Assembly: GCA_964016885.1 (NCBI GenBank)
Contig: OZ024740.1
Location: 98,394,001 to 98,458,000, forward strand
Length of the DNA: 64,000 nucleotides
Direction of reading: 5' to 3'
DNA from: Eledone cirrhosa
Lineage: Eukaryota
Below are positions 1 to 64,000 of this stretch, piece after piece. Below the pieces are notes generated by a model, which worked only from the letters and a program-made list of their open reading frames with translations, was not told where the DNA came from and made no database searches. Position 1 is the stretch's first letter, and each line of letters opens with the position of its first letter. The translations under genes were made by a program, and so were the position numbers.

Positions 1-708
1 GAAAAGCATTAGAAATGCGCAACCGGTAAAACTTAAAACCAAAACTCAATACTAGCCAATAATATTACTAATTCTCACTTATTCCTAATTAAACTATTTT
101 TCACTGTGAACAATTTGTCAGCATTTCCTTTTCCGTTTACCAATATATCATAACTTGTGTGTTACACCTCTATTCTTTTAAATATATATATATATATATA
201 CATGTATATATATTTATATATTACATATATGTACAGTATTTAAATGAAATGTTATATATATATAACAATTCATTTCATATTGCTCCAGTATACTCAGTTG
301 AAAATGAGTACTAGCAGTAGCTGGGGGTTTAACTTTGCAATGGACTGGCATCCAGGATCGAGTCTTGTACTCTCAATCAATGAACCAGAATAAGCACCAG
401 CCTGATCAACCCCTTGTATGAAAGAAGCAAGGACTTTGATAGCTGTGCCTTATATATAGAAAAGGAGTAAGTAGAATTTCCAAAAAATGTATAGAATGCA
501 CATACATGTGTAGTGGATTGAAGGTAGGTTAAGAAGAAAGGCAGTCTTTGTGACAAATACAAAAGACTCCACAACTATGCCTAACATAGTTGAGTATTAC
601 ATTGAAATTCCATTATGTTTATGACTGATTCTACACCAGAATACAAATAGTATATTGTTTTATCTATTTCAGACGTCTATATTATTATTATTATTTTGTT
701 TTGTTTGA

Positions 709-900
709 GGGCGATGAATTGGCAGTATTGGTAGAGGGTTGAACGCCATGCTTTCTAGCATAGTTACGTCTCTTTACGATCTGAGTTCAAATCCTGTTGA
801 GGTTAACTTTGCCTTTCATCCTTTTGGGGTCGATAAAATAAAGTACCAGTAATGTACTGGGTAATTGCTGGCCTTGTACCAAAAGTAGAAACAATTATTA
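709..900 (+). mobile_element. tRNA-derived SINE, family A (~185 bp, (ATT)n tail)
   Basis: A-box-like TGGCAGTATTGG, B-box GAGTTCAAATCC, body tttgcctttcatcct..ggggtcgataaaataaagtaccag, tail gtagaaacaattatta; seven further copies in the window. Confidence 0.85.
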
Positions 901-1309
901 TGATGTTTTGTTTTCTTTTACAAAACCCAACACACAATTGTGTCTCTCCTTCTCTTCATCGTCATCATTATCATCGTCTTCATTGCTTACAATGTGTGGA
1001 GCGAAGCACTGATTCCTTCACTCTTTCGCCCCTTCCTGTTTCTCCCTGACACTTGTATAAATATTCAATCTGCCTGAGGCAATTGAAGACTTCAAATCTT
1101 AAGCTAAGATCATGTTTTTTTATATTTTTGTCTTTCTCTTTCTTTCTTAACCTTACTTCCACGTATCAATAACCTCTCAGTCCAATTTTTCACGATATCT
1201 TTTAACTCTTTGCCTATATATTACTAATGTTTCAGCTAGTTACCATGATAGCTAGCTATTTACCTATCTATTTCAGACACAGACGCTATATCCCTCCTAC
1301 CCACACCCT

Positions 1310-1995
1310 ATCCAAGACTATTTGGCTAGCTGTAGTGAAGGCAACCCTTCTAGAAGGGAAGTGGCTCTAATGTAAAAACGACTGCATGGGGAAGACATGG
1401 GATCTGTAAGCCATAGTGAAAGCCACCCATCTACAAAGTATACACTTCAAATAAAAACTGATACAGGGTGGAGAGGACTCTTAAGTTTGGTAACACAACA
1501 TCTCTAGTGCTGGTAGCACAAAAAATTCACCAGTCGACTCTGCAGAATGGTTGGTGATAGGAAGGGCATCCAGCGAGTAAAACTCTGCAAAAATTATGAA
1601 AAGCACGATCAATATAATTGCAAACACAGAACTAACACTAGTCATGTTAGTGCTGTGCACAGTAGTGGGATGGCTAGAGTAGCTATGTGTGAGAACCCCT
1701 TGACTGTCATCAAACAATCACACTTTCCCTATCAGGTACATACAACCTCTAACCGAGGATGTAACAACAACAGTCAAGGTACAAATCTCAGGACTGCCAC
1801 CCTTAGTGTTGGTACCCTGAAAAACAAATCAGGTGAAATTGTGGAACTGTTAGAGAGAAGGTGAGTAGATTTATGCTGTGTACAAGAAGTAAAATGGAGG
1901 GGTGGCTCAGCGAGACTAGTCATAGGAAAGCAATATAAACTCAACTAGGTAGGACATTACAATGGGGTAGCTCAGAAATGGATAGATAAGGTGAT
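1310..1995 (+). mobile_element. RTE-clade LINE, 5' UTR and start of APE endonuclease (decayed)
   Basis: LRTATLSVGTLKNKSGEIVELLERR*VDLCCVQEVKW is a typical RTE APE N-terminus; homologous to 47440-48480. Confidence 0.8.
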
Positions 1996-2979
1996 TTATA
2001 ATTTGTTAAATATTTGGCTGCTATTTTTAGCACATAGAATAACTCCATAAAATCTCCTTCATAGGCTCATGTTATCTCTCATTCATACTGTTGTTTTTGA
2101 TTGGTCTCAGATAAGCCCGATGGGGCAGCCTATAATGAAAAGCCTTCTAGCCATACGATTCCCAGCTTTATTTTTTAAAGCATAATATATTTAGGACTAC
2201 ATTAGCAAATACATCAGGACTTCTTTTTAAACATGTCAGGATGTTATATGAAACAGATTTGGTAGTTATTTCTAGTAGACCAAGTAATATTGTATGAGCT
2301 GCTCATAATCTAATAGGTATTTCATTAGTATATATTGGGAAAACCCAGTATTTCCTATAGGATTAATGAACCAATCTTCCCAATCATCTCACAAAGCATT
2401 CTATTTGTTCTGGGGCTGTAATTCTTATTACAGACTCTGTGAGTGATAATTAATGTACAACATGCTTCATTAAACTTATCACACTTAGGCATTCAATACC
2501 AGGTGGATATTTACTCATCTATGAAGGAATCCCCGATAACTATTGAAAACATCACTATGATGAAATTAGCACAAGATTATATTAGTTTGTTAATCAATGG
2601 ATGTGTATAACATTTTATCATAGACAATGTTGGGTAGCAAAAGCAGTGGAATATTCATTGGAATACATTAGGATGTTTAGTTAAGTTTCTTTGTTTTGAC
2701 AAATCAAATTGTAAGGATGTGAGTTTGAATCCCAGTCTGGCTGATATGTTGTCTCCTTGAGGAAAGCCCTTATTTCTTGTTGCTCCAGTACATACATCTG
2801 ACAATGGATACCAATGACAACTGTACGTTAGCCCTGCAACAAACAGGCATCCATGTAAACAGGATAAGAACCAAGTTTTATCCAACCTGTGCAAGCTTCG
2901 TAAAATGGATATAAAAACAATATTTCTAACTTTCATTATGTTTCTGATTTTAACCATCCCGTATTTTTATCACCTGAGC

Positions 2980-3440
2980 ACAAATCATGTTGAGTTCACC
3001 TTTGCCTTTCATCCTTCCAGGGCTAATAACATAAAGTACTTTTCTCACCAAATATATCCTCTTGTGATTATGTCAGATATCTATCTATCCTGATTTCAAA
3101 TTCTGCCAAAGTCAATTTGCTTTTTATCCTTCCTGGGCTCAATAAAATATAGTGCCAGTGAAACACTAGGATTCATATGATATATGATGCCCTTCACTGT
3201 CTGATATCAATCTTTATGTTCTGCATTTAAATCTTGCTGAGGTCATCTTCATTTTGTATTTATCCAGGGTTGATGAAATAAGATACTTGTCAACTATTTA
3301 GTTTAATGTAAGATATATTCCATTTTTCACAAAAGGTGAGACCTCGTCAGATATCAGTCTCCACATACTGAGTTAACATTTTCCTGAGACCAACTGTACC
3401 TTTAATTCTTCCAGCATCAATAAACTAAAATACCAATTAA
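2980..3440 (+). repeat. Cluster of about four old, degenerate SINE-family-A-like fragments
   Basis: Recurring aaatc..g..gaggtcaa.tttgc.ttt.atcct.ccaggg...aataaaata.agtac motif near 2982, 3097, 3228 and 3370. Confidence 0.5.
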
Positions 3441-5329
3441 CTACTTCATCATCATCGTTTAACATTCATTTCCAATGAGAGCATGGGTTAGTTGGGTCGT
3501 TGGGTTAGGAGACTGTGGCTTTGCTTCTATGGCTGGGTGCGCTTCCTAAAACCAAGGAAAATACCTTGTGGACAGGGTGCTTTTTATTGTGACCCCAAAA
3601 CAACCATCTATCAGGGTGGACTGGGTGATTTTTGTTGCATGACCACCTAGCAGGGTGGAATGGGCACTTTTTCTCATGTCATCAACTAGCGCACCTGGAT
3701 TGGGTGATTTTTGTCATGTCACCAGCATGCTCATTTTACAGGGTGGACTGGGTGTTTTTTTGTCATGTAAGCTGCATGATCACATTACAGGATGGACTGG
3801 GTGGTTTATTGTCGTGTAGTACTATAAACTACTATACACTTCCTTGCCATATGTGCAGTCTTGTACTTATGTCAGGCATCAACCTTCATGTGAATTAAAA
3901 TCCCATAGCCAATGAAATAAAATACTGGTTAAATTATGTAGTTGAAGAAATGAAGTGTGGCCTTATGTTTATGTTAGATTTTGTTATATGTACTGTCACA
4001 TCACTGAAGACTGGGTTTGTAGATTTGTTTGCATTACATTTCTGATAAGCTTTATTTCCTCGTATTTATCCTGCTTCAGTGTAGAGTCCACTGATTTAAT
4101 TAAATTGGTGACAATTGATACTACAATTGATGTGACTTGTTATCAATCATTGCACTCATACTGCTGCCTGCGGATTTGTGCAGTTCAGATGATTGAGAGA
4201 GAGAGAAAGAGAGAGAATCAGTCATGGGAGAGAAATTTAAATTGATCCTTGTATTATCTCATTAGACTGGTATTTTATTTATCAAGCCCAAAATAATAAA
4301 AGTCAAAGAAGACCTTCATGACATTTGAACACAGAGTGCAAACATCCATCATTGTATCTGATGCTGTAACAACTCTGCCAATTTGTCCTCTTGCTATATT
4401 TCTGATAATGATATCCTTTAATTATCCTGCAGGTTAGTTCTGTTCCCATGATAAAATGCACCCAGTACATTCTGTAAAATGGTCCGTGTTTAGAATGGCA
4501 TCCAGCTTTAGAATCCAAAGCAAAGAGAGTTGTGCCTAGGGAATGCAAACCTCTCTATTGCTTCTATCACAATAAAATGCACCTAACATTCTCTGTGAAG
4601 GAGTTAGCATTAGAAAAATCATCCAGCCATAGAAAACATGACCCAAAAGGGTGCATTAATAATTTGAAAACCTCCCTAATGCCAGTATTATGATAACATG
4701 CACTCAGCACACTGGTTGGTATAAGGAAACAATACAAGATTGGAATATATGTAAGAGTTGGTCCACCTACATGTCTAGAAGAAGAGTAACTCCAATTAAC
4801 TACTGACATGGTCTGTAATGATCAAGTCAGCCCATACCAGCATAGAAAAGCAGATGTGAAAGGGTGATTCTGATGATAACTCTCTGTAAATGTAGTTAAC
4901 TTTCATGCTACAACATAAAGATATTCTAAGTGAGAAATGTCAATCTTATCACCCAACAGATCACAGCATTTGCAATTCGTTTTCTATATGAGATAATATT
5001 AATGAAGATGTAGCAGATGATGTGTAACTTTTAATTATGGACTGCAATGATCAAGAAGAACTGCTTAAAGATATCATTCATCTTGATGATTATAAAGGTT
5101 TACTCAGTGCTGAAGATGAAGAACAGTGTAATTTTACTGGATTTTAATGATATGTTATGTTTGAAATGTTTAAGACAAATTATATATTTGTAATTTAATT
5201 ACATAATAAATGTCTACTTCAGTTAAGTAGGGTCGAATAAAGCTTATGGATTCAGTTCTAGATTTATTGTTTAATAATTAAAGCCTGTGTACATAGTGTA
5301 ATGTTGCATGGTAGAAACACATAGGTATT

Positions 5330-5790
5330 GGATGCAGAGGATAAGCAAAGGCTTGAAATAAAGAAATATAACATGCTTGGCTGGATATGTAATCTTAGGG
5401 TGCATAAATGACAATGCACATTGAATTCAGAGGGAAATTGAGTATTAGATGTAGCGTACAATATCTCAATATCAAACATAGCATGCATTATCTGAATAAC
5501 AAATTTAGTCTACAGGAAAGAAGGTTGTGCTAGTATGGATACATAATGCATATGAATAATAATTGTGTGGTGAAAAAGTGCCAGGCATTATATGAGGAAG
5601 GAAGCCATGGAAGAAGAAAATTAAGAAAAGTGTAGACAGAAGCAGTTAAAACTAATCTCAAGATGTTGAACCCCAGAAAGAAGATGACAAAGAAAGAGAC
5701 AAGTGGAGAAATGCTGTACTGAAGAAGTCTCATCTAACACATGGAAACATGAAAAATCATGTAAAGTCTTTAATGATGATAGTGAAGATG
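5330..5790 (+). mobile_element. RTE LINE 3' end (decayed)
   Basis: Similar to the RTE C-terminus at 24573-24887 (MLGWIC..., GSHGRRK...), followed by a gatgat-type tail. Confidence 0.55.
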
Positions 5791-7276
5791 GTAATTAGGA
5801 GGAAGAACATTGAAGTGTATTGTATTATCTGATTAGAAATAAAATTTCATATATAAATAAATTTTATGCATAGTAAGATAAATGGGAATTGATGAAGTAG
5901 AATCAGGTATGTTGGATTCACGTTCAAATAGCTGGGCATGTATTTTGATGTGTATGTTAAATAATTATTGGTAGTATTGCTTTATCAAAAACAGATATAG
6001 TTGATCAACTCAAAAAGATCAGAAAATAGAAGTTTAGTGGCTGAGTAGAAGAAGACGATGATCAAGGAACTGTAGGGTATAAGGCTAATAGAGCCAGTGA
6101 TGAATGATGTAAAGAGAAATAGAATGGGATTGTTGGATCTTGTGTTGAGGAGGGAGGAATATGACTTGGAGAAAGGGTGGTGGAAATGGATATGTAGAGA
6201 AATGAAAGATGAAGAAAAGAGCGGCTAAAGATGGAGGAGGAAATGAAACCATTGGGTTTGGTGAGAAGAGTGCAGAGCATAATGTAAAATAGAAATGCTT
6301 ATAATGAGACCCACCAGACTAGTCCCTGCTTTAGCAAGAAAAATTGTTAAGACACTTGTTGCTGTTGAATGATTATAATTCATAGTTGGAGCATTTTTTA
6401 AACGGTTTGATCAAAGAAAAATGGGCAGTTCTGCATGTGCATGTATGAATGGAATTGTATAACAAAGCATTTTTCATGGTACCAACAGTACTATCTTTCA
6501 GGTTGATCTGAGTGCTTTTGTCTAACACCTGCACTACCATCTATATGCATGAGCATGTATGCAAGTGTATGTTTTTCTGTAAAATTATGATAAAGAGGGT
6601 CAAGGGCAACACAACAACAATAATAATAATAACTTGGATACTAACATGTTGCCATATCAGATATTGTGAATATCTGACATCTGTGTATTGCCACATTTCC
6701 TTCACCTTTCTAAGATGACACATAATATATGTGATGGACTTGTGGTAAGAAAAATTCCAATTTGCTGTCAACTTATAATTTGAAACCTATTTAAGCTTGC
6801 ACAGTGTGAAGTTTCTTTCCTAACTGACTTAAGATATTCTCTGTGTTTCTACTCTGTTTAGCTGTCAGTCATTTCTTTTATATGAGTTAAAATATTCCTT
6901 ATTAATATTCCAAGTCTATTTTTCTAGTCAGAAAGCGTACTTTAGCAAAATTTTAAATATATACACACACGTGTCTATAATGGGGAGAAAAGGAGAAGAA
7001 TGAGCAAGAAAGAAAAATAATGATAATAAAAAAACAGAATCCAAGCAAGCTACATATAAAAGTGTTATATATTTCTTCTTTAACCTAGGTTGTGTTGATC
7101 TTACAAGAGAATAAATGCTTACATCTAAATATTTATATAAGTTTTATTTATTGCAGCAATGATGTGTCAATGCATCATTATATATGAATGAAATATTAAA
7201 AGAATATTTGTATGGAAGAGAATAGCAATACTGAATTTTGAAGAACTTATACGTTATACATATATATATATATATA

Positions 7277-7650
7277 TTAGAAAGTGAGGTTTTTTTTACA
7301 AAATGAAAAATAACCGAGGTGTCCTACACGAGTGAAAGTATAAAAAAAAAGAGATGAAATCGAAAATGCAACTGGAGTCTTATTTTTTTTTTTAAATATA
7401 TATATTTATTTGGTTCCTTTACCGGTTTCGTAGTTCTTCTGCTTTTCAAAAGGTGAGTTGAGATGGAGGGTCTGTGGTTTTTCTCACAGATGTGAGAAAA
7501 ACCACAGACCCTCAATCTCAACTCACCTTTATGAAAAGCAGAAGAACTACGAAACCGGGAAAGGAACCAAATAAATATATATATTTAAAAAAAAAATAAG
7601 ACTCCAGTTGCATTTTCGATTTCATCTCTTTTTCTTTATATATATATATA
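7277..7650. repeat. Fold-back palindrome (~150-bp arms, 7339-7650, centre ~7490) in TA-rich context; PLE pLTR-like
   Basis: gagatgaaatcgaaaatgcaactggagtc...tctcaca | tgtgaga...gactccagttgcattttcgatttcatctc; contains GAAACCGGTA/GAAACCGGGA, an HHR 3' half. Confidence 0.85.
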
Positions 7651-7880
7651 AACGGAAAAAATGAAACAAAATTTAATTTCCCACTCTTAGTACGGCTGTT
7701 ACTTAAATATAAGTATGTACACGTACATACATATATGTATACAGACGTACAGTAGTATGTATATATATATATATACATACATGCACACACATATATATGT
7801 ACGTATGGATTCACCGAACATTTATTATAATGCTCGGTGTGTTTGTAAACAAACATCCCGTATTAATAATAAATGTTCGG

Positions 7881-7969
<89 letters not shown>

Positions 7970-8018
7970 AACAAGTAAGACCCCGACGGCTGAGCTCAAG
8001 CCGTTTTGACGGCTAATT

Positions 8019-8570
<552 letters not shown>

Positions 8571-8635
8571 AATATATATATATATTTGTATATATATACT
8601 TAAGACACTATATACTGTGTGTATATATGTATATA

Positions 8636-8962
8636 CATAAGAAGAAATTAAAAGATGGTTAAGAAAGTTCCATGTATTTTATTATGCACATTTCAAAAGC
8701 AAATATCATCCTGGGACGATATTGTATACTCATCAGATAAAATAGGGAGACATGATATGAAGCTTAAAAAAACACTGTGATGAGAACGCAAATATCGTCC
8801 CAGGATATTTGTTTATGAAATGCGCATAATAAAATACATGGAACTTTCTTATCCATCTTTTAATTTCTTCTTATTTATACTCCAGTCCAATAAACTGTTG
8901 AGTGCTACTTATCCGATATTTGCATTGCTTTATTGTGCTACATTAAAACTCACCTCCTACAC
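8636..8962. mobile_element. Fold-back PLE pLTR derivative (same family as the ends at 9811 and 25962)
   Basis: 8636-8735 is the reverse complement of 8778-8875; the right arm has an ~85-nt extension ending at (TA)n. Confidence 0.85.
8675..8744 (-). ncRNA. Type I hammerhead ribozyme motif
   Basis: Minus strand: TATTTTAT-CTGATGA-stem II (AATATC/GATATT)-GAAA-TGTGCA-TA^ATAAAATA; 8-bp stem I, AUA cleavage triplet, base of stem II imperfect. Confidence 0.7.
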
Positions 8963-9045
<83 letters not shown>

Positions 9046-9268
9046 GGAAAAGAGTCAGGACCCCGATGGCTGAGCTCCCGCCATATCGACAGCTAGATCT
9101 GAACTAACCCCTATATATATATATAACTATATATACATATGTTAGATGATGATGATGATGATATATATATACATATATGAGTCCACAAATTACCGTCGAA
9201 ACGGCTTGAGTTCTGCCGTCGGGGTCTTGAACATTTTCCTATGTATATATATATATATTTAGATAAAT

Positions 9269-9309
<41 letters not shown>

Positions 9310-9850
9310 CAAGTCCACTCCAAGATACCGCATGGATATATGCATAACACACACTAACTTTGATACTTTACACAATATACCTTTTAAAAAAATCACACCT
9401 TTAAACATATACATACACCAACACTTCATTTTGCATTCCAAATTCGTTACCAAGACTACCTAACGGTTCATCTTGTTGACCTTATTTATTTTCATTTGTT
9501 TTTACATTCATTGTACTACCTATTATTTTTGCATCTTCCTTTGTGATCCTGTCTCTAATTTTGTACTCCTTAAGAAGGGCTAAAGCACGACATGTCAAAC
9601 GTTTTTTCCCTCTTTTCTATATAAAGCGTGAAACTAATAAGACATTTTGTACCTCTGTTTGTTGGTTCCTTCAACTGCATATATACATATATATATAATC
9701 AGTTCCTGTATGAGCAAGGTCAGCCTACTGGACACTGCCTACAACAGGACAAACCTTCTAACCCGTGCTAGCGTGGAAGAACCGACGTAAAACGTTGATG
9801 ATTTTATATATATAAAGAAGAAATTAATAGATGGTTAAAAAAGTTCCATA

Positions 9851-9920
9851 TATTTTATTATGTGCATTTCGAAAATAACATCATCCTGGGACAGAAATTG
9901 TGTTCTCATCAGATAAAATA
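9851..9920 (-). ncRNA. Type I hammerhead ribozyme motif in PLE 3' pLTR
   Basis: Minus strand: TATTTTAT-CTGATGA-GAA...TTC-GAAA-TGCACA-TA^ATAAAATA. Confidence 0.7.
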
Positions 9921-12900
9921 AGGTAACATTGTATGAGGCCTAAAAACACTTGTCAACAAGAAAGTGTCAAGTCTACATATGACAGAAATATACGAGTAAG
10001 AAAAATATAGGAAAATAGAAGAAAAGGAAAGAAGAAGGAGAAAAAGGAAAAAGAAATAGAAGAGAGGAAAAAAGGAAAAAAAAGAAAGAAGGAAGAGAGA
10101 GAAAGAGAGACTTTTGATCAGGAACGCTGTCAAAACGAAAACAGCTGTAAATAACGGTTAAAAAGTAAATTGATGAGGTGTATGTGCGAATATTATAGAA
10201 GGTGTTCAAATATTAGAGATCTAAAATATAGAAACTGGGTATATTATTTTATATTGGGTTTAAATACTAAAATTGGATTAAGAAGTGTAAAATTGTATTA
10301 ATAAAATAAAATTAAATTAAATTAAAATAAGTATAAAAAAGGTTTTTAAAATAAAATAAAATACAATAAAAAATAAAAATAGTCTATCTATGTCAAAATA
10401 AAAAAATCCTATTAAAAATCTATATATGTGGGGGTATACTATTTAATTATTATTTTATATCAACAAGTAAATAAAGGAAATTGCTAGAATGATTTATAAA
10501 CGTAGTAAAACATATGACGTCATGATTTGTTTACAAAATCTACGAAGATTTGAACGAAAATTTAAGGCTATAGAAAAAAGGTCAAAGGCTTAATATACAG
10601 TATGCTGAGAAAACTAAATTAATACATTGTAGAATAGAATGAAATATGTGTAAAAAATATGTGTAAAAAAATATGTGTAAAAAAAATATGTGTAAAAAAT
10701 TAACCGTTATTCGTGGAATATGTTATAGGACATTAGCTATATACTTTGTGAAAGGTCTTAAAGGATTTATGATTACAAAGACCAAATAAATCTGTTCTTC
10801 TATTTATTATTGAGTTGAAATTCGAGATAATAAGACATTTTTCAACTAGACATAAATTACAAACACTAGATATGGAAGCATTGGAGGATGGAGAAGCGTT
10901 GTAGATTTGACGCCAAGAAATTTTGTAATTAATGTTTTAGTCTTTTAAGGACCAAATAAGTTCTGAGTGTGCGGTGTTGGTCCTTTTAATTGGATATTTA
11001 AATGTAGAAGAATGATTATAGAATCTTGCTTTAAAAGAGGTAGAAGTAGAGCCAATGTAGGAATAGGTATTGGTACTAGTTACAACTTTACATTCGTATA
11101 CTAGATTTTTATCGAGACAGAAATTACTAAGAGGACAATTAGTTCTAATAAGGCATTTACGATTCAGATTATTTACAGAGTTATTTGCAAGTGGCCCAGG
11201 ATTATTTATATTAGGAACTGGAGTGGTGGAATTAACTAAAGGGGGGTGTTAAAGTTTCCAGATTTACATTCCTATTTGATGTACTCCTCAAAGATACGTT
11301 TGACGTCGTATTTATATTTGTGACATTTTGCCTAGAGTTTACATTGACGTCGCGCCTTATTATTATGACTCTAATGGTTGGATGCATATGAGTTATTATT
11401 TAATATTTTAGAATTATGTCTTGAGATAATTTTAGAAATGTTGGAAGTAGCGGAATATGAGAATTTAATAGTATGCTTATTGAAAATCTTGCTATATATA
11501 TGTGAAAGATGGAAGCTTTTATAGAAAGCCATAAAAAATAATTTAGGGATATGATTAATAACGGAAACAGAGAAGGGAGCGTTGTACCAAGGGATATTTT
11601 TATATCTAGGTCTCCTACTTTTGTTAATGGTATGATTATTACTAGCTACATTACTATAAACTCTGCGAAGATTAGTTTCCATAGTATATCTAATTTTGTC
11701 TTGATATCCAGCCCTAGATATCGCATTATTATAATAGTTGGCATTAGCTTCGAAGATATGTTTATTAGAGGATAAATTAGAAATTATTTTTTCTACACCT
11801 CTGACTATAGCAGTTTTAACAATATTAGGGTGGTTAGATTTAAAGTTAACGTAATTTAAGTTCTCATTATCCTTATGATATGGGTAATATAGGCCAGTAT
11901 CTAGATTAAGGTATATATCAAAGAAATTTGCTAATTTATCATTATTCTCGAATTCAATTTTTAAGTTAAGATGCTTAAATAGATCAAGTATATTTTTCTT
12001 AATAATATTAAAGTTTACTTTGTTACAATTAGAGACAGTAAAAAGAGCATCATCACGATAAATTCCGACTGCGAAGTTCAGGAATTTTACGGTTTAAAGA
12101 GTTCAAGATGAAAATTCCAACCAAGTCGGTCAATTGAGCTGAACCCGACGAACCCATGGTGATGTCGAAATTGTTGGAAGTATCCGCTCTTGTCCAATAT
12201 TCATTGTTATATTCCAAGATGGTTTTCCTTGCGGTGAGAATGATGTTAATTTCTTCACAAGTAATGTCCGTGTATTTTAACGCATATAAGAGAGCCTTGT
12301 TTAGGAGTGAAGGAGAAATAGAAGAGTAATAGCTAGCAATGTCTAATTGAATAAATTTCCGTTTGTTTTTATTATTTAGGTCATTGAACCAGCCTATTAC
12401 ATCAGAAGAACCCAACCATGAATGTAATTGAGATTTAGAGCCCTAACAACCCCTAGGTCAGATTTAGAAGGGGCAATTAGTCTTACAGGCAAGTCCGTTC
12501 GAAAATTTCTTTTATGATACTTCAGACTAATCCTCGGAATTCTTGGGAAGAAGGGTTCTGTTTTTTTCTCAATACCGAGTTTGATTATTATCTCATATGC
12601 TTCACTATTAATAGAATCAAGATTATCGTGCGTAGTTTTACGATAATATTTTCTTAGTTCTTTAAGGATAAGGTTATTATATTTATCCTTACATATGCCA
12701 TATATATTATTTGTTTTGTCATAATGAACTAAAACGTTTTTAGAAGAATTAAGGTCATTAATGTTATTCTTAAGTTTGATAAGGTGTCCCTGGCCTCGAT
12801 AAGGCTTTCTTTTGAATTTAAGTCCTCGTATAATTTTAGTTAATTCGTTTTCAAAACTGTGCTAAGTTTTTATTAAAGGGAGGATTTCTTCTGGAGTGAA

Positions 12901-13090
12901 ATAATTGTTTCTACTTTAGGCACAAGGCCAGCAATTACCCAGTGCATTACTGGTACTTTATTTTATCGACCCCGTAAGGATGAAAGGCAAAGTCAACCTC
13001 GGCGGGATTTGAACTCAGATCGTAAAGGGACGTAACTATGCTGGAAAGCATGGCGTCCGACCCTCTACCGATACTGCCAATCCACCGCCC
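12901..13090 (-). mobile_element. SINE family A inserted into the PLE
   Basis: Full-length reverse copy; flanking direct repeat tggagt(g/t)aaataat. Confidence 0.9.
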
Positions 13091-13214
13091 TAGTGGAGTT
13101 AAATAATGAATCTGGAGTTAAATAATGAATCGAGGTTGTTAGGTTCCTTCCTGTAAAAAATTTCCTTTCAAACGCTGGTCATGGATATGTGCGATCCATC
13201 TGAGCCTCCGCACG

Positions 13215-13244
<30 letters not shown>

Positions 13245-13248
<4 letters not shown>

Positions 13249-13656
13249 TTTTCCGTAGTGTTGTAATATGAATATTACACACAGTAGATGGACAGCTCAC
13301 GTAGAGTTTTCTCGACGGTTCCAGTTGTAGTTTCAAAAGTAATCCGGAGAAAATAGAAGGATTTAAATGGATACAGTTCAGTTAAAAGGAATTTATTGAC
13401 ACGTGTTTCAATAACAGTTACATAACATGAAAACAGCTGCTATCTACAAAGTATTAATTATGCAGACACTCAATATTTCAATGCTATTATCAACTGTCAT
13501 TTCATTCTGATGAAATGACAGTTGATAATAACATTGAAATAATGAGTTTCTGCATAATTAATACTTTGTAGATAGCAGCTGTTTTCAGGTTATGTAACTG
13601 TTATTGAAACACGTGTCAATAAATTCCTTTTAACTGAACAGTATCCATTTAAATCC

Positions 13657-13662
<6 letters not shown>
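13245..13662. mobile_element. Fold-back element (arms 13353-13505 and 13510-13662) between (TA)n tracts
   Basis: Near-perfect ~153-bp inverted arms; the left arm extends ~100 nt further to the TA tract. Confidence 0.9.
13499..13624 (+). ncRNA. Type I hammerhead ribozyme motif with long stem II
   Basis: ATTTCATT-CTGATGA(13507)-AATGACAGTTG...TAACTGTTATT-GAAAC-ACGT-GTC^AATAAAT; canonical core, palindromic stem III ACACGTGT. Confidence 0.75.
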
Positions 13663-13718
<56 letters not shown>

Positions 13719-14129
13719 AGTATAGAAATTGTTGTAGCGAGAAGCTAACAGTATTCCATAACATATATGTGACTATAGCGTCACAATGGGAAAATAGTTG
13801 AAATAAGATATGGGAAAAATAATTCAGACTCAATTCAAAAGGAATCAGGATATAGATTTGTCCAACAGAATTTAGAGAAATCCAGGGAAAAATCAATAGA
13901 GCTTTAACTCATGATAAAACAAAGTCTAAAGTACTCAACCTTCAATTTGGGACAACTTCAAATGCTTTGTATAGTCTTGAACAGACTATTTCACGAAAAC
14001 TTTCAGTGGAGATGGTCACGGTTGGATTTCGTTCGTTAGCAGAGCTTAACATGGTAACCAAGGTCTGACTGGTAATATGCCAAAAAGGGAATTTAAAAGC
14101 AGGCTAGTTTAACATCATGCGTGGTTATT

Positions 14130-14255
<126 letters not shown>

Positions 14256-14270
14256 TGTATGTATAGTATA

Positions 14271-14888
14271 TTTGGCAATATACCGTATGTTTAATTAAAA
14301 ACATTTTGAAGACCATACGCTATCGGTTTTAAAGTAGTGAGTATGTCACTTACTTCTTTTCGGCGAAAGAAGGGAGAGAAGCTAACAGTCTGTTTCACGC
14401 TGTTTGGCAATCATTAGATCCACACACTCCCTGCTTCCGCCGAAAATGATAGAAGCTGGGTTCTTATATTCTTATAGAATTCCAGTAATAATCAGGAGCT
14501 GATTATACAGAGCGATTCCCGGTCCAGCAACAATTTGGTATTAGGTTTGGTGTGTATAGTATATTTGACAATATACCGTATGTTTATTTAAAAACATTTT
14601 GAAGACCATACACTTTCGGTTTTAAAGTAGTGACTAGGTCACTTACTTCTTTTCTGTGAAAGAAGGGTGGAAGCAGGGAGTGCGTGGCTCTGATGATGGC
14701 CCAAACAGCGTGAAACAGACTGTAGGCTTCTCTCCCTTCTTTCGCCAAAAAGAAGTAAGTGACATAGTCACTACTTAAAAACCGATAGCGTATGGTCTTC
14801 AAAATGTTTTTAATGAAACATACGGTATATTGCCAAATATATTATACATACATTCATGTATACATCGCTATTTCAGAGCACCAATCCT
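14271..14888. mobile_element. Composite pLTR-like element: reverse copy (14271-14438), partial tandem reverse copy (14551-14666), forward copy (14668-14857)
   Basis: Direct and inverted sequence identity read by eye; flanked by (TA)n on both sides; HHR-like GGCT-CTGATGA...GAAACAGACTGTA^GGCT at 14686-14728. Confidence 0.85.
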
Positions 14889-15048
14889 AATATATATATA
14901 TATAAGTTGGAGGGGCTAGCATAAGTTTCACTGCTAGTACCAGTTGCATCTCAGCATACTCAATAGGTAAGTTTATGTAAAAATCCCTGAGTAGATACAA
15001 AGTTATTCGCTTCAATACAACACACGTAAATGGGTACGATAAATTTAT

Positions 15049-15161
15049 ACCCAGGCTTGAGTTTCGACCACACTTCATGCAGCAAGAGAGCGTGCAGCAT
15101 CCCCTGTCTGCATTTATTATGCAACAAGGCACAATCGGCGCATGTGTCTTCATCAGCGGAT
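15049..15161 (-). ncRNA. Degenerate type I hammerhead motif within an insert (14903-15709) bounded by TA tracts
   Basis: Minus strand: ATCCG-CTGATGA-A-GACACAT...GTGTGGTC-GAAAC-TCAA-GCC^TGGGT; U16.1 is replaced by C, so probably inactive. Confidence 0.55.
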
Positions 15162-15705
15162 TTTACCTAATCAATAACAAATCAATTGACAGAATTCGAT
15201 TCCAGTCCACATCGGCTATGGCAGTGAATTTGACAGGCAACACAGTAGTACATTAGTAACTGAAATCCCTATGCATCATCACAATGCCGTCAACTGATTG
15301 GCTACTGTTTCAGAAATTTATGTGATGGTGGGAGTCAAAATTCAAATTCTTCTGCCCCAGCCATAAGCAGTCACCAACATATTTCAAATCAAACACATAT
15401 TAACAAGTGAGTGAATATCTCAGGTTATTAGAGAAAATCAGTCTCCAATCACTGTACAATAGAATGGCAGCATTCGGCTCCAGTCCCCAAGTACCACGGC
15501 AAAAATCAGTGCGACAGTAACAATGGTAGTGCCTAAAGCCTTTCTGGACATTAAATGCCAACAAGCGATTAGACACCAATATAGAATTAGCGCCCTGGTT
15601 AGAATTTGAATTTGAGATATTTCAACTAACCACGTGTGTAAACCGATCAATTTCACATATTTTATGAATCTATAAGTGAGAGAGAAAAATAGAACAGGTA
15701 TTAGC

Positions 15706-15766
<61 letters not shown>

Positions 15767-16510
15767 ATGGATCAAAATAAAGATGTCTATAACAAAAAAA
15801 TTTCGATAAATCTTGACTACAAAATTTTCTGTAAAGATGCATGAATCCTCAATTTTCCTTTACCTTCCCCTTTTTGTCATTCCTGTCATCACTTTATTTC
15901 ATTGAGCATTCATTTCAATAAATAATTTTCATCCATATTTTCTTTGTTCATTATCATATACACACTAAATTACAGTGTTTTTGTTCTACCTATGTATCTA
16001 TTTTAAAACAGCTATCATGATCTGCTTTGTTGTTGTAATTAATGTTTTTGTCCAAATAAATTGACATTCATGTAGAATGATGGATAAAGGTGTAAGTAGA
16101 TAGATAGATCGGCAGTTATGTAATTAGGAAGATAGTTTGATAGACAGTCATATAGGTGAAGAGCTGGATAATATGCTAAGTGAATTATAAATAGATAGAT
16201 AGATAGTTACTTGTTGTTTTGTTTTAGTCAAGAGATACATAGATACATAGTTAGATATCTATAGATGCTTCATCACTGACCATTTCATCAACACTGTAGG
16301 AGAGAGGATGATATGGAGTAAGACATCAAATTACAGTTACTAAACAAATCTAGCACTAAGTGGTTGTCATGTGTCAGTTGTGTTTTATAATAAAGATATT
16401 TCTACCACCATGCTCATCATTTTATGTTACTTTTTCTATACTTGTATGAGATTGAGTTCTCATTTTCCTTTATCATCCCACCCTTGCAATCAGGGAAAAG
16501 TGGACGTAAA

Positions 16511-16548
<38 letters not shown>

Positions 16549-16952
16549 CCCCACTGTGAGGTTCACCGTTTCAAGATTAACTCTCACTAATTCTGCTCAA
16601 GACTTCCTTAATCTTATTTGACCTTCTTCTATTGAAGCGTCCTTCTACTGAGAACCCCAGTCACTTCTTTACTCAATGATCACCATCCATATTCATCATA
16701 TGTCCATACCAGCACAGTCCTCTGTTTGGTGCACTAGGTTTAATTATTTTTAACCAGTGTTTCTTCTAAGCTTAATCATCTTTCACCATCCATGCACATT
16801 AACATCACACTAATATTGAAGCATACTTGCTTTATTTCAGCTCAAACTTTCTATATCATCAGCATTATCACTCCATATTTATTCGTATTTGGAAAGAGAA
16901 ATCTTTTGTTGTCAACTTTGAACACGTATTATTATTGAAGGTGTATTATTGA

Positions 16953-17053
16953 AGGTTAACTTTGCCTTTCATCCTTATGGGGTCGATAAAATAAAGTACC
17001 AATAATGTACTGGGTAATTGCTGGCCTTGTGCCAAAAGTAGAAACAATTATTA
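16953..17053 (+). mobile_element. 5'-truncated SINE family A
   Basis: 3' half of the SINE; target duplication attattattgaaggtgta on both sides. Confidence 0.85.
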
Positions 17054-17218
17054 TTGAAGGTGTATAAACTTGAATCGTTAGAGACGATGACATTCAACTG
17101 AAATGAAATTTGTCAGTCACTGTGAAACTGCCCTCTCCTCCCCCCTCTCTCTCTCTCAAATATATATATATATATTTACATTATTATATAGTCATTTTAT
17201 TTATAGTCATTTCTATAT

Positions 17219-17398
17219 ATAAAGATGCCTATACTCTACCAACGTATTGAGTACGTTTTTTAACAGTGGTTACCCCCCCACATCACCTGGGAACCTACAT
17301 ATTATATATAAATAATATGTAAGTTCCTGAGGGATATCTGAAGTAACCACAGTTAAAAAAAGGAACTCAATGCATTGGTAGAGTAGAGGCATTTTTAT
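17219..17398. repeat. Decayed fold-back palindrome in TA-rich context
   Basis: aaagatgcctatactctaccaacgtattgagt...ttaacagtggttac is the reverse complement of gtaaccacagttaa...actcaatgcattggtagagtagaggcattttt. Confidence 0.7.
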
Positions 17399-17448
17399 TA
17401 TTTCATACGGATAAAACAGTTCTAAACCTTGAGAAGGCATTTCTTTAT

Positions 17449-17615
17449 ATAATTGTTTCTACGTTTTAGCACAAGGCCAGCAATTACCCAGTGCATTACT
17501 GGTACTTTATTGTATCGACCCCGTAAGGATGAAAGGCAAAGTTAACCTCGGCGGGATTTGAACTCAGAATGGCTAGGGCCGTAACTCTATACGTCAAACC
17601 ATGGCGTCCGACCCT
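17449..17615 (-). mobile_element. SINE family A (slightly 5'-truncated)
   Basis: Reverse complement of the family consensus. Confidence 0.85.
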
Positions 17616-17712
17616 TATATAATAACTATATTTATACACACGCAGACACACACACATATGTCTATAAATATACATATACAAATATATATACATACATACA
17701 AACACACACACA

Positions 17713-17748
<36 letters not shown>

Positions 17749-17757
17749 TATATATAT

Positions 17758-18323
17758 AGTGGTAGAACACTGGAAGGTAATATCCGTAGTGGTGGAGCAC
17801 TCAGTCCATGGGACGAGTTAGGTAGAAGTAGTTACACAGCACTTAGTTCACCATGCCGAGAACAATTGTTTCCCCTTAGCGGATCCTCAGCTCGTAATGG
17901 ACATGGTTAAACCGAACGGGAAGGACAACCATACGAACGCGCATGCGCAGACACGCTCACTTCACTCAGGCAATACTAAATTGTGTGCGAGAGGTGTAAG
18001 GGAGATAACTGTGAAAGTCCGAAAGTTTCTAGTTGATAAGTAAATTAGGATGTTGTAGTAATTCAATCCGGAGCTTTGTAGTTATGTAAGAGGTGTTTCC
18101 AGACGTGTGGACAACGTGCGAAGAATTCATATCTTGAGCCTAGGTAATCGCTATTGCGTAATCTCTTTAGAATATTTATTGGTTCATCAATACACAGTTC
18201 ACACGACAGATTGCCCCTTGCGTATGGATTGGACTTAGTGATGGCTTTCCATTGAATGGAATAGTCTATACTTGAGTCCTTGAGGGACCATACGTGGATC
18301 GCGAGTTTCGTGGATGAAAAACG
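17758..18323 (-). mobile_element. 5'-truncated Penelope-like element (GIY-YIG C-terminus + pLTR)
   Basis: Minus-strand translation STKLAIHVWSLK..IQWK..Y..CELCIDE..L..RYEFFARCPH..KHLLHN parallels the C-terminus of the PLE at 10735-11000. Confidence 0.8.
17851..17900 (-). ncRNA. Compact type I hammerhead ribozyme
   Basis: Minus strand: CCAT-TA-CGAG-CTGAGGA-TCC(GCTAA)GGG-GAAAC-AATT-GTT^CTCG-GC-ATGG; intact core, palindromic stem III, GUU triplet. Confidence 0.8.
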
Positions 18324-20449
18324 GTGATGACGATGATATATATATATATATATATATATATCATTGTCATCATCACCGTTTTACTTCCTTATTTTCCACG
18401 CTATATTAATATATATATATATTATATATATATATCATATATATATGCACATCATCAAAATCCCCATTTAACATCTGTGTTCCTTGCTAGCAATAGCTTG
18501 ACATCTCATCACAGTCAGTAATAATCAACCAGAGCATCTTGCTTCCAGGTGGGCCTGAGGCCCAATACATGACCATCTCCTCTACCAAGTGCATTTTGTC
18601 ATTTCACCAACACTAGAGAATTTGTCATATTTTAAACATAACTGTAGACCCCACTCAAACTTATTTTGGCCAATTTTCTGGATGACACTCCTACCACCAA
18701 CCACTTTACAAACTGTAGTGGGTGCATTTATCATGTAGCTCATCAACACTAGGGTTTTGATGATGGGTATCTGACACAACTAACGAGACCTGTGTCCAAG
18801 TTTTCAACGTTTATACAGTGGGTCACACTTTCTATTGTCAACCACCTTGTAGGTTGCACATGGCCCATATGTTGTGGTACTAACACAAGAAATGTTGTCA
18901 TCATTCACTCAACTAAAGTACACTCTCTTGCCTCTAGTCAGGTATGTCATACATGGGTGCCAAGTGTGGAGGGATTTGACAGGGTGATGGGCAATGTGTT
19001 GTGGACCTTCAGCAACGTGGGAGATTATGTGGTGATAACAACTACCAGGGGTTTATGACTGCTGTGGTGGGTGGTGACCCTGGATAAAGTATAGGGGTTA
19101 GAATTTAGGTCGTGATAGAGGTGACCCTGGAGAGACTAGGCGTTGTATATACAGTATGACGGAGAATAGCTAATACAGAAGTCAGGGGATGTTCAGGGTC
19201 TCTGCACACTGAATTCAAGTCCTGATGATATTAGCTTTACATTTCTTCCTTTTGAGGTCTGTAAATAAAGTAGATATCCAGGGCACTTTGTTGGCTGAAT
19301 GGTTTCAGCATGAGACAGGATGTTATGTAGTATGTGGTGTAGGTCTTTGCAATCTCAGTTGAAATCCTGTCTCCAGTCACTGGATTAATGGTGACAAAAT
19401 AGAAACAGGGTCCCTACCAATAAAACACCACACCTGTGTAAGTGTGAGTCATAAATTCATCAACATATTTGAACTGAGATTAGGGGTATATTGCCATTGA
19501 AATATATTGGCTATGGATTCAATTATTTTTGAAATAAATGAAAACATTTAAGCAATTTAATGACTGAGCCATTATCAAACTGCTGATTAGAACAAATTAG
19601 GTTTTACATAAAATCGTAAAAGAATGTTTTGATTTAAATATGCAGTCTTTAGAATGAAATATTTCATATCGTCGAACCAATGGCAGTTTCTGATGGTTCG
19701 GTATCAAGTGGTTAATGTTAATGTTTTATAGCCCATAACTGTCACTGTAGTGATGGAATTTAAAGAATCAGTATTAAACCTCTAATCTAATAATTAAGCA
19801 AGCTAGAAGTAGAGTCAGTATAAAATAATTGCTAGAAAATTTAAAATGCTGGGGTTTTGCTTTTCATTATTTTATTAGATTGTGACAAACAGTAATGTCT
19901 TATTGGGGGTTTAGCAAAATCAATTAAATTCTCATCAAATAAGAAAGAAACCATTAATATGACATGAGACAAAAAGATGTTCTAAATACTATTGCCTCAT
20001 TAAATAATTATATGTCATTAGTGAAGAATATATGATAAAATTCAATAGGCAGGGGCTTTAGTGCATTGGATAGAAGGTATTATAATATTTGTTCTACTTC
20101 TGAGTGTTCCAGCAAAGGCAGATTTCTTTCATCCATTTAGACTTAATAACTAAAGAAATATTCCAGGGTGGAAGAATTGTTAGGGAGTAGAATGAAATGC
20201 CTTGTGGTATCTGTTCTGAATTTTTCTATTCTGAGATTAGTATTTGTCTTCTGTTATTATTCTCACAGTAGGAAAATGTTTGCTTTTGGGACTAGTGAAA
20301 AGTGTTGAATGTTAGATGAAACAACATAATAATCATAGAAGCAACTCAGTTATATCAATATGTAGGAATCCAAATCATATCCTAAAAGAAGGATAAGGGA
20401 TAGGCCAGAAAAATTGCTACTGCTTGTCAATTACTCTCTATGAAAGAAA

Positions 20450-21340
20450 GGATGGCTGCATGGATGCTTCAAAGAACAATGAAACATGGTTGAAAGAGAA
20501 ATCAGATGCAGTGTGCAAGAGCGAAGACTTCATAAATATATGATTTGTATTGATGGTGACTGTTGGTTGAAGAAATGCCAACAGATTCCAAAGGAAGAAA
20601 TTTGCAGTAGAGCGAAACCTGGGCAGATGTAATGAGAGCTGATCTCGAAATTCTGAACCTCATAATTGTGAGGACAAAAGAATGCATTAAATGTAAAAAA
20701 AGGTTGTGCTCGAAAAGACACATCCCACGTTTGTTGCATGGAAAAGTATAGTTACAAGGATGATAATGACAATCACATGCATAATTTGCATTGTGTGCAC
20801 CATATGGAATTTTTGCCTACCCCTTTCTGACATATTGAACAAGGCCACTTCTCTCGTGGTCACTTTCCCGTCTTCTTTTGTACTTATTAAAATGTTCATC
20901 TTTGCTAAATTTACTTTTAGGCCCCTCAGTATAGAGTCGTTTTCCATGCTTGAAATTTTGCTTCTAAATCTGCTACAGATTCAGCTATGAGGACTTGGTC
21001 GTCAGCATATAGGAGCTCTGATGGGGTGCCAGTTTTAAACTCCTCAGTGATGGCCTGAAGCATAATGATAAACAGGAGTGGACTGAGGATTGATCACTGG
21101 TAGATCCCCATCTGCACTTCAAATTCATCACATTAATCATTGTCAACTTTCACTCTGCTGGTTACTCCACCCATGTCTTTTTCTTTTTTGTGTCAGACAG
21201 GGCAAATTCTACACTGTCATTTCAAACACATTTTCTCCTATGACATCCCAATTTTCCTGAGCATACTGTTTCACAATCCTGAACACTTCACACCTCTGAA
21301 CTTCATGGTACACAACTTGTGCAAATTTCTTCTTTTCTGA
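20450..21340. mobile_element. Two decayed RTE fragments in opposite orientation (3' end on + to ~20770; RT on - from ~20775)
   Basis: GLKVNLAKMNILIS and ELLYADD-like sequence on minus; GRPRKTW-like sequence and gat tail on plus. Confidence 0.65.
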
Positions 21341-21649
21341 TTCTCCCCTCTATAGGTATACTTGGCATCTAGTATCCTTTCTTGCTATCTGGTATTGCTT
21401 TCTGACATCTCCATTCTTCCGTTTTCTCTAATCTTGTCTTTTTGTTTTAATGGATCTTGAAAATGTGTGCATGCGTGCAAACACATATATAAGCTTACCA
21501 ATATAGGGAGTCAAAAATGGTGAGTGGTTAGGTAAGAATGTAGACCTATGTGTATGTGTAAATTCAAATGCCCACCCGGTAGTACACACACAGGTAGTGG
21601 GGGATCATAAGATCATCAGAAAAAGTAGTGGTACATATATATATACATC

Positions 21650-21980
21650 ATTACGTGTTGAGAAAGAAACTGGGTATAAGAGGGATATGTTGTTTTGCAA
21701 GAGAGAAGACTGACATGGTATGGACATGTGATGCGCATGGAGGATGACCGCTGGGTAAAGAAGTGCCAAGAAATCCCAGTAGAAGGATGATGCAGTAGAG
21801 GAAGACCACGAAAAACATGGGCAGAGGTGGTGAGAGCAGACCTCAGATCGCTGAAATTCATGGAGATGACGAAGGACCGTGACAAGTGGAGAGATGCTGT
21901 GCTGAATAGGACCTGTCCTACCCTTGCAAGCAGGGAAAAGCGGACGTAAATGAGGATGATGATGTTGATGATGATGACGT
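21650..21980 (+). mobile_element. RTE LINE 3' end
   Basis: LQERRLTWYGHVMRMEDDRWVKKC..RGRPRKTW..; tail acccttgcaagcagggaaaagcggacgtaaatgaggatgatgatg. Confidence 0.85.
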
Positions 21981-24148
21981 TCACTGTCTTGGGTATGGCC
22001 ATAAGAGATACTTCAAGGCATCATCTACGATGCTATGGCTGAACACAAATGTGAGAAATTGCTGTGTCCTTGGATGTGGGAAGAGCCAGGATGTGGTATT
22101 GTAAGGGGGCTTATCAGAATAAATGTCGGGATGCATTTTCATATGTATGTCCTAGTTCCAACATTAGACATCACATGAATATAGTAGCCCATTCAGATGG
22201 TATAAGCCCACAGGCACACTTAATTTACACCATCAAGTATTGGGTTTTGGCAGTGTTTAATGCATAAGTAAATGCATACATGCATACACATACTCATTTA
22301 TTCATTTAAATACACATTGGGTGTGAAAGAAGGACCAATGGACAGGCGATGTTGTAGGTGAGGTGTGGGAAGAACTATTGACATCAGAAGAACTAGCTAG
22401 GGCAACCAGAGTGAAGCTTAGTAACTGAGATTGGTGAAGCAGGTTGTTTGGGCAAATTTTGGTCATGTGACATAGAAGAATGCTGGGTACTTTAAGTGGC
22501 ACTAGAAATGTTCAATATTGGCATGGGTTTGGAACTTGTCACAGGTAAATATTATGGATATGAAGTGTAAACATTTAGTTAGAAGAGAGTACTCACTTTC
22601 AGTGAAAGTATGCCCAGATGTAGGGTAACACAATTTAAGGAAGTGAGAGTTGTGGAGGTAAATGTGGTGGATAACAATGAGAAGGGAGTGCTTAGCTTCA
22701 GAAAGGAATAGGTCCAGAGGTAGAGTAACAACAGTATGAAGGGGTGATGGAGTGAGAGTAATGTTGGTAAGGTAGGTTTATGGTGGTTAGATGTGGGATG
22801 TGTGGGGTCAATGGTGATGACAGAAGTAGGAGTGTGTGTGATTGGAGAGGAACTCGTAATGAAGTGGGTAGTTGGGTTAAGGCTTGAGGCAAACTGGGTG
22901 GGTGTGGTGATGACAGAGAGGGAGATGAGTGAATCAAGTTTGTGTTCCTTCATGGAAGTGAGGAAATTGAAGAGGAGATGGTTGAGGTGGAGGATAACAT
23001 GGATGATGGATTGAACAAAGAAGGGATGTCAAATGGAAGCAAGAAGAATGGTAAGTTTTGGAGATATCATGGTTGAGAGAATGGATCATAGAAAGAGGGG
23101 AGTAGAGGGTTACATTCATGAAATGGTAAAAGGTGCCAGTAGGAATGGGTGTGATGGTTTTTCAGAGATGGGGTAAGAGGCTGGGTGGAAGTGAAGGTGG
23201 AAACCTTGAGGAATGCGGTGGTGGATGTAATGGATTAGAAAGGTGATGTGGCTCTAGTAGCGTGTTTTTTGTGAAGAGGAAGTAGGGGAGTTGCAAGGAC
23301 GATTGGATGCAAACATGGGGAAGTAGATGGATGAAACATTTGAGTGTGATATGGAATGGCAGAAAAAAGTTTGAAATTTGGGCACGATGGAGAGGTGCGA
23401 CTAAGGAGAGGGTGTGGAAATGAAAGGAGGAGGCTAGGAGTGGAAGTGAGAAAGGGGCATGAGGTGGTGAAAAGAAAAAAAGAGATAAAGAATGATGAAG
23501 AGTGAAGCAAAGAGAGGAATATAGAAGAGAATGTAATAGTATGACAAGAGAAAAGTATAAGGAGATTGAGAGTGAGTCATGGGATATTTAGTGTAATGTA
23601 ATAAGAAGCGAAAAAAGTTCTCTAATCCAAAGAAATATCCAAATAGAATCTCATGCAGAGTACATGTAAAATCTAGTTTCAAGATGAAAATCTAATGTAA
23701 GAATCCTATAAATCTTTTGCACACAACATTTGATTTTTTTTATACCTAGTTTTTCTCTCAGTACGGCCATACTTTTCCATTCATGCATATTAACATCACA
23801 TATCCATTGCAGCATGCTCACTTCATTTATTTTCTGCCTCTGCATATCCTCTGCCTTTACAGCACATGTTTCATTTTCATGCAACATCACACTTCTCACA
23901 CAGTCATTATAGAGCTAGCCTTTTGTTCATAAAGATAAATTCTTTGTTGTTTATAGTGGAGGTAGTTTGCTCAACGTTTTGCAAACTTTACTAATTATAG
24001 CTACTATATTTTCATAGTAACATCGTATATATATATATACAAATATATATATATATATGTATGTATATGTGTGTGTGTATCTATATTTATATCTATATAT
24101 CTATATACATCTATATACATATACATGTACATATATATACGTACATAC

Positions 24149-24180
<32 letters not shown>

Positions 24181-24572
24181 CATCATCATCATCATCATCG
24201 TTTAACGTCCATGTTCCACGCTTGCATGGCTTTGGAAGGGAGTTTTCCCACTTGAGGCAAGAGTGGTTGTCTTGCTCACATAGGTCTGTCTGGCGGGATT
24301 TCTACAGCTGGATGCTTTTCCTAACACCAACCACATTTACAGTGTGGGACTGAGTGGTTTTTACCGTGTTGCCTACACGGCCACATTACAGCATGGACTG
24401 TGTGTTTTTTTTTTGTCGTGACACCTACACGATCTCATTTGTTTCGGCCTGGATATTGTGGCCCCAACATAACTTTACATTGAAAGGGGCGGTGGGGATG
24501 AGGTGGGGGTGGTGGGACGGGAGTGTATTTTGTTAGAGATGCCTACTGACTGTAGTAGGTTTTACTTTGTAT

Positions 24573-25925
24573 TTAGGTAAGGCGGGTCTTCTCTATTACT
24601 GAGTGCCGCCAAAGATCTCGGTCCAGTGACATTGCCTGGGAGAGGTGTAAGTGTGTGAGGTCGGAGTTTATCAGGTTGACCCAGGTTTTTCTGGGTCTGC
24701 CTACTCCGTGGCTACCGTTTATCTTTATTGCCCTGCACTTTTTTATACAGCTGTCGTCTTTCATGCGCATCACGTGACCATACCAACATAGCCTTCTCTC
24801 GAGTAAACAACATCTGATCCCTCTTATTTCTAATTTTTCCCTTAGTTCGTTTATGCTTTGCCATTCGCATATATAACTATTACACATCCAGCGGAGTATG
24901 CAAGCTTCCTTCCTCTCTAGTCTGCGTATATCCTCTGCACACCATACAGCCTGCCTTTCATTTTTAGGGAGAACCCTTTAGCGGCTAATAGTGGTATAAA
25001 CTCTCTGAACTTTTTCCATCCAGTTCTGACTCTAGCTACTGTACTTTCAGAGCACCCTCCCCCACTGCTGATTTTGTCACCCAGGTAACGGAAGCTGTCC
25101 ACTATTTCTATAGAACCCTCTGCGCAATTGAAAGAGCTAGTATTTTGTGGGCACTTGCTGCTACTTATTGCACCAGAGCACCAGCCACATGTAAAATCTA
25201 TGTTCTTAGTTAGCTTACCTATGATCCCACTACATCTTTTATGCACCCATACTTTGCATTTGGGACATAAAATGGAGTTTCTACCTACGCCTTTCCTACA
25301 CACTGAGCATAGCCATTTCCCGGAAGGGACCGGCGCCTTATTTTCTTTCCTACAAACTAGAACTTTAGTCTTAGCCAGGTCAATTTTAAGGCCTTTTGAT
25401 TCTAGGCCGTGCTTCCATGTTTGGAATTTCTTCCCTAGCTCGGCCATTGATTCAGCTATGAGCGTTAGATCATCTGCGTATAGGAGTTCCCATGGGCAGC
25501 CGGTCTTGAACTCCACTGTTATAGCCTGAAGGGCAATAATAAATAGTAGGGGGCTAAGAACAGAGCCCCGATGAACACCAACTTTTACGCTAAACTCTTC
25601 ACTATATTCGTTGTTAATTCTAACCTTGCTGACTGTTTCTTTATACATTGTTTGTATAGCTCTCACAAGCCATTCATCAACACCTAGTTTTCTAAGAGCC
25701 CACCAGATAATGGAACGGGGGACTCTGTCGAAGGCATTCTCCAAGTCGACGAAAGCTAAGTATAAGGGTTTACTTTTAGCTAGGTACTTCTCCTGTAGTT
25801 GTCGTACAATGAAAAGAGCGTCTGTGGTACTTTTGCCTGACACAAACCCGAACTGCATTTCATCTAGATCGATTCTCTCTCTGATTAGTTGCGCTATTAC
25901 TTTCTCAGTGACCATCATGACCTGG

Positions 25926-25927
<2 letters not shown>
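24573..25927 (-). mobile_element. RTE LINE RT and C-terminus (5'-truncated at a TA tract), with a Cys-rich PHD-like insertion
   Basis: QFGF, STTDALF, FVDLENAFD, GVHRGSVLSPLLF, LLYADD, FRYLG, RRLCWYGHVMR, GRPRKTW; the N-terminal part of the 367-aa ORF is microsatellite and PLE-end sequence, not real. Confidence 0.92.
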
Positions 25928-25961
<34 letters not shown>

Positions 25962-25965
<4 letters not shown>

Positions 25966-26200
25966 GGAGGTGAGTTTTAGTGTAGTACAATAAACAATGC
26001 AGATATCGGATAAGAAGCACTCTACAGTTTGTAGGACTGGAGTATACATAATATATAAGATCAAAAGATGGTTAAATGAGTTCCATGTATTTTATTATGC
26101 GCAATTCAAAAACAAATATCATCATGCAATAACATTTGTGTTTTCATCAGATAAAATAGGAGGACATGATTTGAAGGTTAAAAAACACTTGTGGATAGTG
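25962..26200 (-). mobile_element. PLE pLTR/tail, same family as 8636-8962 and 9811, with a degenerate HHR (GAAA to GAAT)
   Basis: tgtaggaggtgagtttta.tgtag.acaataaa..gcagatatcggataag matches the reverse complement of 8880-8962; tcatcagataaaata at 26144-26158. Confidence 0.8.
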
Positions 26201-27198
26201 CAGTTTTAAATGAACATATGAAAAGTAGTTTTAGATTGATGTGTGATATTTTTAATGTACGTCTTTGTTTAACTCAACAAGATGTTTCCATAGTTATGCA
26301 GTGAGTTCGCGGTAATTCCTATGTAGGTTATACTTGGAGTAATAATAGTATTCTGATGTGTTGGTCAGAGGTAAATAATGTAATGGAGATCGAGTGGTGC
26401 AACTTCAAGCGATTAGCGACCTCTAGACTCACCTGATCAATGAAACAATTGTCAATACCCGAAATAAAGCCCCTTGTTGTACAGCCAACCCTGTATATAT
26501 GTATGTATTTATATATACATATATATTCACATATATACTACATGTAATAAAATAACAAATAATAAAATACCCAGTATAGATAGAGAAATTATAAAACAGA
26601 CACATCAATAAAAAAGAATAGCCATTACATTTTATCATATCATATTTTTAACATACACCACTGTATTCTGGTTCTTATTAACATAATGAGCTCTGTGATG
26701 AAGGAAATTACAAAATTATCTAGAATCAGATATCAAAGATTATTCTTAATATTTGCCAATAAATACTTACTGTCCAAAATTCTGATGTTGTTAACCATAT
26801 ATCTGAGTATGATAACCGTCACAAGTTAACGAGATATAAAATAAATATTTTATTGTATCACTCTGGTATAATTTCTTACTATTCACAACATGATTAGCAC
26901 ATGACCTGCTCCTAATAAAATACTAAAACCTTATCTTACAGAGAAATGTTTAAAAATTGTAAGAACTTTCTCAATCACGTTATTAAATCGCCAGACTATA
27001 TCAGTACTATACATAAAAGGTTAGTATTTACTTTAAAATAATGATTTATTTGGTTAACTATATATATATATCAGAATTGTTGTCGTACTATTCAGGCAAA
27101 CCCTGTGATAAATGACTTGAAAACTTTGAATAGAAAAGATTATTCTTTTGGGTATGTATATACATATATGTATATATATATATGTATATATATATATG

Positions 27199-27296
<98 letters not shown>

Positions 27297-27784
27297 TGTA
27301 TGTATGTTTGTATGAAATTGAAAGCAAGAAGAGAAATGATATAAATGGAATTATTACCTGAAAAATGATATCTGTATGTGTGAAAATAAGAAAGGTTGAA
27401 AGATAAAAATATTACTGTTTTGAAAAGAGAAACTTTGAAGCAGTAAAAACAATCCACAAAGGGCTAACAATGATATTGTACTATGCATGTAATACCATCT
27501 AGATATCTTGTATAACATAATGAAATTATTGAAAGAAATGGTAACTTTTCTATTGTTGTCATGTAAGATATTCAAGCAAATAGGCAGAGTCATTTGCGCA
27601 TGAGATAAAATTCCTTGTTTTATTTATTCCTGTTCTCTACATGTGATCAAATCCAGCTAAGGTCAGTATTGCATGTCCTCCCATCAGACTCAATAAAATA
27701 AAATATCAAACCATGACAATGTATAAGCATAACATAACTGTTAGAGCCGTATGCACAGTTTTTGTAATATTTGTTTTGATTCTG

Positions 27785-28321
27785 AGTTCTTGGGTCAACA
27801 CAAACATAATGATCTCTGATGATTTTAGTGAAGTTTAATCTGTTGAAAGCAGACAGGTCACATTTCTTGTTTGAAAAAAAACTTTCCTACCTTCCTCTAA
27901 CCTCTTTCAGAAGCCTTAAAAAATGAAATGAAGAAATAACTCCTAACCTAATATAGTTATAAAATATTTATATTATCCATTTCAAATCAAAATAGAATAT
28001 GCTTTAAAACACCCCTTTTATTACCATTATTTACAAAAAAAAAAATAAAAATAAAAATAAATAAAATAATGGTAATGAAAGCGATGTTTTAAAGCATATT
28101 CTATTTTGATTTGAAATGGATAATATAAATATTTTATAACTATATTAGGTTAGGAGTTATTTCTTCATTTCATTTTTTAAGGCTTCTGAAAGAGGTTAGA
28201 GGAAGGGAGGAAGGTTTTTTTCTAACAAGAAATGTGACCTGTAGGCTTTCACTGATTAAACTTCATTAAAATCATCAGATATTATTATGTTTGTGTTAAA
28301 CTGGAAATTGACCCAAGAACT
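27785..28321. repeat. Fold-back palindrome, ~250-bp arms with A-rich spacer (MITE-like or pLTR-like)
   Basis: Arms are close to identical over the inner ~200 bp; termini agttcttgggtcaa / ttgacccaagaact. Confidence 0.85.
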
Positions 28322-28610
28322 GTCAATGTAAAAAAAATCTAGATTTCAAAAGTTTCAAAAATAATCAAGAATTTGGCACTGTTGGAGGCTTACCTTATTG
28401 AAGTACCAAGTGATACTCATGAGCGAGTTTGGATATTCTAGAATCTTAATCTTGCTATCATTTGCAGCAATGTCATGAATGTCAGGACTTTTCTCAAATA
28501 TTTTCAGAGGAAAATACCAGCATTATCTATTGTAGTGTATAACTGAGTGTGCATGTCTTCGTATTTTTCTTTTTTCTTCTGACTAACTTTCATTAATTTG
28601 TATCTTTCAT

Positions 28611-28798
28611 GGGCCGTGGATTGGCAGTATCGGTAGAGGGTCAGACGCCATGCTTTGCAGTAAAGAGTTACGGCCCTTCATGGTCTGAGTTCAAATCCCG
28701 CCGAGGTTAACTTTGCCTTTCATCCTTACGGGGTCGATAAAATAAAGTACCAGTAATACACTGGGATAATTGCTGGCCTTGTGCCAAAAGTAGAAACA
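28611..28798 (+). mobile_element. SINE family A, full length, with 19-bp TSD
   Basis: attaatttgtatctttcat at 28592-28610 and 28799-28817. Confidence 0.92.
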
Positions 28799-30724
28799 AT
28801 TAATTTGTATCTTTCATTATCATCATAATATTACTCACCCCTCCTTCATCCTCATCATCACCAATAAGAACAGCAGCAGTTTAATATCCACTTCCCTTGC
28901 TAGCAACAGTCAATAGCAGACTGGGTTAGTACTCAAAGTAAAGGTGCTCATCTCTCTGTGGGCTGAGAGCTTGAACTTCCCGTGCATTCTTGCACCCTGC
29001 TGAGTACTTAGATGCAGCAGTATCCTGCAATTCACTTACATATGACCCTGAGTGCATTTTATTGTGATATCATCACTAGGAAGGCTGTCCAATCTGAAAG
29101 TTAAAGAGTCTACTTAATTCTTTATTTGGCAGGTTTTCTATGGCTAGATTCCTTTCCTATCACCTAAGTTTTCATAATCATATTTACTATATATGTATAT
29201 TGTGTTTATATATTGTGGGGAAAAAATGGAAAGATTTAGTTATATAACTAAGTTATATTATTTAGCTGGTGTTTCAAGCATAACTTTGTTGTTTCTGACA
29301 AAAAATATGAGAGATAGTTTAAATTTAAATATGAATATTTAAAAAAAATAGTGTTGTATAACCAGAATCATTTTCAGGGAATTTGGTATCAAAAGGGACA
29401 TAATTAAATGCCCATACGCTACCATTTTTCATTGAATAAAATAACAAGTGATAGCATGTTTTTCCTAGATGAATAAATTCAGGTTAACCAATTTGACTGT
29501 CATGAGTGATATTTATTACCACAGCTTACTATGGAACCAATGTCATTATTATTGTTTCTTAACCCGAGGTTAGTTTATTTTTTAATCAGTACACTTATGA
29601 TGGAAAACATTTCAGCCATTTCCATTTCATTTCCCGACTACATTAGTCAATGTCTCATGTTTTAAAGCTTTTTCATACCAGCCCACATGAAACCACACCT
29701 AATTTTATGATACAAACCCTTTTTATTTAAAGTGTTCATATTTAAATTTAAACCCTCCATCATAAATTTATGTAAGAATTTTCCTGAAGTTATGCTCCCA
29801 AAACCACCTTAATTATGTGAAAGTTATTTTACAAAATACTACCTTATTCTTGATTATTTGAAAACGATAGGCAATTTTATAAATATGATAGCAAAAGGGT
29901 TAAAGGCAGTAGCATGTATTTTGAAGGAAGTTTCATTGCTAATTGCTTGGTAGGACTGCATGCAGGGACAGAATCCATAGACTTCCCATGTCTTTTGAGA
30001 CTACATTGCTTGATGATGTTGATGTCTTGTTTGAATTGTTGTAAGCGCATTCATTTTGCAGAAAATAGGAGGAGGATGTTGAGAAAGCTGATGATCTGGA
30101 CATTCGTGTCTAAATTAAAATGATCCCTTGCAATTATATATAAGAATGTTTTGTTACGTTATGTTCCGAGTATCAGTTTATAATATGAAAGAATTAGTTG
30201 ATTTACTAGATTCTTCAAAATTCTTGAATATTTTCAAAATTCATATATCTAGGCAATTATTTTTGATGGAAATATAGTCAGGAAAGGATTAAATCATTTA
30301 CATTATTGATGGGAATTTTTATTTGATTGTTTGAGAATTTTCATCAACTAGCTTCTTCATTGTAAATAGCAATGTAACTACATATTGCTCACAATAAATA
30401 TGGATTTATTACAAAATTGATGAGCATTAAAGTTATATAAAAGTGTGGCAGCACCTTTTAAAAAATTACACCAAAATGTCTAACAATTAAATGAAGACAT
30501 ATGCTATTTAATAATTTTGTGTTGCCCATGGTGGTGGATTGGTAGAAAATGAAACAAAATGCTTTATGACATTTAGTTACAATTCTTTACATTCTGAGTT
30601 CAAATACTGCCAAAGCCATCTATCTATCTCACATCTCATCTATCATTCAGTTCCAGTGTCTCTCTTGGACTATATTATCCAATATGTCCTTTTAAAGAAA
30701 GTAGCTGGGGTGCATTGTGGAATA

Positions 30725-30910
30725 TGAATTGGCAGTATCGGTAGAGGGTCAGATATGCTTTCCAGCATAGTTACGTCCTTTTACGATCTGAGTTCAAATC
30801 CTGCCATGGTTAACTTTGCCTTTCATCCTTACGGGGTCGATAAAATAAAGTACCAGTAATGTACTAGGTAATTGCTGGCATTGTGCCAAAAGTAGAAACA
30901 ATTATTATTA
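30725..30910 (+). mobile_element. SINE family A
   Basis: Matches the family consensus; (ATT)n tail. Confidence 0.88.
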
Positions 30911-31588
30911 TTTTTATTGCTTGAAAATGTGGTCTGATGTCATTCTGTAATAAATCAATATAATGTTTAGAAAAGGTAGAATTTATTCATGATTAGTGGG
31001 TTATGGAATTTTAAGGATTTAATTTCTACATTGCCATTGAAGTTTTAGCTCTTCTGAGATAGTTTTGGTCTTCTGAGATTTGAATGATTATCAGAGAAAG
31101 ATCTCATTTTGATATTACTTGAGGTTTGAAGTGTATGATGAATCCCAATATATCTGATGACATTTTAAATACATGCATACATGTGCATATACATAAATAC
31201 ACACATATATACACACATACATACACACTTGCATACATACAGACCTACATACATACAGACAAGCATGCAAGCATATATACGTAGAAACATACATACATGA
31301 ATACATACACACACACATACATATATACATATGTACAAACACATATATATATATACATACATGCATGCATATATACACACACACATGCACACACACACAC
31401 ACACATACATAGATACATACATACACATGTGTATATACAGACATATTATTTGAGTCTTGAAGTATTAGAAGAATCATAATTTATCTGATGGCATTTTAAA
31501 TACATTACATACATCATCATCACTATTAACACTTTACACACGCTTTTCTATGCTTGTATGGGTTGCACATATTGGTATAGACCAAATC

Positions 31589-31621
<33 letters not shown>

Positions 31622-32221
31622 GATATACATATGCATATATAAATGCATGTATGTATGCATATATATATATATATATATATTGTTATACTTGGGGAGGGTC
31701 ATATTTGCGTAATATTGCCAGAATTAATAACAGAACACACTCACTGTTTGGTTGGTTTTTCGCTTCTCGCTGTCTTTTATTATATCTGCGATCTAACTTA
31801 CTCGGTCCTCAATGTTGCCATTGACTGACCGGCGGTCAAAAATAATACAGATACAATATAGACACAAACACACATATATATATATATAGTTTACATAATT
31901 TACATAAATCTTTCGTTGCACATCTGCAACATCGTCAGTGGTGTTATATTCATTGTTCCTCCTGTTGTGTTGTATGTCTACGCCATTTTTTTTATTCAGT
32001 CTGTCTATATATTTATTTATTTATTTGCTTGTTTGTTTATCTTATTTTATTTTGTCTTCTTTGCGCATGCGTTTGCGTGTGTGTATAGTGTTATGTGTGA
32101 TGTGTGACTAGTGTGTATAGTGTTGTGTCTGCTGGGTGACTAGTGTGTGTTTATGTGCTTGTTGTTATTGTTCTTGTGTATGTATTTATTTATCTTATTT
32201 TATTTAATTTTATTTACTTAT

Positions 32222-33180
32222 TTATACTTCTCTTAGGTCAGTGTTGTTTGTTTGGGTGTTGTTGTCGTTCCACTCATTCTTTCTGTTTAGCTTTGGTCTT
32301 CTAATTTCTATTTCACTGGCCTCTCTGATTTGCCTATCTGCTGGGTCATTCCTATGTTTAGATATTATTCTAATTTCTATGTTGTCTATGTTACCGTCAT
32401 GTTGTTGTCTAGCATGTTCGTATAGTACTGACCCGTTTTTTCGTCCTTTTAGTTCACCCCAGTGTTGGTCTATCCTTTCACCTATGCTACGAGCTGTCTC
32501 ACCTATGTATGTTGTTGTCATGTTTCTGCAAGTACCCTCTGTACATCTTATGCTATAGACTACGTTTCTAGTTTTACAGTTTATCCGGGGGTTCACCTTA
32601 CATATGATACACTTCCTATTGGTACAGTGGGTTTTCTTAAAAGGGTAGGTTTTGCTGATCAGGGATTTTATGGTGGTTCCTGGCTTTTCTACCACCTTTA
32701 TTTTTAAGTGGGTCTTTCTCAGGGCCTTTCTACACTGGTTAGCTAATTTCCCTCCAGGGGTGGCGTCCACAAACATGACACTCTGATATCTCTGGTTGTC
32801 GTACCATGATGTGGCCTTCCCTATCTTATGTCTAGCCCTATCTAAGCTATTCCATGATTTGCTCCTGTATAGTGGGCAGATTCCTTTCATGTCCAGTTCT
32901 ATGAGGGTCTTATACTTTTCCATGGCTCCTTCGTATACTCTGACTCTGTCTCTTTGGTTGTAGCCAGAGAACTGCATGCGGTTGATGAAGTGTTGGATGT
33001 GTCCTTCCATTTCTGTTGGGTCGCACATGCTGGACACATTCTTCATCACTCGTACCAAATCTGCGATCAGAATATTAAACTTAGCACTACTGGACATTGC
33101 TGAGTTTTTGAGTATCAGGTATTTGGAGGCCATGGGTTTAGCATAGTGTGAGTGGAGAATTTGGGCTCTCTCGTCTATAG
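32222..33180 (-). pseudogene. Inverted duplicate of the PLE thumb + GIY-YIG region
   Basis: From IDERAQ onward the 354-aa ORF matches the C-terminus of the 663-aa ORF except for three substitutions; its N-terminal ~37 aa are antisense junction sequence. Confidence 0.9.
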
Positions 33181-33383
33181 GGAGAAAACCTGTAGAAGGC
33201 TTGGTTAGCCTCAAGCAGCGCACAAGGGATGGTGAGGTAGTGTGCCTACCCACAGATAAGTCTGGTAGGATGTCAATAGATAGCATGCCGAACTACATCG
33301 AGGCAATGCAACCCCACATCACCAACACGAGCGAAGTTGCATAACTAACACACGATGGGAGAGAAAAAATCCTCAACGCTCAC

Positions 33384-35375
33384 ATGAGGATGTGGACTGA
33401 CATCCTAAAGCCAAGCAGACGCACTGCCAACAACTTCCAGGCGTCTAACAATGGCATACCACCCTTGTATGGGCTCCGCAAAGACCACAAGACAGTCGAC
33501 GACCCGACAACAGGACCACCAACAAGACCCGTATGCGGAGCTAATATAGCTAGCAACTACAGGATCTCCTACTTCCTCTCAATGGTTATACGCCCCATAA
33601 TCAAGATGTCCCCAGATGTATGTGAAAGTACAGAGGACCTCCTCAGCAGAATCAGTGAGTGCAACAAAAACAGGAGCCTATCCAACTGCATAATAGGCAG
33701 CATGGATGTAGTGTCACTGTACCCATCCATTAACATTGATTTTTCTGTGAAAAGATGTGTGGAGATGATCATTGAGAGTGAGGTGGAGTTCTGCGACGTC
33801 GACACAGACGAACTGGGCCTCCTACTTAGACTTACCTACGACACTGACTACCTAGACAGCCATGACCTTAGATGTTTCTGCCCTAGTAGACCTATAAGAG
33901 GTAGACCCCCCACCATAACCTCAATGGCTAAAAGGACTCCCATAGGAAGGTGGATTGGGTGGACCAAAGCCATACGGACCCCCCAAAACACTGATCAGGT
34001 AAGAAAAATGGTCGCACATGCAATAGGGGCTAGTATCAAAACTACACTAAAGGGCCACATATTTAAGTTCAATGAGAAAATCTACACCCAAAATGAGGGA
34101 GCAGCCATCGGCGTCAGCATAGCTGGTGATGTTGCCAACCTTTTCATGGTATGGTGGGAAAGGAGACTTAAAGATCTCCTTAATGAAAGCTCCATAGACC
34201 TCATCATGTACTCTCGTTATGTAGATGATATCAATATAGTTATAAGAACACCCCCACTAGAGAGCACTAACAAGTTTGATTTAGAACGTAGCACGATGGA
34301 AAGCATCCAGCAGATAGCTAATTCCATACACCAGAGTATAACTGTAACTATAGACTTCCCTTCCAAACACCCTAACAATAGACTACCTGTATTAGACACA
34401 GAACTCTGGATTAACACTATAGACGAGAGAGCCCAAATTCTCCACTCACACTATGCTAAACCCATGGCCTCCAAATACCTGATACTCAAAAACTCAGCAA
34501 TGTCCAGTAGTGCTAAGTTTAATATTCTGATCGCAGATTTGGTACGAGTGATGAAGAATGTGTCCAGCATGTGCGACCCAACAGAAATGGAAGGACACAT
34601 CCAACACTTCATCAACCGCATGCAGTTCTCTGGCTACAACCAAAGAGACAGAGTCAGAGTATACGAAGGAGCCATGGAAAAGTATAAGACCCTCATAGAA
34701 CTGGACATGAAAGGAATCTGCCCACTATACAGGAGCAAATCATGGAATAGCTTAGATAGGGCTAGACATAAGATAGGGAAGGCCACATCATGGTACGACA
34801 ACCAGAGATATCAGAGTGTCATGTTTGTGGACGCCACCCCTGGAGGGAAATTAGCTAACCAGTGTAGAAAGGCCCTGAGAAAGACCCACTTAAAAATAAA
34901 GGTGGTAGAAAAGCCAGGAACCACCATAAAATCCCTGATCAGCAAAACCTACCCTTTTAAGAAAACCCACTGTACCAATAGGAAGTGTATCATATGTAAG
35001 GTGAACCCCCGGATAAACTGTAAAACTAGAAACGTAGTCTATAGCATAAGATGTACAGAGGGTACTTGCAGAAACATGACAACAACATACATAGGTGAGA
35101 CAGCTCGTAGCATAGGTGAAAGGATACACCAACACTGGGGGGAACTAAAAGGACGAAAAAACGGGTCAGTACTATACGAACATGCTAGACAACAACATGA
35201 CGGTAACATACACAACATAGAAATTAGAATAATATCTAAACATAGGAATGACCCAGCAGATAGGCAAATCAGAGAGGCCAGTGAAATAGAAATTAGAAGA
35301 CCAAAGCTAAACAGAAAGAATGAGTGGAACAACAACAACACCCAAACAAACAACACTGACCTAAGAGAAGTATAA
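33384..35375 (+). CDS. PLE reverse transcriptase + GIY-YIG endonuclease (663 aa; 5'-truncated)
   Basis: LYGLRKDHK, TRPVC, SMDVVSLYPSI, QNEGAAIG, RYVDD, LPVLD, CxxC linker, NVVYSIRC...YIGET.RS..ER..QH, REA..I..LN; the same frame continues upstream to 33180 (TDKSG motif) through one TAA at 33342. Confidence 0.93.
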   Translation: MRMWTDILKPSRRTANNFQASNNGIPPLYGLRKDHKTVDDPTTGPPTRPVCGANIASNYRISYFLSMVIRPIIKMSPDVCESTEDLLSRISECNKNRSLSNCIIGSMDVVSLYPSINIDFSVKRCVEMIIESEVEFCDVDTDELGLLLRLTYDTDYLDSHDLRCFCPSRPIRGRPPTITSMAKRTPIGRWIGWTKAIRTPQNTDQVRKMVAHAIGASIKTTLKGHIFKFNEKIYTQNEGAAIGVSIAGDVANLFMVWWERRLKDLLNESSIDLIMYSRYVDDINIVIRTPPLESTNKFDLERSTMESIQQIANSIHQSITVTIDFPSKHPNNRLPVLDTELWINTIDERAQILHSHYAKPMASKYLILKNSAMSSSAKFNILIADLVRVMKNVSSMCDPTEMEGHIQHFINRMQFSGYNQRDRVRVYEGAMEKYKTLIELDMKGICPLYRSKSWNSLDRARHKIGKATSWYDNQRYQSVMFVDATPGGKLANQCRKALRKTHLKIKVVEKPGTTIKSLISKTYPFKKTHCTNRKCIICKVNPRINCKTRNVVYSIRCTEGTCRNMTTTYIGETARSIGERIHQHWGELKGRKNGSVLYEHARQQHDGNIHNIEIRIISKHRNDPADRQIREASEIEIRRPKLNRKNEWNNNNTQTNNTDLREV

Positions 35376-35648
35376 ATAAGTAAATAAAATTAAATAAAAT
35401 AAGATAAATAAATACATACACAAGAACAATAACAACAAGCACATAAACACACACTAGTCACCCAGCAGACACAACACTATACACACTAGTCACACATCAC
35501 ACATAACACTATACACACACGCAAACGCATGCGCAAAGAAGACAAAATAAAATAAGATAAACAAACAAGCAAATAAATAAATAAATATATAGACAGACTG
35601 AATAAAAAAAAATGGCGTAGACATACAACACAACAGGAGGAACAATGA

Positions 35649-35705
35649 ATATGACACCACTGACGATGTTGCAGATGTGCAACGAAAGATTTATGTAAAT
35701 TATGT
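35649..35705 (+). ncRNA. Hammerhead motif in the PLE 3' pLTR (mirror copy at 31893-31949, minus)
   Basis: CA-CTGACGA(35660)-T-GTTGCA(GATG)TGCAAC-GAAA-GAT-TTA^TG; perfect 6-bp stem II, weak stems I and III. Confidence 0.6.
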
Positions 35706-35959
35706 AAACTATATATATATATATATGTGTTTGTGTCTATATTGTATCTGTATTATTTTTGACCGCCGGTCAGTCAATGGCAACATTGAGGACCGAGTAA
35801 GTTAGATCGCAGATATAATAAAAGACAGCGAGAAGCGAAAAACCAACCAAACAGTGAGTGTGTTCTGTTATTAATTCTGGCAATATTACGCAAATATGAC
35901 CCTCCCCAAGTATAACAATATCTGTTTCGACACACGATTTCATATAAAAAACCCCGCAA

Positions 35960-36042
<83 letters not shown>

Positions 36043-36108
36043 GAAGAGAGAAGAAACATTTAGATATAATTAGTAATAAAATGTATCATACCTAAACTGT
36101 TCCTAAAT

Positions 36109-36196
36109 TCCTCGACTACGTAGTTTCGTGGCATAAACAAAAACAATATATCAAAGATATAGAGTCCTTGCGAGGTCTGCCGACTTATCAAGAGGA
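36109..36196 (-). ncRNA. Type I hammerhead ribozyme, U3-A8 variant (copy 1 of 5)
   Basis: Minus strand: TCCTC-TTGATAA-GT(C)GGCA...TGCCAC-GAAAC-TACGTA-GTC^GAGGA. Confidence 0.8.
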
Positions 36197-36699
36197 TACC
36201 TCATTTTACTAGTCTCAAGAACGCGTCTACACGACGTGAGAAAGAATCCCAAAAGGCGGAGGGGGAGATAGTCACGCGATATAACGGTCGAGAAACAGAG
36301 CAAAGCCTCTTATAACCACGAAGAATATACCACGGAGGCGGAGGGGGTATTCATATCGAGGCCGTAGAAGAGGTAGTGAAGGAGGCGAGAAGTATGAGTA
36401 ATGGAAGCTTTCCAGTTGTCCCCACACTTCAAAGATTGCTCGACCAGAGGGAGTTATTAATACATTTAGAAACACACAGATACATGCGGACACACACATA
36501 TATACATGAATGCATCCGCACCCAACTGTGAGTTAAGGGTGCCAACTTCACCGATGTTGCTCAATGAATGACTGGGACAGACCAATTCAGTTTGAACCAG
36601 ACTGAACCAGTATCAGAGTTAAAAATACATTATGAAGAGAGAAGAAACATTTAGATATAATTAGTAATAAAATGTATCATACCTAAACTGTTCCTAAAT

Positions 36700-36787
36700 T
36701 CCTCGACTACGTAGTTTCGTGGCATAAACAAAAACAATATATCAAAGATATAGTGTCCTTGCGAGGTCTGCCGACTTATCAAGAGGA
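36700..36787 (-). ncRNA. Type I hammerhead ribozyme, U3-A8 variant (copy 2)
   Basis: Core and stems identical to copy 1, offset +591. Confidence 0.8.
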
Positions 36788-37290
36788 TACCTCATTTTAC
36801 TAGTCTCAAGAACGCGTCTACACGACGTGAGAAAGAATCCCAAAAGGCGGAGGGGGAGATAGTCACGCGATATAACGGTCGAGAAACAGAGCAAAGCCTC
36901 TTATAACCACGAAGAAAATACCACGGAGGCGGAGGGGGTATTCATATCGAGGCCGTAGAAGAGGTAGTGAAGGAGGCGAGAAGTATGAGTAATGGAAGCT
37001 TTCCAGTTGTCCCCACACTTCAAAGATTGCTCGACCAGAGGGAGTTATTAATACATTTAGAAACACACAGATACATGCGGACACACACATATATACATGA
37101 ATGCATCCGCACCCAACTGTGAGTTAAGGGTGCCAACTTCACCGATGTTGCTCAATGAATGACTGGGACAGACCAATTCAGTTTGAACCAGACTGAACCA
37201 GTATCAGAGTTAAAAATACATTATGAAGAGAGAAGAAACATTTAGATATAATTAGTAATAAAATGTATCATACCTAAACTGTTCCTAAAT

Positions 37291-37378
37291 TCCTCGACTA
37301 CGTAGTTTCGTGGCATAAACAAAAACAATATATCAAAGATATAGAGTCCTTGCGAGGTCTGCCGACTTATCAAGAGGA
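37291..37378 (-). ncRNA. Type I hammerhead ribozyme, U3-A8 variant (copy 3)
   Basis: Core and stems identical to copy 1, offset +1182. Confidence 0.8.
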
Positions 37379-37881
37379 TACCTCATTTTACTAGTCTCAA
37401 GAACGCGTCTACACGACGTGAGAAAGAATCCCAAAAGGCGGAGGGGGAGATAGTCACGCGATATAACGGTCGAGAAACAGAGCAAAGCCTCTTATAACCA
37501 CGAAGAAAATACCACGGAGGCGGAGGGGGTATTCATATCGAGGCCGTAGAAGAGGTAGTGAAGGAGGCGAGAAGTATGAGTAATGGAAGCTTTCCAGTTG
37601 TCCCCACACTTCAAAGATTGCTCGACCAGAGGGAGTTATTAATACATTTAGAAACACACAGATACATGCGGACACACACATATATACATGAATGCATCCG
37701 CACCCAACTGTGAGTTAAGGGTGCCAACTTCACCGATGTTGCTCAATGAATGACTGGGACAGACCAATTCAGTTTGAACCAGACTGAACCAGTATCAGAG
37801 TTAAAAATACATTATGAAGAGAGAAGAAACATTTAGATATAATTAGTAATAAAATGTATCATACCTAAACTGTTCCTAAAT

Positions 37882-37969
37882 TCCTCGACTACGTAGTTTC
37901 GTGGCATAAACAAAAACAATATATCAAAGATATAGTGTCCTTGCGAGGTCTGCCGACTTATCAAGAGGA
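37882..37969 (-). ncRNA. Type I hammerhead ribozyme, U3-A8 variant (copy 4)
   Basis: Core and stems identical to copy 1, offset +1773. Confidence 0.8.
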
Positions 37970-38472
37970 TACCTCATTTTACTAGTCTCAAGAACGCGTC
38001 TACACGACGTGAGAAAGAATCCCAAAAGGCGGAGGGGGAGATAGTCACGCGATATAACGGTCGAGAAACAGAGCAAAGCCTCTTATAACCACGAAGAAAA
38101 TACCACGGAGGCGGAGGGGGTATTCATATCGAGGCCGTAGAAGAGGTAGTGAAGGAGGCGAGAAGTATGAGTAATGGAAGCTTTCCAGTTGTCCCCACAC
38201 TTCAAAGATTGCTCGACCAGAGGGAGTTATTAATACATTTAGAAACACACAGATACATGCGGACACACACATATATACATGAATGCATCCGCACCCAACT
38301 GTGAGTTAAGGGTGCCAACTTCACCGATGTTGCTCAATGAATGACTGGGACAGACCAATTCAGTTTGAACCAGACTGAACCAGTATCAGAGTTAAAAATA
38401 CATTATGAAGAGAGAAGAAACATTTAGATATAATTAATAATAAAATGTATCATACCTAAACTGTTCCTAAAT

Positions 38473-38560
38473 TCCTCGACTACGTAGTTTCGTGGCATAA
38501 ACAAAAACAATATATCAAAGATATAGAGTCCTTGCGAGGTCTGCCGACTTATCAAGAGGA
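38473..38560 (-). ncRNA. Type I hammerhead ribozyme, U3-A8 variant (copy 5)
   Basis: Core and stems identical to copy 1, offset +2364. Confidence 0.8.
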
Positions 38561-38604
38561 TACCTCATTTTACTAGTCTCAAGAACGCGTCTACACGACG
38601 TGAG

Positions 38605-38796
38605 AATGTTTCTTCTCTCTTCATAATGTATTTTTAACTCTGATACTGGTTCAGTCTGGTTCAAACTGAATTGGTCTGTCCCAGTCATTCATTGAGCAAC
38701 ATCGGTGAAGTTGGCACCCTTAACTCACAGTTGGGTGCGGATGCATTCATGTATATATGTGTGTGTCCGCATGTATCTGTGTGTTTCTAAATGTAT
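38605..38796 (+). repeat. Inverted ~190-bp segment of the 591-bp unit capping the array
   Basis: aatgtttcttctctcttcataatgtatttttaactc...tgtttctaaatgtat is the reverse complement of unit sequence ~36460-36651. Confidence 0.93.
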
Positions 38797-38809
38797 ATAT
38801 ATATATATG

Positions 38810-38890
<81 letters not shown>

Positions 38891-39995
38891 TTAGGGTAAA
38901 TATTGATGCAATTCAATTCAAGTACTCAACGTCCTTTTTCCACATAGGAGTGATGGAGTAAATATCGAATAAGGAAAAGCGAAGTACTTTCAGATGTTCA
39001 AGTCCTTTAATAATAATGCTGTGATATATATTTCAATGACGATACTGGCCACACTGTTCTGTGTGCGAGTGTCATGACATCATCAGACAGCTTGTTACAT
39101 AATAAGGTTAGGTTTCCGAGGCAATCCAAATTGAATCGACATGGGAACGGACGAAGTGTGTGCTTTTGGGTTCTTCATCCGTTCCCCAGTGAGTACCAAT
39201 TCACCCCCACCGGTCTGCGCAGGCGCATGTCCGAAGGAAGTTGACCATTAGCTACCGCAGATTTCAACGAAATTCGCTTAGCCACTTCACCCTCTCAGCC
39301 AAACAATGACCCACTTAGGCCTGTACCATAGTTTACTGCTACCCATTCCGACTGTGGCAGTCAGCCGAAAGCCAAAGGGGATGGGAGAGTGTTAGTTTTT
39401 ACAGGTCACATACTACCTCTCACCAAGCGTGGACAGTACGACTGACCATCAACTCCTAAGAGAAAATAAACTTTAATTCTATGTATCATGGTTTTACATT
39501 GGAAATTATGAGTGAGAGTTGGAAATAAAATTAAAATCCTAAATCAAATATCAGAAATTATAAATTAGACAATTAAAAAATTAACAATTAGAAATTAAAA
39601 AACACTGGACGGACATAATAGCAACTTTCGGCAGGATAAATACGCGGAAACAAAAACTAAGATAAACCCCTATTTTCCTGCAACAGATCGCATTTGAACA
39701 GAAGCACCCTCTGGCTTTCGGCTGACTGCCACAGTCGGGATGGGTAGCAGTAAACTATGGTACAAGCCCAAGTGGGTCATTGTTTGGCTGAGAGGGTGAA
39801 GTGGCTAAGCGAATTTCGTTGAAATCTGCGGTAGCTAATGGTCAACTTTCTTCGGACATACGCCTGCGCAGACCAGTGGGGGGTGAATTGGTACTTACAG
39901 GGGAACGGATGAAGAACCCAAAAGCACACACTTCGTCCGTTCCCATGTCGATTCAATTTGGATTGCCTCGGAAACATAACCTGACTATGTAACAA

Positions 39996-40069
39996 GCTGT
40001 CTGATGATGTCACGACACTCGCACACAGAACAGTGTGGCCAGTGTCGTCATTGAAATATATATCACAGC
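39996..40069 (+). ncRNA. Type I hammerhead ribozyme motif (mirror copy 39018-39091, minus)
   Basis: GCTGT-CTGATGA-TG..ACGACACT..CACAC(AGAACA)GTGTG..AGTGTCGT-CATT-GAAAT-ATAT-ATC^ACAGC; 5-bp stem I, palindromic stem III, AUC triplet. Confidence 0.75.
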
Positions 40070-40089
40070 ATTATTATTAAAGGACTTGA

Positions 40090-40274
40090 GGGCGGTGGAT
40101 TGGCAGTATCGGTGGAGGGTCGGACGCCATGCTTTCCAGCATAGTTACGTCCCTTTACGATCTGAGTTCAAATCCTGCCGAGGTTGACTTTGCCTTTCAT
40201 CCTTACGGGGTCGATAAAATAAAGTACCAGTAATGTACTGGGTAATTGCTGGCCTTGTGCCAAAAGTAGAAACA
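40090..40274 (+). mobile_element. SINE family A (first of a tandem pair)
   Basis: Full length; 20-bp TSD attattattaaaggacttga at 40070 and 40275. Confidence 0.95.
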
Positions 40275-40294
40275 ATTATTATTAAAGGACTTGA

Positions 40295-40479
40295 GGGCGG
40301 TGGATTGGCAGTATCGGTAGAGGGTCGGACGCCATGCTTTCCAGCATAGTTACGTCCCTTTACGATCTGAGTTCAAATCCCGCCGAGGTTGATTTTGCCT
40401 CTCATCCCTACGGGGTCGATGGAATAAAGTACCAGTAATGCACTGGGTATGTGCTGGCCTTGTGCCTAACGTAGAAACA
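40295..40479 (+). mobile_element. SINE family A (second of a tandem pair)
   Basis: Full length; same TSD at 40275 and 40480. Confidence 0.95.
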
Positions 40480-40545
40480 ATTATTATTAAAGGACTTGAA
40501 CATCTGAAACTACTTCGCTTTTCCTTATTCTATATATATATATAT

Positions 40546-40787
40546 TTCGTTTCTGAATTTGTTTAGCAAGATTCTTTATCTGAAAACGTGTGATGAAACC
40601 GATATTGTTATACTTTGGTCATGTTGCCAATAAGAAACACATGCACCAGTTGCTTTCACTACAGTTTATTATAAATTAAATTCATAAATTCTTAAATTTA
40701 TAAATTGAATTTATAATAAATTGGAGTGAAAGCAACTGGTGCATGTGTTTCTTATTGGCAACATGACCCTCCCAAAGTATAACAATA
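40546..40787. mobile_element. Miniature fold-back related to the 3' terminus of the 31677-35961 PLE
   Basis: Arms ~40602-40690 and ~40695-40787; atgaccctccca(a)agtataacaatat and the tail cggtttcatcacacgttttcagataaag resemble 35895-35950. Confidence 0.8.
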
Positions 40788-40989
40788 TATATATATATAT
40801 ATGTTTACTTACATAACTATATACATACATATATAAAGGTATATTCGTGAAGGTTCAATGAAGAGCCACTCTTCTCCCAGAATGATATGCTAAATTATTA
40901 GAATATCTAAACTAATCTGTACGGCAAAACTGCGTATATAACTAGCCATCCATCTCTCTCTCTCTCTGTATGTATATATATATATATAT

Positions 40990-41529
40990 ATGACAAGTGA
41001 ATATGTTTTGAAACAGTGAGCAGGTTTGAAATTAGAAAATAGAATAGCTTTCACCGTATTTTTGACTAAAGAAATTTTAGTCTGATAATGGGGCTTAGAA
41101 CCCTCAGATAAATGGAAAAAGATGAGTATTGACGTACATGGGAGTCAAACCCACATCTTTTGTTATCCAGACCACTGTGCTACCATTACACCAACACATC
41201 ACCCATCTCCTTCCATTCAAATTAGAAGCTACATTCTTAGCGTGTATAAATGACAAGTAAGTATGTTTTGAAATAGTGAGCAGGTTTGAAAACATACTTA
41301 CTTGTCATTTATACTCGCTGAGAATGTAGCTTCTAATTTGAATGGAAGGAGATGGGTGATGTGTTGAATGGAAGGAGATGGTGTAATGGTAGCACAGTGG
41401 TCTGGATAACCAAAGATGTGGGTTCGACTCCCATGTACGTCAATACTCATCTTACTCCATTTATCTGAGGGTTCTAAACCCCATTATCAGACTAAAATGC
41501 CTTTAGTCAAAAATACGGTGAAAGCTATT
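40990..41529. mobile_element. Fold-back element of a 260-bp monomer with an internal tRNA-like cassette
   Basis: 42-bp direct repeat at 40990 and 41250; inverted arms 41043-41269 and 41289-41529; TA tracts on both flanks. Confidence 0.88.
41130..41200 (-). pseudogene. tRNA-like cloverleaf (GGA at the anticodon position, short variable arm); mirror copy at 41358-41442, interrupted by a short duplication
   Basis: GATGTGT-TG-GTGT AATGGTA GCAC-A-GTGGT CTGGATA AC(C/A)AA-AGAT-GTGGG TT(C/T)GACT CCCAT-GTACGTC-A; A and B boxes present. Confidence 0.65.
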
Positions 41530-41649
41530 ATATATATATATATCATCATCATCATCATATACATACATATATATATATATAACGTTGAAAGAGAGAGAAG
41601 GCCAAACAATGCCAAATGGACTGTAAGATGAAGTAACAAAAAGTAATAT

Positions 41650-41767
41650 TTACCTGGTAATCTTTGTTTTGTTTTGTTGTTCTTCTCAATATTTCGGAAC
41701 TAAAAGTATCTTCATCAAGGTTTTTGTGGATAACGTTTCAACGTCTTCTCTTTGGGATAACATTTTG

Positions 41768-41844
<77 letters not shown>

Positions 41845-42900
41845 AGAGAAAGAGAGTCAGTTCCACAACAATAAAAAAGCAATACTTTTGGAGACATGCT
41901 TCATTTAAAGCAGGAATGTTCAACTTGTGAATGGTTATAGTGAGAGCAGTTGTATTTATAAGCTGGATGGATTCTGCGAAGATATAAGTAATTTTTTCTG
42001 CGGTAAGGGATGTAACTTGAATAGGACTATTGTTTGGGAGACAACTTTTGAAGAATGATCCCTTGTGATGTTTCCGCCTAATTTAATCTTCTGGTTATCC
42101 TGGGTCCCTCCAGTTACACAATATTTCAAAGCATGGGGGCAGCGATTTAAAAATATCTGCTCTCGCATTAAGGCAAGCACAGTTAGATAATCTCTGTAAG
42201 ATATTTGTTCTTTCTTTGATACACAACTTTCAGGACTTATTTCAATTTATGTATATTTTCGAATCCTGGGGATTTTTCATTGGATGGCGGAGTTCACACC
42301 CACATGTTTAAGAGACCAGACGTGGCAGCTTGTGCGATCGCGTGTCTGAGTGTCTAAAGGTCATCTGATGGTTAAGGAAGTATTCTTCAAACTGCCCCGC
42401 TGACATACCTACATATGCCCAGATATCATGCTGTTATTCTGGCAGGGGGATGTCACATTGGCCACAAGGACGACTGAAGGTGTGTAACATTATTACTGAG
42501 TCCAGCTTTCTTCAAGAGCATCCGGGTGAAGGAGCACTCTTGGAGTGGTAATGATTAGGGCTTTCATATTTTTAGCACAGGAATATCCAAGTTGCACCCT
42601 GTGTCTGTTGATTACTTTGTATTTATGCCCTATAGAGTAGTACTTTTCTATATGTTCTAAGAATGTCTTACCTATATTAATTCTAATTCCAAGTGAGAAG
42701 GGTGGGCAGAATCAAATTATTGAATGATCCCATTGAGATCGCAAATATTTCTGAAGCAGTTTATTTCTTGCCCAGACTACATTCTTTTTGAAAAGGATGG
42801 TATTCCTGCAGTCGGTTATGATCTGCATGTCCAAGTTATAGACGTAGATGTATGTAATTTTGAACTCCAAAGCTTTATCCATAAGGGTCACCGAGATTGT
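41650..42900 (-). mobile_element. Decayed, internally deleted Penelope-like element
   Basis: Minus strand: IITDCRNTILF..VWAR, AISMGS, FCPPFS..INIGKTFL..I.K...GYSCAKNM, WAYVGMS..F....NH..TFRH. Confidence 0.75.
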
Positions 42901-42902
42901 TA

Positions 42903-45900
42903 TCTCTCTCTATCTTATATATAAAGTGAAGTTGGGCGTTGTTTGTTTGTTTGTTTGGTGTCCCGAACTTGCAGGCTACACCGTTCATCCGATTTTCATG
43001 AAACTTGACACATATAAAACTCGACCCGGAGATTGGAATAGCCTACTTGAAATTTTCGAAAAATCGATAATTGGGCCCCCGACAGCTAAAGATCGATATT
43101 TTCAAAAATCGTCCGATTTCGATGAAATTTGACGCAAGTATGTATTTTGATCCGGTGATGAACGTGGGTTACATTATTGGATCACCAGGGGTAAAAATCG
43201 ATATTTACGAAATTTGTCCGATTCCAATGCAATTTGACGTAGGTATGTATTTTGATGCGGGGATCAACGTGGGGGTACTTGAAAGTTTCAAACAAACGAT
43301 AATCAGACCCCCAGAGGCAAACATCCGGCAACCGAAAAACGCCGTTCTTCTTTCTTCCATTTGGTGCGACTCCTGCCATGCAAACAACGTTCAATCTATC
43401 AGGATTATCCACCGTCAGTCTCTTTAAATTAACGCTCACCATATTCAGAAAACCTTTTATGCCGATTCTTCCATTTCTTATATAAGGACTAACAAGACTA
43501 TACCGCCGCGCATCATCCTGTATTGCGCCCAGTCTTCTCAAGCGATCATCGAGCCTCCATGCACTCTCTTCATTCCCATGGTCCCACTACCGTAGCATAA
43601 TGAGGCATCCGTCAACCCCTGTCGTCTCCCTTCTCTGCACGCCGTCGACCAACTGCATCGTTGCGCATCACGATGCGCATCTCCTCCTTGTCAGCCGCAA
43701 TTCATTACCCGGCCCTTTCCATTGCCTGCCCTCCGTGGTCCCTAAGGACTGCCAGGGCTCAACATACCGAATCCCTGCCACCGTCCACCCCTGCCCATTT
43801 CCATTGCCTACACTCCGGGAGAGCTCAAGACTTCCATGCCTGACCAAGCCGCATCCCTGCCACCGTCAACCCCTGCCCTCTCCCTTCCCTGTACGCCGTC
43901 GTCCCACTGCATCATCATTATTCACCATGCCACATTACTGCCCTGTCGGCCACCATCCCCTCCTCAGCCCTTTATTTTGCCTGCCCGCCGTGCTCCTTCA
44001 AGACTGCCATGCCTAACCAAGCCACATCACTGCCACCATCAAGTCCTGCCCTCTCCTTTGCCCGCACGCCTTGGTCCCTCACGACTGCCATAGATCACCA
44101 TGCGGAATTCCTGCCCTGTCAGAACTTTCTCAAATGTCATCACCATGGTTTATTCCTGCGCCGCACATAACCGCACATTATCTCAGACCAAATACAGTAC
44201 CGAACATGAAGACGATCCTGTGTAAGTCTTTTTACATTCATTTTGACCATATTTCACAAAATTAAACAAACATGCATCCCCTTCTTCCCCAAAGCCTACC
44301 GATCATGTATGGCCGATAAACATGCTGCCTTGAACCCGGTTTTCTCAAACAATCATCGTGCCCCCCGGTGCTCTCTACATTCCTGAGGTGCAACTCAATT
44401 GGCCTGCCGCATCTACGCACTGTCAGCCGCCATACACCCTGCCCTTTCGTCATGCCTCATCATGTTGCATCCCTGCCATGTCAGCCGCCATCCGCTCCCG
44501 ACCCTTTCCACTGCCTAGGCATCGCAGTCTTGAGGGACCAAGTCGCATCCCTGCCACCGTCAACCCGTTCCATGCCCTCTCCGTTCCATGCACGCTGTCG
44601 TCCCACTGCATCGTCATGCATCACCATGCCGCATTAATGCTCTGTCAGCCGCCATCCCCTACTCGGCCCTTTCTCTTTCCTGCCCGCTGTGCTCCTTCAA
44701 GACTGCCATGCCTCACCATGCAGCATCCTTGCTACCGTCCACTCCTGCCCTCTTCCTTGTCTGTTGGCCGTCGTTCCACTGCATCATCATGCCTCAGGAT
44801 GCCGCATCCATACACTGTCAGCCACCATCCCCTCCTCAGCCCTTTCCTAATCCTGACCGCCGTCCTCCTTCAAGACTCTCATGGCTATCTATGCCGCATC
44901 AATTCCTTGCCACCCGCTTAAACGTCATCAGCATGGCTTATTGTTGCCCCATTTGACCACCGATTTTCGCAGGCTAACCACAATACCAACGTGCACGATA
45001 GTCCATGGTAAATCTTTTTAATTACATGTTCATCATGCCTTTCTGTCAATTATGGCAGAGAAGCATCTTGTGTAGCATAGCGTCTTCTCAAGCGATCAGC
45101 GTGCCTTCCACTGTCCTCACAATTGACTCACAACGCCGCATCTATTCCCTGCGACGCCCCTAAACATCATCAGCATGGCTTATTTTTCTGCTACGTTTAA
45201 CCGGCCCTCATTCTAGGCCATAAACAACAAAACCGCACGATGATGCTGCGTAAGTCTATTTAAATTAATGGTCAACATGTTCAGCAAAACAATTGTACCA
45301 ATTCTTCCTCTTCACCTCCAAGGCCTACCCATTACATCTTAGAGGTCGGGATTCGCAATTTCTACGATCTCAATATAGACACAACACTCTGTCAGGTTTT
45401 TCGTCACATGTTGCTCCGATAAGAGTATCCACGTGATTTTCACTTAATTCGTAAGTGTTCAGTCTTCCGTATGCTTTTATTTTTTTATTGATACAACACC
45501 GACTACAATCATCCAACTTCACTTTGTAGACTAGACGCGAATCAAAGGAAAACAATCCTCTGATATACAACCCTACCAAATTGTTTGGTCTACCTAGATT
45601 TCAATGGCTATATCCTTTGCTTTTGTACGGTTGTACATTTGACCATGTCACAAAACATTATTCCACTTGATTCTTACCTTTCAGCTATGAATTCGGCAGT
45701 ACCTTAAAATCCCGGTTTATTTGCGTGGAATTTTTTGGTATCCTATGAATGGAGAATCGAAAACCCTTTTTCTCATTACCTGATACATGCGTTACACATG
45801 CTCCATGGATGATTGTGGACTATTTTTTCAAATTACTAATATCACAGATTGGCGCACAAAAAGAAACGTTTGTTCTTCATTTATTTCGGTTAAAGCATCC

Positions 45901-46682
45901 TGCTGGAATTTATCGCAGACTCGTTTAAATCCAGCGCCTTATAACCTCGAGTGTAACCGGGTACACCAGCTAGAAAGACAAATGGAAACATTGTTTCCTC
46001 GGTCCGATTTGACGAAAGTCGATTTAGTTCCACAGCAAATTAACAAACCATACTTGAAGAGACGTTGAGGCTGTTGCAAAGGGCAACAACCCTAGACACA
46101 ATTTTGATCAACTTTTTTTCACCTATAGCAAATTTACCGGGATAGGTTTTTAGCTACTCAAATCTACTTCAGAGGTCACGCATTCATGTAAAAAATCAAT
46201 AAAGCTGAAGCGGGGGTTCGACTTTGCACAAAAAACAACGCAAAGTTGCACATGGGAAAACTTTTTACAGGAAGGTCCGATTTTCTTGAAAACTGTCGCA
46301 AAATACTCGCCATTATGCCGCGGTTCAGATGAAGTCCCCTTTATTTCTTCTTCTGCACATGTGAGCGGGAAAATTGTAAAAAATAAAAAAAACTGTGAAA
46401 AAATCGACTTTTTCACCCTGCTTTAAAAATCAACTGAAAATTCAATTTCAAGTGAATTTGACTTCCGTCAGTCGTGCAAAGAACAATTTCAACGATACAC
46501 TGTGAACCTACAATTGATCCATTATGTATGCTCAATTACACACCTGCGTCTACTAACCTCTGTTCTTTTCCTCGAGGTTCGAATGTTTTTGCACCTGTGA
46601 TGCACGGGAAGTAACTTTCACACATTTTAACAACAGAGCAAAGGTCGACTTACACCCGGGCAACGCCGGGTACTTCTGGTAG
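42903..46682 (+). mobile_element. Non-autonomous Helitron (~3.8 kb)
   Basis: 5' a|tc..tctatcttatatataaag followed by (gttt)n and ccgatttt.atgaaa.ttg repeats; 3' hairpin CCCGG-gcaacg-CCGGG at 46655-46670 then tacttctgGTAG|t (CTAG variant); no RepHel ORF seen. Confidence 0.75.
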
Positions 46683-46834
46683 TACATATATATATATATA
46701 TATATTACAATTTTAAATGTGAGGAAATAAGAGACAAAAATATACCTAAACTTTTCTTCAAAGTCTCGACTAGAGTTTCGCAAAATTGCTTTCCACCGAA
46801 ATTATAGACTATATATATATATATATATATATAT

Positions 46835-46885
<51 letters not shown>

Positions 46886-47439
46886 CCTTTCCCATGCTTT
46901 GACCTTTTAATGTTTTATTTCTGTTAACTTTAATGGGGTCTTGCTCTAACCCTTCAAAGATTCTCCATCCATTCTTTTCTGTTCATCTCTCTCAGATGTT
47001 CTATCCCATATCACCACCGCTGCTATCACATTCTATTTTCACCCCACAGAGGAGCCAACATAGTATTCTCTCATGGGAGACCCATAAGTTAACTTCTATC
47101 TATATTGTTTCGTTTTTATATATTTCTCAGTCAATTTCATAGAATACCGTTCCTTCGCTTTGATATTTTAATGTCTTGCCAACATTAACTTTAGTGGCTT
47201 GCTCTAACATCACCACATCATATGCACCCCCACCCTTACTACCTTTCAGTCCGTTGTTTGTCAGATATAACCTTTCACCCCCCTTTCCCTCTTTACCACC
47301 ATCTTTTAATTCATTGCTTTTAAAACTTGCTGTCTTACAACACCAATGTCAATTCACTGCTCTGCAAACCATAACTACTCTTAGAACGGTCAATGAGTGA
47401 TTGGTAAGAATGCATTAGTTGTTCCCATGTCGCTACAAA

Positions 47440-48480
47440 TATAACAAGATTAAGGTTGCATAGGGCAGATGCTGATCTTTGTAAGCCATTGATAATGTAA
47501 ACTGTCTAGGAAGGGAAAGACTCCTATTATATACAACTCCCCAGGACGGATGTGAATCCTGTAGCTCTGATGAGGCCAACATGTCTAGGAGGGTAGTGAC
47601 TCTGATTAAAAACAACTGGCTGGGGCAGAAAAGGTCTCTGTGAGCTGTAGTGAAAGCAATATATCTAGGAAGGCAGTGATTTGGTTTTAAAATTATTGCA
47701 TAGGGCAGACGCGGATTCTGTAGGCTGTAAGTAAACTTGACCCATCTATGATAGTAAACACTCCAAATAAATAACTGATACAGGGTAGAGAGAACTCTTA
47801 AATCTGGTGAGTTAACCTTTCTAGTACTGGTGGCACAAATAATGCACTCAGGCCACACAGTAAAGTGATTGGTGAATGGAAGGTAATCCAGGCAGAAAAA
47901 TCCCTGCTGAAATTATGGAATGCACAACACATACGATTCCTAATATTTGAGTGTACAGGTCTAACACTAGTCATATTAGTGCTGTGCACATTTGTGGAAT
48001 GACTAGAATAGCCGTTTGTGAGAACCCCTCTACTGTCATCAAAAAATTGCCAAGCAATTTTCCCCTCCAGGTACAAAGAACTTCTACTGAAGGAAATAAT
48101 CACTGCCAAGTTACAAATCTCAAGACTGCCACCCTCAATGTTAGCAAACTGAAGTAATATCAGATAAAATTGTCAAGCTGTTAGAGAGAAGTGAAGTGGA
48201 TGTATGCTGTGTACAAGAGGTGAGAATAAGGGGTGCCCCAACGAGATGATTCATGGGCAAACGGCATAGATACAAACTTGTGTGGGTTGGAAGTGATGAT
48301 GATGATGTAGGTGGTTTAGGTGTTCTACTTGCCGAGAAATGGACAGATATGGTGATAGAGGTGGTTAGAGTAAGTGATCGAATTTCCAAGGTTAGAATAG
48401 CTGTAGGAAATAGAATGATGACAATTACTTCTACCTATGAACAAAAGGCAAGCAAAAAGAGCTAAAGTAACATTCTATGA
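47440..48480 (+). mobile_element. RTE LINE 5' UTR + APE start (decayed)
   Basis: LKTATLNVSKL, VDVCCVQEVR, YKLVWVG..VGGLGVLLAEKW..V..V.RVSDRI. Confidence 0.85.
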
Positions 48481-49090
48481 TGAATTTCGTATATCTAATG
48501 ATATATGGTATATTTACGAATAAACATTTAGAAAGCCTTCTAGCTATGAATATTGAAAATCTGATGGCTAGTGCCCTCTAGCAGATTCCAGCAGAATTAG
48601 TGGAAAACAACTGCCAATGTGCTTCTGACTCTGGCCGTCATCAGGACATTGCTTCCCCTGTTCCCGACTGGAATTTGAAACAGGTGAAAATATGTAGTTC
48701 TTCACCTATGTAGATGGGCTGATTCGCCTCATTTGCATATGGAGCTCTACAAGCCAGCTCAGGTTGAAATTAGAATTAAAGTGTTCACCCTGAAGTATAA
48801 GTATGTGAATTTCATATATCTAATTATATACGGTAGGTTTACGAATAAATATTTGGATAGCCTGTTAGCTATGAATATTGAAAGGCTGACAGCTATCACT
48901 GTCTAGCAGATTCCAGCAGATACAGATGTTCGCTTGTTTCAACTTCCAGCAGAAAGCAGGTGAGGCACTGTCCTGATGATGACCGGAGCCAGAAATACAT
49001 TGGCAATTGTTTCCCACTACTTCTGTGGGAATCCGCTAGATGGTGCAATCAGCTTTTCAATATACATACCTAGAAGCTTTCTAAATGTTT
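48481..49090. mobile_element. Decayed composite pLTR-like element (reverse copy 48481-48660, partial tandem copy 48806-48920, forward copy ~48956-49090) with degenerate HHR
   Basis: TGTC-CTGATGA-TGAC(CGGA)GCCA-GAAA-TACA-TT^GGCA at 48969-49005; mirror at 48612-48648. Confidence 0.7.
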
Positions 49091-49199
49091 TGGTTGTCTT
49101 ATGTAGCCTTCATTACATCCTTTACACTTAATAACATATATTAAATTTTTAAATGAAGAGGTGAAATTATATCTTTGATAAATATTTGTCCTGATTCAA

Positions 49200-50770
49200 A
49201 TTTATACAATGCTTTCTTCAATAATTTTAATGCATATGTCTCAATTAGAGCTACCACATTTTAAATGTTGCTGTTGGATCTGTGGTGGGTAATTTGACAC
49301 TACTGGGTAGCTTTCCAGTGGATTTTTGTTGTTTTGCTTTTGATTATTTTGTGTATTACGAGTCTTTTTTTTTTTCATTCTAGGGTCTTGTCTCAGCGGA
49401 ATATTCTAGGGAGTTACATTCTACATTCATGTATTTCTTGGGTTGTGTGAAGGGCAGGGGTTGTGTGTATCTGAAGTGTTTGTTGTATTTCGTCGTTCTT
49501 CAATATATGTTACTTTGACACATTATATTAAGATTATATATTAACATTGATGTGTACCGTCTCTCAAGTAGCATTTCTTTAAATTCCAGAAGTCTTGTAT
49601 TCTGAGTTTCATAATCTTAAACAATTGTGCAGACACTTATTGTTAGATTATATGGAATATTCTTCTTTGTATGCTTAAGATAGCATCAGATGAATATCAA
49701 GTATTGTTTAGAGTCCATTGGTTTAAAATGGATATCAGTTTCAATATATGTGTCTCTTTTGATGATTAGAATATACCAGAATGGTAGTTGATCCTTGCAA
49801 GATTCCATTGGGGAGTAAATATTATTGTTAGCATTAATAAGGTTTTTTTAAAAATCATTGAGTTGTTTAAATGTGTGCATCCATAGAACTTGGCAGTCAT
49901 CTAAGTATCATTTCCAATTTTCTAGCAAATATGAGGGTCAGCTGAAACGTTCATTGGCTGACCAAGATACTCTCATGGAACTACCTAATGAGGTGTATTT
50001 TTCAGTGTAGTCCCTGAAAAGAAACAATGCAGTTATTAGAAAAATTAAATTAATACAAGAGTTCATAGCAACTTCTTATTTATGGAAGTTTATGTCATAC
50101 TCTAGATTGTTATTATATTTGGACCACCATGTATGTAATGACTAAATTAGCATATGTTGGAGCTACTTTTGTATCCATTTTGCTCCCAAATATTTGTAAA
50201 TGTTGCTATTAAATTAAAAAAATTAGTTTATAGGATGAATTTTATTCCTTTGGTGATGAAACATTTCTATTCTGCCATGAATTGTTTGAACCAGAATCTT
50301 ATTGCTTCTAATCCGTAATCATGTGGAATAGTAATATAATACATCAAATGATGCAATGATAATGTCTCTGTTAACAGTTTTAAGGAGGTGGCTTAACATC
50401 TCTTATAAAACTTTGCATGTATTTTAGAATAGATTTCAGTATTATATCTATAATGAAACCGTGTATGTGTGCGTGGGCCTACTACAATTGGTCCTGATTT
50501 GAGATCCTTGAGGTGTTGTATGTTGATACTTGTTGAAGTTGATTCTTTAGAGCCATCGTTAATGTTGTTTTTGTGTAGTTTAGAGAAACCATAGAAATTG
50601 CTAGGTTTGTATTCAAAATGAGTTAGCACATTCTTTGTTAATCCTTTTTGATGTCGGTAAATGAATGCATTTCTTTTTTTGTCCTCGTTTTTTATTGCTT
50701 ACCTTTTCATAATAGGTATTGTATTATAGTAGATATAATATAGCTTGTTTTAGTATTCAACATCCATAAT
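49200..50770 (-). mobile_element. Heavily decayed Penelope-like RT
   Basis: NFYGFSKLHK, GPIVVGP, YLDDCQVLW, KPMDSKQYL..KHTKKNIPYNL. Confidence 0.75.
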
Positions 50771-50935
50771 GTTAAAAGAAGTGTGAGACAGTTACAGGCA
50801 AGCTCCACATCTCTCATTGTCTTTTTTGAAAATTGACAAAAATCATGAAATCGGTAAAGTAAATTATTGTAAATTTATTATTCCTCAAAGCTCAAAGTGT
50901 ATCTTTAACTTCTTTTCTTCATAATTCAAACCATG

Positions 50936-51029
<94 letters not shown>

Positions 51030-51140
51030 CTGTGTGTCTGTGTATGTGTGCGTTTTCACACAAACACACACACATGTATATATATGTATATATAGTAATA
51101 ATTAGTATGAACGAAGTGTCACATTTTCATTAAATTTATT

Positions 51141-51233
51141 CAGGTGTAACATGCATTTCACAATTGATCAGCCCAAGGTTCCATCTCTATCGATTGGGCT
51201 TGGCTCTAGAATCAAAAGCTCATCAGACTTCTG
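51141..51233 (-). ncRNA. Degenerate type I hammerhead motif in an insert bounded by TA tracts
   Basis: Minus strand: CAGAAGT-CTGATGA-GC..TTGAT..AGCCCAA...TTGGGCT..ATCAA..GT-GAAAT-GCAT-GTT^ACACCTG; two mismatches in stem I. Confidence 0.55.
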
Positions 51234-51593
51234 TTTGCTTAAAGACAGAATGTTTCATGTACAGCTTTAAAAATATATATATATAAGTTCTTATTCATTT
51301 GGGATGGTTAGTTGTTGTTTGATTTGATTGGTTGTTTTGGAAAGAAAAACTGAAGAGGCGGGAGAGGGGAAGGAAGGGAATATGTAGAGAGGAGAAAGGG
51401 ATTGAGAAAATGAATGAATGGTGGTGGGGTATATCCAGTGGAAAAGGTGGGGATGGAGTGAAATGTTGACCATTTTGATAGTTGGACAGATTGGCGCTTA
51501 GTACAACCTCAAAGTACATACTGGAAATTACACCTCAAGTGCTCATTCTAGTGAACCAACAGTAACTTGACGTTACAATCCCTATTCTATATA

Positions 51594-51634
<41 letters not shown>

Positions 51635-52687
51635 CCAGATAATTTGTTCATGTTTGTATTGAATTCAAATAGCCTTTGACAACAATTTTTGTTGATTTTA
51701 AAAAGCCTTTGATAGTGCATATAGTGTTTCAACTTGGAAAGCATTATGTTACTAGTACTACTAATACATTATATATGAATGTATGTATGTAGCATGGAGG
51801 AGATGGTCATAGAAAGAGCCTGGCTGAAGATACTGTAACTTAACAATGGAACAATAGTGGAATATGTTTGGCCATGTGTTATCCATGTCCATGAAGAGAC
51901 TTCTGAGCACCACTCTTGAATGGAAGTCAGAAGGAGCCAAGGCAGACCTGTAAACACCTGGTTGAGGGCTGTGAAGGAAAACCTTTCAGATATGGTCCTG
52001 ATCTGGTTACAGGGCTTATGTTGTGGCAGTATAAAAATATCTCATCAATCAAGGCTCCAAGAGGAGCAAAAGGTACTAGAGTAGATAAATGTATGCATTC
52101 ATATTCACATGCATATGAATAAAGAATGTAGTTTGTTGACAGAACAATCTTGAACAGGTTGGTGGTGAAGAATTGACATCCATGATTTTGTGAGGGATGA
52201 CTGTTTACAAGGATTGTAGTATCTGGTTAATAGGTGCAGTGCGTGGAAACGAAGGTGAAAAGTTTAAGAGCATGTTTCATATTATTGATATGTGAGGGGG
52301 AGTATAGCAACAAACAGTGACATGTTCTCATCAATCACCTGGTTACTTTTCATAACCAGTCATAATCCAAAAAACTAACATAAAATAATAAAAATATGTC
52401 TTTTCCTCTCATCATTCATATGTGTACACACATACTCATATATATAGAACATTTTCAGTAGTTTCCATCTACGAAATTTCTTTGACAAATCCAGCTATTT
52501 TTAACAGGAAAAAATGGACGTTTAATGATGATGATGATAATGATGAAAAAACCCAAGGTTGTAGATGAAAGTATTTGCCAAACAAGTTAAACAATGGGAC
52601 AATGTGGTTGAAAAACAAACTCCTTAATCACATAACTAATCCTACATCCACATACTTACTTTCATTCAGGCATACACACATTAATAC

Positions 52688-53080
52688 ATACAAGGTATGT
52701 CAGAAAAGAAGCAGGAATGGAGCTGCAAAAACATATTTCAAATCCAAACTACAAAATAAAGTTTTCCCCTTTGAAATAATCACATGTGAGTCTAACTTTT
52801 CCCATCCTGCTCTGCCATGCCTCAATGCACTCCTGAAAGGATTCTTCATGGCTCCATTGTCACAGTCATCTTAATGCTTGTGGCACTTGATCTCCAGTCA
52901 TACTTGATGATCCATGATTCATCACCAGGTATGTCTATCCCAGCAAGTCTGGTTCCATTTCAAGACATTCAGGGATGTCTTGACACACCTGCATGTGCTG
53001 CTCCTTCTGGTTATCATTCAGCAACTCTGACACCATCTCCTGCATACTCAAATCTCCATTGATAATCTTCCAAATGCTGG
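52688..53080 (-). mobile_element. Mariner transposon fragment
   Basis: VSELLNDNQKEQHMQVCQD..EPDLL then GDESWI..YD; TIR-like tacaaggtatgtcagaaaag at 52688. Confidence 0.7.
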
Positions 53081-53184
53081 CATGATTCATGACCAAATTA
53101 ATTTTACAAGGATTTGCTACAAGCATCATGTTTGAACACAAAATCAGTACCAATAACATTAGTGGAGAACTGAAGAAAAACAAC

Positions 53185-56100
53185 AATGGGAATGGTAGAC
53201 AAAATTTCTTTAAATGTAGTTACAGACAGACCCAAAATTATAAATCACATTTATCTTGAAATTACAAATTCAATAACAATTTATTCAATTGCTATAAAAG
53301 GGCAAAAGAAAGGTCCTTCTGTTGGCTATATTAACAGAATGAAATTATACTGGGATGAAAAACATCCAGAACTAAATCACTTCACAGCCAAACAATTACA
53401 CCATCAAATAACTTTTGTTGAATATAAAAATAACATGAACATTATTCATTGTAAGTCCCTCAGATCAAACATGCAATTAACGACAAACACTACTAGACTC
53501 CCAGGTTACTAAACTTTCTAACAACCAAGCTGATCATCAACAAACAACAGCAATACACACACAGTCCCTTGAATCAAGCATGTCAATAAGCATTATGACA
53601 TCATCTGTATCAACTGATTTTAGCTCAACTGCTATGGAAAACACTGTCAATAATAATATGCTTGACATTAGCTGGAAAATCAAAATTATAAATTGAAATA
53701 TACCTTCAGCGAAACTTTCCAGAGAGAAACTAGTTTATGTATATACATTTGTCAGGTGGAACAATATTAAACAACAATATTAAAAAAAAACAAAACAAAA
53801 GAATGAAATTCTGCGTGTTATTGAGGAAATTGAAGCCCCTACAATTTTGCAAATCAACGTCTGATTATATGCGCTAGCAACTACAGTGAAACCTTATCTT
53901 GGTGATAACAGAGATGTTAACGCAATCAAAACACCAGAAAAATAACATCCTATATTACGAAAATAATTAAAAAGATTGCTGACTTGTGAAAACTATAGGA
54001 TATGTGACAATATATCCACATGCAAACAAAAACCAAAAAACCACTACACTCCTCACCAACAAAGAGTGTAAAATAGAATAGAAATGATGTTTGGAGACAA
54101 TACAACTCGAACTGTTTGATCTAAACTGATCACCATCAAACAAGAATTGAGAGCTCTCAGCAAGAATCATTGATACCAGAAGAGGCTGGCTGATAGAAAA
54201 ATAATTAATAAAAGATTCGGCTGAAACCAAACATCAATCTACAGAGATGTTGAGTGTATAGCAATAAATGTCACTGAGGCCCCATCCCATTAAGATATAG
54301 ATTCCTTCTGGAGAAAAATATGGGGTGAAGAGAAGAAATTCAATCAAGATGCAGAGGGGCTGAAGGAGAGCCAAAAGAACTACTGCCCCTACATTTAAAC
54401 AAAAACATACAGCATCAATGATGATATCCTTGAAACTGTGATAGGAAAACTAAAAGATAAGAAAACACCAAGAAGAGACTTGATTGTCGGCTACTGGTAT
54501 AAAAAACTGACATTCTATCAGATGTAACTTATCAACCTCTACCAGCAAGCTCTCAGGGAAGGTGCATATATACCAAGGTGGTTGACAATAGCAGAAACAA
54601 TATTGGTTCCAAAGAACAAAGACACCCACTTGGCAAAAAAATACCAACCCATTGTATGCCAGAATCTAATGTATAAATTGTATATAGTCTGCCTCAAACC
54701 TATTTCTCCAAATTCACTATGACAATAATAACATCATCACAGATGAGCAAGCAGCTAGGAATAAACACGTAAGGGAGTGTGGGTAACAACTGCTAATTAA
54801 CAAAACCATGATGTCAGAGATGCAGCAACATCCACGGAGGAATGTGGTTACTGTCTAGCTAGACTACAGGAAAGCATTCGGTTCTATTCCCAAATTGTGG
54901 GACCATAGATACCCTTCAACTTGCTGAAGTCCCAGACATTATTATCAGAACCATAAGGAACCTTTCTTTTCTTATGCTACTATCCTAAAGTTAAAAGCAG
55001 ACAAGGAGGAATCTATTTTCACTGATAAAATAGAATATCTGAGCAGTATATTTCAAGGTGGAACTCTATGCTACTATTTATTCTGTCATTACAGCCCTTG
55101 TCCTTTCTGCTCAAGACATGTGAAGGATACATAATTGGCTCACAAAAGAACAGGAATACAAACCTAACACATAAGTTCTTTGTAGATGACCTGAAATTCA
55201 ATGTTAAGTACATAAATGTGAGGAAGGAAAATATTTGACCTGGTTATGATGTTCACAAAAGATATAGAAATGAAGTTTTGTCAGTATAAATGTTCATATA
55301 TGATTGTAAAGGAACAAAAAACTACAAGGTAATCTAGTAACATTTTTATCAATGGCCTCACTGTTTCACCAGTATCTTACAGATACCTACGGATTGATGA
55401 GAATATAGCTTATGATGGTATTTCTAACAAGGAACACGTAATCAGAGGACATTACCTTTGATTTTAAAAAAATGGTCATCAAATCTCTGCACACAATAAA
55501 ACAGTGGTTCACAATGTGTTTCCTTATCCTGCCCTAACACTAACATTTAGATTACTCGAGTGGACAATAGATGAAATCTGAGCTATCGATGTTAAGACCT
55601 TACAAATCCTAAACAACAACAGAAACTCCTACATCAACAGTAACATAAACCATATCTACCTGAAATGTAAGCAGGGAGGCAGATGCCTAACATCTGTCCA
55701 GACAGCATTTCAATGTCACATTACATATTTCTGACAAGATCTACAAACCAATAACGTAGGAGCGCATCTATTAAGCAAGTCTGTCTACATGAGACAGATA
55801 CGATCATGAGAGTTGGCAAGAAGCTCCATGAGAAATACTCCCTGCATGTTAATTAAAACCTTGTACCTCATGAAATTGCCCGGCAATAACTCAGTGAATC
55901 CATGGAAGAAAACCTACATTCTTATCAGCAAAATTTCATGTAGGGTTGCCAGGTGGCTCCAAAATGAGAGTAATTTTGATAAGCAAAGCAATATATCTTG
56001 AATCAACAACCATTATATTGGCTCTCACTTTAAAGTATATGCTTTTGCAATCCAAGAACAGGAAATAACTACAAAATACCTGATTTCCAAAAGAATACAT

Positions 56101-56900
56101 GGATGCAGGCAAAACACCTAGATGTGACAAAAATGCAGACTCTTCAGAAATAACATCGAAGATGTCACTCATATAATAAGCAGCTGTCCAAAGATGTCAT
56201 CATAGTACTATCTACCTATGAGGTATTATGTAGTGGCTAAAATACTATATAATGCAATCTGTAGAAAAGATAGCTCCAACACTAAACATTAAAATTTATA
56301 GCAATGTGGAAGACATATACATACATAATATGAAAGAGTACTGGTGGAATGTTCCAGTCAAAACCCCAAGCAAAGCAGACTATATGTAGTGATAGAAAAG
56401 AAAGCATCCACAGTAGTTGAATTCACTTGCCCAGCAGTGGAATTCAGCTGCCAATATAATATTAAAGATTAACAATAAAGAGAACATCTACACAGAACTA
56501 ATGTGGAATCTGCATATACTCCAACCTGACTATACCTTCAGCTGTATACTTGTGATCATTGGAGCTCTAGGAAATGTTAGTAACTGCCTCAGTACAAATC
56601 TCTTGAAGTTTAGTTTCACAGAACCAGAAAGAACACAACTAGTTGGGAAGTTGCAAGTACAATTCATTAATGGAACTTTAAAAATATGTAAAACATTCCA
56701 AAATTGTTGCATATACCCATGTATGGATACAAACATATGCACATGTACTCATATAACTCAAAGCATACAGATCTACACATACATACCTGCATACATGCAG
56801 ACATAGTTAACTAGTTGATGTTGTCTAACTAAATTCCAAAGAAAGAGTTTGCATCAGAAATATGTTAGAAATTGGCTCTTTCTCTATTGGTAAAGAAATT
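53185..56900 (+). mobile_element. Decayed RLE-type LINE (R4/Dong-like)
   Basis: GYINRMKLYWDEKHPEL, LDYRKAF.SIP, IFQG, THKFFVDDLK, YRYL, GGRCL, FAIQEQEITTKY, CRLF...EDVTHIISSCP, WWNVPVKT, VIIGALG; many stops and frameshifts. Confidence 0.8.
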
Positions 56901-57649
56901 ATAAAATACCAGAAGAACATACATATATGCATATGTGACAAATGAGTAGAGCCATTAGATACTCACAGTATATGTTTCATCACTCTGCACACTGAGTTCT
57001 CATCCCACCAAGCTTAACTTTGCCATTTTATACTTCTAGGATTGAAAAATATATGAGTCTAGAATATATGATTGGCACAATTGTTAGAAAATTGTATTGT
57101 ATGTATTTTGATATCTATTCCAGCTCTTTGTATTCTAATTATGTCCTTAAATTTGCCTCATGGCCATCTGACCATATGACCACAGCTGATTATGAATGAT
57201 GCAATGAGTGGGGTGGATTACGAACTTCTACTACTGCTGTTGAAGATTGATGATGATAATACATATTTGTTTACATACATACTTGCATGCATAATTTGCA
57301 TGCATATGCACTCATACTTACATATATATACATTCATACATATACATACCTACACACATACATGTATGCATACATACTTGCATGCATATATTCATACATA
57401 CACACACACGCGTACCTATGTATATACAAATGTACATACAAATGTACATACACATATATATATATGTATGTATATATGTATGTGTATTTATGTACACATA
57501 AATACACATACATATATACATACATATATACATGCATGCATGCATGCTTACAGACATAAATGTATATATACATATATACATTCATATATATACTGCTGCA
57601 TAGTAACTAGTATGTATGCTCAGATACAATTGTAGAATTAAAACAATTT

Positions 57650-59020
57650 TAAAGACGAGAAAACGCATGCTGTGAATAACTTTAGATTTAATCGTGACTA
57701 AAATCTGTCAGAAGTTTTACAGAATATCATTGTCTTTTTTAAATTAAGTACGAATTAACAGTAAATGCACAAAATCATCATGAGTGGAGTTACCACACTA
57801 ACAGACAGCTATAATGAGTCATATGTGAAATCTGTGCAATACTCTTTCTATTTTATACAATGACTGAAATATATACAGAAGTTCAAAAACCCATAATTAA
57901 ACTAAAGACCAAAAGATGTAAGTGAGCAGGTGGAATGTAATTTTTCACAAATATTTAGTCAGATCAGGAAGACCAATATCTATGACATCTTTTCACTTGA
58001 GTTTGCAATATTCATGATTCTTCTGTTGTCTTATAAGTTGTCAATAGTTCTGAATTTTGATTTTGCATCATATTTCTGTCACCATATCCTAATGCACCTT
58101 TTATATTTTTTTTCTAGTTTGTGTTACAGGTTCGAAAATGTGGAAGTTAGACAATTTCATTACCCTTTGTTTTGGTAATAGACCTTACTAACCTCTGAGC
58201 ATGATTTTACGAGACTATCATATTTCTGTTGAATATAGATTCTTCTGGTTTCGTTTCCATGATTTTGGAGAATTTGTTGTATACTTCAATGTTATACAAA
58301 TGTTGCAGTGTTTTTGATTTACTTAACAGTCTGAAATGTATAGCTTGAAAATCAGATATATTCTTCTTTGGTGAAGGTAATCTAACTTTAATATCTGCTC
58401 AAACTGCTCTATGACCAGAAATTAATATTTGAAAGGTAGTTGTATCAGCTTTTGCATTGCAAACAGATCGAATCAGCTTCTTTCTACTCAATTATGTAAT
58501 GTAATTGTCCTTTAGATCTACTTGGGTAACAATATGACCAAAGCTTCCGGCTAGGCTTGTGAAAGCAATTGCTTACTGACAGTAGACCGAACCATTCCAT
58601 GAAGTCAGAAAGATTTTCATCAATGCAGTTTGTGAATTTGTGATTGCTATATTGTGCCATATCTAGATCTAATTGTGCACGGAAACGTCTAACGATGAAA
58701 ACAACATTGTGTGATGGATAAGATTTACGGTAACTGAGAGATCTTCAAGAAAGGTAATGGTCTCATTTTCAGGTGATTGATGATGTAGGAAGTTGCAGCA
58801 TATTATGGTAGTTTGGGGATTTTCTTAAAAGTGGCCACTATTATGTGTGTTGGAAAGATTCTACAGTTAATAATGAAGAAAGCACTTGTTTATTTTAAAG
58901 TAAACTAACACCACCAACTGCAGCATTGGAGTTATTTACTATAGCCAATGATGTAATGAGTGCTAAATCTGAGTTAAGCCAATTATATATTATGCTCTTC
59001 ATGTATGAAACTACATTTTT
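57650..59020 (-). mobile_element. Very decayed APE-type LINE fragment
   Basis: VGGVSLL-like and SGHRAV-like (SDH) motifs on the minus strand; no long ORF. Confidence 0.4.
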
Positions 59021-59749
59021 AACATCTATCTATCTATTTATCTATCTATCTATTTATCTCTTTCTCGATAATCTAGCTGTCGTCTGTTCTACAGCGTAGA
59101 TGTAATTCACTTCGCGCAGAAGTTTTGTTCAAATTTATTGCGGAAATTTTGTAAGTTCAATTTTAATTTTGATACTATTGTGTAGCTTGACCCCCCGTCT
59201 GAACTGTCAGGCGGTGGGTCAGCTCATCTTTACCCCTCATAGGGGTGAAACACCTGTTTTTAAAAATGTTGTGGCATAAAAAAATTTCAATCGTCTGACA
59301 GAAATGTTAAACGAAGCTAACGAAAATAGTGGTGGGGGGACAGCGGTAAGAGTTGTAAGCTCGCACGCTTTTGTCGCCCCCCCCCCCCCCTTCCTTCCCA
59401 ACTAACGTCATAGAGAAGGAAGGAAAAAATAAAATAAAAACATACGAATCTGCGGAGAAAAATGACGAAAACACAAATCTGGACATGGATTCCAACAACG
59501 AAAAAAAAAATTTGAAAAATTGCATGACAATATTAATACCACAAACAAAGACACAACAAACACAAAAATAACATTTGAAAACAACATCATAACAGAAAGC
59601 AAAGCAGACGACAAAGTGAACACCAATAAGATTTCATTTGCACAAACAACAAAGAAATCTTTGACATATATACCTGAAAATATTTCAAATGTGGCACAAA
59701 GAATTGCAGACGCCAAACTGAAGGAGAGAATGGTATTTTATCGGTAAAA

Positions 59750-60415
59750 ATGCCTCAAGAACTCACCAAAAACATTGAAAGTCGAACGGTCGTTTTCCGC
59801 ACCATCAACAACACTTCTAAAAAACCTGAACAGCCAACTCAAACAGAAATCAAAACAGTACTCACAGAAGTACTTAATGAAACCACTTTCATAAGAAAAG
59901 ACAGACTGTATGGAAGCCTAGCGATTATTATGAAGAACGAATCGGCGGCAAAAAAATGTGCTTTGTCACCGATTCGTTCGAAAATGTTTACCTTTTATCC
60001 ATCTTATATGGGTAAAAGAACTCAACGCATATGGCTGGATGCAATGATGCCAGATGTAGACTACTGCTGGCTCATAGCTGGCTTCATCGATCCAGCGAAT
60101 GACAACGTGATTTCCATTGGGAAAACCACAGGCAATGCGTTCAGTGGAACAGGTATAGAGCTTGTAGTGCAAATGAAGCCTGAACGCATCGCCCAAATAC
60201 CCGACAGAATCCTATTAGAGGGCCACGGGTATATAAACATTAGCGTGGAGGGGAGAAGACCGTCCTGTCATATCTGTGCAGGCAGAGAGCACCTGAAGGC
60301 GGCTTGTCCCCAACTCAACAAAACGAAAACCCTGCTACCAACACCATCCACCACCACCACCACAACAGATGAACAAACAACAAAACTCAGTCCCACCCAA
60401 CCCGTCCCTCAGTAA
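59750..60415 (+). pseudogene. LINE ORF1 core (gag-like; zinc knuckle CHICAGREHLKAAC), disrupted on both sides
   Basis: VEGRRPSCHICAGREHLKAACP; flanking Thr/Pro/Gln-rich frames are broken by frameshifts. Confidence 0.8.
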
Positions 60416-61152
60416 AACTACACCACCACCACAACACAAACAGTCACAACACATTACCCCAAAACAAAATACAGGCCCACCCAACCCCTCACCCAATAAA
60501 ACAACACAACCACCGCAGCCACAACACACAACACAGTCTAACATAGTGACATCCATCTCCCCCACAAGATTAAAGGATTAAAAGGAAAAAAAGAAAACAT
60601 GTGCAAAACACACAAGGCCAAACAACCCCCACCCAAATGTCAACACAATCCAACAAAACACAAAACACCCCTCCAGCAACAAACAAAACCAAACCTGCCC
60701 CTCCCCTCTTCGAAACACTCACACCATCCGGAAAAAAGACATTACACTATACTTACATCAACAGAAACAATAATAAATTAAATGAACTCATAAACAATAA
60801 TCCTTCGGTATAAACCGAAGGTGTAAACTTTGTTTCTTCAGAAAACTACCCACATTTAAAATTAATAAAGATCCCAATGAACCTCTACCAAAAACTAAAA
60901 AAGGATTTTAAGGAGGACGTAGGACCACCCTCCGTCAAACCCATAAACCGCGTCCTACTAAAAAGCTTTCCCCCTCCCCTTCTCCTCCCCAACACAACTC
61001 CAAACACGCCAACCCCACCACACACTGACGACCCCACACCACCACAAGACACCCCTTCACCCAACACCCCCGACCCCATGGAAGTCGTGCGACCCGAACC
61101 CCGGGAAGCAGAAAGGTAGGTCACTACACTCTCCTTTGGCTCTGCCGCCCAC

Positions 61153-64000
61153 ATGGATGTGTTAAGAGTAGGATGTTTGAATGCACGTGGCCTGGGCTCA
61201 ACTTGGAAGCAAGCAAAGCTTCTAAATGACCTCAGGTCATGTGGTATAAATGTAATGGTTATCTGTGAGACTCGGATCAGCGTCGTGCGGCAGCTGGCCC
61301 CTACCTTCGATGACTTTGAGGTGCATGCATCTCTCTGTAAACCTGGAGGTGGGGGTGGGTTGTCGTACTGCTGCAAAAACACCTGGGTCTTGCCGTACAG
61401 GTTGTTCACTCGGACCCGGAGGGTCGTTTGTTGGTGCTAGACGTTGGCAGTAGTGAAGGTGCGGCCTTGAGACTGGTCGCCGTCTACTCCCCTTCTTCCA
61501 GCGTTTGGAGACTTTTCTGGGAACGTCGCGTTCCCTGCTTCTAGCGGGGGATTGGAATGACATCCTAGATGCACGTTGGGACTATGCAGGAGCATGTCCT
61601 AATAGAGGGGGTGTAACAGCCTCAAGGGGTTACTCGACCGTTTTAACTTGGTCGATAGATATCGACTAGATTTTCCAACTGTGCCTACCTGGACTTGGAG
61701 AAACCACAGTGGTCAATCTAGATCGTACTTAGATAGATTCTTAGTTAGAAGTAAGGATAGGGACATATTAAGCTGACCAGAAATGCGCACCGTTGGCTAC
61801 AGGGATCACAAATTAGTGACCTGCGTAGTCAATCTCGAGAAAACACATAAACAGGGTCCCGGTTACTGGAAACTTAATTTGTCTTTACCGGCAAAAGAGA
61901 CTTACAGAAGCCGGATTAGCAGATTAGTTAAGGAGAGGTTGACGGGTGCAATCGTCAACAACCGATGGTGGGCATCTCTCAAAAGAGAGATTAGAACAGA
62001 ATCAATAAGTTATAGCAAGATGTTAGCTGCCTATAGGAATAGAAACGAGAAAGAATTAACAGGTAAATTAGAAGAGGCAATCAAGAGCGAAGATGTGGCC
62101 AGAGTGCTGGCATCGAGGACGGCCTTGAACCAGTTTTTCGATGCAAAGCACGAAGGCTGCGTCATTCGAAGTAAAATACGTGCTCTAGGTAATGAGGGGG
62201 CCAAAGCCGTTGGCTGGGCCGCGTGACAGAAGCTAAGAGTGGAAATCGATCCACCATCCGGTCGTTGCAAGACGGAGATGGACGGGTGATCCGGGATCCT
62301 AAGCAGATGTGCGAGGCCTTTCAAAGGCACTTTGCCCGATTGTTCGGGGGAGGCGAGGGTCCGGGCGGGGGCGTGGATTTCGGTCCATACCTCGACGGCC
62401 TGCCGCGTCTCTCGAGCGAAGAGGCAGAGTCCTGCGAGGGACCAATCTCGGCTGATGAGATCGGAGATGCGCTGAGCCAGTGCAGCAGACGCAAATCTCC
62501 AGGTCTCGATGGTATACCTTACGAACTTTATTTAGCAATGCCGGTCTTCTTCTCCGAACTCCTCGAAGCGGTCTACTGCAATTGGCAGCAGAACGGGAGA
62601 ATTCCTTGTTCTGTAGCCAAGGGCGTAGTCACGCTGGTGAGGAATGACGAGAACAACGGAGATAGTATAAATAATTTTCCGCCCATAACCCTGCTAAACA
62701 CAGAGTTAAAGATTTTGGCCAAGGTGTTAGCAAAGAGGTTGGCGCTTGTCGTGGGTGGCCTGGTGGGAGATGCGCAGACATGTGCTATCCCATCCAGGTC
62801 CATTCATGATAACCTCCACCTCATGCGATACATCATAGAGCGGGTTGGCAACAAACCCGGCTTCGGTGGGGCCCTGATCAACTTGGATCAGTCTAAGGCC
62901 TTCGATAGGGTCGACCATGGTTACCTGGATGCGGTGCTAGCGGCGGCTGGGTTCGGTCCTGTTTTCAGAGGCTGGATCACTGCCTTACATAGCAACCACA
63001 TCTGTTCTAGGATCAAGGTGAACGGCTACCTTTCGAAGCCGTTCGAAATCACACGATCCATTCGACAGGGGTGCCCTCTCTCCTCCCTTCTGTACGTATT
63101 GACTCTCGAGCCTTTACTGAGGAAGTTGGAGTTGTTGCAGGGTATCCCCCTGGAACCAGGATTGAGCAAAGCGGTGTCGGCCTACGCCGATGACGTAACA
63201 GTAATGGTATCGACCGACTCGGAGATCGAGGCGATCGGTACCTTACTGGAGGATTACGAAAGGTTGTCAGGAGCGAAACTGAACCGGGAACAATCCATCG
63301 GGCTGCAACTCGGAACGTGGAGAGGCAGACCGATGCCTCCCGACGGTGTCGTCGGACACTGGACGGAGGGCCCGGTAAAGTTGCTTGGGGTCTGGTTTGG
63401 ACCGGACCTCCAGGTGGAAAAGAACTGGAACGAGGTTACGAACAAGGTGTTTGCACTAACCCAGAAATGGGCCAAGTGTAAGCCGTCCCTAAAAGGGCGG
63501 GCGGAGGTGGTGAACATTTACATAGCATCCGTCACTTACTACCACCTGACTGTCGTGCCTTGCCCTAAGGAAACACTCACCACCATGGAACGCATGCTCT
63601 TCCAATATCTTTGGAAGAAGCGCCCTCCTATGGTGAGAAGATCCATCTGCTGCCAACAACCTTCGAAAGGAGGGCTGGGGATGCCGTGGTTGATGATGTG
63701 TAGGCACGCATTAAGGCTACGGCACCTACAGGTATTCCTCACTGGTCAACCGGTGTGGGCTCCGTTCGTGAAACGAGCCTTTCCGAGACTCGTCTCGCTC
63801 ACCGAGCTGCAGTCCTGGGTCAAGCAAAGATCCGGAAAACTGGGGGACTGGCACACTGAGTGTGCTCAGGCGCTCAGGGCTCTCTGGCAAGCGGGCCAGG
63901 CCGTCGGTGGAGAATCCACCTCATCATTCTATAGAGGGCTGGTGGCTAGCAGGGGCGATGACACCCTTGGAGAGTCGCTGGACATGGAAGAGGACGAACT
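61153..64000 (+). pseudogene. LINE ORF2 (APE + RT); APE part frameshifted, RT part largely readable to the window edge
   Basis: VGCLNARGL, ICETR, GDWN, SYLDRF, DHK, GPGYWKLN, KSPGLDG, PITLLNTELKILAKVLAKRL, LDQSKAFDRVDH, RQGCPLS, AYADDVT, GGLGMP. Confidence 0.9.

What the first reader, a model, noticed from the sequence alone, without database searches (positions are those of the whole stretch)
36038..38796. 591-bp tandem array with five hammerhead ribozymes: candidate retrozyme / circular-RNA system beside a young Penelope element
Seen: 4.35 nearly identical non-coding 591-bp units. Each has on the minus strand a complete type I hammerhead (5-bp stem I TCCTC/GAGGA, stem II GT-GGCA/TGCC-AC, GAAAC, 10-nt palindromic stem III ACTACGTAGT, GUC triplet). 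The array lies between two (TA)n tracts and is capped by an inverted 190-bp piece of the unit, the same architecture as the adjacent PLE. Known: tandem HHR repeats in animals (non-LTR retrozymes, newt satellite 2, schistosome Sm-alpha) self-cleave into monomers that can circularise and are thought to be mobilised by PLE RTs; palindromic stem III allows dimeric cleavage. Inference: a minus-strand transcript would be cut into exact 591-nt monomers, and the array is a rolling-circle reverse transcript of such a circle. The unit is longer than the few-hundred-nt units I recall for animal retrozymes and shows no visible homology to the neighbouring PLE pLTR.
Basis: partly seen in the sequence, partly recalled or inferred. 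Interest (0 to 1): 0.92.

Follow-up and report, generated by a model that had tools for sequence, protein, structure and literature searches.

The report
Ribozyme repeat hijacking Penelope retrotransposons
This is one of thousands of copies of a protein-free, 591-base repeat whose units each carry a predicted self-cutting RNA and whose ends follow the same two-site rule as this genome's Penelope jumping genes, so it is likely copied by their enzyme from an RNA circle, which makes a long-proposed mechanism testable.

Summary
Array confirmed: 4.35 units of 591 bp, five type I hammerheads with a U3-A8 core that Rfam misses. The family is genome-wide (7,681 exact ribozyme 19-mers).

Across 84 loci, 127 of 133 arms have their 3' end at one of two fixed sites, A or B, 165 nt apart, mostly joined to (TA)n; 5' ends scatter. 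Of 46 two-armed insertions, 42 use A on one arm and B on the other, none uses the same site twice, and 4 are irregular. Two autonomous Penelope-like (PLE) families obey the same rule (13 of 13, 11 of 11).

5' ends peak at the predicted cleavage bond (18 independent events against 3-6 at four control positions), a likely record of in vivo cleavage.

No unit-ORF fusion, no partner PLE and no RNA data were found. The 591-bp length is not unusual. The scan earlier noted PLE-type ends on a ribozyme-free tandem in another genome.

Verdict: a non-LTR retrozyme, a known kind, with unusually direct genomic evidence of PLE mobilisation.

The parts
36038..38606 (-). Long arm: 4.35 tandem 591-bp units in RNA sense; 3' end at priming site A (unit position 76-80), 5' end at unit position 463
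38605..38796 (+). Short inverted arm (unit positions 54-245); 3' end at priming site B; 2-bp overlap with the long arm
36109..36196 (-). Type I hammerhead 1 (U3-A8 core, 44-nt loop II insert, palindromic stem III); predicted cut between 36114 and 36113
36700..36787 (-). Hammerhead 2; predicted cut 36705/36704 (36704 = unit position 1)
37291..37378 (-). Hammerhead 3
37882..37969 (-). Hammerhead 4
38473..38560 (-). Hammerhead 5
36460..36624 (-). 165-nt 'tail' between priming site A (36625) and site B (36460), shown for one internal unit
35963..36037 (.). (TA)n tract shared by the retrozyme's site-A end and the PLE's long end
38797..38889 (.). (TA)n tract joined to the site-B end
31677..35963 (+). 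Separate neighbour: 5'-truncated two-armed PLE (ORF piece 33345-35375, own hammerhead core at 35660-35687, short end at left, long end at right); shows the same end rule, no convincing homology to the unit

Best explanation
The array is one insertion of a young, genome-wide, protein-free retrozyme family whose 591-nt RNA is predicted to cut itself at each hammerhead, likely closes into a circle, and is likely copied into (TA)n tracts by the reverse transcriptase-endonuclease of a Penelope-like element. Shown: dispersal, two fixed 3' ends, strict A/B arm pairing, the same pairing in PLEs, and a peak of 5' ends at the predicted cut. Inferred: the enzyme (probably a dimer) nicks both strands of (TA)n and primes one cDNA at site A and the other at site B on the same RNA. 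Each cDNA runs a variable distance, up to 7.2 rounds, and the two are joined 5' to 5', so tandem arrays are made at insertion. The window's alternating variant suggests a two-unit template for this copy.
For:: 127 of 133 arm 3' ends at A (66) or B (61); 124 of 133 followed by TA runs; 42 of 46 two-armed insertions A+B, 0 A+A or B+B, 4 irregular; 22 of 25 A+B in the 47 loci picked by genome position alone; 5' ends not different from uniform (KS p 0.06 and 0.16). PLE families of about 1,210 and 784 aa show one short and one long end in 13 of 13 and 11 of 11 two-armed copies. against 58, 59, 62, 63: 21 hits (18 independent) with the 5' end exactly at the cut, against 6, 6, 4, 3 at control positions (binomial p 9e-5); locus-private variants in every unit of both arms (L072, L110 with 3 variants in 7-8 copies, L111); an older subfamily differs at 101 of 591 columns but at 0 of 44 ribozyme and 0 of 28 site-A columns; it keeps a unit of about 591 bp and A+B pairing in 6 of 6 callable pairs, one of which may involve a young copy in L269; monomer fold z = -6.76; the active fold is 2.3 kcal/mol above the local minimum. 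PMC11167929: a PLE protein nicks and extends both strands from two internal RNA start sites that define the tail.
Against: No RNA evidence could be had. No partner PLE was identified: local alignments of the unit to five UTR stretches from four PLE families gave only low-complexity matches. The tail is 165 nt against 39-57 nt in this genome's PLEs. The ribozyme stems are invariant, so there is no covariation (0 two-sided changes in 20 copies). Rfam does not detect the motif. Eight of nine predicted Xenopus retrozymes did not cleave in vitro, and in PMC11167929 unprocessed RNA was the main substrate. Variants shared by only some units (window, L052, L059, L063, L094) do not fit a pure monomer circle. 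Only about 1% of arms (rough estimate) end at the cut.
Confidence: 0.7

Rival explanations
1. Same family and same PLE enzyme, but the template is a linear, mostly uncleaved multimeric read-through transcript of existing arrays; circles are absent or irrelevant.
For: In PMC11167929 ribozyme mutants did not affect insertion in vitro. Most cDNAs pass through the cut site. The sense strand has no AATAAA, so read-through is plausible. Variants shared by some units of both arms (L052, L059, L063) fit a multimeric template. A homogeneous source array would also give variants shared by all units.
Against: Without a monomer bottleneck, new variants should stay in single unit positions and arrays should shorten with each 5'-truncated generation; instead 35 variant calls are fixed across all units of a locus, 9 of them private, and arms reach 7.2 units. 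5' ends peak at the cut, and the ribozyme is conserved between subfamilies.
Confidence: 0.2
2. The unit is the pseudo-LTR or 3' end of an autonomous PLE not yet found, or monomers inserted first and arrays grew later by unequal crossover (the satellite model in the 2026 preprint).
For: 24 of 57 Xenopus retrozyme families were homologous to known elements, nearly all PLEs, at their termini. Only about 135 of an estimated 3,700 loci were inspected, and only four PLE families were compared.
Against: In the 84 mapped loci the unit is not joined to an ORF; PLE pieces nearby are separate insertions. No match of the unit to 121 proteins (120 database relatives of the PLE protein plus the local one). 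Both arms are often multimeric with fractional copy numbers and identical units at unlinked loci (median pairwise identity 1.0 among 33 top-hit monomers), which independent local expansion would not give.
Confidence: 0.08
3. Assembly artefact or an inert satellite with a chance hammerhead-like motif.
For: Perfect tandem and inverted repeats are hard to assemble; Rfam gives no hit.
Against: Thousands of copies on many contigs; two public runs hold 621- and 620-nt contigs covering one full unit plus about 30 nt, as a repeating unit would give, and another holds it at very high depth (one may be the window's own sample); fixed ends, arm rule and cut-site peak.
Confidence: 0.02

Closest known systems
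Animal non-LTR retrozymes (PMC7229834; bioRxiv 10.64898/2026.07.22.740005)
   Same: Dispersed tandem non-coding units, one type I hammerhead each, GC under 50%, stable predicted fold, short stem III with palindromic loop, co-occurrence with PLEs; length within the 51-972 bp range.
   Different: U3-A8 core and 44-nt loop II insert; no pLTR homologue found. The sections read do not describe two fixed 3' ends, A/B arm pairing or cut-site 5' ends. RNA and cleavage are untested here.
EN+ Penelope-like elements and their 'tail' (PMC8557442; Poseidon_Ac in PMC11167929)
   Same: Partial tandems, inverted 5'-truncated arm, microsatellite targets, two 3' ends with the tail at one end only.
   Different: No ORF; tail 165 nt instead of 30-40 nt; site sequences unlike those of the neighbouring PLE.
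Non-autonomous Chlamys elements such as MRC1 (passage in PMC8557442)
   Same: Non-autonomous PLE-type elements with multicopy head-to-tail insertions.
   Different: Those generally resemble an autonomous family at the 3' end, and their clade is reported to lack canonical hammerheads; this unit has a hammerhead and no matched partner.
U3-A8 hammerhead variant of Schistosoma PLEs (PMC4209133)
   Same: Same compensated core pair.
   Different: There mostly single, heterogeneous motifs; here a uniform high-copy tandem family.

Membership tests
non-LTR retrozyme | Tandem units, each with a type I hammerhead | tested here: met
non-LTR retrozyme | No protein coding | tested here: met
   Longest ATG ORF 75 aa, absent from 4 of 4 older monomers; no tblastn hit with 121 proteins
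non-LTR retrozyme | Dispersed, mobile copies | tested here: met
non-LTR retrozyme | Unit size and GC under 50% | tested here: met
   591 bp, about 40% GC; above the 150-450 bp of PMC7229834, inside the 51-972 bp of the 2026 preprint
non-LTR retrozyme | Self-cleavage of the RNA | tested here: inconclusive
   Indirect only: 18 independent 5' ends at the predicted bond against 3-6 at controls; no assay
non-LTR retrozyme | Expressed as circular RNA | not testable with these tools
   No RNA run available
non-LTR retrozyme | No LTR, PBS or PPT; longer target-site duplications | tested here: inconclusive
   No LTR layout seen in 84 loci; PBS and PPT not searched; duplications unreadable inside (TA)n
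type I hammerhead ribozyme | Core nucleotides and three stems | tested here: met
   U3-A8 variant core; 98.9% of cells paired in 20 copies, no covariation; active fold +2.3 kcal/mol
type I hammerhead ribozyme | Match to an Rfam hammerhead model | tested here: not met
   probably due to the variant core and long loop II (inference)
type I hammerhead ribozyme | Loop I-loop II tertiary contact | not tested
   none
PLE-mobilised element | Two 3' ends with a tail at one end only; inverted 5'-truncated arm; microsatellite target | tested here: met
PLE pseudo-LTR | Homology or junction to an autonomous RT-GIY-YIG element | tested here: not met
   limited to four PLE families and about 135 loci

The most novel reading that the evidence does not exclude
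The family is an RNA-circle parasite that evolved its own pair of PLE priming sites, 165 nt apart and unrelated to any pLTR. Its thousands of insertions record an asymmetric PLE mechanism: one enzyme dimer primes both target strands at two different sites of one circular RNA and rolls around it. The rare cDNAs that stop at the ribozyme bond are a fossil readout of in vivo cleavage.
Probability: 0.4. Interest if true: 0.8.

Novelty: new variant of a known kind. Interest (0 to 1): 0.62.

Why it matters
That PLEs mobilise animal retrozymes through RNA circles has been argued from co-occurrence and sequence likeness; a 2026 preprint also leaves room for local satellite growth. This family supplies mechanistic marks: PLE-type fixed ends, a strict two-site rule, arrays apparently made at insertion, and a cut-site footprint. 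It also gives a 591-nt substrate and two young candidate enzymes for testing rolling-circle target-primed reverse transcription and the origin of PLE inverted arms.

Tried and rejected
Rfam: no hammerhead hit.

RNA: no RNA holder listed; the four runs laid are contigs and show presence only. This is no evidence on expression.

Idea that sites A and B pair with each other (suggested by RNAalifold): rejected, since pairing probability is high in only 2 of 25 natural circular monomers.

Neighbouring PLE as partner: not supported. The best match is a 42-nt low-complexity stretch (score 41 against shuffle maximum 40). One other UTR stretch beat its shuffles only through a TA/TG repeat. A 14-nt likeness between site B and the short end of the 784-aa PLE is AT-rich and only a hint. 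Both PLE families are as young as the retrozyme (median pairwise 99.7%), so age does not choose between them.

L1-type twin priming: unlikely, since 5' ends fall in the A or B windows in only 3 of 133 arms.

75-aa ORF: not conserved.

the pattern gap was too short and returned only deletion variants; the structure string was out of register; redone.

Six loci in the older set gave no callable second end or none at all among many single calls; only 6 pairs of 30 loci were callable.

Full report
OBSERVATION. The 591-bp period holds from 36038 to 38606, with few internal differences. An inverted 192-bp piece follows to 38796, and (TA)n tracts flank the whole. Each unit has a minus-strand hammerhead. 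Its core reads U3-U-G-A-U-A8-A, a compensated variant reported in Schistosoma PLEs (PMC4209133, passages seen). Loop II holds a 44-nt insert. Rfam finds no hammerhead. The active fold is 2.3 kcal/mol above the local minimum, and the stem III palindrome could form a -14.3 kcal/mol duplex. In 20 copies 98.9% of stem cells pair, but nothing covaries. The monomer folds far better than shuffles (z -6.76, 0 of 100). I number the unit from the base after the predicted cut (36704 = 1).

FAMILY. A DNA search gave 969 candidates, 40 scored, on many contigs at 99%. The 3' ribozyme 19-mer occurs 7,681 times and the 5' one 6,311 times, controls 0. The first 100 listed hits fell by hand into 48 clusters, which gives a rough 3,700 loci. 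I mapped 37 top-hit loci, including the window, and 47 position-ordered loci. Host: likely an octopod, because the best database relative of the neighbouring PLE protein is from Octopus vulgaris at 69%.

FIXED ENDS. Of 133 arms, 66 end at site A (72-86), 61 at site B (240-254) and 6 elsewhere; 124 are followed by TA runs. 5' ends are not distinguishable from uniform (p 0.06, 0.16). Of 46 two-armed insertions, 42 are A+B, none is A+A or B+B, and 4 have an irregular end (L065, L075, L094, L102). Unpaired arms use A (21) or B (18), with 2 other. In the window the long arm ends at A and the 'cap' at B. An older subfamily, about 80% identical, keeps a 585-595-bp unit and gave A+B in 6 of 6 callable pairs among 30 loci; L269 also holds a young copy. 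It differs from the window unit at 101 of 591 columns, but at 0 of 25 ribozyme columns not used as search anchor (p 0.006), 0 of 28 at site A and 3 of 31 at site B (6 monomers).

PLE COMPARISON. The neighbour is a truncated copy of a young family with a roughly 1,210-aa ORF and a 4,117-bp tandem unit. It has a short and a long 3' end 43-57 nt apart. A 784-aa family has ends about 39 nt apart. Two-armed copies pair short with long in 13 of 13 and 11 of 11 cases. [quoted passage not shown] That paper saw no strand difference in start site, whereas the genomic pairing here is strict. The unit shows no convincing homology to four PLE families, no junction to an ORF in the 84 mapped loci (PLE pieces in 134 loci screened, appear to be separate insertions), and no match to 121 proteins. 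The partner is unidentified, and adjacency reflects shared (TA)n targeting.

CUT-SITE FOOTPRINT. I counted genome-wide junctions where an arm's 5' end falls at a given base, requiring the three upstream letters all to differ from the unit. Position 1 gave 21 hits; all 21 are true 5' ends, and four share one duplicated junction, leaving 18 events. Controls at positions 578, 17, 3 and 589 gave 6, 6, 4 and 3 (not inspected one by one); p = 9e-5. The control patterns differ somewhat in degeneracy and CpG content, but the two nearest share most of the test pattern. Inference: some templates were linear RNAs cut at the predicted bond. A rough estimate is about 1% of arms, so most templates were ligated or uncut there.

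TEMPLATE. In loci with three or more copies of a column, 35 variant calls were in all units (9 private to a locus, five of these across both arms in L072, L110 and L111), 47 in one unit, and 10 in some. This fits copying of one monomer many times, but a homogeneous linear multimer would look alike. The window's T/A alternation at position 542 suggests a two-unit template; partial sharing in L052, L059, L063 and L094 fits multimers or gene conversion; four of the ten 'some' calls come from a duplicated insertion (L079). No RNA run was available. Circularity is therefore inferred from the known retrozyme biology in PMC7229834 (parts 2-4 of 6 read), which proposes this cycle and names PLEs as candidates.

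KNOWN VERSUS NEW. It works like, and meets the testable criteria of, a non-LTR retrozyme. The 2026 preprint (parts 1-3 of 5) reports units of 51-972 bp, pLTR relatedness, cleavage in only 1 of 9 tested elements, and suggests local amplification. Searches listed no paper that, by title, abstract start or the sections read, describes fixed double priming sites, arm pairing or cut-site 5' ends in a retrozyme. The library lacks most subscription papers and I read no supplements, which may bear on this. Newt satellite 2 was seen only through PMC7229834; Sm-alpha is recalled, not checked.

VERDICT. Real, and a new variant of a known kind. Interest 0.62, for the mechanistic record rather than the element class.

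Noticed in passing
L073:6492-7732: A second tandem with 310-bp period and a canonical-core type I hammerhead in each of five units; likely another retrozyme family.
   Followed up: no
L073:920(-), L083:1102(+) and many flanks: Dozens of other hammerhead-like motifs in flanking DNA, including two more U3-A8 cores; the genome appears rich in such families.
   Followed up: no
L099:6450-7563: Tandem of short two-armed pieces made only of the neighbouring PLE family's 3' end.
   Followed up: no
L079:1975-5828: A whole two-armed retrozyme insertion duplicated 2.55 kb apart.
   Followed up: partly
L235:1280-1604: Both arms start exactly at the predicted cut (1-247 and 1-80), as expected from a single cleaved linear monomer.
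   Followed up: partly
window 35660-35730: The neighbouring PLE's hammerhead has a partly duplicated stem III segment compared with the copy in L151.
   Followed up: no
window 38998-40089 and 40070-40499: A 383-bp inverted repeat pair and a tandem of a dispersed repeat of about 200 bp that looks like a tRNA-derived SINE (label recalled, not tested).
   Followed up: no
window 24917-26071 (-): A separate reverse transcriptase ORF with a weak PHD-finger match.
   Followed up: no
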